Below are positions 1-64,000 of a stretch of DNA of 64,000 bases, piece by piece (position 1 is the stretch's first letter; each line of letters opens with the position of its first letter). Origin of the DNA: Rhizodiscina lignyota. Taxonomy: Eukaryota. The translations under genes were made by a program, and so were the position numbers. The stretch lies in assembly GCA_010015805.1 (NCBI GenBank), contig ML978121.1, positions 1 to 64,000 of the forward strand, in the 5' to 3' direction. The notes beneath the pieces were generated by a model, which was not told where the DNA came from, searched no databases, and saw only the letters and a program-made list of their open reading frames with translations.

Positions 1-685
1 GTACCTTAGTACCCGGATTTAGGTGCTTTAGTACCCGCCTCTAGGTGGCCCACCACCTGTAATCAGGTACTAAGCCGCCACGGCCAGAACTTAGGCAGCT
101 ACGACTTTGGGTGCGTGCTAGGCCCGAGCTTAGGTGCGCTGGTACCCGCCCTCTAGGTGCGTGAGTGCACGCATCAGCAGGTCCGTGCACCCGTTCGGCT
201 CGGCACGGAGGCACCCAAGCACCTAGGCTCGCTGTAGGTGACCGAACGGACTGCTTGAGCAGGTTATGCACGAGGAGAGTGAGGTGCTCCGTTGACTGCA
301 GAGCTGAGGGCGTGCCATTCTAATGTACAAGCTCCCAGCCTCCCTATTTCAACACGAGCACGCCTGATGTTTACTCGTAATATATATTATAGATCTATCA
401 GACGGAAGTTGCTAACTGCTACGGAAGTTGCAGATCACGTGACTTGGGACGTCTGACTTAGATGTGTAATTAACGTTAAAGAGTGCTATTATTTATGCTG
501 AGAATTAGGTGAATACTAGAGTAGAACAGTTAATTAATTAAAGCTAGAACAGGTGCAAAGTACTCTTATATATACAAGAATTAGAGAGGTTGGTACCTAG
601 TGGCTAGGTGCTAGCTACCTAGAAACAGGGTTGCTAGCCACCCTAGTCTCCTATTTTCAACAATTTGACTACTTTATTATGTAAC

Positions 686-1338
686 ATTCTAAAGGTAGAG
701 AGCTAAACTAAAGAAGCTTGTATAAACGAGGTGTATAACTTTAGACTTTACGAATTCAGTTATCCGGCCTAGGGTATTCCTAATCGAAAGTTGTATATAT
801 TCGTTACAGGCTGTAATCGACGTTAAAAAGCGTGTTATTTAAGTACTTTATTATAAAAGATTCTAAAGGTAGAGAGCTAAACTAAGGAAGCTTGTAAAGA
901 ATATATACAACTCCCGATTAGGAACACCCTAGGCTAGATAAACATACTACTAGGCCGGATAACTATATTACTAGACTAGACATCTAAATTCGTAAAGTCT
1001 AAAGTTGTAACTTTATTTATATAACTCTTTAAGCAAGTAATAGTTCTTTTTACTCTTTTAGCCTGTCTAGCAAGTAGTATTTAGTAAGCAAATAATTAAA
1101 TCTAGCTAGAAATAACTAGGGATTTAGCTACTTAATCTAGAGTCTGTTTGTAATCGACGTTAAAGAGTGTGTCATTTGAGTGCTTTGTTACAAAAGATTC
1201 TAAAGGTAGAGAGCTAAACTAAGGAAGCCTGTAAAGAATATATACAACTCCTAATTGGGAACACCCCGGGCTGGATAAACATACTACTAAGCCAGACATC
1301 TGAATCCGCGAAGTCTAAAGTTGTACACCTCGTTCACA
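686..1338. repeat. Three copies of a composite repeat: shared flank ATTCTAAAGGTAGAGAGCTAAACTAA(G/A)GAAGC plus a ~90-130 bp TG..CA unit (solo-LTR-like)
   Basis: The unit TGTAAAGAATATATACAAC...CCTCGTTCACA is at 1230-1338 and 893-~1021 (forward) and at 721-808 (reverse complement). TGTAATCGACGTTAAA starts at 812 and 1149, with a degenerate copy near 465. Confidence 0.75.
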
Positions 1339-1904
1339 CTGTTATATAATAAGTTAAACCTCCTTTTTAGCCTCTATTAAGCGACTTAGCAATCTTAAAG
1401 ACTTTAACACTCTTAGTATCTAAATAGAAGAAGGTAAAAGACCTTTTATATAACTCTATAAATGCGCATTCTAATTAGAAGATTCTTAATACAATCTAGT
1501 ATCTCATATTTAAACTATATTAACTTAAAAGTAAAAGAGATAGACTAAAACTATAAGGGAGATTTGCGAACAAGGAGCCTTTCTAGCCTGTTTCCGGCCT
1601 GGCTTTAAGGCTACACCGAGCACTTCCTTATAAAAACTAGTAATAAGTATAGAAAAGCTTAAAAGCTATTAAGACACGCTGTTATTTAACTGTATTTAGG
1701 ATAAATCTAACTATAAAGCTATAATATACTCTCTATTAACAGTCTAGCTAGTATAAGAGAAAATAGCTAAAGAGATTCAATAACAATAAGAGGATAGTCT
1801 AATTGCCTATACGCATTGCTTCGTATTAGGGGAAGAGGGCAATGTCACGTGATATGCTTAGTCATAAGGTACGCGACGTGAATAGGATATTAAATTCATT
1901 AAGT

Positions 1905-2070
1905 ATATGCTTATTTAGTACTTATATACCTACTTATTCTATGCCTTTACGCCTACTTATTTAGTACTTACTAGCTAGCTTAAATACCTGCTATTTTAAT
2001 GCTTATAGCTTACTTAGGTACTTAATAGCTAGCTTAGATACTTATAGCTTACTTAAGTACTTACTAGTAT
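1905..2070. repeat. Degenerate tandem repeats of a CTTA-rich ~35 bp unit
   Basis: Recurrent CTTATTTAGTACTTA / CTTATAGCTTACTTA(G/A)GTACTTA / TAGCTAGCTTA motifs. Confidence 0.55.
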
Positions 2071-2861
2071 AGCGGAAACGCACACGCATTTAGTGATGTA
2101 CTTATAAGACGGCTAGTCGCTCCGCGACTAGCTTAGGCTACGAAGTAGGGTACAAGAAATTAAGAGTAGAATGAGGTAGTAAATAAGCATCTCCTTATAA
2201 GGTAGAAACTCCTGTTATTGTTGTAGTGACTATGCGAAGCATAGTCTTAAATCTGAGCGTTGTTCTATTAAAATGTCAGGGCTTGCCCTGACATCTCAGT
2301 ATGGAAGCATGGCTAAGCCTAAAGAGGAAGTCTAACCCGAACGCCGTTTTACACTACTACACTATCACCAAATTAAATTTAAAGCTATTATCTCTTATAG
2401 TTGTTAAGAAATCGAGCTCTAAAGTTAGTAGTAAAGTTAAAGAATAGGAGATCATAAGGTGGTATAGATCACGTGACAGGGGGATCCTCTAATAGAGCTC
2501 AGACATTCGCCATTCACCCCTGTCCATAGATTGACTCGGTGACTGGCCAACTAAAATAGATAGCATTACATGTTTATCTCACGTGATTTTATTTTAACTC
2601 GGAACGCGCAATCTCGCGGAAGTGGGAGGACTCCGTACTCGAGCACGCCTATAGGAGCCTAACACGGTCGGCTTTGCCCTATTTGCGGGCAAATCCTTCG
2701 AACCAAATGTAACCCCGCCTTAGACAGCATCAGCTAAAATCAGCACGACCTTAGCGGGCTAAAGTTGGCTACCGGTCTAGCGCGTCAGAATCGACTTTAT
2801 ATGTACAAGTCGCCCTGCCTAGAATATCGACCGTCCTACAGTACCTCAGTCATTCTTCAAC

Positions 2862-4562
2862 ATGGGTGTACTACTACTCTTACCGCCGGTTGTGGCAGCA
2901 ATTTTCACAATCTACTGTGCAGTTGCGCACGTAAGACAAGTAGCGAAGGCGAAATCTTTCGGTTGCCAACCAGCACCACTCTTTCGACCTTGGGATGTAT
3001 TTGGCGTGCAGAATTTCAAGATTGAGATGAACGGAATGAAGACAAACCGCTTATCTTATGCCTTCTTAGATCGCAAGAAAGAAATGAGCGCAAAGATAGG
3101 ACGAGACTGTAAAACATTCCGAATAAAATATCCACCGGGAGACACGTGGTTCTACACCTTCGACCCGAAGAATCTGCAGGCTGTGCTAGCGACTCAGTTT
3201 CAAGATTTTCAGCAGCCAGCGGCTAGAGTAGGAGCGTTCGAGGCGCTTCTAGGTCTTGGTATTGTACGTTTTACGACTTAAAAACATACGCAGAGCTAAT
3301 TGCAACAGTTCTCAGCGAACGGACCTAAATGGGAACACTCTCGAGCTCTTCTAAGACCGCAATTCATGCGTGAACAGATAGCTGATCTGGGGCTCTTCGA
3401 AACCCATGTCAAAGACCTCTTTAGTGCCCTCCCAGGTGCCGTGGAGCCTGGTGACTGGACCCCGACTTTCGATATGCAACCGCTATTGGAGCGTTTTACA
3501 ATGGATACTGCCACAGAGTTTCTCTTTGGCGAAAGCGTGCATAGCCAGAAAGATGATAGTACAGATACGAGTACTTTGTTCTCTAAGAAGGAGATGATGC
3601 AGTTCGTAGAGGCCTTCTTCGGAGCAGAGAAGACAACAGCGAAATCTTTGATATACGGCGACCTATTCTGGCTTATACACAATCGCAAGTTCAAGGAACA
3701 GTGTAAAGCTGTTCATGACTTCGTCGATACATATGTCCAGCGCCATTTGAGGGACGGTGGCTCGGATAAAAAGCCAGGCACGGGAAAGTTCGTCGTTCTG
3801 GATGCTATTATCGCTGACGTGAAGGATCCGCAGGAGCTTCGCTCTCAGCTGTTGAACATCCTTCTGGCAGGCAGCGACACCATCTCAGGAACTCTTGGCT
3901 TCCTTTTGGCCTCATTGGCACAATATCCTCATATTTTCAAGAAGCTTCGTAACATCATCATAGACGACTTTGGATCCTTCGATCGACCGAAGCAGATCAC
4001 GCTCAGCGGACTCAAGAACTGCTCATACCTTCAATGGTGCTTAAACGAAGTTCTTCGAGTCTACCCTTCGGTTCCGGTCAACTTCCGTGAGGCCGTTAGA
4101 GACACAACACTGCCCGTGGGTGGTGGCTCCGATGGGACTTTACCAGTATTTATACCCAAAGGTCACCTTGTTGCTTGGGAGGTACGTCTCTGCGTCTTGT
4201 CATCACCAATATGCCTCTGCCTTCTCCTCAGTGCTGACATCTCTTCTGTCAAGCTTTGGACAATGCACTCAGACCCAGAACTTTGGGGCCCTGATGCTGA
4301 CCGCTTCTATCCAGAACGATGGGAGGGGCGCAAACTTGGATTCAACTACCTCCCATTCAACGCTGGCCCTCGAATATGTATCGGACAACAATTCGCCCTT
4401 GCTGAGCTTGCCTATGTTACAGTCAGGCTCCTACAAAAGTTCGACTCAATTGATGGACCAGCCTTGCCAAAAGGACGACTGCCCTGTGATTGGAAATTGG
4501 TAGATAAAGTGGTCGGGGGCGTGAATATAAAGCTTCACTGCGCAAACAACCATTTGCGATAG
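2862..4562 (+). CDS. Cytochrome P450, CYP52-like (alkane/fatty-acid hydroxylase clan); 3 exons
   Basis: Introns 3264-3308 and 4182-4253 (GTACGT..AG with CTAA/CTGAC branch). Motifs LLGLGIFSANGPKWEHSRALLRPQF, I-helix AGSDT, EVLR, PERW and heme FNAGPRICIG. Confidence 0.92.
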
Positions 4563-5117
4563 CATCATCGACTGATCTGAAGATCTGCCTTCGAAAATAG
4601 TACAAAGTAACTTAGCTTTGCTATAGAATGATGGCCTCCGCAAAATCGGGCATAGAAGCGACAACGCGATGTGCTTTTCGAGGTCGTTGGGGTAAGGGCT
4701 GGTCGGGGGTGCTGTTATAACATCACAGGTATCAACGCACGAGAGACCTCGCTGGGCTCAGTTAGAGCTGACGGGGGCCGTTAGGGATAATCATCCTTCG
4801 ATTGGAAGATATCGGTCGGCGTGCCACGTCGCACGATTGACCGGAGCTACGGCATCATAAGGCTGATGATAGCTTCTGAACGTCATAGTGATGCTCCAAG
4901 GCTCCTGCCCGACTGATTCGTGAGCAACAAGAGTGGTTACGGCGGGGTGGTGGAGCTGTGGTGCCATGGCTTGTTGTTGAGGCTGGATTCTGGATATAGA
5001 ACAGCATACGCCCACCTTAGTTCTACAGTCAATGAAGCATCTTATTCGCCTTATGCATAATCTATTTCAGTAGTCTACCGTTCGGGGCATTTGTAAAGCT
5101 CCAAATAACCGCCGTAA

Positions 5118-7231
5118 TTAATACGATCGCGCCTTTGGTGGTACACTCTGCGTAGGCGTTAGAACCCGACTGGTCAGCTAGGAGCATTATGTGGCGACGT
5201 ACTGGACATTCCTTCTCATCTAGTGTCTGCATATTCACATTCCGGGACCCAACCGAAACAGGCTCTCCGACATCGATCTGCCAGCTTAGTGAATGCTTCA
5301 ACCACTTGGAATCGTCTCTCTCCGGGAAATCTTCCCGAGCGTGAGAGCCCCGGCTCTCTGTACGCGCTAACGCAGATGCGACAGTCTGTGCAGCATTTGT
5401 TAAAAGGTTCCGTGTCTCGAGGCACTCCACAAGGTCCGAATTCCATATTAGCGACTTGTCGCGTACGCCTAAACGGGTCTGGAACTCTGCCTCCACCTGC
5501 CTCAAGCTCTGCGAGCCCGACTCCAGGATCTCCTGTGTTCGAAAGACACTACACTGGTGTTAGTATGCTTGATCACCACAAGCCGGATAGGAACATGGTA
5601 CCTCGCGTTTTCCTGCATCACCTTTTGCATATCGCCTCGGACTTTCGCAGTGAGAACATCCCCGTCTGCGGCCCTGACCCGCTCCATCTCGCGGAACGAC
5701 TCGAACCCAACGTGCTCTGGCGCTTGCACTTGCGGCATGCCGCGGTCAGAATGATCTGCGATATCCAAGGCACAGGCTCGTCCAAAAACAACGATGTCGA
5801 GGAGCGAATTCGCGCCAAGTCGATTGGCACCGTGCACGCTGACACAGGCCGATTCACCAGCGGCGTACAGTCCCGGTACCTCGATCTCTTCAGCTGAGTC
5901 TGGCGCAACCGTAAGAACGCGGCCTTTGTAGTTGGTGGGGATGCCGCCCATGCAGTAGTGGACTGTGGGCAATACGGGTATTGGCTGATTCGTGATGTCT
6001 ATCCCAGCAAAGATCGATGCGGTTTCAGCGATACCTGGTAATCTCTCCATGATAATGTCTTTCGGTAGATGCGAAAGCTGAAGATACACGTGGTCCTTCT
6101 CGGGCCCGACGCCACGCCCATCCCGAATCTCCATTGTCATGGACCTCGATACGACGTCTCTACTTGCTAAGTCCTTCGCTGTCGGGGCGTATCGCTCCAT
6201 AAACCGCTCGCCCTCGCTGTTTAGCAAGTACCCGCCTTCGCCTCTCGCTCCCTCGGTTATGAGCACGCCAGCGCCGTATATTCCGCTTGGATGGAACTGT
6301 ACGAATTCCATGTCCTGCAACGGTAGGCCCGCTCTTGCTGCCATTGCCCCGCCGTCGCCCGTGCTCGTATGCGCAGATGTCGCTGAGAAGTAAGCTCGGC
6401 CATATCCTCCTGTTGCTAAGACTGTGTTCCTCGCAAAGAATCGATGGAGGGTGCCATCTTCCATGGATAGAGCAGTTACACCAACGCATTGGCCGTCGAC
6501 CATCATGAGGTCCATGGCAAAATATTCGACGAAGAAATTGCAGTTGTGCTTCAGACTCTGGCCGTACAGCGTGTGAAGCATAGCATGCCCCGTGCGATCC
6601 GCTGCACAACATGTCCTGTACGCCTGGCTCTTCCCATAGTCGACGCTCTGCCCCCCTAAAGCGCGTTGATAGATCGATCCGTCTCGTGTCCGACTGAAGG
6701 CCATGCCGTAGTTCTCCAACTCCACGATCGCGGCCACCGCTTCTCTCGTCATGTAATGTATCGCGTCTTGGTCGCCCAGCCAATCGCTCCCTTTGACGGT
6801 GTCGTAATGATGGAAGAGGTAGGAGTCGGGGTGCATGTTGCCTAGTGCAGCGTTGATTCCTCCCTGTGCCGCCACCGTGTGAGATCTCGTCGGAAACAGC
6901 TTCGTCAGACAGGCAGTATTGAGTCCAGCCTCTGTTAAGCCAACAGCTGCTCTAAGACCTGCACCGCCCGCCCCGACGACCAGAGCGCTGTGCGATTGTT
7001 AGTGCAATATGTGCTGCTTGGATCGGCGACGTACTCATATCTGTGGTCCACCACCGGAATGCCAATGGCATCGGACAGTCGCGTGGATGTGCTCGCCCTC
7101 CTGCTTTGTGTGTATGATGAATTGAATCGCGCGCAACATCGTAGAGGCTGCCTCGCAGCTGGAACTTTACTCGGAATGGCTCTTGCAAGTGTCAACTTGT
7201 CCGTGCCTCGAAAGACCCGTAGACAGCGCAT
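5118..7231 (-). CDS. SDH1: Succinate dehydrogenase flavoprotein subunit (SdhA/Sdh1 family, probably a divergent paralogue); 4 exons
   Basis: Introns 6988-7034, 5549-5601, 5148-5202. FAD-binding VVGAGGAG, covalent-FAD motif [44 protein letters not shown]-terminus SVPPKARSY*; Arg/Ser-rich mitochondrial presequence. Confidence 0.93.
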
Positions 7232-7726
7232 CTCGACTGCCCTGGAGGATGTGAGGCGATGAGAAGTGCCATCCAAAGTGTCGATGGCGCATTTCGAGTG
7301 CACCCCGCGTGGAAAACCATGTTTGGTATCTGTCGACGCCGAAAGCGGGCGGCTTTGCTTGCGAGGTGAAACGACATCGGAGACGGCGCTTAGTCAGCGG
7401 CCGAAACGGGAGAATTGACGATTTCCTGAAAATGAAATAGAAAATTGCCAGCCGAAGCATCAACGAGATCTTCTCCTACTTTTGTGCGGTGACAAAGATG
7501 GTATTCTTTCATATATGAACCGAGTGTGGAGGGCTATTCAACTACGATAAGCCGCAGCGAGGGTTGACAAGAGTCTAGCGAAGGGTCTCGCATGCTCTAT
7601 TTACATTAGCTATGTAGGTTCTGAAGCTATCTGTTTCTGCGCCCGGCGAAGATGCGCACTGTGACTCTCAGCAACTTTCGTCAACATTTCGGATGTGTGA
7701 AGAAGACCTTGATCGGGATCTTTCTG

Positions 7727-10700
7727 TCAGTGTCCTTTGTGTATGTTCTTCTTCGCGAGCAAGAACTTTATTCTAGAGTGGCCGATCGCTCCCTGCAGGC
7801 ACTTCACCAAGACTTCGTCTTCCACCACCTCGGGAATACCGCCCACTATTGCATCAACTGTCACTCCTTCGCCACCTTCCGCGTGAAAAATGTCTGGATT
7901 GATATGTTGGTATTCCATGAGTTGGCCCACCTGGTTTGCCTTGGCTTCGGTCATCCTTGAATGCTTCTTCGCTTTGTGAGAACGGATCCAGCGTTCCTGT
8001 TCGTCGACATCGAGCTTGTCGACTGTGATGAATGTGCCGATATCTGGTAGGTCATCGTCCGAAGACTCAGTTGCACCGGATTCAGTACTGCCGTCCCTTG
8101 ATGAGGCCGATGTGGAACTCTCCTCGCTGGAAGTTGCAGACTTTGAGAGGGGGGATGTTGGAGGGACCCCCAATCCGCCACATGAGCATTCGAGCAGTTC
8201 ATGAGTCATGCATACGCCGCTCTCATCAAAGCTGAACAAGTCTCGCAGTTCGTCTCTTGAGAAGCTCGATGCGTTTGTTTTGTTATCGACCACGCTGTCT
8301 GACAGCCCAAGCTTGGCTGCCTGTCTCTGGAAGATCTTCTCGTCGATTCCGCCCATAAGGAGAAGCCGGTAAATGTAGCAAGGGCGTTCCTGGCCATCGC
8401 GGTGTATACGCGCCATGGCTTGAAGGTCAGTACTCGGATTCTAAAGCGCGTCATCAGCGTGGCACAGCTCTTTCTGCAATAGAATACACCCACCCAGTCG
8501 GCGTCGAACATGATAAGCCTGTTCGCGCCGATCAAGTTAAGCCCAACGCCTCCGGCTCGTGCGGACAGCAAGAAAACAAAGCATCGCTCCACGGACACTT
8601 TGTTGAATTCATCTACTATTGGCTGTCGCTTGGACTCGGCTACCGTCCCATCAAGGCGAAGAAAGCCGTAGTTCGACAGTTGGCGTCCGATCATGTCTAG
8701 TGTTGATGTGTAATTTGAGACAATGACTACCTTGTCATTCGGCGCCGTTTTGCGAATGCCTTTGAGCAGGGCGTCTAGAACTAGCAGCTTCGCTGAGGGC
8801 CCAACGTTCGAAGGCCCCGCGCTATTGCACAGCTGCCTCAAAGTGTTGATTAATTGCAGGCTAGCCTGATTGTTCTCGAGCGACATAAGGCATTCATTTG
8901 ACGAAACCATTTCGCGGTACTTCTCCGCCTGGGCTCCGTCGGGTTTGCAGAAGAGCACGTATTCAGTTTTCTGTGGAAGGAACTGAGCAATGACATCCGC
9001 TGTCCGTCGGAGAATGAACTGATCTGTAAGCACTTTGAGCTCTTTCGCGCGGCCCGTACCCTTTTGAATGTCACTTTCTGACGCGTCTGGTTGTTGGCTT
9101 TTCAGGATCGGCTTCTCAAATTCGCGTTGGAAAGCGGGTTTCTTCCCCAGGAGACCCGGGTTGATGAGGTCAATCATTGCAAAGTACTCACTGAGGTCGT
9201 TCTGCATCGGGGTTCCGGTCAGAACGACCCTCTTCTCCGTGTTCAGAGACCTGATGGCTTTGGCGCACAAGTTTGTTTCGGTCTTAAGACGGTGTCCTTC
9301 ATCCATGATGACAATGTCGACAGCCTGGCCCAGTTGCTCGTCTTCACAAATGGTGCGTAGTCTTTCATATCCAATTATCATGATTTGGTATGCCTTCCCC
9401 TTAGTGAAGTCGGTCAGGCTTCCTCCGCCCTTTTCGGTGTTGAGAGCAAAGACACCAAGTCTCTCTTTGCCCAACCACTTCCAGAACTCCTTCCGCCAAT
9501 TCTTGATCAGTGTCGCAGGACACACGATAAGCGCCTTTTTGGCTATCGGAGGATCCTCGTAGATCGGGTTTTGCTTGAGCAAAGTCCAGAGCAATGCAAT
9601 TGTCTGCAGTGTCTTGCCAAGGCCCATCTCGTCAGCGAGGATTGCGCCTTCGCTAAGTGCGCCACGCATTCCCATTACACACTCGTACAAAAATGCTACA
9701 CCCTCGCGTTGGTGCTGACGAAGATGTTTCGTTAAGATGGGATCCACCACTACATCGACGATTCGCTTGCCTCTTGGCACAGAGGTTGGTCGCTTCATCA
9801 CCAGGGCGCCTTCTGCGTTTGGGTCATGTCGAGGTTGCGGCGCTTCATTAGGCCCAACCTTGGGCAGGACGGTATTCGAGAGCAGTGGCGTCTTGAATTT
9901 AGATCTCGTAGACGGCGGAGCTTCAGCGAAGGTGGTGCTTTTGGCCTGAAGCTTGTCCAGCTTGTCCAGGGCGTTCTGTGCTTTCCGGCTGAGTTTTGCC
10001 TGCTTGGGGTCTGGAATGTCGGGGCAGTTGTCGAGGACGCGCTTGCGTTTACGCAGATGCGCCATTTCTACGTCAGAAGATTCGACCCCTTCGTGGGCCG
10101 CTGTTACAATAGCTCTGACAACCGACGCAGTTGTGAGAACCGTCTTTCTGAGGAAAGGCTTTCCCGCGAGAAAATCCTGCTTCGAGATGACGGACTCAAT
10201 TTGGACCGTCATGCCGCCCAAATTCAACTCAGAATCCACTTCTGGCACTTTTTCGGATGTGGATGAAGATTTCCTCAAGGCCTTGCCGGAAAGATCCTGA
10301 AGGAGCATCGAGCCCGCCGCGAGAGAAAGGACACCGTCACCGTCCCAAGTCTTGTTCTTTTTCAGGGTCATCTTGCGCCTGTACCTGTGAGAATGACATT
10401 CCAGCCAGTGTGATTGAGTCATCTGCAACGCACCATAAGACCATAAAATATCCCTCCGGTCCAGATTGCTGCTCGACTGCCCGGTTCTCAATCGGCTTGT
10501 TGAATAACAGGAGGGGTTTTTGTAACTTCGCTAGAAATTTGTTGGTCGACGCTTTCACGAGGGGCACTGCATCCTTAATAGCTGCAGCGTTCTCGTCTTC
10601 ATCACCAGACCCGGGAATTTCAGCAACGGCGTGCTCAATGATCTTGCGTGGGTTCCTGAAGCCCGGTCGCCGATCCTCCGCTGGCAGAGTCAAGGTGCCT

Positions 10701-10735
10701 CTTAATAGAGGTGGTTTGAACGGCTTATTTGCCAT
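7727..10735 (-). CDS. RDH54: Rad54-family SNF2 DNA translocase Rdh54/Rad54B; 3 exons
   Basis: N-terminal KPFKPP and WRK..KKNKTWDGDG; ILADEMGLGKT, DEGH, LTGTPMQNDL, AGGVGLNLIGA, DADW|NPSTDLQAMAR. Introns ~10379-10433 and 8441-8493. Confidence 0.9.
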
Positions 10736-10842
10736 GGTTGAGTTTGCGGTTCGGACTGACGTACGATGGAGGATGCATCGACGTGGAATTGAGGTAAAGG
10801 ACGTGTCTCGGAGAAAGCCGGAACACGCGCTAAAATGCGAGA

Positions 10843-10850
10843 TCACGTGA
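10843..10850. promoter_or_regulatory. E-box TCACGTGA (bHLH Cbf1-type site) upstream of RDH54
   Basis: Perfect palindrome ~110 bp upstream of the RDH54 ATG, beside an ACGCG element. Confidence 0.35.
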
Positions 10851-10988
10851 TGCTGTAGGAACACCCATCCGTCCGCTTCGAACCTTCATCTCAAGATTTC
10901 TGGCGGATACGAAGTGGGTCTGGCTTTAGAGTATATAATTACATGGCTCGGGATGCACTTGACTTAATATCACGGCATATCTTCACTG

Positions 10989-12746
10989 TCAACTCTCGTC
11001 CACGTAGCCAAGAGCCTCTCCCACCTTGACTTTCTGCCCAGTGTCAATCTTCCAGCGCCAGTCTCCTTTGCGCTCTTCACCATCTACAAAGCCTTCATCA
11101 AAGCTTTTCCTGCGACCCTTTGGCGCTTCGAATACCAGCACTATCGTGCTGCCCAGTTGAAAGCCGCCCATTTCCTCTCCTCTGCTTAAGGCGTGCCCCC
11201 CAAGCAGTTTGCTCGCTCCTTCATATGTTGCTTCTGCAAACCCAGTATACTGCTCTCCTCTTGCGGCTGCTTGTTCCGCCGCCTTGTCGGCTGCCGTGTC
11301 AGTCGTTAAGCTGTTTGTCCTCAGCTCTGCGTCGAAGTTGACGCGGATTGATCCAACATTGGTCGCGCCGACTGGGGTGTATGAGAAGAACCCCCATCGC
11401 CAGCGCCCCAGGAGTACGACGCGCTCGTTCAGCGTGAAGAGGCCAGGCAATGTCCGGACGAGATACGGCGAAACGGAGTAGAGCTCACCTGCGAAGTGAC
11501 GGCGCTTCTCTACCACCCACGAGACTGGTGAGTGGAAGCGATGGTAATCTCCAGGCGCAAGGTAGATGACGCAGTAATACAATGCCGTGGGCGCCTTGGC
11601 CGACCGCGGATACCACCAAGGCGTGGCTGCCTCAGAGAGGGCAAGGTCAGCGCGCACCTCAGCCTCGGACGACGGCAGAGGCGTGGTATGCTGATCGGTC
11701 GGGACGGTGGCTTTCTTGCCTGGGCTCTTTTCGTTGCCTGAGAGCAGGTTGGGGAGAGTGTACGAGATGTCGTTGATCTGAGCAAACTCCTCGTCCGCGC
11801 GGATGACCTCCTCGTCTCCGTGCTTCTCGCGCTCGCCTCTGCGGTAGGACGGGGCCAGATGAGCAGTCGGAGGTACTGGCGTCGAAGTACCCGAGCCAGG
11901 ACGCTGCGAGCCCAGCAACGCATCTAAGCTGTATGTGACGCCCTTGATCTGCTCCACCTCGCCATGCTCAATTGTTCCGAACTGCACTATCTTCCCATCT
12001 GCGGGTGACAAGACGGCTGTCGGGTTTGGGTCGAGCGGGCGACAGCCAGGTTTGAGTTCGCGATAGAAGAACGCTGCGAGGTTTGGATACACATGGAGGT
12101 CATCCTCCGCGACTTCTTTGAGGCTGCGGATTCGTTAGCGGTGCACGCTTCCGATGGCAGGGGGCCAGCTTACTTGACACCGAAGATCCACGAGTACAGT
12201 TTGAAGCCGGCTGGCCGCAGGTAGTATGGCAGCGGTATCTCGTTGAACTTGCCCCATAGACGTGATAGCGCCTTTAGGGGGAGTGTCGACATGAACTGTA
12301 CAGTCCTGTGCCTGGCGATAAGCCCCAATTTCCGCAATACTGCCCGGTGCTGCGTACCATGGCCCGCTGGGTCTGATCCTCGGCCTCTTCTTTGGCCGCC
12401 GTCCGTCGCCTAGTGCACTGTCTGCGTCGCTCTCCTCCTCCTCCTCCTCCATACGGGCCCTCTCACGAGATCGGACGCGCTGGAACTGCAAGAAGCCCAG
12501 GAAGGCGATGCCGACGCCGACCGGGATGGGGTACCACTGGATCTTGGTGTTGGCGAGCGCGGTGCGTAACCGCGAGCCGAAGCTCTCCTTGCGATGCTGC
12601 TGCGAGCGGCATCCTGACGCGCTGAAGGACCGACGCTGCGGCAACTGGAGGTTGCGCTGCGTGGCATGACGGTAGAGAACTACATGCCGCGAGAGGCGGG
12701 CGCCTCGCGGCCGAAGCATCGTTGGGATGCTGCTCACGAGGGACAT
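10989..12746 (-). CDS. PSD1: Mitochondrial phosphatidylserine decarboxylase; 3 exons
   Basis: SPADGK, IYLAPGDYHRFHSP, VGATNVGSI and the autocatalytic FQLGST motif. Presequence and one TM segment. Introns near 12306-12356 and 12124-12173. Confidence 0.93.
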
Positions 12747-12982
12747 GTTGCGTTATTATCCGGGCAGTAATCGAGGAGACATGACGGCGGAAGGTTGGTG
12801 GAGTCAAGTGCAGGAGGAATGACGAAAGGCCGCGGAGGTGAGGTGTCCGCAACGGCGCTAACGCCCACCGCCCCCAAATTGGAACTTGGCATCACGTCTT
12901 GACATCTCGAAGCTGGGATCCACAGACTAGTATGGCATCAAGACCACTTAGTTTATCTAGGGATATTCTCCAACTCAATCGT

Positions 12983-15272
12983 CTACTTCTGCATATTTGG
13001 CCTTCTTCCCTGGATAGTAAGGACCGTCTCCACGAACGCCCGGTTCAAGTGCCGCTTCTTCCTCATAGCCAGCAGCTGCGCCGTCTTCAGCACGTTCTTG
13101 ATCTGCCTCCCGTTTAGCTGCACCAGCGACAGCTCGTCCAAGTCCCTGTCTGAAAGGTCGCTCTCGTGCGCGGCCGTCTTGATAAAGTTGGCCCAGATAT
13201 GTCGGCGAGAGGAGTCGTTGAGATCGGGGTATGGAATGGAGACGTGGATCCGCGATTCGAACGCGGCGTCGATGTTATCAACTCGGTTTGTCGTCATGAA
13301 CAAGATGCCCTCATAGTACTCCAGAACCCGTAGGAAGATGGATACCATTTGGTTCCTCTCCAGATCATGCTCCGAGCGAGCTTCTAGGAAGACATCGCAT
13401 TCGTCGATAAGCAGAACCGCGTTCCATCGGGATACCAGCTCCAGCGCCCGAGTCAGCGCCTGTTCGACTTGCCACGGGGCGGAGCCCAAGTCCCCAGATG
13501 TGATGGAATGCAACGGACAGCGCATATGTTCGGCCACAGCCTCCGCGGTTAGCGTTTTCCCGACACCTGGAGACCCAGACAGCAGCATGATGATGCCCCT
13601 GCCCTTTCCCGCAATCACGTCGTCAAACGCAGCGCGATTGAGGACCTGGCTCTCTGAGAACGCGAGCACCATGTCTTTCTGATCATCGGGGAGGACAAGG
13701 CTGTCGAAAGCGTTGTTGTTCCACTTGATATCGGACACGAGCGGGACAAAGAAATCGAGCCACTTCTTAGTCTTAAGCGAGTATCCTCGCACCCGAGATC
13801 TGCACAGCATTTGATGGTATGGAGTGAGCTTAACGCGCTTCGGCTCATCGCTCTTGTAGTTGACCGTTGTCTCGCTGTACGACAACGCGCTCTCGCCATC
13901 GATGCCATCGTCTTTTGGCCCGTCATCATTGCCATTGGATGCGTTGTGCTTGGAAAGCTTCTCAACGTCTTTCTCGTTGAAGTTATTAATATAGCGACAC
14001 TCGTACGGAGAGAATCGGTTGAACGAGCCTGTGTCAACGATTATTCGTCCGGACAGTTGTATGGTCTTCTCGTTCCCTCTGTCATCCCACGTAATCGCTT
14101 GGCCATCATACCTGGGTCGAGACTTAGCATTGCGCGCTTCGCAGCGTGTAGGAGCTGGGTACTTACGCTTTGTAGTGATGCCCTGCCAGTTGCTCGAACT
14201 TCTTGCCTCTGTCGACGAGGCTGGCTTCCAGGCGTTCTTTGCCTTCAAAGAAAGGGAGCGGCATCGCTTTTAGGTTGACAATCTTCTTTGTGCCAGAGAA
14301 CGTGGGCAGGAAGATCTCCTCGGTGTACCGGCCAAAATTCTCTCCATCCCACTCAACGCAGTCACAGTCAAGCCGCAAGAACACACCGCACTGAAGTTTG
14401 ACATACTCCGAATTGATGAGCTCAAAGGCTGACAGGGGTCCTTTATGTGCTGCAACGATGACTCCGCCCGGCTGGAAGATCATCCAGAGCGACTCGAACG
14501 TAATGACTCCGTTGAGTACGTAATCTTCGAAATCCTTGATCTTGTCTCCAATCTCATATTTGAGAATATCGAAGAGGAGCCTCAGATGCTCTTGGGTGGT
14601 CTGGTCGAGGTCTGCACGTTTCATGAATTTGAGGAATGAAGCCCATCGGTGGATAAACGGTGCAAACGGGGCGTCGAAGACCAAACGGTGCAGCTCGCAA
14701 GTGACTCCAGGATAGTCGTCTAAGATCTCGCTAAGGGCTCCCTTCAGCCACGGGCTCTGAATTACGATGGAGTGCGCTTCGAGCTTCTTCCGACTATCCT
14801 TGCTCTTTTGACTCCTCACGATGAGAGCAAACTTCTCGGTCTCTTCGTTCTCCGCCGCCTCCTTGACCTACTCGCATTATGATGATTAGCGTACGGACCT
14901 GGGTTAATGGGAAATTGCGCAGTGTCTGCGATCCCAGAGGCCTTATGATATGCTGAAGTGATTGTACAGCCGACTCACATCCTTCGGGTACTCATCTACC
15001 CACGTCCACTCGCCATCCTCGTCTTGGGCGGAGCGGTAGATGCTCTTGACGGTGGAGACAGATCCTTTCTCCACTTCAACTGTTCCATCGGCTTTGGATT
15101 CGCCATTGACAGTGTCCGAGTCGCTACTGTCAGCGCTCGAGTCGCCATTGGCGGTCGATAAGCAGTTCACCCCTTTCGCCACTTCGCCATGAACCACTAG
15201 GTCAACCGCCTTGGACCCGGCTGCAAGGCTAGGAGCAGCGTCGGAGACAGTCAATTCCACCATCTTTGCCAT
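12983..15272 (-). CDS. Fungal AAA+ ATPase with N-terminal accessory domain; 3 exons
   Basis: Walker A GSPGVGKT, Walker B LLIDE, sensor TTNR, AFESRIH, NGRQIKN. Introns 14868-14978 and 14112-14166. Confidence 0.88.
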
Positions 15273-16403
15273 TGAGACGAGACTTGCGATTTACGATAAC
15301 TAGTGGCTCGGACGGAAATTCAAAGCGGGTGTATATGTTGGAAAGCGCCTTGGGGAGAACAGGAGGAGGATGAGAATCTCAGAATGGTGGAACTGCTCGA
15401 ATTTAAAGCGACATGATCGCTCTATTGGGCCTGAGAGCACTCATTACGTTGACCTGTGAAGAGTCATAATACACGCTCGTTGTTGCCTTGCAGCTGCCGG
15501 TGTCCAAGCTCAGCAAATGGGGGCGGCTCATGTTGTGGCTGTGAGTCCAATTCGTAGCTGCCATTGATCGCATGGGGCTCCGATGCAATTCGTGAACTAT
15601 TACCGCAGTCTGCAGATCGTTGTGTGCATTGTTTGAGCGGCTTCATTCAACGAGTGCTACTGGATTGCTACCTGGAGGCCCGCCTTCGGTGGGGTCGCGC
15701 ATGCCTACCAAGGCAGCCAGCCGGTCCTGCAAAGCCACCGTGCCTCCAGCTGAGCCAGGCGCCCTGCTCTATGTGCTTTCAGGATCCACTCTGCATATGT
15801 ATCAGCGTATGGGGGCTTTGCTGCCTCTCTGCTTACGAAGGAGCTGGCGAGTGAACAGCTGCGGAGCCACGCTATCAGGTTGCGCCCAACAAGCTTCCTC
15901 ACATTGCATTCGAGATTGTCAGCGCGTTGCCTGCCCAGCCTGCCCAGCCTGCCCCACAAAGATTTGCCTCTCGGTGTCGTGGAAAAGGGATGCAAGTCTC
16001 GTCTCTTGCTGCACGGAGACCAGTTCCCTTGTGCTCTGTCACTCTGCCGAAGCGTCGCGTTCGGCTTAGAGTGACTTCGGCGCACCTCCGTCACACCGCC
16101 ACCTGCAACACCGGCCCGAGTCGCACGAAGGAAGCATAGCAGATACTGGCACTGCACTTTTTGTGTTCAATGTCAAGAGCCTGAGTTACACTGAATAAGC
16201 GCATCACGTACATATAGGCTTTCTCACTCCTTGATTCCTCCCTCAATCAACCTACTCCGTTGTGACGAGAACACTTCTCCTCAGATCCTCTTCTTCGTAC
16301 CCTGACATTCGATAACTAACTTTGCACGCACTTCCACTCGGTCCCACCGTGTCCTAGCTGTTCCGAATCCGAACAAATTACCATAACTTACACTCTCTCA
16401 GCC

Positions 16404-17192
16404 ATGGAATCTGGAACATCAAGTCTTCGACGTTGTGATCAGTGCAAAACTACCGAAGACCCTTCTAATCCTCTCAAAAACTGCGCCAAGTGCAAATCAG
16501 CACTCTACTGCAACCGCGGCTGTCAAAAGGAGGCCTGGAAAATGCACAAGAAAGTGTGTTCTGGGCTCGCTGCTGCTCGAAGCCAGGACACTGCGGACGG
16601 AAGCAGCGCTCGCCCTCCGTCGTCGTCAACTGCAAACACCAACGATCGAACTTCTCGTGGCCCTCTGCAGGACAACCCATACGGCAATGTTCAAGCCGCC
16701 TTCAAGGCACTCGATGACGGCACGTGGCTCGACAACTGCCCGCAGACAGATGCGTTTAAGCTCCTCGTGGATGCATATCGCCTGCGTGTAGAGGACGAGT
16801 ACAAGTTCGATGGCAATGTGGATGAGGACTCTCTGTACGGTAGCGGCGATCCTAAGATAGGGTTTCGTCGCTTTCTTCGCGCCGCGGAGCAGGTTCGCAA
16901 GCCCCTGCCAAGCTGGTGGTCTGCGGCCAAGCGTCTGGAGTGTGAGCGCTGGGCAGCGCAGCAGATGAGGGCTGGAGGAGGCTGGAGCGACTTGGGTTGT
17001 GCGGCGGAGAAGAGCGACATCGTCGACCATTATGGAGATTCGATGTTTCCGATGCAGTTGCGAATGTTGGCCGAGGAGATTGTCGGGTCGCCGGTGGGAG
17101 GCGGCCAACTCGGCGGCGGGGGCATGATGCGCGCCTTGATGGGTGCTGCAGGTGCTGAAGGTTTGAGCATGAGCCATTCGAATCTCTCTTGA
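16404..17192 (+). CDS. MYND-type zinc finger protein (SamB-like)
   Basis: CDQC..CAKC..YCNRGCQKEAWKMHKKVC MYND pattern, followed by a fungal domain (LVDAYRLRVEDEY, LPSWWS, PMQLRMLAE). Confidence 0.85.
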   Translation: MESGTSSLRRCDQCKTTEDPSNPLKNCAKCKSALYCNRGCQKEAWKMHKKVCSGLAAARSQDTADGSSARPPSSSTANTNDRTSRGPLQDNPYGNVQAAFKALDDGTWLDNCPQTDAFKLLVDAYRLRVEDEYKFDGNVDEDSLYGSGDPKIGFRRFLRAAEQVRKPLPSWWSAAKRLECERWAAQQMRAGGGWSDLGCAAEKSDIVDHYGDSMFPMQLRMLAEEIVGSPVGGGQLGGGGMMRALMGAAGAEGLSMSHSNLS

Positions 17193-17343
17193 AAGTGCTA
17201 AACTGGCTGAGTGACGGGAACAGCGGTTTGATAAGAATGGGAGAGAGGATGTGGACCAATATACGGGTTTACATCAGTAGTGGCCTAGTTTAGAGCCAGC
17301 CAGAGAGAACATTCCGACAGATAACAAACCAAGGTTACGACAA

Positions 17344-18341
17344 TCAGACATATAGACTCGTCAAGGCATCACCCAGCCGATATCCATCCAATCGAAAACT
17401 TGCTAACATCTTCCCGAACTCTACGAAGCCGACAGGAGTATCAGGCGGCCGAAACGCAAACCTATGGCCACTGTTCAGAGTGGTATTCTGGATACCGCTA
17501 TAACGACCATCGCATTTCTGGGATGCGATGGGATCGATCGCGGCGTCGGTCTGCGTGGCTGAGTCTGCATAACAGGGAAGACGCTGCTCTTGGATAGAGC
17601 CCATAGACTCATCCAAAGATTCGATGAACGAACTCCTTGAGCTGCTCTCGGCAGATGAGTTTCGCGATATTGTGTTGACCGCCCCGATAGAGCCTTTTCT
17701 GGATCGTTCGTATCTTCGACTGTAGTATCCGGGGCTGAATGTCAAGCTGCGCGACGCCTCTCTGGGTCTCGTCTCACTTCCGCTTGTGTTAGATCTAGGC
17801 CGAGAACTACCGCTCGTCGGCGATCTTAGAGATCGTGCTGTTACGAAATCGAATCTTGGGACTGTGCTGTCCAGCGCTAGCGTCATTGTTCGACGATTCG
17901 GATCTGTGCTTCGCGAGGACCGGGGGCTATTATCGGTATCATTGTTGCCTGAAGACTCGCCGCTCCTCTCGTATGAGATCCTGCCATTACAGTCTGATGC
18001 GAAGAAGTCATCTCCATGGCCGAAGAGCACCTGCAAGGACGCAAAGTCTCGCGTTTCGCCTGTCGGTGGGAAGAGCCATGCCTTCAGCTCTGGTGGAAGT
18101 TTCGAATGCGACTGCCGATACTGGCCCGCCCGATTTCGCCAGCACAGGTAGTATCGCCCGAATGCGCCAAAGGCGACTGTGATCACTTCGGAGAGGCTTT
18201 CGGCGTCGGCGGGATCGCTCGGGAGAGTTGTGAGGAATTCGCGCAACTGGTCTAGGCTGGTGGGACTCAGTGGACCGAACTGAAGGTGTCGAAAGGGAAG
18301 AAAAACCTCATCAGAGTACCGGACAGTCGATCAGAATTCAT
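17344..18341 (-). CDS. Hypothetical fungal protein (5' end uncertain)
   Basis: 300-codon ORF with a globular N-terminal part (VAFGAFGRYY, LPPELKAWLF, FGHGDDFFASD) and a Ser/Arg-rich tail. A short upstream exon MNSDRLS splices in-frame. Confidence 0.65.
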
Positions 18342-19016
18342 GGTCGAGTCATCGTGGGTCGCTGTCGAACTCTCACGTGGCACCGCTCCAGCTTCAACTT
18401 TGCCAGCAAGAAGGGATCTTACAGTGCACAAAACTTTGCCGCCCGCTCGCGCTCACTGGACCATTTCATTTCTAAAGCGAGACAATGCATTCTTGCGAAC
18501 GGGCCATATCATACGATGACACGCGTCTCTGGCGCGATGATGGCACCACGTGCATTCGACGATTTGTGTTTCATCTTTGTTTGGGGTGAATCGTGATACG
18601 CCGAGGAGAGACTTCAAGCAATGGTACAACGTACTCAAGCGAAGGTACAACGTACAACTGCAACTTTGCCTTTGAGACGTCCGAGACCTCGTTCTATGTA
18701 AAGTGGATCCTTTTGTTAGGGCATTGTCTTTTATTTGTTTTTGTCACAAATGATGGCGTCTACGGAAAATTCATGGCAACGTCCTCCGCTTATTCCACGT
18801 CTCGGAGCGTCGCGCAGGAACTATGCACACAGCGATTGGGTCTTTACAAACCCTAGCCCATGGCCAGAGACTTCCGGCTGAGTTTGGAAGCGTGGCTATT
18901 GCAAAAATACGACGTTCTGCAGATTGGTGCGGAGAAAGACATCGAAGTACTCGCTTGAGCTCCCGCTGCATGGAGATAAGATTATATCTGCTCACTCACT
19001 GCATAGAGCTCCCCCT

Positions 19017-19765
19017 TTAAGTTTGGTCTTCGGCATCAACCGATACATGCATATGTTTTTCGTCATGTGTGGTTGTTTGATCCTCCTTCCTAGCTTCTGC
19101 ATCCTTCTTATACCTGGTCTCCTTTCTCGACAACTCTATCTCAAGTATCCTTGTCTCTGGAGACACCTTTCCTTTCAGGCCGTCGTCTTCCACATCGAAG
19201 TAGACTGCCCAGATGTTTGGGCTCTCCTCTGCAGCGACAAACCCCTCCCATCCCTCGAAAGTTAGACGTCGGTCCTGCCGAGTACAGTCGAACGGGCCTG
19301 TAAGATTCGGTTGCGCATCAACGCGGACGCCGTATTTCACTTCATTCGTTTCTTTGTCGATGTAAATCCAATTCAGCATCGGAATATCGTCTCTAACGGT
19401 GGTCACGAGGCCTTCATAGGAGGCCTCTGGGTAAGGCAGATAGTAGCCAGTAAAGGGATGGCCAAATTGGATATCTCTTGGGGTTTCGGTATCGATGTAT
19501 AGCTGGGACATAGTCAGCCTTATCCTTGGGAGGAAACAGAGGAACGCCTGAGCCGAGATATCCTTACTTTGTTGTTCCTGAGTACAAGCTGCCGACCGTC
19601 GATCTCGCACCTCCGCGCTGAAGCTCTAACACATCTAGCCACTAGCTTGCAACGTCTCGCTCGATGCTCCTCTCTCTTCTCCTTTGCTTGTGCTTGCCTG
19701 ATCGCTTCCTGTGTCCCCATTAACCCCGGTGCTGCGCAGAGTGCGATAATGATGGAGAGCACCAT
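19017..19765 (-). CDS. Conserved hypothetical fungal protein; 2 exons
   Basis: Hydrophobic N-terminus, EAIRQAQ..RCKLVARC, intron ~19504-19568, then HPFTGYYLPYP, MLNWIYID, LTFEGWEGFVA. Confidence 0.8.
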
Positions 19766-20493
19766 AAGCGCGTTTTTCTTGGTTACCGCGTGATACGGCG
19801 GAACGGTGTAGTTCTATAGGCACGCTGTGAGGATATCACTTGCCAGATGTTCTGCCAAAGTCGCCAACCCCACGAGACTGACTTTACCATGTTTTCGCTT
19901 GTCGTGCAGAGAAAATAAGGCTATCGTACGACCATCACCCGAGTCGATCACAACCATTGTGGTCTTGAAACCTTTTGTTTCGAAAAGGCTGAAACTATAT
20001 CTTGCAAACGCATAGGGCTTGGTATTGTCTGGTTTTGCTCAATGATATACAGGATTTTGAGTAAAGGGACGCGTTAACACCTCTGCCTACTGAGGCAGTC
20101 AACGAAGTTTTGTACAGAAAGTGCGTGTTGTATTGCAGTTGTAGCTAGCTCTTGGTATGACTTCGGCAAGTCACCTGAAAAGGGTGTCTGCCCTTCCACT
20201 GGCGCACGGTCAACAATTCCATACTCTATCAGTTTCAAACTGAATAGGAGGAATGCTATCTCGCACAGTGATGTTTCGTTGACACTACATACGGAAACTT
20301 ATGTTTGAGAGCGTGAACGGACAACAGTCTGGTGAGCTCTGCTGATCCATCAACTGCCAGTTCTGGACTGCCATTCTCGAATCTGCAGATGAAAGACGCT
20401 CGGTATAAAGATGTTGGCCAGAACGTAGGTTAGTTCTCATGCACCTTGAAAAGAAAATACTTAATATCAGTTTTGAAAACATTATCATCCATA

Positions 20494-20889
20494 ATGGCGA
20501 CGTAAGAAGCCCTCTGACATCCCTAGTTTGCGGGACAATACTATCCGATCTGCTAACCTTTTGGCTAGCCAAACTGCCGCGTACAATTCTGTCGATAGTA
20601 ACAGCGAAGATGGTCAAGCAAATGGGGGGCGTAAGGCTGTCGGCGCTGTCAGTTCCCTACCCCAACCGCCAACTTCCAGCGGCCTATCCGCGCCTCCAGG
20701 TAAGCACATGGACTGACTCAATGTTGATCGAGTACTAAAGGGACTGCAGGCCAACTGCTGAAGGGTGCAACGGACAATGAGGGAAACCTGAAAGATGCCG
20801 CACTGATGGTCGGAATCAAGCTGGATTTGGAGGCTGAGATCCACTTGACTGCAAGAATTCGCGGAGATATCACAATCGGCCTATACTAA
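20494..20889 (+). CDS. Small 92-aa protein with conserved fungal C-terminal motif (KLDLEAEIHLTARIRGDITIGLY); 3 exons; not in ORF track
   Basis: Exons 20494-20501, 20569-20699, 20750-20889. Both introns have GTAAG donors, CTAA branch sites and YAG acceptors. Spliced length 279 nt, open to TAA. Confidence 0.8.
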
Positions 20890-21426
20890 CGGTGGGCAAG
20901 CATCGTTTATCAAATTTACAAAGTCTTTTAGCGAGCCTCTGCTCCTCCGTGTAGACTGCGTCTCAAATGCAATCCGATATGCTCTACACGTTTTTTCATC
21001 ATTGCGGGTTTTAAATTAGTAAAGTCTACCTTATGTTTCAGTGAGTATAGAATTGATGCCAAGATCTCGTGGGGTATCCAAATGAAGCGGATCCATCATG
21101 GCTCGGACGGGTTGTCCTCATTAACGCTCCGATTGCCCTGGCTTTCTGTACCCAGCTGCGTAATGTCGTGAAGGACATTAAGACACTTCTTTTGCAGTTG
21201 AAGAAGTGGGGGCCCTCTGTGCTACTTGGAGGGCTGGGAAACCTTGCTCTTATGAACACCCATTTGAATGTCAGGGCAAAAGCTGAATAGCACATGCGCA
21301 GTCTTCTCATTAAGAGCGCCTTCTCTCGGCGGGATTATTCATTGAGAGTTACTAGTCCCGGACCCTCTTGGAAACTTGACGGGTGCCCAGTTGTAATACT
21401 CAAGTTGCAATTCGATGACGTTAGAT

Positions 21427-23783
21427 TCACATATCGAAGCTTGTCTGTAAGGGTGCGAAGAAATCCACACTGCCATCCATTATCATCCAGCTGGGGTCAT
21501 CCTCCAATCTTTCTGGTATCCAAGGTAGAAATGAATTCATTTCGGAGTTTGCCTCGCCACCGACGGAAAGCTCATGGCCAGTAAGAAGAGTACTCCAGGG
21601 CTCATCTCGAAGGGGAAGCTCTGAACATTGTATGTTCTCTTTTTGCTGTCTTTGTGAGCCCCCTGAGCTTGTTTGACAATTAGTGGCTTCATCGATCGTA
21701 GGTTGTTCCGATGGATGAAGGACAACTCCTGAGTTTGTTTGCTCGACCAGCTCTGTATTCGCTCGGCACGTATTTTCGTCCCATGGCGTCGTGGGATTTG
21801 GTCTCCCTAACAAGTGAAGAATGACTGCAACGCATTTGGCCGCTGTCGGCGTGCTCCGCGTTCTTCTTAGGACTTCCAAGCCGAAGTCTAGCCGTGCACT
21901 GGCTTCATGCAGAAATTGGACACTGCTTGAACGCCGCGTTCTGTGTTCAAGCTGGCTTTCTTTGAAATCCAGAACGTTAATGGTAGAGGCCACGAACATT
22001 GTATACGACTGCTGAAACGTGATGAAACTATATCCGAAGCGCCGAACGTGCAGCGTAAAAAGGGCATCAGTCATTTTTGCCGCCTCGGTGCATCGTGCTT
22101 TGGCCAACGGTGAGCGCCCCCGATAAGGTCGGCACAGTAGAATGACTGCCATTTGATACAACAAATTAAGTAGCAGTATATGTAGAGGTGGACACAGCGT
22201 AGGGCCAGCGTTGGGATCGACGATGAGTTCGGGGGGTGATTGTAATCGCCAGGCGTCCAGTCTCTCAAGGGAGTCTGATAGATATTCCAAGGGGTACTCT
22301 TTATCTAAAAAGCGAGCCCTTTCGTAAAGCTCATGGCAAATGTCATTCACTACCACACATAGCCGGCAGTAAACGACGAAGCGAGTGTTGCTCAGCGCCT
22401 TTTGAATGACTAGATGATTTGTTATAGGAGCTTGCGCAATCGGATACCATGCCTGTAGATTTCAGCTCGAACGTAGGCATTATGATGTGGCGTGATGCAT
22501 TCTCACCTCATCGTCTGCATCCTTTCCGTCCAGGAGACCTCCAACCTCTAGGGGATCGATGTGGTCAACTATCATTGGGCTCCGGCCTAGGCAGACACTA
22601 ATGGTCTTGTCCCAGCAGTAACAGGCCCAGAAGACTTGCTGCCTGAGCCGGAGGTCCTCATCGGAGAACTGACGTGCGAGAGGGCCAAGTCTCTTAAGTG
22701 GAATATGCATCCCCAAGTCTCTCATCATGCGGAATGCCATGCCACTGTAGAGCCACCCTTGAGATGTCCTGCCACAAGCACTCTCACGTGCCGATAATAT
22801 CAGCAGGCCCTGGACGGTCGAAATGGAACTCCCACTGTCAACTTCTTCCAAAAGAAACTGCAAGCTCTTCGCAGCGAAGTGAGCACCAAGGTCGTCGGCA
22901 TTGGGACGTGTCGACCAGCGAGCTGCCTGGGTAAGAATGGTGCTGAGAAGAAATGCAGAAGCGTGTGGACCATCGGTATAGAGATCCCCTGCTCCCGTCA
23001 GTAAAAGCATCTTTGGGCACAGATCGCTGTGAGACGCACGGAGGAATATTTTCTTGGACAGAACGCAATGCAAGTGATGTGGCCAACGCCAGTAAGAATC
23101 AAGGAGTTGTCCCAGAATGCTTGGATCCAGCGAGCTCATAAATAGCGCAAGCGTGGTAGATTTGTGAGTGAGGGATCCGTTAGAGGACGGCTCGGATTCA
23201 AGCTTATCGCCTGGGCTGACCGGCGCGTCGATGTGGTACAGACTCGTCCTCCCATAAAAGCACACACTTCCATTTTCGTCTACAGAAGTCTCATCCAGAG
23301 GCTCGCTGCGGTCCACAACGTGCGACACAGAATGCGCGGCAGACTGAGGAGGCTCATTGGATGCTTGCTGGCTGGATGGGACTGCTCTACCACTTCCACG
23401 GCTGTCCGCCACGATCGGCTCGTCGAGCAAAGCATCGCGCTCATTTTCTTCGCAGATCCGGAGTTGTCGAAATCGTTCTTTGTAGGCCGTCAACTCATTC
23501 TGGAGAGACACGGCGAATGCCACGGAAGGGCGGCTTGTCCGCTGTCAGGGCGTCCATTCAGAAGAGCACATCTGATCAGCACATACTTGATGTAAATGCA
23601 GTTTTCGTCTACTGCGAGGCACCGTCGGCAAGCCGGAAAGCCACCGTCGCATTTCGCCTTCCGCCGTCGACAGTTACAGCAGGCAAAGCCGTAACGTCGC
23701 TGTTGTTTCCGCGAAGGCCGCCCGTCTGCCCGCGAAGATACCGGTGCTTCGAGTGGGGCTTGCTCTGACGGCGTGCCACTCAT
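21427..23783 (-). CDS. Zn(II)2Cys6 transcription factor with fungal-specific TF domain (NirA-like architecture); 4 exons
   Basis: ACCNCRRRKAKCDGGFPACRRC..C; TVQGLLILS..GWLYSGMAFRMMRDLGMH..VFWACYCWDK..LGR. Confidence 0.88.
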
Positions 23784-23857
23784 TGCGACGCGCAACAGGT
23801 TTATATGAACGCGACCATGGAGCAAAGACACACTCGTTCGCCCAAATAATGCTCGAG

Positions 23858-24335
23858 ATGCCAGTTTATCATATCGGTGAGCGGCGTTGAACGGAAGATG
23901 AGAGCAGCGCAGCTAACACCAACCACAAGTCCTGTTCAAGCTAAAGGCGGGAGTGACGGACGGTCAGCTCGCCGAATGGGCCGACCATGCGGCTTCGATG
24001 GTCGGCAAGGTTCCAGGTACGATACATATGTTGTCCCTCACTTGGTGCTCTGGTAGAAGAATATGGCTGACGTTGTGTTCCACTTGCCCAGGCCTCCGCA
24101 AAGTCAGTGTCGGAAAGGGGCTAGCAGAGACACGCTACGATATCGCGCCAAAGGATTTGACATGGCCGCTCTCTCTATCCTCCAATCACCGCAATATGTG
24201 TGAGTGTATGCAGAGCACCCTGCTCATCAGGAGTTAGTAGAATGATGCATGGATCAATGACACACCCAAAGCTAATCTTTCAATAGAGTCCATGCTCTCC
24301 GGGAAGCGCTGTGCCAGGACCTGGAATTTGACTGA
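23858..24335 (+). pseudogene. Dabb / stress-responsive A/B barrel protein pseudogene
   Basis: Spliced MPVYHIVLFKLK..MVGKVPGL, frameshift at ~24133-24141, then RAKGFDM..., in-frame TGA 24201-24203 before VYAEHPAH, shortened C-terminus CQDLEFD*. Confidence 0.75.
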
Positions 24336-24614
24336 GCAGACTTGTACATCACTACCACTCTGATTCAATAGTCGTAATTAGTTTAATCCACTCAACTATG
24401 GCTCTGATTTCAACTGAAAATCTCATGAACGCCTTATTGGGGCCTCTTCGTTTCTGTTGATTTCGAGAAGGATAACGATACGTAGAAGTGTCTCCCCTTC
24501 AATAGTACTGCCAGTGAATGAAGAAAGGCAGACCACATTACAAGCTGTTCCTGACAATACACTCCATAACTACCGAAAGTCACTCTACAATTCTACAGCC
24601 TATTGTGACACCAT

Positions 24615-25476
24615 TCAAAATGTATCGAATATCGCGGCGACATATTCAGAATAGTCCTGGATCAAGCGCTGAGCCATTTTTTCCGCATCGTTTCCTTTCA
24701 CCATGATTTCTGGAGCCCTCGTGGAACTTGCCTTGGAGATTGAATATTCCACCCGTGCATTGGAAGCTGGATTCTCTCGTGCGCGTTGTATTAATATGTG
24801 GCTACCGACCAGTTTGAGCGGCCCTTGACTATCCTCGGCGATCTCGAAAATTGCAGAGAGTGGGAATTCGGAAGCCCTCCTGCATTCACTGAAATCCTCC
24901 AGCCAAGGATTCGAAGGTCGATGTTGTTCGATTTGTGTCGGTTGAGCCCATAAATCTCGTCCAAGCAGGTTGCCGGAGACTGAAGTCCATCCCAAAAGCG
25001 TGACGCTGCAGGCGCAAGCCTTGTTGCAGAGCTGAGAAAATACATTTAGAGCGCTCGAGATATTATTCGATGAGTTTGCACCATCTATTGGGAAGCTAAT
25101 TGCGATGGGAGCAAGATCTGGATCCTGTCCAGCATGTGTGATGTATATGTTGCCAGCATGGTCCTGCTAAGGAAAATCAGCCGACAGTCAGACGATGTCA
25201 TGGGTAGGAACTGACAGAACATTGAAGCGGCTCAGACTCTGCCCATTCTGTGAGGGTTTCTCTGAATTCGCGATCTAGAGGCGTAATTGCGCAGTCTTTC
25301 GGTAGAGGTGTTCGATAGGCGGAAAGAATTCGCGTATGCTGCTGGAGGACCGAATCCATGATGGCACTGATCGTAACGTTCGCAGATTGGGATATGGCAG
25401 ATTTTTGAATTTGCCGCACTATATTTTGATCCAGTCGTTTAGCCAATACAGTGCTAATTCTTGTAGATCGCACCAC
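24615..25476 (-). CDS. Orphan hypothetical protein (2 exons; possibly 5'-degraded)
   Basis: ORFs 25198-25476 and 24615-24995 join in frame through a canonical 49-nt intron at 25167-25215 (GTCAGT..CTGAT..TAG). First in-frame ATG at 25359. No recognised motif. Confidence 0.4.
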
Positions 25477-25957
25477 CGCAGTTGTGGAATTGGACCGCGT
25501 CGAACGCCACGGCGATCATCAGCGGAGAGATGCCGCTTCTGAAATGGATGCCGGCATCTCAACGGATGGCCTTTCCATGACTTACATTCTCTATACGCGT
25601 TCTTAGTAGAGTGGTAGTCTTGGATTTTTGGTGCCAATTCTCCTTCAACGTTGTGTACTTGGTGGTCGCCTGTGAGACATCAAGCGGGCTTCTCATTGGC
25701 GTATTCGATTAAAGACATCCAGGAATTGTAAGTATAGGGTTATGTTTAGCAAATGAGGGAAGTAACAGTCACTGTCATCTTACAATGCTGTAGAGGTAAA
25801 ATGAATTGCTCTTCTAAAGGAACACGTCTGTGCGGCGGATTCGCACTCGTCTAGTATGTCCTCTTCTAATGCTCCCTGTACATCGCGCAACACATCCTAA
25901 CTGGCAAATCTACAGGCATCAAGTTATATCCTGCACTTCCATTTAGCCATTCTTCGT

Positions 25958-26997
25958 CTAGTCTTTGACACTGCCATTTACGTCGTTTCGAGATTTGTCC
26001 ATGCTGAAATCTTCGCCTTTGAAGGGGGGCAGACCCGCCGTTACTCTCATTCCTGCTGCACACGAACTCCAGTCAAGTCCTTCCCCTCCAATAGCTTTAG
26101 CAGTCGTTAGATGGCTCCATGCCTGATCAATAATTGGCGTTGGTGTGCTACTCTCATCGCCCAACCGGCGAATAAAGGCGGCATCTTTCATGCCGCCAGG
26201 GATGGTGAAACCTTGAGCGCCGCTGAAGGCTCCGTCTCGAATCTTTCTTCCATAATTGACCCACGAGGGCGCAGGAAACCAAGTCTCTGATGTTGCCACG
26301 TCAATTACATTATACCGACATCAAGCAGCAATTTCCATTGAGAGGGCTAACCTATGAATTTGTAAAACAGATTAGGATCAAATCCAGTCTTCTCCGCTAG
26401 GGTGAAGCTCTCCGAGAGCAGCTCGATTGTCCCAAGGATACAATTGTTCCCAAGAATCTTCAGCAGCGCTCCTTTTGACGTCTCGTCGCCGCAGTCCAGT
26501 GATGCTTTACCGATAGCCGGGACAACATACTCTCCAACGGTGGCTCGGGCTTCTGCATCACCAGACATGACGATAAGCAGACCAGCTGCTTTAGCCGCCG
26601 CTGGAGGGCCAAAGATAGGACAAGAGAGGAAAGACGATCCAACCTTTGCGGCTTCGGCTTGAAGGATCGATGAGGTAGTTGGGAAGAGCGTGGAATGGTC
26701 AACCAGTATCGTGCGACTTCGCGCGGCGGAGAGAATGCGTCTGTACACATCCAATGCCACTTCGTCATTCGCCAGACACGTATGGATGATGTCGCATTGT
26801 CGCGCCAAATCTTCTATTGTTGATGCGATATCGCAATATGTTTCTTCGCGCATGTGTTCGATCTTGGCCGCGGTCCTATTCCACAGTAATACCTGTGGGG
26901 ACCCCTTCTCCCTTGCGTAAGATGCAAGATTGCGGGCCATGTGGGATCCCATGTTGCCCAGGCCGATGAAGCCAAAAGAATGCTTGTTTCCAGACAT
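25958..26997 (-). CDS. NAD(P)-dependent beta-hydroxyacid dehydrogenase (3-hydroxyisobutyrate/6-phosphogluconate DH family); 2 exons
   Basis: GFIGLGNMGSHMARNL Rossmann motif, DHSTLFP, CPIFGPP, catalytic LKILGN, GGMKDA. Intron 26287-26351. Confidence 0.88.
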
Positions 26998-27524
26998 GGC
27001 GTTCAGCACAACAAAAGAGACACTATGCGAGAATCGAGTAGACTTGAGAACTTAAGGAGTTGTTGAAGAGGAAAGGGTTCGGATGCATGGTTAATACAGT
27101 TTCCATATCGGATAGGCTTAAGGATAGCAGTTCAGGTTGGCCACAGCGGCATCTCTCCGCCAACACCTGGCACGCACTTGATCGATGTTGTGACGTATCC
27201 CACTCAGACAACAATGATGGACGGGATGATTTTCTCCAGTTAAGCGAGAGATGTTGGTTGGGGTTTTCATGAGGCACGCGGCGAACTCACTCCGCATCTC
27301 CGCAATGATCCTCCAGTAAACGGACATGCGCGGCCTTGTACTCCACACCCCGCCTCCACGCTTCCTTCTCCACAGCAACAGCACGTCACACGTGGTGTCA
27401 AGCGGGAAGATGCCGGGGAACATGACGATCACTTTAAGAGTGTTTGGTATACATGAGGATCGGATCGTCATAAAGCAGTTCGTCCAGTCCTCGTTGGAAC
27501 AGACATCAGTCTGAAGCTTTGACA

Positions 27525-29014
27525 ATGGCACCTCAGAGTCAAGTCAACGGACACACCAACTCTTTTCTCTCGAACGGCCACGGAGATGTCTCGCCGGTGA
27601 ACGGCTTGCCATTCTACAGGCCCACGCCAGCAGACATCACCATCAAGAACCACGAGGATGGAGACAAGAGTAAAATCCTCTTCCGCAACGTCAAGATATT
27701 TGATTCTACAGGAGCCAATCCCTATGCCGGAGACGTCGTGATTGAAGGCGAGCGAATCAAAGAGGTCGGTGAAGTTAACTTCGAGCCAGATAGTGATACG
27801 CTCGTCATTGAGGGAAATGGCAAGACACTCATGAGTGGGCTTGTGGACGCTCATACGCACCTCAGCTGGAATAACTCGCCGACGCTTGATGGCCTCACGA
27901 AACTCCCGCTTGAAGAGCATGTTCTGTTCACTGCGAATTCCGCGAAAATCTACCTGGACTGCGGGTACACCATGTGCTTCGGCGCAGCAGCAGCTCAGCC
28001 AAGGCTAGATTTGGTCATCAAGAACGCTATTCGAGAAGGAAAGATCCCAGGCCCGCGTACTCTTTCAAACTGCCAGGAAATTACGACCACTGGAGGCGCA
28101 ATCGTCCCAAGCATCTCAAGATTCGCTGACGGCGAAGACGGCATGCGCAGGGCTGTTCGCGAGTTCATCTCTCTCGGCGTGGATAACATCAAGTTGAGGT
28201 TCGTATCCCCGTGAGACGATGCGAAGCCGCAAGTCGTGCTAATTCGAGGAAAAGCTTGACAGGTGATTACATACACTCTACTATGGGCTCGAAGGAGACA
28301 TACTGGACGCTCAAAGAAGCCAAGGCCGCCGTCGAAGAAGCGCACAATCGTGGAAAGCGAGTCTGTGCACATGCTCGGTCTGCAGAAGGCGTAAAGATAT
28401 CTGCCCTCTCCGGAATTGACGTGATTTACCATGCCAGTTATGTCGACGAGGAGGGCATGAACATGCTCGAGCAGCTCAAGGACCGCGTCTTCGTCGCTCC
28501 AGCGATCAACTACCCGCTCACGAGTTGTACCGGAGAGGCCACACCGTACGGCCTCACGCCGGAGATGGCCAAGAAGAAGGGTCTGGCCGATGAAGTCGAG
28601 ACAGCTTGCAAAGCAATGGCCGAAATGCATAAGCGGGGCATCCGTGTCCTTCCCGGCGGTGACTACGGCTTCGCTTGGGCACCGCATGGAACGTACGCCA
28701 GAGACCTCATGCACTTCGTTGAGAGATTCGGCTACACGCCCAAGGAAAGTTTGATCGCGGCAACGGCGCTCGGAGGAGAGATCATGGGCTATCCGAACGA
28801 CCTCGGAAAGGTCCAGCCAGGATTTTACGCGGACGTTATTCTCGTTGATGGTGATCCGCTGGAAGACATCAAGATACTTCAGGATACGACGAAACTACAC
28901 GCCATCGTTATCAATGGCCACGTGCACAAACATCTCAAAGAGAGCGATCTCGAGGGCCAAAAGGTGTCCAAGAAGAACGCAATGTACTCAAACCTACCCG
29001 CTCGCATAGAGTGA
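27525..29014 (+). CDS. Metal-dependent amidohydrolase (prolidase/ochratoxinase-like TIM-barrel subgroup); 2 exons
   Basis: GLVDAHTH (HxH), NIKL (carbamylated Lys), CAHA, YHA, GGD, GKVQPGFYADVILVDGDPL. Intron 28199-28254. Confidence 0.9.
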
Positions 29015-29947
29015 GCGGCATATGGAGGTGCTGAGAGGAAATTAGCGTGATGTGCGAGTAATTTTGTCTTTCTCTGGCAGTTACCTTTAGTACGCCTCGC
29101 GCGTTTGAGTGTCAAGACATTTTCGAACATCTGTGCAAGTGTCCCACCTTAGCACGATTGGTTGCTGGCACCTAGAGCCATCCACTGCGTCGGCGCAAAC
29201 CACCGCAAAGACGCCAACTTGGGTCAAAATGGTGACGATGAAGTGATTCAGAGTGTGCTCGTGCAGCTTTGAGCCTGGAAGACGCGTCTACGGAGTACAG
29301 TGCTACTTGTATGGAGGCTGAAGGCGCGCACGTGGGGGCGGAGAAGCGTGTCGCGCGACGTGTATTTTGGGAAATTTAGGGAGGGAAGAGGCAAGTCGTT
29401 GCGGGGCGCTTGTTCTAGAATGATCAAATGATACGAGGGTCAGCATGCTGTACATAGGAGGTGTCTTGTGGGCGTGGGCAGCGAAATGAGGTCGGGGCGG
29501 CGTCGAGACTCAGGGGTTCAGCAGCTCCGCCGGCCAGGTTCCGTCTCACGAGCTGCACGCGCTTGGCCAATCGGGGCTAGCAGCCGCGCCCGACGCGTGC
29601 GTGCCGGGATTAGCGTCTCCTGTCTTCAGGAGGTTGCTGTCGCCTTGCACTTCCGCCGTTTAAATTATCAGAACCTCTGCACTTCGCCGTGCTCGACGTC
29701 GGACACCAGCTATCGCCGTCGCCGACGCTGGCCCACGCCGAATTCCAAAGTTGCCCAATTTCCCCGCCACTTGCTGTGCCCCTGGCTCCACTGACGCTCA
29801 TTTCGTCCGCCATATTCAAATGCGCTGTATCATGCGATGCTGACCGGTCCCTCCACTCAACAACACATATCAACCACCATTCTGCCCACGGCCTTACCGA
29901 CGGAAGCTTGAGCGGCGACGGGCATCACATTCGCAGTCTTGCACGAA

Positions 29948-31454
29948 ATGCCGGTACCCAGACGACGGCTAACACTCTCAGAGCTCGGCGTCGACCCCCT
30001 CAAGGATTTAGCAATATCAACGGAATTCGCCGGAATAAACATCGCATCGCCGCTATCGGCAGGAGGAGGAGAATCCCCAAATCCATTCAGCCCAATCCGC
30101 GGGAGCTCGCCACTTCCATTTGCCTCCACTCCGGTGAGCCAAATCAACGAAGAGCCCTGGCCGGGGTCACGCGGCCGGCTCTATGCTATCGCCGACCTTC
30201 ACCTCTCGTACCCAGCGAACCGTGAGGCTCTAGAGAAGCTACGCCACTATCCCGGGGACGGCCTGATCATCTGCGGCGACGTTGGGGAGACCACCGAGCA
30301 CCTGGAGTTCGCCTTCAGGATCGCAAAGGAGCGATTTGCAGTCGTCTGGTGGTGTCCCGGCAACCACGAGTTGTACACGTCGGCTTTGGATCGCGAGCAC
30401 GGATCAAAAGGCGAAAAAAAGTACTTCGAATGCGTGCATGTCGCGCGGGGCCATGGTGTGCTGACTCCCGAGGATTCCTTTGTCGTGTGGGATGGCGAGG
30501 GTGGGCCTTGTGTGATTGCGCCGATATTCACGTTATACGACTACTCCTTCCGGCCGGATCATGTGAGCTTGGAAGGCGCAGTGAAGTGGGCGAAAGAGGA
30601 AGGGATTGAGGCTACAGATGAGCATCTGCTGTATCATGAGCCGTACAGCAGCCGGCAGGAATGGTGTGGAGAGCTCGTTGAGAAGTTCCAGCGGAAGTTG
30701 GAGGAGGCCCAAGCAGCGCATCCTGGCATGCCGATGGTCATTGCCAATCATTGGCCTCTGAGGGAGGATCTCATCTATCTGAGAATGATTCCTCGTTTTA
30801 GCATCTGGTGTGGGACGAAGAAGACTGAAGACTGGCATAAGATGTTCGGTGCAAAAGTTGTCGTGAGCGGGCACCTGCATATCCGCAGGACGGATTGGAA
30901 GGACTCCACACGGTTCGAAGAGTGTTCTTTGGGATATCCGAGACAGTAAGTGGCCTATGGACCCACAGCAACACCAGCTGCAGAGCTGGACACGCATGAG
31001 CTAACGACAAACGCAGATGGAAAGAGTGTATGGACAAAGGCATGGATGTCAACGAGTTTTTGAGAGAGATTTTGTAAGGAGCCTTCTGCCCGAGTACGGG
31101 TAACGTGACTTACGAAGGTGTTTTAGGCCGGGCCCGTCACAACCGAAGAGCGGGAATGCGCCGACTCTTTGGAGGAGATGTAGAGAGACGTCGCACGACC
31201 CAGCAGAGATATTCGCGAAGAGACCAACCAAGGCAGCTTCTGTCCGTCGGCCAGCAGGGCTGTCTGCGAGGCTCGCAGTCGAAAGGGGCCATTTGCGGAA
31301 AAGAAGCTACAGTGCCCCACCACCCAAAAGTCCCGACCCCCCCAAGTCTGGTCCAGATGGTGGTCTCGACTTTTCCAAGGAATGGTGGCTTCTGTCCAAG
31401 GGGCATGTTGTCAGAGGGAATCCATCGAGGGAGTGGTGGCGTTTCGATAAGTGA
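29948..31454 (+). CDS. Calcineurin-like metallophosphoesterase, PptH (Rv2795c)-like; 3 exons
   Basis: DLH, GD, GNHE, NHWP, GHLH metal ligands. Introns 30946-31016 and ~31074-31126 give GYPRQW...LREILPGP. Confidence 0.88.
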
Positions 31455-31563
31455 TGCGCTTAAATTTGATGGTGAACAGTCTCAACTACGCTATGTAAGA
31501 TATGGAAGAGTTCCGCATCAAGAGCGATACTTAAGACCAGAAATGAAACACCCATGCCAAGGC

Positions 31564-32613
31564 TCATGTTTTGATGACTCCGAAATTTATTAGACTTTCC
31601 GCACTCGCGACGATCGCATCGACATTCGAACGGGGCTCCCAACCAAGCAAGTTCCTAGCTTTATCATTCGAAGCGGGTTTGATCTTGTCCAACTCAGGAG
31701 TCACTAAAGCAACGGCGGGGTCGAATAACGCGATCAGCCTGAGCAAGAAATTCGGGAGGTCGCGGGTTGGACATCGCTTTGCTGCCGCGCCCAGTCTCTC
31801 GCGGAGCGCCAGCGAGATCTCCTTCACCGTCATCACTGGAGGAGATACACAAAGAAACCTCTCGCCTTTCGCCTTTGGATGAGTCATTGCGATAAGATGC
31901 AAGTCGGCCGCATCCCGAACGTCAATGATTCCCCAACTCAAGCGGGGACATCCAGGCAGTGAGCCGTTCATCAGGCGCAGGACGATTTCGACGGATGGAG
32001 AAAAGTCAGGACCCAGGATTGGCCCAAAAATGGCCGTTGGCTGAATGACCGTCAACTCAAGATTGCCGCCCTCTTCCTCGACAAAGTCCCAGGCAGCACG
32101 CTCCGCAACTGTTTTGCTCTTAATGTAAGCCGAAACGCCTGGTCCATCGGGATTCGTCCAATCCTTTTCAGTAAAAGGTTTAGAAGTGTCCCAGTCTTCA
32201 TGGCCATATGCGACAGCGCCGAACGAGGAGGTAATAACAACGCGCCTGACCCCAGCATCTCTGGCTGCTCGCAAGACGCGTAGAGTACCTTGGCGAGCCG
32301 GAATGATGATGTCGTCTTCGTGTTTGGGTACTGACATGGGAAATGGAGACGCCACATGCAAGACGTAGGCACAATCTTTGACTGCTTCGTTCCATCCATC
32401 ATCTTTTGCCAAGTCTGCTTCAATAAAGGTGACGTCTTCCAGATTGGTGGCGTTGCCCGCTGTTAGCATATCGCGGACGTCCTTTTCGCGGGGGAGAGTC
32501 CTAATCGTAGTCCTGACACGATAATTGGCACTTAGGCATTTCAGGATGCAATGCACCCCAAGGAAACCGGAGCCACCGGTGACCAAAACCAGCTCTTTTC
32601 CGTTGCTGGCCAT
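31564..32613 (-). CDS. NAD(P)-dependent epimerase/dehydratase-family (extended SDR) aldehyde reductase; intronless
   Basis: VLVTGGSGFLG, HVASP, TSS, catalytic YIKSK, DVRD. Confidence 0.92.
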   Translation of the reverse strand: MASNGKELVLVTGGSGFLGVHCILKCLSANYRVRTTIRTLPREKDVRDMLTAGNATNLEDVTFIEADLAKDDGWNEAVKDCAYVLHVASPFPMSVPKHEDDIIIPARQGTLRVLRAARDAGVRRVVITSSFGAVAYGHEDWDTSKPFTEKDWTNPDGPGVSAYIKSKTVAERAAWDFVEEEGGNLELTVIQPTAIFGPILGPDFSPSVEIVLRLMNGSLPGCPRLSWGIIDVRDAADLHLIAMTHPKAKGERFLCVSPPVMTVKEISLALRERLGAAAKRCPTRDLPNFLLRLIALFDPAVALVTPELDKIKPASNDKARNLLGWEPRSNVDAIVASAESLINFGVIKT

Positions 32614-33314
32614 AGCAGAAGGATTGCGGCGTAAGTTCCGAGAAACGACTTGCTTTGAGCTCGCTGCTCTTTCGGAGAGGGTCAAAGTAGTCTTTAACGA
32701 CCTTATAACGCGCTTTCAGAGGGAAAGGCGCCAGAGAGCACTGGGCCATGCACCGAGGTGCAGAAGCAGAAGTGCAGTCGTGCATTGGGAGTTGCGTATT
32801 CTTCAGTTGCCTGGCTGGCTTTGAATGTCCTGGAATGCAACGTCCTAACCTGATTGGGCGGCGAACCCATTCATTAATGGAAGGAAGCCGCGCCAGGGCA
32901 TCGCTAGCCGGAGCAACAAATGGGCCGTCCCGAGCAACGTCGCCACGGTTTAGGAATAGTCTCAAAGTTGGAGCGGGAGGGGCCTTAGGCCAATGGTTGG
33001 AGATAGCGGCGGAGGTAACGGTGCCAACGGTGGAGGTTAAAGTCTTGCGATCTCCAACGGCGGACGAAAGATCTCATGCAGGACCTCACGATATGCCGCA
33101 GATTTGCCGAACCCACTCCTCCTTATTCCGTAGAAGATGTAATAAGTAGATGAACACTGCGACACCTCTCCGCCGCAATCCCCGAGGGTCTTCTATAGAT
33201 AAGATGCATATAATTAATTGAAGCTGCCTGTAGTTGTCGAGATGCGACTATCCACTGCTCTGAATACACTCCAGCACTGTCATTTGCCCAGTTCTTGCGA
33301 ATCCGGAGAACATA

Positions 33315-34505
33315 ATGACTACCTCTACTAAACTCCCCACCCGCAAGCTCGGCGCAGACGGCCCAGAAGTTCCACGCTTAGGTGTTGGTCTTATGAGTGC
33401 GAGCCTCCCCGTCTATGGGGGACCATTGCCCGATGCCGAGCGCTTGGCCTTTCTTGATGAGGCGCACAAGAAGGGTGCAATCTTTTGGGACACAGGTGAG
33501 TATGCTGAATGCGGGGAATACCCTTTGGAAATGGAGAATGAAATACAGCCGGATCTCCCTTTGTGTTATGTAACTTCGGTTGTCTCTTGCTGATTACCAT
33601 CTTTGTAGCTGACGAGTATGCCGATTCGGAGGACCTCTTGGGCAAATGGTTCGCCGCCAACCCCGAGAAGCGCAAAGACATCATTATCGCCACGAAATTT
33701 GGCATTAAAATGCACTCCGGGGGGTTCAATGTGGATTCAACGCCAGAGTATTGTCGAGAAGCCAACTCAAACTCGTTGAGGCGTCTTGGCCTACCCTCGA
33801 TCGACATTTACTATGTCCACCGCCTAGACAAGGTCACCCCGATTGAGAAGACGATCGAGGCCATGGTCGAACTCAAGAACGCGGGCAAGATCAAGTATCT
33901 AGGTATGAGTGAATGTAGCGCAGAGTCTCTACGTCGTGCGCATGCTGTGCACCCGATCACATGCGTACAAGTGGAGTATTCACCGTTCTGCCTTGCGATT
34001 GAGTCGCCGAAAACCAAACTTCTCGAGGTGGCGCGCGAGCTTGGAGTAGCAGTTGTGGCGTACAGCCCACTCGGCAACGGCCTGCTTAGCGGTTCGATTC
34101 GCTCACGTGAAGACTTTATGAGGCCAAATGACTCCCGAAAGATACTGCCGTGGCTCAGTGAAGAGAATTTCCCGAAGAACATGGCAATCGTACACAAGAT
34201 TTCCGACATCGCCGAGGCGAAGAGCATTACCGTGGCGCAATTGACGCTCGCATGGCTACTTGCCCAGGGCGATGATATCTTCCGTGAGTTGATCCATTTC
34301 ATTTAGAAAGGTTTCGTCACTAATGTTGACTCAAGCCATTCCGGGAACCTCGAAGGTGCATCGCCTCGAGGAAAACCTGGGTAGCCTTTTCGTTTCTTTA
34401 TCGCCAGAGGAAGAGAAGACCATCCGAACCCTTGCACAGGAATCTGCAGGCGGGAGATTTCAGGAGGCGACAGGCTACGCATTTGCTGATACGCCAGAAC
34501 TGTAG
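33315..34505 (+). CDS. Aldo-keto reductase (AKR13/YakC-like); 3 exons
   Basis: Introns 33496-33608 and 34284-34335. DTADEY, ATKFG, YYVHR, LGMSE, QVEYSP, AYSPLG, PIPGT. Confidence 0.92.
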
Positions 34506-34824
34506 AATGAAGGCTCGCGCGGTGTCGGATTTGATCATCAGCTTCATATCAAAGAGCTGTATACCTGCAAAAGCGGCGATGCGGCGACAAATGTTGTATG
34601 TCATTGAATATGTCTCTTCTGAAGGAGCAAAGGGTCGCTTTGACTGGAACAGCCCCGTGACTAGACGACTCGTATCAGTCTGTGCTCCTCCGAGAACAGA
34701 GATTTGTTCTCGTTCCAGTATTGAAAATTCACAATTCAATGCAAGAAAATCTCCAGGGCTTCCAAAGTTGGCCTATTAAGCCATATTGAATATCTCAGGT
34801 GGTAGTTTCACCATCCGAACTGGG

Positions 34825-36770
34825 TCATAACCTGGTCCCTGGACCGACTTCCTGTGATGTAGCTTCTGTCTGGCGCTCGATGTGAATTGTTCCAAAGTAT
34901 GGCATGGGCAATCTCAGGCTGTGCTCATCCGTCGTGATATTGTGGGTTTCATTTCCAGTGGCACCATATTCAACCCATATGACGTAATCTGTCCCATCCG
35001 CCGCGACTGCTTCTATTGTCATGAGCTTTCTCAGTATCTGGGCGGAAGAATTCGTCACATGCGTCCCTTCCATACTGCTGACTGTGCTCTCTATGATCCC
35101 TAAATCGTAAGATCGTTGGTGTTCGAGTACATTCATGCGGCCGAGGCGATGTCCCTCAATGTGGGCGATAAGTAGTGTCATTGAGGCGGCAATAGCTTTC
35201 GAATCTAGGCCACAATAGGATGCTTGTCGAAAGTCAGCTTGATTGTATCATTATACACGTTAAAGGAAGTATTACGAATGTGGTGGAATTTACGGAACTC
35301 GAGAATCCGCGAGAGGACCTCACGGCTGGCACCGAGGACCGCGAGCTTACTGTATGTGTATTCCACTGACTGGAACGGAGAAGATACAGCGTCATAAGAC
35401 GTTGGGCGAGAATGACCCTTCTCAACGAGATACGGCTGATGAAGAACTATAAGGAGATAGTGCTGATGTATCTGCGTAAGGAGTCTGGTGGTCTTCTCCG
35501 CCGTGTTCCCGTCCGCATCAACTTCGCTCAGAGTCGGAAGTACCCACCAGCTCGAGGGCAAAGAACGAGCTGCGCGCTTCAAGTCGTAATCAATCTCTTG
35601 CGTCTCCTTATAGTCATCATACCAGCTCTCTTCCCTTCCGTCACCATGGAGGCGACGCTGCATGCAGATGTTCCTTGTAATGATACGGCCAATGATCATG
35701 ACGTGGAGGCGCTCTAATCTTTCCGTTGATGTCTCCGCTTCCAGTGAGAAATCGGCAACAGAACAAGGGAGGGCCAGCATCATTGAGAGGAAGCGGTCGC
35801 TGTAGATGAGTCGAAACCAAATTAACGATAATCGAGACGTCCTCTTCGCCAGATTGGGTAGGCCTATCAGATGACCGATGCCTATAGCACGGCGAAATAT
35901 GAGCCACGCGCTACGAGGATTCCCCACATAGGCGTGGTAGACCCCTTCAAGCATAAGGGTTTCCAGCCCGTCCAATGATTGGACCATCAATTCCTGAGAG
36001 GTGACATGGCGCGAAGCGACGTCCAAATAGCGTTTCGCAAGATGTCGAGGCGGCTCATTCAGCTGCAAGTCTGCGAGCTCGCACGGCATCATGTCGAGCT
36101 GCTGTAAGCAGATGGCGAGCTGAAGCAGCTTACTGGCCAGATAAACAGGATGGGAATTCTGATGCGGCGGTTCTCGGAATTGCACTAGCTTTTCCACGTC
36201 CGTCAAAGAAGATGGTAGCATCTTCAAGGGCGGCCGGATTACTTGGAAAGGTTGCCTGAAGAAATTACCTCTCCTCATAATCAGCGCTACGATGCTCGGA
36301 TCGGGAAGGATATTGTGGAGGTAGCTACTCAGCGAGCCGCTGGCAGAAAGGGGATCTTGCTCGGTCATGTAATTAGAAAGTTCCATCGCGAATAGACGGG
36401 ACGGTCCAGGCGGAATTGGACGTATAGCTCCACAGATCTCATCCTCTTCGGCCGTTCTCGTTCTTGGCGTCTGGCCGGCCGATCTCTGTTGGACTAGCTG
36501 TTCAAAGAGAGCTTCGACGTGATCGAGACGTCTGCCAACGTCTTCATAACCGCCTTCTACGTTGTCTGCAAATTCTTGGCCAACACAGGACAGTCCACGG
36601 CGCTGGCAGGAGACACATGCGGAGCTACACGGAAGCTTGAATTCGCAACGGACCTTGCGGTGTTTGCATTCCCAGCAGCTAAAGGTACCCTTGCGTATCT
36701 TGTGTTGCTTGGTAGTAGGGGTTTTGGTGATAGCGCAGGGAGTACGCTGAGGTGACGGGTTTAACGACAT
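34825..36770 (-). CDS. Zn(II)2Cys6 transcription factor; 2 exons
   Basis: RKGTFSCWECKHRKVRC..C..C..C; DRFLSMMLALP, LHQPYL. A GTAATA..AAG intron (~35223-35275) joins ORFs 35205-36791 and 34825-35181. Confidence 0.88.
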
Positions 36771-37561
36771 GAGGTGCTCGCAGGAACCCAATATGGACGT
36801 AGCATCATTGAAAATGATTTATTGCATTTCTCGGCGAATCAAGGGTATACAAAGAGATAGCTTGAAAAAAGGATTGGATTTAGAGGATCAGATGCATGTA
36901 CAATACATGCAGCAAGCAACTCCTGAAAAGTTTGCTTAGGTTGGGTTGGGTTGGGGGTATCATTTTCCTGCGCCGAAGTCCGGCCAGAGAGCCCGAGATA
37001 TAGCCGCCCAGACTAAGGCCTACCAGCTACTCGAAATTTAATTTGAATTTGTTCGTTGCGAAAGTTGCTACGAGAAAACGCCTAGCATAGTTAGAATTGA
37101 ACTCTCGACCGGAGGCTCTGAGCGGTCTGAGTTGTTGACGTGGTTCGAGTCGTTTGCCAACACATGGTACGCTAAAAACTCACTCTTCCGATGTTTGTTG
37201 ACGAATTGGAGTGAAAAGACTGTATGATTGTTGTAGGAAATGAAAAAAGAAGCAGTAGAGATGAAAGTTAAGGCTTCAATTGCAGTTCGATGAATAGTTG
37301 GGCGGACTGCTAAACTCTGGGAGAGTGAAGCAGCAGGTAGATTTCACTCAGAGGCCGCGGACAGAAGCATACTCACGTCAATTTCATTTCATTCGATTTG
37401 AAGTCACCTCATGGCTTGACGCACTATCGCGCCGGCGAGACGACACCTAGGCTTTGCGATGGGAAGCACATCTGGGTATGGTACTAGAATACACAAGTGC
37501 TTCGATATCCCGCATGCAGCAGGATATGCAGGAAGTCCGTGATATAACCAATCCTCGATCA

Positions 37562-39993
37562 TCAGTCAACTTCCTGCGAAGCCGAAACCTCTCTAGGCGT
37601 CGACGCAGATGGCTCACCAACCGCCTTCTCCTTGCCCTTGTTGACGCGCCTCGCCTCGCCGTTCTGGTCTCCTCCGTCGTCGTGTACTTGCGCGCTCGTC
37701 GATGCGCCATCTCCCACTAATCCGTTCGTTGCAGCAGTCGGACTCGTGATGGAGCTTGACCTAGGCCCAGCTGCCGTCGAAGTCGCCTCTTCACCCTGCG
37801 CCGCGCCATCCTGATCTTGTGCCTCCTCGCCTTGTGTTCTTGCAGCCTCTGCCCTCGCCCTCTCAGCCTCCTGCTCTTGCGCCACCCTGCGAACCTCTGC
37901 CGCCTCTCTTGCCCTTACGATGCCTTCACCCATTCCTGGCCAAAGGCTTGCCACAAAGAGCGCGACCGCGCGCTCCACTCCTCGAACGTGCTCCCTCAGC
38001 CACCCGCGCTCACGCTCCTGCTGCTGGCGCATGAGATTTTCCGCGACCTGCTCCACGGTAGGCTGTGCCTGACCCTGGCCCTGTGCTTGGTCCTGGGCCT
38101 GGCCTTGTCCCTGTACTCGATTTCCACCATGCATCTGCACGCCAACCAACTGCTCGAAGTGAGCACGTACCGCATCCCAGCGGCGCCTGCCAAAGCCCTG
38201 ATTCATGACCCAAGGGAGCATCATGAGCACGGCGATCACAAGCGGGCGCCAATGCAGCCAGCCGTTGCCGCCACCGCCGACGCCGCCGAAGAAGTAGATC
38301 ATGCCGGCTACGCGTACGACAAGCCAGAGAAAAGACATGAGCGGCTGTAGTACCAGCCGAATTTCGTTAGCGTTAGCGTTAGCGTTAGCATTTGCTTCTA
38401 TTGGAGCATTTCCGTTTGGGAAGTTGGCAGCCGCGTTGAGGTTAGGTGCTTGTCCATTCTGCGCTTGATTCCGCAATTGATTATCACGGTTCATTTGGTG
38501 TGCCCTCCGATTTGCCATAACTTGCTGAATGGCCTGGATAACGCCGTTCCGTGCCTGGGCTGCAGGCTGCTCTTGGGGAGGCGCGAGTCCCAGGGTCCGA
38601 CGCAAGAACGTACTGAAGTTGTCGTTGCGATTGTTGCGTCGATTAGGAGGTGTCGTTCCTCCCGAGAACAAGGCATCAGCTAAGTCTCGAGGAATATTCG
38701 ACGCACTATAAGGGCCTGAAGGGCCAATGAGAAGGGCCTGCGCCTGGCTGTTTCTATCGCGCAAGAGAATGACACGTTGAGTAGTTATTGGATCGCGCAG
38801 TGCCAGAGTGTGGCGTGTGATCAGGTCGTTATGTGGTTGGACGGTCATCGCGTGCAGAGGGCGATCCAAGGCTTGTGCTTGGAGCAAGAGGTCGGCAACC
38901 TGAGCACGAACGAGCGCAAATTCTGGCGAAGAGGCTGCTGCTGCATTGCTGGCGAGAGAGTCGAGTTCCCGCTGCATTGTGCGAATTTGGGCCACCACAT
39001 GCTGACCTGAGTGTCGAATATGTTGAACACGTTGGTGAGCCTCGGCGGCCAGAGTCGGCAGTTGCTGCCCGATTTGGTTCGCCTGTGCCAGCAGGTTGGG
39101 GTCTGCAGTGTCTGAGGGGTATTGCGGAGCAGCTGTGCCTTGCTGAGGAGGCCCTCTAATGATGTGCGGAGGAAGATTCTGAAAGTGGACCTGCTGCAGG
39201 TGGACAGGTGGTTGGACGGCAACCGGCGGATGGCCATGGATGAACTGAGCATTGCCGGCCAGGAGGAATGGCTGAGGTTGGCCGTTAATGTTATTCCCAA
39301 GCGGCAGGTTGACAGCAGCCTGCTGGACCGGTATCTGTTGAGGTTGATGTTGTTGCTGCTGGCCATTCGCAGCAGCAGCAGCCGGTCCAGGAGGATGAGG
39401 CACGCCTCCTGCGATGGCAGTGTTTGTCAACTGCATTATATGATTGAAATTTTGGAATAGCGGCAGCTGTGCCTGGGCCTGGGCGGGGATGGGGTGGAAA
39501 GTGCGTTGCACTTGCACGCCATGGGGTGTGCGGGGCACGTACGCAGGAAGTTCTCGAGGGTCTCGAGGATCTTGGGGAGGTGGAGGAACTTGAGTGCGGG
39601 ATGGATCTGGCGGAGCGGACGCCGTTCGAGGGCCGGCGTGGAGATGGCGCGGCAAGGGCGGTGGCCGAACGACGAGGTGGAAGGTCTGCTGCTCTGGCTA
39701 TATAAGACAATCTTAGCGGGTTTCAAACAAAGGCAGCAAGCTCACCGTGTGCGTACTGCGTTTTCGCCAAAGATGCTCGCCAGGGTTGCACTGCCGTCCT
39801 CTAAAAAGTGGCCCTGGTAGAGAAGGCGCTGATGCTCGATGGGCGGATGCGAAGGCAGACGTTCACGGAGATGTGCCTTTAGCCAGCCAATGGTCGTATC
39901 GAGGGGAACATTGTGGAAGACCTGCGTTCCTATCTCCTCGACGTTGCAGAGGATCTTGAGCTCCATTGTGCGCGTGCCACTGACGCCGGCCAT
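37562..39993 (-). CDS. Ubiquitin-like-domain membrane protein, Usa1/HERP-like ERAD scaffold; 2 exons
   Basis: N-terminal UBL (TTIGWLK..QRLLYQG..FHLVVR), Gln/Pro-rich middle, two C-terminal hydrophobic helices, LFVASLWPG motif. Confidence 0.75.
38365..38388. repeat. (CGTTAG)4 microsatellite encoding an Ala-Asn repeat
   Basis: Direct reading; translates as ANANANAN in the UBL protein. Confidence 0.9.
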
Positions 39994-41609
39994 ACTGGCG
40001 GACGCGTGGGCGACACGATCACGGGAGGGAGGGTGCGTGGGCAATAGCAGCTTTGGCGGGATTGTAGGTCCTCACACAACCATGGTGAGAGGGCGCGCGG
40101 ACGGTCGGTGCGCGGAGGAGGAGGTGCTTGACTTGCTGTTTGAGAGTAAACGTCAACCCACGTTGCAGCTTTGACCGTCGACATCGACACAAGTTACGGC
40201 CAACTACAGCGCAACTCGCGCCATTTCACCTCCGCGCCGCCGCGCTTCTCCTTACCGTGACTGCTGCGGTATGTAGGAACCGAGAAGAAACCACGGACAC
40301 CATCCTGCGCCCATAATAGATGGAACCCCAATGTTCTGCAGTCATCCTATCAGGCGAGGATGCTCAGCAATCACATACAGAAACTCTACTTTGCGTATGA
40401 GAGAGATTAGCACGATTTACATTGTGGCCTGACCGAATGCCGCCATAGAATACTCCGATGTAACGACCATTCCATCATCTCAACCTTGGACTAGATGGAA
40501 AGACGTTCAATGCGAGAGAACTTGCAACCGTACTATCTACATTTTCTTCTCTCTTCCACACATGATGGCGATTGATCGCCCCCTTACTTGCTTGCCCTTT
40601 GAACTATTTTTTAGATTGTGCTTCGTGGCCTGCGGGCACCAAATCATTGGTCATTGCTCACTCTCAGAACGATGCTATATATGAAGATACTGCTCTCCCC
40701 GGCTGCTTTCTTCAGTTCGTTTTAATTGCCTTGCTCGTGAAACAATATGGACCCAGCCTGTCGTCTCCTCTACAAATCCCAAGATTGGTCTCAGAGTCAT
40801 GAACGATGATGAATACCTGGCTATGACGGGTGGGTTCCCCAACTGCAGTAATGACCGCCTTCACGCTGCCCTCCTTTACATTGATGCCAGGTAGCGTACT
40901 TCAACTACCATGACATCCTCACGTCGGGAACCGAGCTTGAGATTCCGTTCGAATACGACCGCACTGTGATCGAACATCGCCTGAACTTTGACCATAACAC
41001 TTTGGGTCCGCCGGGATGCAAGTTGCGCCAATTTGTGGTGGCGATGCCGCAGCACGGAAGGATCCCCTCTGTTTTTGTTCTCGGCCCTCGAGAGGATCCT
41101 CTGATAGACGGAATCTCTATCGTCGTCGCTCGCTTGCCATTTTGCTGAACTGAAGAATTGCAGGGCAAAAACAAAAGGCAATCCTTAACAGAGGAAAAGA
41201 GCATGTTATGGAGAAATTTGTGGACCATTCCTTTTCGAAAGTGTAAATATATTGCGCTTGAGAGAGCAACGGTTCGAGATAACGATGGTTTGGATTTTAA
41301 GTCGATTATCTGAACATTTCAAATAATTGACGAGGCTCAGATTAACGAGTGTATGTACGATGCATGGAGAATTCCATTAACATTTATGCAGCAGGAGATG
41401 CGCTCATGTTTAGGTGAAGGTAGCATGAATTCACTTCATTGTCAACGTACGTCCCACCAAGCGGATTGTTTCACCCTATCTCTCATCCGCCTTGCTTACT
41501 CGATTCTCTCGAGTCTAGAACTCTCTCGTCAAGTCCGCTTGGTGCCTTCACTCACGCGTCCTCATAGACATGTGAAAATAAAAGCCTGTGGTCGATCTCA
41601 TTATCTCTA

Positions 41610-42293
41610 TCAGTCCCCCTCAGGATCAGACGAGCTCTCTTCTAGCTCGGCCGCAAGCGGGGAGACCCTCGGTTCGAGCAAGTCGAGGTCTTCCAACGTT
41701 GTTCTTGAGGGGAGCCTCCAGAAACTCGTCCCACAATCTCTATCCTTGGTGAGCAACCCATCGATGAATTCGTCCATATAAGTAAGTTCATAATCTGTTT
41801 GCCTTTTCCTCCGCAGTTTTCTACGATCCTCCAAGAGCGGCTCGAGAGTTTTGTAGATATCGACGGGCTCCCATGCAAGGCGAACGTAGAAGGCAGCGAG
41901 GGCTCTCAAGTACTTGAACTCGCCGCCGCCAGGGATACCCAGTTCATTTGCGTCATCGGCGGAATCCGACTCTTCAGCATCGGTCCAGTTCAGGTACGCC
42001 AACACAATTTCCTTCTCCGGTACCAGTTGGCAGAGTTTGAAAGCGAGGCAAAGAAATTCGGTCGGTGTGCCCATTCCGCCAAAAGTGCCACCGATGTATC
42101 TGAGTTCAACGGCGCGGTCGCAGAGTGTAGCAGCATTAAGGCCGAAACACTGTTCCTTCCAGTAGTACGACTCGGTGATGCGGTCTCGAACGGCTTTCTC
42201 AAACAGCAGTGCAGGATTCTGCCCGCGGATCAAAGCGCCCGAGTAGCCCCTGTCATCGAGGAGATCTTTTGCGTCTGCTTTGTGTGATGCCAT
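41610..42293 (-). CDS. PRP38: Pre-mRNA splicing factor Prp38
   Basis: GQNP.LLFEK.VR.RI.ESYYWKEQCFGLNA, PTEFLCL, FKYLRALAAFYVRL, LEPLLED.RKLR, MDEFID.LL. Confidence 0.93.
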   Translation of the reverse strand: MASHKADAKDLLDDRGYSGALIRGQNPALLFEKAVRDRITESYYWKEQCFGLNAATLCDRAVELRYIGGTFGGMGTPTEFLCLAFKLCQLVPEKEIVLAYLNWTDAEESDSADDANELGIPGGGEFKYLRALAAFYVRLAWEPVDIYKTLEPLLEDRRKLRRKRQTDYELTYMDEFIDGLLTKDRDCGTSFWRLPSRTTLEDLDLLEPRVSPLAAELEESSSDPEGD

Positions 42294-42342
42294 TACCGAG
42301 TACTTGTTAGAGGTTGTAGCTGAAGCTAAAATTGAAAGTTGG

Positions 42343-42372
42343 TGAAGTTGAAGTTGAAGTTGAAGCTGGAGT
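42343..42372. repeat. (TGAAGT)n imperfect microsatellite upstream of PRP38
   Basis: TGAAGT x3 followed by TGAAGC TGGAGT. It produces the spurious LQLQLQ extension of the called ORF. Confidence 0.8.
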
Positions 42373-43758
42373 TGGTGAGGAAGTTGTAGATGAGTATAGC
42401 TCATATGTTCTTGGAGATTTATGAGAGTGTGCGCCTGCCTCCCTGGACGGTGCAGTTTAAACGTCTAACTCTTAGCGCACACGTGACATGCACCATCTCG
42501 TACTGTCCAGAGAGAGTTGAGACAAATTGATTGCGTGGGTATTGGTGCAACGGTGCGAGGCATTCACATTTCACAGAACAACGACAGTTGCCCATCAATT
42601 TCGAACGTCGCGTGTCGCGTCCGTGCACCGTGCTGTGGCTCGCCGGAAGGGGGCACCACAGGGAGCTTTAGGGACTCAACCTTCTTGCCCAGAAATCCTG
42701 CCCCTGGCAGCAATGCCGCCATTACGATATTGATTCCATGCGAACTTCTACATGGCGTCTAGTCTTATACGTCACCCTTGAGCCTCCTTTCACTTCAACA
42801 AGGATTCAACCCTCTGCAGCCTTGTTTTCAAGCTCTCTTGCACCCCGGTGATTAAACGAGCCACATTTTCATTGTATCCCCACACTGAGCTACATACGAC
42901 ATGTAGCAGTTACAGCTTCCTGGCAGCTGTCTTTTCTTAAGAGTCAGGATGCTAGATTGCCGTTCTGTATACATATAGTCAATAATATCATTTGGGCTTT
43001 CATGCATTTCTCACCTTAATCTTTAGAGTCCCGCAGAGCTAAATTTCAATTACAGTGCCGGAACGGTGCAATACCGCTGCATCTTAGGGGTGCATGGGTT
43101 GATTTTCGGTTGGCACTGGAATGGACGGGAGTTTATTTGGCTGTCCTGTGAGACAGCCTGCTCAAGGCCTGGAAGCATTCTTTACTAATACGGAAACGGA
43201 ACGGGCCGAAAAGTGACCTTTCTCGCACGGCATTCGCCCCCAATCCTGACGCCCGGAATCATGGCACTTCTCCGGACCGTCAATGGGTGACTAAAGAGGA
43301 TACAATTTGCGACAAATGCTGAAATAACGTCCAAACTGTCAAGGTTGCTTACTTATTCCTTTCCTCTAGAATGAACGAATCATGAACCGCACCCGATGAT
43401 CATTCCGCGAGTCTGGTCCAAGATGCGGGAGGTTCTCTTTTCTCCAGCCAGCTTACAATGAGCCGTAGATGTCCATTGAGAACGTGACCATCTGATGGCT
43501 TTACTACTGCGCTCACTGACGCTGCCCAGCCTTCACCGTTCAGCTTTGCAGATAGTTGACCGACACCCTCCCTTCTCAGAGCAATCCTACAACAATCTCC
43601 AAAATCATCAACAGTGTCGCTGAGCCCACCTGCACTCCCATCGTTGGAACGCTGGTTGATACTCGGTACCGACCTGATCCAATGTACGCTGCGACATCCA
43701 ATAAAGAATGAACTAAAGTTCCCCGGACCTGGCTAAACGGCAAGAATGTCTGATTAGC

Positions 43759-46446
43759 ATGACAGGAGATCCTAGCCGTGATCCTGTTAGTTACGCAGGT
43801 GCGCGAACCTTGTCCCATTTTGCGCCGATATCGAATTCCTCGAACGAGGCTCAAACGTCTAGCTCAGTCAATAATGTGTCCACCACCGCACCTCTCGAGC
43901 ATGGTCCCCGCCCCACCCTGCTCTCCTGCATCACGTGTCGCCGAAGAAAGGTCAAGTGCGACAAGAAGCAACCATGTATACACTGTACCAAAATGGGCAT
44001 TGAATGCGTCTACCCGGCCTCGGGACGCAAGCCTAGAAGACCACGAAGACCGCAAGATCGAACAGGTTCGAACGAGGAAGATCTGATGCGAAGGCTGAAG
44101 AAATTGGAGGAGGCAATAGCCAATATCGGCGCGACTACGCGAGAGGAACAAAGTCGTGAATATGCCGATCAAAAAGAAGAGATCGCTCTGCACGACTCGG
44201 AAAATGAAATTGCGAGTGATGACTTCAGGACAGCACAGCGAATAGAAGGCAAAAGGCAAGAAGAACAAAGTGAAGGAATTGAACAGCGGAATGACAATCC
44301 TCATAGGTTGACTGGGAGCAATCTGAGAGGTCTCGAGGTTGAATTTGGCAGGCTTGTAGTCGATGCCGGGCGAAGTCGATATGTCAATCCCAGCTTCTGG
44401 GCAAGTCTAGACGACGAGGTATGTAGAGTATTCGTGTGAGATTCTCTGCTGTATTGCTTCGTAGATGCTGAATGTGTCATACAGGTTGAAGATATCAGAG
44501 GCATCCTGGATGAAGAACCTGGCATTAATGACGATGTTCGAGATATATGCTCTCCTGATCCATCCGTCGACAGTTTGTCTAGCCCACAAAGCTATTTCCT
44601 CGGCTCTGGGCATAAAGCTGCTGATTTGCTGTCTTTACATCCTCGTCCGGAGCATATAATGACGTGCTGGGAAGTGTTTAAAGACCGTGTCGATCCACTT
44701 ATCAAGATCTTGCACATTCCGACGATCGAACCCGTCATTCTCAAGGTTCACGATAGTCTTGAACAGAGCCGCCGTAACCTCACACGCATCCGCCTTGATC
44801 AAATTCAGCATGGTATCGACGCGCTCATGTTTGTTATCTACTATAGCGCCATCACAGCAATGTCGCCTGATGAAGTACAGCAGTCGTTTGGTGAAGAGAA
44901 ACTATGCCTCATCTTGAGGTACAGATCAGGCTTTGAGCAAGCTCTAACGGGTGCCGACTTCCTCCACTCCAACGAACTCATTTTTCTTCAGGCTTACACA
45001 ATCTTTCTCATCTGCCGGAACGACGACGCTCGCATCAGTTGGATATTGACGGGCCTTGTCGTGCGCATGGCACAAACGCTTGGTCTGCATCGCGACGGTA
45101 GCCACTTTGAGCTCAACCCTTTCGAAATTGAGATGCGAAGAAGGCTCTGGTGGCAGATCCGCATCCTGGACTCGCGAGCTTCAGACGATCATGGAAGCGA
45201 CTCCATCACTGGACAGTTTGACACACGAATGCCTCTTAATCTAAACGACGAAGACATCTCCCCAGAGATGATTTCATTTCCGAAATCGAAGGTTGGATGC
45301 ACGGAAACTACGTTCGGCCTGATCCGCTTTGAGGTTATCGCTCTCCTTAGAAAGATCCAGGAAGTGCCAGTTGAATCGAGGACGCTGGTTCCGCTGGAGA
45401 AGAAAGAAAGCTGGATAAAAGAGTGCTATGCGATGATAGACGAGCGGTATATCAAACACTTCGACATGTCCAAGCCGTTGTGTTGGTATATGGTCACAGT
45501 TCTGAAGCTCATGAGAGGCAAAATGGTGCTGATGATCTACCATCCGTGCCTCAGGCAGGCTTGTAGTGAGCGTGTGACTCAAGAGATAAAGGATAAGCTT
45601 TTTTTCACAAGCTTAGATGTACTCGAGTCTGGCCTGGCTGTCGCGAATAGGGGGCAAACGAGAAAGTGGAATTGGCTTTTCCATACTTACATTCAATGGC
45701 ACGCTATTGCCTTCTTGCTCAACGAGCTCTGCGTTCGCACCTGGGGCGAGCACGTTGAGCGGGCGTGGAATGCAATTGAATACAGCAGAACGTACGGCGC
45801 AGAGTACGCAAACGGTAAACTCAAATCTCATCTTTGGCGACCACTCCGTCGACTTCTGGCCAAGGCTCGTGCGGCTCGTGAAGTACAGCTCCAAAAGAAG
45901 AAGGAAGCAACTATTCAGGCGATCTACAGCGAGGGATCGAACGCGGAGCATTCGACGGATTTGGGTGTCGTTGGTAACGCAGCTGGCATCGACTTCCAGA
46001 CTCTGGCTAATATGACGTCTCTCCACACAGATGCTGTTGATCCATTATCAATATCATCTTCACAATCTCATGCGAATGGACCATTCACCTCCGTTACTTC
46101 TGATTGTCCCCGTTCTCAGCCACTTTCAGATTTTCCTCTCAACTTGCCACTCAGTGAACCCGTGGACAGTTCAGGAATCGACTTGAACATGGGATTCGAT
46201 TGGCTCTTCAGCGACGCAGCAGTGCAGACATCACCAGGGAGCAGTAACCATGACGTGTTGATGCCGGACGGCAACGTTGACTGGGAGAAATGGGACCAGA
46301 TGGTTGCACAAGTCGGTGCGGCGGAGAGAGAGGCGTTGATGGGAAAGCTCGAGAACGATAGAAGATCAGTGCCGGACGAAGCTGCAAGGCCGTGTCCGTC
46401 AAGCGTTGCTGAGAATGCAAACAGTCAGCTGCGACTCTGGTACTGA
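43759..46446 (+). CDS. Zn(II)2Cys6 transcription factor with fungal-specific TF domain; 2 exons
   Basis: SCITCRRRKVKCDKKQPCIHC..C; intron 44419-44484; VDPLIKILHIP, LGLHRDG, EMRRRLWWQI, QWHAIAFLL. Confidence 0.92.
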
Positions 46447-47256
46447 TCAGAATCTATGGTTAGACAAAAGCTGGAACTTGAAGGCTGTGGCGTGTCATGG
46501 AGAACCAGTACCTCAATAATTCATGATAAATCATGACGTCTGCGTACCGGAACATGTCCAAGATTTTGCTTAATAAATATTGTAAAAGCAGCATGACCTG
46601 AATGCTATACCCGGCAATGTTGCAACACTTTATTGGGAAAGGCGTGCCTCTTGCTTTTGTAGTCCTCAATTGAGTAAGTGAGTACTTCCTGATTCAGTAA
46701 CTCGACTCTATGCCCGGTGCGATGAGTGGATCCGACAGCGCGGAATTCCCCCATGAGCGAGGTGATCATAATCAAAAAGTTCATGAGAAACACGGAACGC
46801 GCAATGCTTCATCTCTCATCGGACTTTCGGGGAAAATACGCTATGCGCGATCACGTTCTGAACTTGGCTGGCTGACGGACTCTCGGGAACTTTGCTTCCT
46901 CCGAAAAGATAACCTTGAAAACCACTGCCTGAGAGCTTCCAACTTCGCAAATTATGGTATCGGAACCACTCATCACACCGGCCATAATATCTCTTCAAGA
47001 TTGCCTACTTTATTCTGTTTCTTCGGCGACGATTCTGCTGAATCTCTCCAGAAGCGTTTGTAATGCTCAATATTATGGATCAAATGTGGATCTGGAGAGC
47101 TGCTTGGCACCTACATAAGACGAAATTTCGTGTTAATTGTCACCCACATGTACACTTATAAATTTATCTTCTGTATCTCTTTTCACGGCATTACAAGTCT
47201 CAGAGTTGTTGACATTGGCAAAGTTCTTGCGTTCCAATAGCCTCTATTCTGATATA

Positions 47257-47691
47257 ATGGATTTGCTACGCAAGACTGCGGTAGGGCAAATCATTAGATA
47301 TGTTACTGGAAACAAGGTTTTGCTATATCCGGAAGAGGAGACAAATTTTAGTTGGCCGCTATTGGTATGTAGCCGTTGAGAATCTCGTTGTACAAATATC
47401 CCTTATGCTAATATTCTGTTAGGATGCAATTATGGACATACCGGACGAGAAATCCAATGCACAGGGACGTGTTGAGAACAATCTCACTCATTCTTGCGTT
47501 CAAACGATCTTTGCCGAACGCTTTTTGCCGCTGCTTGCGCATTATTCAGCAGACCTCTATTTATCGATCTAGGAATCGGCAGCGGGGTCAGTGTGCTTGC
47601 TGGATTGTCATGCTTGGGCATCCTGGGAATGTTTAAGCTTTAGAAGTATGGAGCATGGCTGAGATCCAAGAGCACGTTTGCACAGAGTTGA
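47257..47691 (+). pseudogene. DHA1-type MFS drug:H+ antiporter pseudogene with large internal deletion
   Basis: N-terminus MDLLRKTAVGQIIRYVTGNKVLLYPEE and intron 47365-47422, then almost directly the final helices NDLCRTLFAA..FSRPLFIDLGIGSGVSVLAGL..*KYGAWLRSKSTFA. TAG at 47641. Confidence 0.8.
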
Positions 47692-48000
47692 CTTCGTACA
47701 TCGGAGTAGTCGACCAAGCACACCTGTAATTACTTTCTGAAAATGCCCAATGTTGGAGAATTTCGTTGTGAAATGAGGTCCGTTATCCCGCGTGGAGTTA
47801 GATGTTAGAGTTGCAGATTGTTCACTTGCGAATCGGGAATCAATACATGACGGCATATACACGCCAAACGGAAGATTTTAGAGTTGTCAATCATATGCTC
47901 ATTCATATTCTATGATGTGCTGTACGTTTGGTGTACATCACTCTAGCAAATTGAATAATGACGACCTCCAATAGTCAAACGTCAGTGCTCTGCCACTTCC

Positions 48001-48996
48001 CTACCAGGCTGGTTTCTTCTGATCCTTAGATTTTGGTATATTATCTTTTGGAGGCTGCCAGTGATTGACGTTCTTCGTACCAGGATTATCTAGATCGAGT
48101 TCGAACCTATCTGGAACTTTCAAACCTTGCTTGATGTAGCTTTCCATAACTACGGCAGATACGCCGTCCCGAAATAGCCATGCATCATCTGTCTGATACT
48201 GCCATGCTTCGAGAGTTCCCCGACACTCTCCAAGAATATCTTCGTAGTCTTTGTCGCTTGCCAGGTTCTTCACTTCTTCTTCATCCTTCCCAAAATCATA
48301 CAACTCCTCCGGACCACGGAAGAGGTATGACTTTAGGGGTCTCTTGCCGATCATGATCGGACCGTCTTTGTTTCTGATTCCCTCCCAGGAAATGCTGGCA
48401 TACAAGTCTGCGGCAAATGGGAAGTCGAGTCGGTACGCAATATTCCGGTGATACTTGTAGCGGTGAGTTCTCATGAAACGTGTGGGATAGTAGTTCTGGA
48501 CCTCATGGAAAGTATGTGATCCAAAGATATGCTGCTTCGATTTGTCGGTCGGCAGTAGTTCACTACATTGCAGAATAGGGAGCGCCGAGTCGCCTAGGCG
48601 CATCGGAGATTTTCCTGAGTTCGGTGTTTTGATATCGCAGTCTCTTCTTCCAGCCCAGGCAATGGTGGCGGGTAGGATGTCGAGGAACGACACCATGTTG
48701 GCGTTCACGAGGGCCGACGTGAACTTTTCCGATGATTCCGGTTAGGTAATTTAAAGAGTTGAACACTTGCGGAACAGGCTCAATCTAAAACATGTGTATC
48801 AGTATTTTACTAACAGATATAAACGTTGGATTTGATACATGGGCGTGGGTTTGAAAGTGGTCTATTAGGAATCAGTGAACTTGTACTGTCTGTGTAGCGT
48901 GGTATACCAACTCCAGCTATGTTCTAGGCCATATTGCCCGTTCTGATGAGTGTGCAGTCCAGTGTAAATAGTTGATCGGCTGCCACTGCAAGAAGC
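48001..48996 (-). pseudogene. Sulfatase (sulfamidase/SGSH-like) pseudogene: 5' truncated, internally deleted
   Basis: ASCSGSRSTIYTGLH..NGQYGL and GIIGKVHVGP fused out of frame at ~48710 to NMVSFLDILP..HIFGSHTFHEVQNYYPTRFMRT..EELYD. Confidence 0.82.
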
Positions 48997-50425
48997 CCTG
49001 AGTGTGATTGGTATTCCAGACATGCTTGCGATCTACACTTTCGGCAAGAAGCTACGTGCTAGATCTAAATTCGCACAGAGCTGAACAGCATCAACTAGAG
49101 CAACCATTTCGACACCAAGGATTGGTCTACGCGAATAACGCTTCTCGCGAAGAAAGCAAATCTCGCTCCGACGTCACAGTTTCGCCACTTGCGCCTTTAG
49201 CATATTGGTGCGACATCCATCCATCCATCAGTTCGGCGTCTTTCTGCTAGACAATCATTGCGTCTACCATAAGGAAGCGTTTAGTTATACACTTTGACTC
49301 CTCCAAATACGATTTCATCAGATTGGTCAGTGTTCCATAGAGAAGGTTCTCACAGTCAAAAATTATTGCGCTCGATGGGCTCACTGTTCTTCCAACCATT
49401 TCGTGCTCCGCAAATACTCAATCCTCATAAACCGTGTTACGAAACCCACACATGCTCCGGATCTCAGACTCACTTGTAAACAAAGTAGACATGAATACCC
49501 TGTCAGTATTGATGTCAGGTTCGGAGTGAACTGGCGAATCCCTTTGATTCGAGGAGAACTTGGCGATCTCGCCTGGTTTTATCTCAAGCACCTTCTGATC
49601 CAACAAACGCTCTGCAACCTCTTCCCTTTCCCTGTTATTCGGATTATTTCCCTGTGCGAAGAGCTCAGTCGCCGTGAATTTAGCTAGTTCATCATTCCAC
49701 TTCAAGAACAACGTTGATGGTCCAAGAATGGTTGTAGCATATTTGTAACACACTACGTGTCTGTCCGAATCGAAAAATCTTCCATCTTGGTGCCAACGCG
49801 GCTTTTCCAGTCATCGACGGGGTTACTCGTTCCAATCTTGAAGCACATCGCCGCCTTCTCGCCGCTGTGGCAATTGCAGTCGTTATGCGCAGCATGGAGA
49901 AAGCGCGATATGACGTCGCGTAATTCGTTTGCGTCTCCATCAGATATTTGGCCAGAAACCCCACAGCGTCGTCACTTTCTAGAAATTTCTGAACAGGACC
50001 GAAATAATCGCAGACAAGCTCTTTCACAATTTTAGAGAGGCTACTCGCGCACGACAGCGCGCCAATGACGTGAACGCGCCGTCGATCGTCATTCGTGTCG
50101 GTTGAGCATGAGCGCAATGGTCGAAAGAGAGAATTTCTGTGTACAATTATCTCTCCCAAAAAACCCGAAAAAACCAGGTGTGCGTAATAAGGTACATGTC
50201 GTCCGTACATAGCAGCAGCTGATGTTCCGTTTACCTACTTAACTATCGTACCCCTGTAAAATGCCATGTGCGCACGGCTGCTCCACTCCCAATCTGGAGT
50301 AGCAAGCGCAATTTTATTTGACGGTTGGCGCGAGCACTCTGTCCTGCTTTGGACACCGTAAATATGCCCAGTCACGATGTTTGACTCCTTCAAGACGTAG
50401 ACGTCGTGGAATAGTACCAAGAATC

Positions 50426-51664
50426 ATGAATGATAATGCATCCGGCAGCATACCCGAAGTCTATGCCGCCTTCTCCGACGATGGAGGCCTTCTCGCAATC
50501 GCTGGGACGACAACTACTTCAAATTCAACAACATCAAAGTCAACAATATCAAAGTCATCACTCGCATGCATAGCCTTAGAGTATTTCTCTGAAGGTGGTG
50601 CTAACGTTGTGTACTCTCTACGCCCAGCATTGGTCGAGAAAACCATACATGGCTTAGCTGGAGCCCGTCTTGGTACTACAACAGAGTCTCCAAATTTGGC
50701 TCGACGGCTTCAAGGCAAAGTCTTAAGGCTACGAAAAGTGCAAGAGCCGGCTCAAGGGGATGCCGAGACGACACCATATGTCCCCACGGCTGAGGTGGAA
50801 CGGTATCTGCACGAGGGGATCGAACCGCGACTTGGTACTGACTATCTTGTGAAGCACGATATGATCAAGGTAGACCCAAAACTCATCAAAGCATGCAACT
50901 CTGCGCTGGCTACCGGTGAAGAAGCAAAAGTTCGACCGAAGAGACGAAAGGGCGACCGCCTCAATGAGAATGAGCCACATGCTCTGTTGCTCGATGACAT
51001 GCGTCCGGAGCCCGGTGTGAGCTTCATGATCGAGTTCAAGCCAAAATGGCTCTCTGACTCACCAAATCCTCAACGCCTGAAGCGTAGGCGATGCCGGACA
51101 TGCGCTCTCAGGACCATGAGGAATGCAGAGAAGGGAAAGAAAGCTGGCAGGAGTCCAACAGCCGGATTCTGTCCACTTGCACTTACCTCATCCGGCGCTG
51201 CGCTGGAGAAGATTATCGACCACTTTCTTTTCGCGAACGGAGTCCAGGACCATCCACTGTGGAAATCACACGGCGATCGTGTTACTGAAAGATTGGCTCA
51301 AGATTTTACGTCGGGATCTACGGTGACGCTCCTCTCGCGTCTTCGAGAACTGGAGAATGATCTTGATCCCCACGGCTGTCTCAGCTTTGAGGGGCATCAG
51401 CAATTGCAGAACGAGGGAGCATTAGATGACCTCGAACTAGCCATGACACTAAGGGACTGCACAATATTTGCAAGGCTCACATGGGAGCCGTCTGGACCCT
51501 TGGAATTGAGACTGGCGGACTTGGACCGGAAGGACTGGAGAACACGACTAGAGAGATGGTGCGCGACGGAGCGCGCACTAATCGATGGCGGGTGGTATGA
51601 GGGGGCGGAGAAGAATGCAGACATTCTGCGACCGCGGGAAATCTGCCAATTATGGGCATCTTGA
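50426..51664 (+). CDS. IPK1: Inositol-pentakisphosphate 2-kinase
   Basis: EGGANVV, LRLRK, EFKPKW, CRTCA, FCPL, AMTLRDCT, ADLDRK motifs. Confidence 0.88.
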   Translation: MNDNASGSIPEVYAAFSDDGGLLAIAGTTTTSNSTTSKSTISKSSLACIALEYFSEGGANVVYSLRPALVEKTIHGLAGARLGTTTESPNLARRLQGKVLRLRKVQEPAQGDAETTPYVPTAEVERYLHEGIEPRLGTDYLVKHDMIKVDPKLIKACNSALATGEEAKVRPKRRKGDRLNENEPHALLLDDMRPEPGVSFMIEFKPKWLSDSPNPQRLKRRRCRTCALRTMRNAEKGKKAGRSPTAGFCPLALTSSGAALEKIIDHFLFANGVQDHPLWKSHGDRVTERLAQDFTSGSTVTLLSRLRELENDLDPHGCLSFEGHQQLQNEGALDDLELAMTLRDCTIFARLTWEPSGPLELRLADLDRKDWRTRLERWCATERALIDGGWYEGAEKNADILRPREICQLWAS

Positions 51665-52748
51665 ATATTGATGAGCTGTTGCTTTAGATATGCAACATCC
51701 TGTGGGTGCTCACTGCAGATGTGTGTCGATGCTTTATCTTTCAACGCGCTTTTCTTGTTTGGTTTTTACATGGCGTTTCGACTTCTCCGGTTCTTCAATC
51801 TTCCGCTTGACAGCTCTCACTCAACCTTGTATGTATGTGGCCGAATGCTTGAATTCAAGACCCCTAGTTCTTTATGATACATCAGAACAATTTTTAGACG
51901 CGTGAGCATTAGGCGAATATGATCAAAGGAAAGAACCCTTGGAAGGCAGATCATTGAAGGGAGGAGTAACCTAGAGACTAGCGGGTATAGAGCAACGATT
52001 AAATGAACTTCATCCCCATAGGCTCAGATTTGCACCATGATCCCCCTGACTCCGCCCAATTAACATGGCGAGACATGAGCATCCTACGGCATTGTGAGGC
52101 ATCGAGCAGTGGAATCGTAGCGAGTTTTGAAACCGAATACGTTAACTAAGGAAAGGGATATATTTGGCTGACGAACCTCAAGGGTGAGCGCTAACTTGCG
52201 CTGGATCTTCGGCAGGCCTGGTTGCTTTTCGGGTCGTTGGACGTTCGCCTCTCCCCACCATCCGTTTGCTAATTTCAATGATCTCTTGAATGTATGGCCA
52301 ATTTATTTTCCATACTATTGGTTCTACCTCCGAGTCATCATCTGTCATAGCGCTTGATTGCGGAGTCTGCCACCAGACTTCGGCATTTACTTGAGGCTCC
52401 TCCGCACCTGTGTGGAGAATATGGGGCTCGAGGAAACATCATCCCATCCACATACACGATATTCGCCATCGTCCGGATACTCATTCAAACAGAGCCGATC
52501 TTAATATGTTCTACAACCATATCATGTTAGCTTCCACCAATCGCTCTGGTGTAGTTTCATCTCCAGTCGAGACTTTGTCAATTCGTGGTTTGAGGGGAAG
52601 CCAATCGCCTGCAGTCAATTTCATTGAGCCTCACTCACAGCAACGGTAAAAGTGCGGAGTCCCCGCAGCTCCGCCACAACTTCACACACAGACTAATACG
52701 GAATTTTGAACGTTGTGATTGAACTTTGATGGAATCGACGTGAATCTC

Positions 52749-52755
52749 TATAAAA
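52749..52755 (+). promoter_or_regulatory. TATA box of the MFS gene
   Basis: TATAAAA followed by a CT-rich tract and a C/A-rich leader, ~260 bp before ATG 53008. Confidence 0.55.
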
Positions 52756-53007
52756 GGGACGTCACCCCTCACCCACACTTCTCTTTCCCATCACCATCAA
52801 CTTCGCCAGTCAACCACCATCACACGTAGACGAAGTACACTTCCACCAACTCACACAAAATACCATCATCTTCACACGCACTCACCATCTCTCTACGTGG
52901 GCCAGCATCTCCCTACGGAGGCAACGCACATCATCTTATCCAATAGAAAATCCAATAGCAAAATCAAAAGAACTTTTCAGAATAAGAACAAATAAAAACA
53001 AGTAAAG

Positions 53008-54847
53008 ATGTCAATGCCCAGGGAGCCAGTTGACTGCGTTGGCACGGAGGCGACCTCGCCAAATCCGCCACGGTCGCGCTTTTCGAGAGCCGTTGGAGCT
53101 CTTCGTTCTTGCGTTACGTTGGGGAATTTCCCCCGCAAGCCGGAGCCTGATATGACCGGCGCCAAGATCCTCCGCGAGGAGCATGTTCAGAAGAAGCTCG
53201 CCGTTTCGTTCCCCCGGAGGAGGAAATGGTTCGCCCTCTATGTTCTCTCTGTGGTTCAAATATCCATGAACTACAATGCATCCGTCTACGGGAACGCGAT
53301 CCCGGGTCTCGTAAGGGGCTTTAAAGTGTCGGATGATGTGGCCCGGATGGGACAGGTATGACTTATCATATTCATCCTGAAATGTACATGCTAATTGTGG
53401 TTGCTAGTGGGTGATGCTCATCGCCTACGCCTTCGGGTGTGAACTCTGGGCTCCTTGGTCAGAGGATTTCGGCCGAGTCCCGGTCCTCCAAGCTTCTCTG
53501 TGGATGGTCAACATCTTTCAGGTCATGTGCGGAGCTGCTCCATCCATGTCGGTGGTCATCGCGGGACGCGCGCTTGTGGGGCTTTGCAGCGCCGGTGGCT
53601 CGGTCACTCTTGGTGTTGTCGCGGACATGTACAAGCCCGAAGATCAGCAGCAAGCCGTGGCCTTCGTCGTCTTTGCCTCTGTCATGGGCAGTGTCATCGG
53701 ACCAGTCACCGGGGCATTCATCCAGCGCTACATTCCGAATTGGCGCTGGAACTTTTGGATCCAGCTCATCTTTGGGGCGACTGCAGCAATCCTTCATCTC
53801 CTCTGCCCGGAGACCCGCAGCTCGGTACTCATGAAGAAGGTAGCGAAAAAACGCCGCCAAAGAGGCCACAAGGTCGTTACGGTCGACGAAGTCGAAGGCG
53901 ACAAGCTAACATTTAAGAAATGCCTGACGATCTGGACTCGGCCGTTCCGAATGTTCGTTTGTGAGCCCATTGTGCTCTGCCTCTCGCTCCTCTCTGGCTT
54001 CTCCGACGCTCTCATCTTCATGTTCTTAGAGGTTAGTCATCAGCATTGCGCAAAGTTGGGGTTCAGGATTATGCTAATCTATTCCGCGTGACTTTAGGCT
54101 TACGGCGAAGTCTACCACCAATGGGGCTTCGGGACCATCGCAATGGGTCTCACATTCGTCCCTCTCGCCATCGGATACGCCATCGCTTGGGGCCTCCATT
54201 CCTGGGACATCAACCGCCAGCGAGACAAGGTGGCCAACGGTATGGCAAAGCGTGGACCCGAGGAAAAACTCCGTCTCCTCTTGTTTCTTGCCCCCCTCGA
54301 GGTCATTGGTCTCTTCGGTTTCGCGTGGGTGAGCCTGGGCCCCAGCTATGGCGTCCCTTGGATTGCGCCGATGCTCTTCAGCGTCCTCGTGGGCATCGCA
54401 AATTACAGCATCTATATGGCCACCGTCGACTACATGGTCGAAGCTTACGGGCCATATGCTGCCTCGGCCACCGGCGGCAATGGCTTCGCTCGAGATCTCC
54501 TTGCGGGCATCTCGGCACTCTACGCGAAGCCGCTCTACCGCAACATTGGAACCCGGCTCAACACCAGCTGGCCGCTCGTCTACGGCAGCTTGATCCTTGC
54601 GTGCCTCTGTGTGCTCATCGTGAGCCCCATCTACCTCTTCTTCTTCAAGGGCCCGTACATCCGAGCACACAGCAAGTTTTCGAAGAAGGTCATTGCGCAG
54701 AGGGAGGAGACGGAGGCGAAGGCTGCCGCGAGGGCAGCTGAGAATGAGGCGGTGTTGCCTGAGGAGGCTGGTCAGGAGATGAAGGAGGTAGTGGTTGCTG
54801 AAGCGGATGTAGAGAGTAGCAGTGACAGCAGTAACAGCAGCGTCTAG
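53008..54847 (+). CDS. MFS transporter, DHA1 family; 3 exons
   Basis: Introns 53356-53407 and 54032-54097. APWSEDFGR, GVVADMY, WRWNFW, PETR, RPFRMF..EPIV, YAASATGGNGFARD; ~12 hydrophobic segments. Confidence 0.92.
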
Positions 54848-55353
54848 ATTGGGTAAGCTTTTCTTTACGTTTGTTCCCTTTCACATTCTATATTGATTTC
54901 ATCTTCTCCATAGCACTTGTTCCATTGTACGTAGTCCAGTAAGCTGTAACGAGTGTTGGTATAGTCATATTTGTGCGCAGTGTGCAACTCCATGAGGCGG
55001 CCCTTCAAAGCGTGATAACGACGCGTCCGCGGACGGGTTGACTTGCAGGCCAGTTCTGCGACGAGAGAAGTCGCGTGAGTACTGACATAGTACGCGACTC
55101 GAGCAATTCTGGCCATGAACAATATAGTTTGGCCTTCGAGCTAAGTTTCAAGCGCATTGTAAAGACCAGGTGGTGAGATGAATAGAACAGGTTGCAGCCA
55201 CAGCAAAGCCACCTCCACCTCCGTCCACTTGGCCGGGGTCCGCGTCGCGTGTCGTGACTCGCGACACCTTCCATCACACATTGATACCATGCTCTGTTGT
55301 CCTGTAGCGAACTCCTCTTCCATCGTGTCCTCCGCTGCCAGCGGTGAACTCCA

Positions 55354-55719
55354 ATGGATTTTACATTCAACAGCGCCCATCCGCAGTTTCAGAGCGGCCT
55401 CTTCTCCAAGCTGCCGCTCGAAATTCAAGACCAGTGCTACAGAGAGTTGCTTCGGCTTATATATCCTTTCCCTCCTGAACCCAACTATTTCATAACCGAC
55501 CTCACCGCCGGTTCGCGTGGCAATAGGACGCGGTATCTCAACGTTCTCCAAATTACAGCATCTTGCAAAAGGCTTCACGCCGAGATATTCAATCTTATCT
55601 TCCGAGAATCTGTCCTGCACCTCGACATTGGATTTGATTCGCTCTATTGTGAGGATCCTGTACCACTGATGACAATCCCAATCCTTCAGAACCCTTATGT
55701 CTCTTCACACTTCCGTTAA
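55354..55719 (+). CDS. Short hypothetical protein / gene fragment with F-box-like N-terminal motif
   Basis: QFQSGLFSKLPLEIQDQCY and LQITASCKRLHAE resemble the LPxEIR..IY / L.tCr.iy.E motifs of fungal F-box-like families. The ORF is short for such proteins. Confidence 0.45.
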   Translation: MDFTFNSAHPQFQSGLFSKLPLEIQDQCYRELLRLIYPFPPEPNYFITDLTAGSRGNRTRYLNVLQITASCKRLHAEIFNLIFRESVLHLDIGFDSLYCEDPVPLMTIPILQNPYVSSHFR

Positions 55720-55778
55720 ATCTTATCAATCGCGTCAGCATCCAGAGGAAACCTACACTCCTTGCACGATAATCACAT

Positions 55779-57319
55779 TCAATCAGTCCTTTTCTGCACC
55801 CTCGGCAGACACATCCATGCGATTTCCATCACCACGTAGAGTCCGATGCAAATCGGATTCAGTACCACAGTTCCAAGCCTCTGGGCCAGTGCTCCCGTGA
55901 AGAATGGAAAGACCGCCCCGCCACTGGATCCCATACTTGACGTAAATCCAAGGCTGGAAATCTGCAGCTCCCTCGGGAGTAGCTTTGAGAACACTCCGTT
56001 AGCCACAGGATATACCGGACCCTGGAGCAGCCCGATAACAGCTACGGCAATAGCGTCGCCTATAACATTGGGTAGTAACCACACCATCAGTTGGAATCCT
56101 GCGGATACAGCGATGAGGACAACTAGATAGAGTCTTTCGCCGATGGATTGTGCGGGCCCAACGAGTAGAAAGCGACCCATTGTGATCCCGCCCCAGAAGC
56201 CGCTGGTCACGTAGCCCACATGCGTGGGATCGCCATGACGATAATGGATCAGGAATGAAATGACCCAGCCACTGATAGACACTTCCGCGCCTTGATACGC
56301 GAATATTAGAAGGGCTCCGAGTAAGGTCGTCTTGTTTTTCAAAGCTTTCCGGAGCAAGCTACTTGAGCGCGTCCCATTTTCAGGCGGTAGTCTTGCTTCG
56401 TCACGAGCGTGGAGGAACTGCGTAGCAGGCTCGGTCTCGTGGCCGCGGAATGCCCAAGAGAACATTATGGTACCGAGCATTTGGATGGCGAGCGAGATGA
56501 AATAGAAGAAAGACCATCGGGTACCCGCTGATATCATAGCCGTCGCTATCAGTGGCGCAACAAGTCCTCCAATTCCGTAGAAGCCGTGACCATACCCAAG
56601 GAGTGAGGTTCCATTCACCAGATTCACGATGAAGACATTGTCAAGCGCTAATATCGTCGCAAATGCGAATCCTTGAGAAAATATCAGCCTCTGAATCCCA
56701 TTTGCGATCATGTTCCAGAAACAAACTGACCAAGAACCAAGAATGCCAGAACCACGACAGGAAATGGAGGGCGACATATGAGAGAAACATAAGCTAGCAC
56801 ATTCATCACTCCGCAGCTCCCCAAGACCTTTGCTCTCCCAAATTTTCCTTGAAGCGTATGTACGAATGGTGCTGCGGCAACAAACCCCACTGCATTTGCA
56901 ACGAAAATTAATGATACGATAGCGTACCCGACGTGATAGTACTCTTGCATATATGGGACGAGTGCGCCAGGAGCGCTGTCATTGAGTCCTTGAGTAAAGA
57001 AGCCAATACAGCAAGCAACAAGTCGCCAGCGGTTCATATAAGGGTATTGGATGCTAGGGAGCTCAGGGGTACGTGTTGCAGTATGCGAAGTAGGAGCGGA
57101 GTTGCTCGCCGTGCGCTCGCCCGGTGGCGTGGTGGGCTCTATGGACGTTGGTTCTGCTGGGTGGTGAGATGCTGCCGGCAGTTGCTTGCCCCTTGGGAGC
57201 TGCTCGAGCTCTATGCTATTCGTCTTTCGTGAAGGGGGTCGCTCCGGTTGTGCGAATACCGTGCTCTGATTGTTCTCATGTGAAGTATGCTCGATGAAGA
57301 AGTTTATTTTCGACGTCAT
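55779..57319 (-). CDS. MFS transporter (Bsc6/FucP-like); 2 exons
   Basis: GLNDSAPGALVPY, HGFYGIGGLVAP, YQGAEVSISGW, GFWGGITMGR, GPVYP, GSSGGA. Intron ~56674-56730. Confidence 0.9.
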
Positions 57320-57872
57320 TTTGGGCGACGGCCTGACGGAAAGCTGAAAAGGGGTGCTTTAACGTCGCATATGCGATACAAACAAGAATTCTCGCTAATT
57401 CTCGCTAATTCTTCTTCTTACGCATCTATCCGCGTCTTGGTAGATGTCGCTGTTAAATTTTAGTTGTTTGTAGAAATCGACCTTGGTACTCCATAATACT
57501 GCGCTAAAAGCGGCCGCTAACTGTCCGAGGTAAAAGGTGGGTACTGTGGCTGATGGTATCACCTACCCACTATACCTAGCATGAGAGCGATCATTATGAT
57601 CTCTCTTAGTTCGAAGGCAATCCGTCTCGGAAGGTCGTGTTGGGGTTATGGGGTAACTTTCTTCTCACATCTTCACAGGGTCACGAGCACTCCGCATTGA
57701 AATGCGGGATCAGTGGTGCAAGGAATTTGATTTACAAATTGGTATCTGGAGGAGAGACATACTCATGCGCGCATTAGGACAAAGGAAAAGAAATGTTTTG
57801 TACTCCAAGCCGACCTCAAAGCCCAACCTACTTCTCCTTGTACTCCACCAATTCACCTTGTGGATAGCCTCC

Positions 57873-60800
57873 TCATCCCTTCGCATTCCATTTATCGTTA
57901 TACGCATTAACCGCAACCGCAATCTGCCGGTAAAGCCAGTTCCTACTTCCCTCATCCTGCACTGGAATGAAAGGTCCATTCGTACCGCCCTTGAGCGTTA
58001 TGCTCATACCCGTACGCTCCTTGCTAATGGTCTGAATATCCTTCAGCGGCACATCCCACTCGGTGGTGAGCTTCTTTGTGCGCACGAGCATCATGCCGTT
58101 GTACGTGAGCATGACGAGCATGTCTTTGCCTGGCAGTTCAAGGTGCGCAATGTAGTCCTCGTTGAAGTACTTTCCATTGTCAAGTGTCTTCAACCAGAAC
58201 TGGCCAAGCGCCTCACGCTGTGAGTACGGGCGGACAATGCCATCGATGCCGATAAATCGCGTGAGACGCACGCGGTCAAGGCCCTCTTGGTCGAAGACGG
58301 TCGTTGTGTTCCGGACGCCTTCGGAGATGTTTGAAGCGAGATCGAAAGCGCCGATCGCAGGTTTCGTTGCAAGACCAAGAAGGCCTTTGCCAACCCCTTT
58401 CACGAATCCAGCTGCACCCTCGCGCTCGGCGCCCTGGAGAGGATGCCGGGCAAGGCCGCCAATGCCGCTGGCAAGACTGTTTGCGAATGCATTTCCGCCA
58501 GATGTGATGCCATAGAGGGCGTGCTTGGGCCTGTTACGCGATCTCGACATTCGGCGCTGGTCTTGGAACTCTTTATCCAATGTAGCAGCAGAGAGACCTT
58601 TTGACATGCTGCCAGTGAACTTAGATACACTGTCCGATATGCCGAACACCGACTTCTTGACGAAGCTCGATGCGCCCTTCGCAATGCCGATGCCAAGCTC
58701 CTGTGGACGATCTGTCATGACCATGCCTTGATACGGCTCGTAGAAAATATCTTGGATACCGGAGCTAACATTGTTGAAAAGACCGACAGGGTTGCCTAGA
58801 AAGTCTGCCGAGCCAATGACAACATGGATCTGTTGTAAGCTCTCTTGGACGTAGTGAGTCTTAATGTTGTTGATGAGCGCGGAAACAGAGACCCGAGCGT
58901 TTTCAAGCATCAGAGCGTTGTATCTGATAGGTGCGTCGTTGACATTTCCGATGGACATTGTCAGGACGTTGACAGCAAACATGAATGGGCTGTTCGATGT
59001 CATAGTATCTTCGGCATTGATGCGCTCAGTCCGGACGAAAGATAGATCGAATTGCATCGGTTGCAGATGTAAGAGTTCGAAGTAAATGTCCTGGCCAGCT
59101 TGTTCTTGCTTTGGTTCTGGAATGTCTAGAGTGTCATCGCACAACTTGCCTTCTTTGGGCTCGGACCAAGAAGCGCCAGGAACCTTTGCGAAGTCCAGCA
59201 GGGCAAAGATGAAGTCCTCATCGATTTCAATGGTCATTTGCTGGAGCAGAACGGTGAAGTATTTGATATACAACACTCCGTACGAGTCATCCTTCACGCG
59301 AGTGATCGCAGAATGCAGGATTGGATGTGCTTCCATCTCTTTTCCGGTCTTTGGCACCACACTTGGGTAGAAAATGATGGGGAAGATACCTCCGTAGAGC
59401 TGATTGTCGATCTGGATCCACTTGATGGTTGACTTGAGCGTCTGGAACAGTGGCGACTCGGTGTACTTCAGTTCAATGTCACGCAGTGTGACATAGACCA
59501 ACTCTTTAAGCTGACTGTTGACGAGCGAAACTCCGATACCCGCAAGTCGAAGCTGTGCAGACATCGTAGTGTCTGTGTCTTGTTCCTTAACCTCGAAGCC
59601 GGTGGCCGTAGACGCTGTGGTGGAGCTCGCGTTCGATTTGACCTTATATAAACTCTTTGACTGTTTGAAATTCGAGAGGACCAAAGTTTGCGTCGGACCA
59701 TCCGCAATAATGTTGATATCGATCGTCTTGCCCCTTGGTGCATCCGGGCCAGGCGGAAGTCGCATGGGCGGTGGATTGCCAATCTCGGCAAGCTTCACCT
59801 GTCTGTCCTTTCCATGAGCGACAAGGATGATCTCCTTGTTCTTTGCTGCTGGGTAATCCCACGCATATGGCATGATACTTCGTGGTGGGAGTCGATATCT
59901 AATGGGCTTCCAGCCAGATCCGCGGTCTTCCTCGTCTTCTTCAATGTACGGGTTGGTCTGGTAGAAGAGAAATTCGGTGTTGCTCTCATTCCTCATAGAG
60001 AACGGCCAATGTTTCGTTTCAACACTGATATGCAAGAAGAGTGTCGCCTGCTCCATGAGGACGTCGATGCGTATCAGTTTCTGCCGTTGGCCGGCCTTCG
60101 CAAGCTTGACATGGACGTTTCCAACATTTGAAATATTGAATGGAGACGACCACTGGTTGTTCACCCCAGGGAAGCAGAGGCAGAGCTGCTGGCCTGCGTT
60201 TTGACGCAACCAACGGAGAGGAAGAAGATCGCCAGGCTTCAGTGTCATAATATCCGAAGATCCGGCACCTTCTTCGCGGATCTGGATATCTTCCTTGAGA
60301 CGGTTCTTTAGGATGAAGCGCGGGGCAATTGTGACGACTTTGGTTAAGTTGTACTGTAATATTATTAGCGCTTCTACACATGCTAGCAGGAGTAAGAAAA
60401 TGAACTTACCTTGCCTTCACCCTCTTCAACCTTAATACCAGCATGCATCTCCGTCCGGCCAGATTGAGATTGCAGACACACACTGTATGTGCTACCAATG
60501 GCATCAAAACTTTGGGGCTTGCTCCATTGCGAATCGCCAATCTTGATCAAAGCACGGTTCTTGCGATCTTCCGTCGGGAACGCGAACATGAAAGGTAGGG
60601 GCTTGCTAGCCTCCGACTCAGTATTGGCGAAGATGCCTTGGCCTGCGGCGGCTTTCGTCGCTCCTAAGAAAGCTTTGCATCGGATATCAATCTCGATACC
60701 GGTTCTGTTGAGGATAACATAGGGACTGTAAACGGTGACCTTGAACGCACCACCACCATCAGGAATCGTGCTGTGTACTAGTCAGTATGGCTATTTTGCT

Positions 60801-63800
60801 CCAGAACCTTCAGGTTGTTAACATACTAATAGTGTAGTTTCAACCTCAAGGCGAGGTCATTGTCGTCCTTGACCACCAGTGTCTTCTCGCGGCGGAAGTT
60901 CTCTCTGTCCGAAGAGTTGATAGTCGTGAACTCGCTCTGCTTGAACGGTGTGTCCTGCATATCAATGCTCATCATAAGCAGATGCGAAAGCTCGACAACG
61001 TGCACAGGGCTAACGCCGCCTTTGCGAAGGAAGTTCGTCCAATCCTTCTTTGTGTTGTGGTCGAAGATGCGGTACTTGAAATCGAACGGTAGCAGATTTT
61101 GCACTTCGACTGGAGCGGCTAGCTTGATACGCATATAAGGATAGACTCTGTGCCACATTAGAATAATCTGGATTGGGGGGCGCTGTGTAAACTTACCCTG
61201 TCAATGGATCTTTCTTGTCAAACGCTGCATTGAGCTGGAAGAAGAAAGGCGGCACACTATCATCATGTTCGCCCTGGCATTGCAACGTTCTCGTGGGTCG
61301 CTTTAGTAGATCCTTCCAAAAGAGCCGCTCGTTGCTCCAGGTATATCCAAATCCTTGATCAGGTCGAACAATGAGCGAGTGCAGGAAAGCTGCACCCACA
61401 GGCGCGGGTCTCGAATCACCAGGAGGAATTTTCTCAATCTTGAGCAAGTGCCCCTCTTCTGGGCTGTACACTCCAATCTCAACCGGTATCTGCGTGTTGT
61501 TTTCCACTAGTAGCGGCGATCTGAACGTGATGTACTTTATGTTATCTTGACCAAGATTGACCTCGACAAGCATGCGGTGAAGGACCTTGTCCTTCCTTGG
61601 CTTGAGATTGTACAGCGTTTCGCCTTCACGGTTAACGGGAATGCGATCGATGCTGTCGAAACCACTAGCCTCAAGGCGGCAGCCAACAATGCCAGTCGCC
61701 CCTTCGGGTGAGAGAGTCTCACGCGTCGTGAGTGGGTCTTCGAACCGCCAAGGGGCTTCATCGCCATCAGCAAGCTTCACAGCGGCGTCATCGTCATCAT
61801 CAGATTTTCCGACGGCCCACACATTCATATCGAAGCCGGTATGATTTCGAATGCGGTACGGCGCATCCATCTTTCGCGGTTTTGAGAGAATATCCTCGTC
61901 CGTTGATAGAAAGTCCACCGATTTGCTCGCAAGCGCAATCGTAGCGGATGTGATTGTGAGCTCCATTGACTTCCGCGAATACAACTCCAGACTCAGCTTA
62001 TCCGGATTCTGCTCCTTGCTCATATGGAAACCCAAATTCCATGGCTCGATGAGCGGCTCCCATGCGGATTTCGAGAAGTTGTAGACATTGAAGAACGTAT
62101 CGATGCTAGTATCAGCGATCATGGCACTTGACCAATCTCTAACTTCGACGGCGAATGCCTTCACACTCCAATCCAGCATCGGTAACTCATGCTTGTCACC
62201 GATCAATACAACCCGGATTCCCTGCATAGAAATCTTCATTTCTTCTCGTCTGATGACACCCGACGCTGACTCCTGCCTCTCGGGGAGAGCTGGGCGTTGC
62301 GTCTTCTTCGAGGATATAGATTTCGCTCTTACACGATTGGTAGTGGAACCTCCAAGAGTAGACTTTTGGCGCTCGCTCTTGCTCTGGCTTTCAATTTGTT
62401 TCAGCTTCTTGGGTCCTTCGTCAGCCATCTTCCCTTCATCGCTGTTCATCTCAGATGCTCGAGTAAAAATCTGCATTGCTAGAAGGATATCGCGCAGAGA
62501 GAGACGTAGCACCAGGGGCTCGATGTCGACATTGATGCTAGTGAGAGACGACTCTTTGCCTTGGTTCCGCATATCCAGGGACGTTTGAATGCTAAAGTCA
62601 TCCAAGATGCGAAGTCTTGTCGTCTCGAACTGATCCATTCGGCAAAGGAACATGCCGATCTTGTCAACTTGCAAAGTCATCGCATGCTGCTTCGCAATTA
62701 AGACCTGCTTCGTGCCGAGGACGATGGCTTCAGAGTTGTATATCGCAGGATTAGCAATCAGAACCACCTGGGCATCGACGACGTTGACGCGGAACGAAAT
62801 GTCCATGCCTCCCTCTTCCGCAGGTTTCTCAGGCTCAGGTGCAGCTGGTCTGTGAGCAATATCTCCAGACTGCATACTGTTGCCGCTCTTTGCCTCATCT
62901 GAGGTCTCCTCTGCTTCCTCTTCTTCTATTTGCAGAGGCTCATCAGTGGCTAGGCCAGCATTGACCCAAGCCTGAACAGCAAAGAGATAGTCGAGCGCAA
63001 GAATAACCCTCGGGCTGTCAACGGTAAGTAGTGCAACAAGATGTCTGTCCTCTCCGCCAGAAATGGATACGCTTGCCATGAATTGCTGCTTGACATCTGT
63101 GTTGATGAGAGACATGATCTTGCGGAACTTATTCGACTCCATCTTCCGACTATCCTTGATAGTGAAAGACTGCACCAGTAACTCCGACTCCAGCGCACCA
63201 TCACTGATCATACGGAGCTTGACACTAGTCTGGTTCAGGGAGAACTTGGACAAACTTGCTGCTTCCAGGTCGCCGATTGGTTCATACTCCTTGCCCTTGA
63301 TGAGTTCGAGGCCCATCGCGCCAACCTTGAAAACGAGGTCGAGCTTGGTCCATTTGTCTGGACCTGTGCCCAGTTCAGGATTTTGGATGGTAGGCTTTAA
63401 CTGTTTGTTCTTCTCGGACTCTTCTTGGTCTGTAAGAGCTCGAGCGGGCTGAACGGTCGCGTCAGGCAGTTCTTCCTCAACCTCCTCTTGGATGTCCTCG
63501 TCAGGATCAGTCTGGAAGGCTGCTGGGATTGACCGCGACAGCTCCAAGGCAAACTTCAGCTGCTCTTGTGTGATCTTGAGATTGATGTCCGACATAGAAC
63601 CGTCGATCTCAAGGTCTGGACGCTCGTACCCAGGCTTGTGCTCGATATACGTTATCTTGAAATCAAGATCAACCTTATCGATCAACTCAAGCTCTTCTGA
63701 TTGGTTGTCTTCGTAGTGGAATAATGACGTCAGACGGGTATTCCTCACACCAGCAGACAGCTTGTTCGCAGTGTCTGCGTCTTTCGAGTCATCAAGCGGT

Positions 63801-64000
63801 TCGAATTTGTTGTTTGCATATATTTCTCCTAAATATGCCGTGACAGAGTCTCGTGCTGGATTTTCCGTCATGACCATCCTGGGGAAGACGACAATTGGGG
63901 ACCTGATGAGGATGTCGAAGTGCATCTTGTTCGCTCGTTCTTGCACCTTGCTGGCCTGTTCGGCTGCTGCTTGGCGGGCCGCATTGAAGATGGCCTGCAT
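57873..64000 (-). CDS. VPS13: Vacuolar protein sorting 13 lipid-transfer protein (3' part; 5' end outside window)
   Basis: WEPLIEPW, PYRIRN.TG, VAB repeats, WIQIDNQL, GSADFLGNPVGLF, ATG_C-like GVGKGLLG..KP and C-terminal PH-like domain. Introns near 61150-61195, 60772-60826 and 60354-60409. Confidence 0.95.

Follow-up and report, generated by a model that had tools for sequence, protein, structure and literature searches.

An apparently undescribed fungal branch of the PptH phosphopantetheinyl hydrolase family in filamentous ascomycetes

Introduction

The closest described relative of the fungal gene reported here is PptH (Rv2795c) of Mycobacterium tuberculosis. According to PMC8557913, PptH is an Mn/Fe-dependent phosphodiesterase that does not hydrolyse the monoester pNPP. 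Its substrates include a PCP and several foreign ACPs, from which it strips the 4'-phosphopantetheine arm even if the thiol bears a bulky tag; the same text describes PptH as unique to mycobacteria. The pptT-pptH operon was confirmed in PMC8842310, and in PMC5819245 a metallophosphoesterase adjoins a PPTase in a Streptomyces cluster.

For fungal enzymes, PMC13476535 (2026) reports that PKSs with a dead thioesterase gave acyl-pantetheine products when placed in S. cerevisiae. It states that no AcpH homologue was found in yeast, calls the responsible ACP phosphodiesterase elusive, and records that the acyl-pantetheine products went undetected in A. oryzae and in the native filamentous host. This negative result lends no support to a need for the PptH family in acyl-pantetheine release.

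To our knowledge, priming of the carrier domains of fungal PKS, NRPS and Lys2 enzymes has been treated as one-way. A preliminary description of the locus had proposed a fungal PptH homologue as an eraser of this priming and had supposed it to be undescribed in fungi; indeed, we found no report of a fungal PptH in the literature searched, which consisted mostly of open-access main text. The fungal genes described here apparently form an undescribed eukaryotic branch of the known PptH enzyme family.

Results

Gene structure

The gene lies on the + strand of the window (the whole 64,000-nucleotide stretch of Rhizodiscina lignyota DNA that was analysed), from an ATG at 29948 to a stop codon ending at 31454, and its three exons give an intact 460-aa frame (Table 1). 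Each of the two GT-AG introns has a CT(A/G)AC-type branch site. An NCBI protein of the same species (P0002, annotated as partial, 300 aa) equals the window protein over both splice junctions, up to ...LWRR. A Pfam search of the window protein matched Metallophos families only (Metallophos, E 4e-12, residues 77-312). No NCBIfam family scored above its cut-off; the TIGR03729 acc_ester putative phosphoesterase model gave 32.5-33.1 bits, below its curated cut-off of 148.25 bits. The protein has no hydrophobic segment suggestive of a secretion signal, its highest 19-residue hydropathy being 1.17.

The flanking genes are fungal, encoding an amidohydrolase, an NAD-dependent epimerase-type reductase, an aldo-keto reductase, a Zn2Cys6 factor and a 6-phosphogluconate-dehydrogenase-like protein. 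The GC3 of the window gene is host-like (0.64, versus 0.56 and 0.62 in two neighbours). Taken together, the splicing, the fungal neighbours and the host-like GC3 identify the window gene as a native fungal gene. A single 72-kb contig of run X1, which may be the source DNA itself, covers the gene with zero differences and no joints.

Table 1. Positions of the gene's parts in the window
Feature	Position	Strand	Description
Exon 1	29948..30945	+	Met1-Arg332 and two bases of Gln333; N-terminal extension and nearly the whole metallophosphoesterase domain
N-terminal extension, aa 1-75	29948..30172	+	RRLTLSELGVDPL motif common to the subclade, then a Ser/Pro-rich linker, probably disordered
PptH-like catalytic core	30173..30945	+	D83, H85, D111, N139, H140, H268, H309, H311 and the WCGT-motif C288
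Intron 1	30946..31016	+	71 nt, GT-AG; same codon position as in the contig-10 paralogue; spanned by P0002
Exon 2	31017..31073	+	Q333-L352; WKEC...REIL segment, conserved throughout the fungal family
Intron 2	31074..31126	+	53 nt, GT-AG; spanned by P0002
Exon 3	31127..31454	+	Domain end (PGP...LWRR), followed by a tail that is basic and Ser/Pro-rich and includes RKRS/RSYSAP (aa 409-416); last ~70 aa predicted, without homology

Similarity to PptH

Of all solved structures, that of M. tuberculosis PptH is by far the best match to the domain of the window protein. Only two matches at E<=0.001 emerged from a search of 177,635 PDB sequences, namely 6UNC (4.9e-64, residues 72-333) and an unrelated protein (8.7e-4). 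The likeness to PptH noted at the outset therefore holds, with 6UNC as the sole strong sequence match and a fold-search entry titled PptH at the top. The four motif blocks quoted in support of it were all present in the same order; two details needed correction, in that three residues rather than two separate PED from VW, and the last W straddles intron 1.

We modelled the structure with AlphaFold from a 115-sequence alignment (pLDDT 95.6, pTM 0.93), replacing an earlier model built from 20 sequences (pLDDT 64), and obtained an alpha/beta sandwich. A fold search with the predicted model placed it over 6UNC with a TM score of 0.86-0.87 (E 6e-31), followed by Rv0805 (E 7e-7). A second structural aligner superposed the model on 6UNC with Z 39.2, an rmsd of 2.1 A over 276 residues and 44% identity, the next entry reaching Z 17.0; the CpdA/Rv0805 class scored Z about 16 at 17% identity, versus Z 39 for PptH. 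The ESM Atlas returned generic metallophosphoesterase clusters only. Where fungal relatives bear database names like 'CpdA' or 'Ser/Thr protein phosphatase', these are generic, and no Ser/Thr protein phosphatase title occurred among the 50 structural entries listed, which records an absence only.

The catalytic-core residues listed in Table 1 are conserved in 76 out of 76 fungal rows; for the ligands other than the H246/H248 equivalents, the metal-binding roles are those usual in the superfamily. Motifs outside the metal ligands (YDYSF, TDE, FxxWCGT and SxGYP) are likewise conserved in the fungal family, and 60 positions are common to at least 90% of the 76 fungal rows and at least seven of the eight PPTase-adjacent bacterial rows. 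Residues C228/H249/H251 of the 6UNC file align with C288/H309/H311 of the window protein, and correspond to C225/H246/H248 of the paper by an inferred offset of three. PptH H246N is inactive, and C225 lies in the active site beside the metal-binding H248, as stated in PMC8557913. Sequence comparison, the predicted fold and this residue mapping together demonstrate that the window protein is a homologue of PptH.

Bacterial gene context

We compiled 19 bacterial loci, comprising 12 out of 44 plasmid-collection records chosen for taxonomic spread and seven other distinct loci (L008, L063, L077/78, L079, L083/85, L084 and L086). A PPTase adjoins the PptH-like gene in eight (L148 of Streptomyces clavuligerus, L150, L152, L154, L155, L157, L158 and L083/85), and a thioesterase or PKS gene adjoins it in three more (L151, L153 and L079). 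In 8 out of 19, three of these shorter than 3 kb, there was no PPTase, thioesterase or PKS neighbour, which counts against a role in removing phosphopantetheine. That Streptomyces homologues stand beside PPTases, as stated at the outset, was borne out by such loci. Identity to the window protein among the PPTase-adjacent relatives ranges from 26% (an Agrobacterium member) to 50% (L083).

Two Streptomyces plasmids carry a three-gene run of thioesterase, PptH-like gene and PPTase (L157:2261-4633 and L158:2210-4609), an arrangement that suggests a cassette for carrier-protein editing or repair. On a low-GC, non-actinobacterial contig, the PptH-like gene directly precedes an Sfp-type PPTase (L083:4383-6030; L085:1465-3250). 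A search for fusions (526-2000 aa) matched 5 out of 1955 candidates. In no case was a PPTase, ACP or synthase the fusion partner, a blank that carries little weight. Three proteins with PPTase N-terminal pieces (P0200, P0211 and P0253) were left out of the count, as they probably arose where a frameshift joined overlapping genes of an operon.

Phylogeny

A FastTree analysis of 127 rows, after seven of 134 had been left out as fragmentary or read through introns, united the 76 fungal rows in one clade (SH 100). A mixture-model tree of 50 rows supported the 18 fungal rows at 100/100 and nine actinobacterial rows at 96/94, with a fungal stem branch of length 0.33. In agreement with the proposed relationship, a 100/100 branch separates two distant PPTase/PKS-linked relatives from a group of fungi, actinobacteria and further bacteria, Nocardia and Tsukamurella PPTase-adjacent proteins standing in for M. 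tuberculosis PptH, which is left out. The trees include PptH-type relatives only; separation from other phosphoesterase families rests on the sequence and structure searches.

The label 'actinobacterial', used at the outset, is not established for the fungal family, whose donor may have been another kind of bacterium. The best identities were to non-actinobacterial proteins (49-54%, versus 41-47% for actinobacterial ones), and the basal branching of the trees is not settled. FastTree and quick trees nested the fungi among non-actinobacterial bacteria. AU tests rejected neither a grouping of fungi with actinobacteria (p-AU 0.65) nor a position of fungi outside both bacterial groups (p-AU 0.80), and both constrained trees outscored the quick tree in this comparison. 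Since neither alternative was rejected and the base is open in the careful tree, we name no donor lineage. Named relatives of a Binatia protein include Acidobacteriota, Planctomycetota and Chloroflexota; in a Binatota sample, PptH-like matches occurred in 7 out of 201 genomes and were strong only in the centre genome. Given the monophyly of the fungal proteins, their 50% identity to bacterial ones, the apparent restriction to Pezizomycotina and the lineage-specific intron positions, a single ancient bacteria-to-fungus transfer of the family is most likely.

The fungal family

The homologue search returned 4515 out of 6048 candidates at E<=0.001. Among the 120 matches listed, 41 were species-named, all from Pezizomycotina and, P0002 excepted, 60-71% identical to the window protein. 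Cluster look-ups added Penicillium, Aspergillus, Talaromyces, Cadophora, Rhynchosporium, Akanthomyces, Xylaria and Bipolaris, together with the lecanoromycetes Thelotrema and Gomphillus, which gives five Pezizomycotina classes in total. No named eukaryote outside Pezizomycotina appeared among the matches listed and the 30 named clusters. The initial suggestion spoke of an eraser in this fungus; the PptH relative is present here, but its family is widespread in Pezizomycotina rather than peculiar to R. lignyota. Viral contigs gave 32 pattern matches for the PptH-like gene, none of which was confirmed.

R. lignyota has a second copy on contig 10 (C10:28756-29706; L002:1496-2680). This paralogue encodes 378 aa with 66% identity to the window protein, shares the first intron, lacks the second and has a short tail. 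Values of dN/dS were 0.06-0.11 in four pairs of fungal loci, indicating purifying selection; in a fifth pair, the window gene and its paralogue, synonymous sites were saturated (pN 0.20, pS 0.85). In a separate subclade (P0075, P0296, P0306, P0307 and P0120), identity is 88-93% across Eurotiomycetes and Leotiomycetes, and 69% between two Lachnellula species; Penicillium and Leotiomycete proteins are 89-90% identical to each other. Judging from sequence, this pattern suggests movement among fungi or hidden paralogy.

Fungal gene context

No PKS, NRPS, ACP or PPTase match was found within the 64-kb window or within about 19 kb on either side of the paralogue. We therefore rejected the idea that the gene belongs to a local biosynthetic cluster here. 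The genome holds 38 carrier-domain matches, one NpgA-type PPTase (C1:1.65 Mb) and a FAS-type PPTase on C8. Both PPTases lie far from both PptH-like copies, as do all KS, condensation, adenylation and carrier-domain matches of the genome, a distance that speaks against phosphopantetheine removal. AcpH (PF04336) had no match in this genome.

We also examined confirmed metagenome stretches, taking the best 80 of 499; 72 of these 80 were classed as fungal and, clustered at 95% identity, make up 48 groups. Of the 21 dereplicated fungal groups with a locus of at least 9 kb, 1 has a match to a PKS, NRPS or PPTase; this is not clearly above chance and again counts against the proposed role. Neither the window nor the 72 fungal loci contained a PPTase match, showing that the operon linkage to a PPTase is absent in the fungal copies. 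A Sde182-like protein (11 loci) and a TRP/ML-domain protein (12 loci) recur as neighbours and look like ordinary synteny.

Examples of recurring neighbours are found at L026:7010-8608, L071:977-3265 and L025:12490-13491, and comprise Sde182-like (nucleoside-hydrolase fold), TRP/ML-domain and, in L025, NPP1-family proteins. The oxidoreductases and regulator that surround the window gene (26347-36818) are absent from the homologues' recurring neighbours. Further along the window, on the - strand, a 711-aa open frame (37562-39697) is Gln/Ala/Asn-rich, has hydrophobic segments and is without a Pfam match.

At one locus (L022:1082-18782, also L034 and L007), a reducing PKS with the order KS-AT-DH-MT-KR-ACP-R is followed by the PptH-like gene, a Zn2Cys6 factor and an MFS transporter. 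L007:1-7512 (NYXK01000208.1), filed under a 'Deltaproteobacteria' MAG, encodes a PKS of fungal type together with a protein that is listed for Cadophora malorum too. Because of this shared protein, the contig is very likely fungal contamination of the GTDB genome.

Terminal extensions

Serine and proline make up 31% of residues 1-75, versus 10% of the core. This N-terminus has RRLT at residues 6-9, four SP sites and one TP site; it gave no Pfam match, and aa 29-72 had pLDDT below 50 in the model from 20 sequences, whose overall pLDDT was 64. An E(L/M)G(V/I)(D/N)PL motif is present in 6 out of 119 top homologues and in the paralogue. Upstream of it, a basic-basic-x-Thr site occurs in four of the six and in the paralogue, the other two sequences starting there. 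Phospho-regulation of the N-terminus had been proposed. The Ser/Pro-rich composition, RRLT and SP sites are all present; by contrast, the SP/TP sites are not conserved, with 0-2 in the six motif-bearing homologues versus five in the window protein. Regulation by phosphorylation is thus hinted at only for the subclade, by its sequence motifs.

The UBA domain at the C-terminus of P0005 and P0006, both closely related to the window protein, was found neither in the window gene nor in the paralogue. RSYSAP at 411-416 resembles RSHS and RSQS of these UBA-bearing relatives. By consensus, such basic-basic-x-Thr and RSxS sites could be kinase or 14-3-3 sites.

Discussion

We consider it probable, on sequence and modelling grounds, that the window protein works in the cytosol as a binuclear phosphodiesterase, removes 4'-phosphopantetheine from carrier domains and is thereby the counterpart of NpgA. 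A PptH-family enzyme would have been acquired once, long ago, by filamentous ascomycetes, most likely from bacteria. Water activated at its binuclear Mn/Fe-type site would cut the phosphodiester that joins 4'-phosphopantetheine to the serine of the carrier domain, and the arm would leave either free or with its acyl group attached. In PKS, NRPS and Lys2-type enzymes, ACP/PCP domains that are in the holo form or stalled would thus return to the apo form, and the unlinked NpgA-type PPTase would re-prime them.

Such a role in fungi is plausible by bracketing, since bacterial relatives at 26%-50% identity to the window protein adjoin PPTases. A transferred copy could use fungal domains without a dedicated partner, given that PptH accepts a PCP and ACPs foreign to it. 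The 38 carrier-domain matches, the NpgA-type PPTase and the lack of an AcpH match in this genome, the one PKS locus and the low dN/dS values also speak for stripping. In view of the broad substrate range of PptH and the ordinary syntenic positions of most fungal copies, the likeliest role would be a reset or proofreading step that serves the whole genome, not one tied to a single cluster. A regulated off-switch would be a bolder variant of the same proposal.

Metallophosphoesterases change substrate readily, and this counts against carrier-domain stripping. Unlikely, yet the strongest of the rival explanations, is that the fungal enzyme was repurposed after transfer into a small-molecule phosphodiesterase or pyrophosphatase, acting on CoA, dephospho-CoA, cyclic nucleotides, ADP-ribose or glycerophosphodiesters and on no protein substrates. 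It draws on the loss of PPTase linkage in fungi, on conserved fungal neighbours that are unrelated genes, on the long stem branch (0.33) and on fixed substitutions. At position 243, leucine occupies 75 out of 76 fungal rows, versus arginine in 19 out of 20 named bacterial rows and in 6UNC; 25 positions are conserved among fungi and rare in the PPTase-adjacent bacterial set, and some of the fungal-specific substitutions flank ligand motifs. These substitutions also weigh against the removal of phosphopantetheine. PMC8557913 could not rule out small-molecule substrates of PptH itself, gives the physiological role of the M. tuberculosis enzyme as unknown and reports that no CoA-salvage role was found, the latter two points likewise weighing against stripping. 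Opposed to repurposing are the retained family-specific motifs outside the ligands; moreover Rv0805 and GpdQ, enzymes characterised as acting on small molecules, are distant from the window protein (Z about 16, 13-18% identity).

It is improbable that the window protein is a phosphatase of 3',5'-ADP (PAP) that removes this by-product of the PPTase. That activity would also account for the bacterial PPTase linkage, and PMC6042109 conjectures such a role for phosphoesterases in the pptA operons of Streptomyces avermitilis. However, the text there offers it as a possibility only, PptH leaves the monoester pNPP uncut (PMC8557913), and PAP phosphatases of the Met22/Hal2 type are already present in fungi. 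We give equally little credence to a pathway-specific enzyme of no general role, which would release or tailor the products of particular clusters by offloading them as acyl-phosphopantetheines. One locus in a single organism (L007/L022/L034) is indeed a PKS-regulator-transporter cluster, and the identity pattern of its subclade, high across classes and 69% within Lachnellula, could reflect mobile cluster genes or hidden paralogy; by contrast, both copies in R. lignyota belong to a different subclade, at a long distance from any synthase, and the 20.9 kb of L015, a member of the wider subclade, are free of synthase matches. Bacterial contamination or a decaying pseudogene, which the bacterial nature of the closest non-fungal relatives might suggest, is refuted by spliceosomal introns, fungal neighbours, host-like GC3, dN far below dS and X1 contig coverage.

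If carrier-domain stripping is combined with the phylogeny and the terminal motifs, a fuller picture can be drawn, which we regard as possible but doubtful. One ancient transfer of bacterial PptH would have given Pezizomycotina the first identified eukaryotic phosphopantetheine eraser. Together with NpgA it would make up a write/erase cycle, by which megasynthases that are misprimed or stalled would be reset and secondary metabolism could be shut down. The window subclade would be under eukaryotic control through the basic-basic-x-Thr site and the C-terminal RxRSxS, the UBA domain of relatives pointing to ubiquitin-linked quality control, and the other subclade would move between fungal classes with PKS clusters.

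The fungal PptH family is a concrete candidate for the ACP phosphodiesterase of filamentous fungi. If active, it would add a layer of post-translational control or repair to fungal secondary metabolism, and would offer a handle on natural-product yields and heterologous hosts as well as a reagent for carrier-domain recycling. The findings extend a family described as 'unique to mycobacteria' to a eukaryotic lineage with tractable genetics, in which to ask why cells keep erasers.

Comparison with known systems

Rv0805/CpdA, GpdQ, Mre11, MPPED2 and calcineurin-like enzymes have the superfamily fold and metal site in common with the window protein (Z 13-17); they differ from it in their 9-18% identity and in being without the PptH-specific motifs. 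AcpH, the E. coli ACP phosphodiesterase (PF04336), carries out the same reaction as that proposed here, but has an unrelated HD-type fold according to PMC8557913, and PF04336 has no match in the window protein. AbmL, beside the PPTase AbmK in the abyssomicin cluster, is likened by a table entry in PMC5819245 and not by sequence. The bacterial cassette phosphoesterases of L148, L157, L158 and L083 are 41-50% identical to the window protein and fall into the same family in trees; these proteins are uncharacterised, and their operon context is missing in fungi. Compared with PptH (Rv2795c, 6UNC), the fungal gene is eukaryotic, intron-bearing, present in two copies, free of PPTase linkage and changed from R to L at 243, and its protein has N- and C-terminal extensions, with a UBA domain in two relatives. 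By contrast, the fold, the metal ligands, the C225/H246/H248 equivalents and the family motifs are those of PptH.
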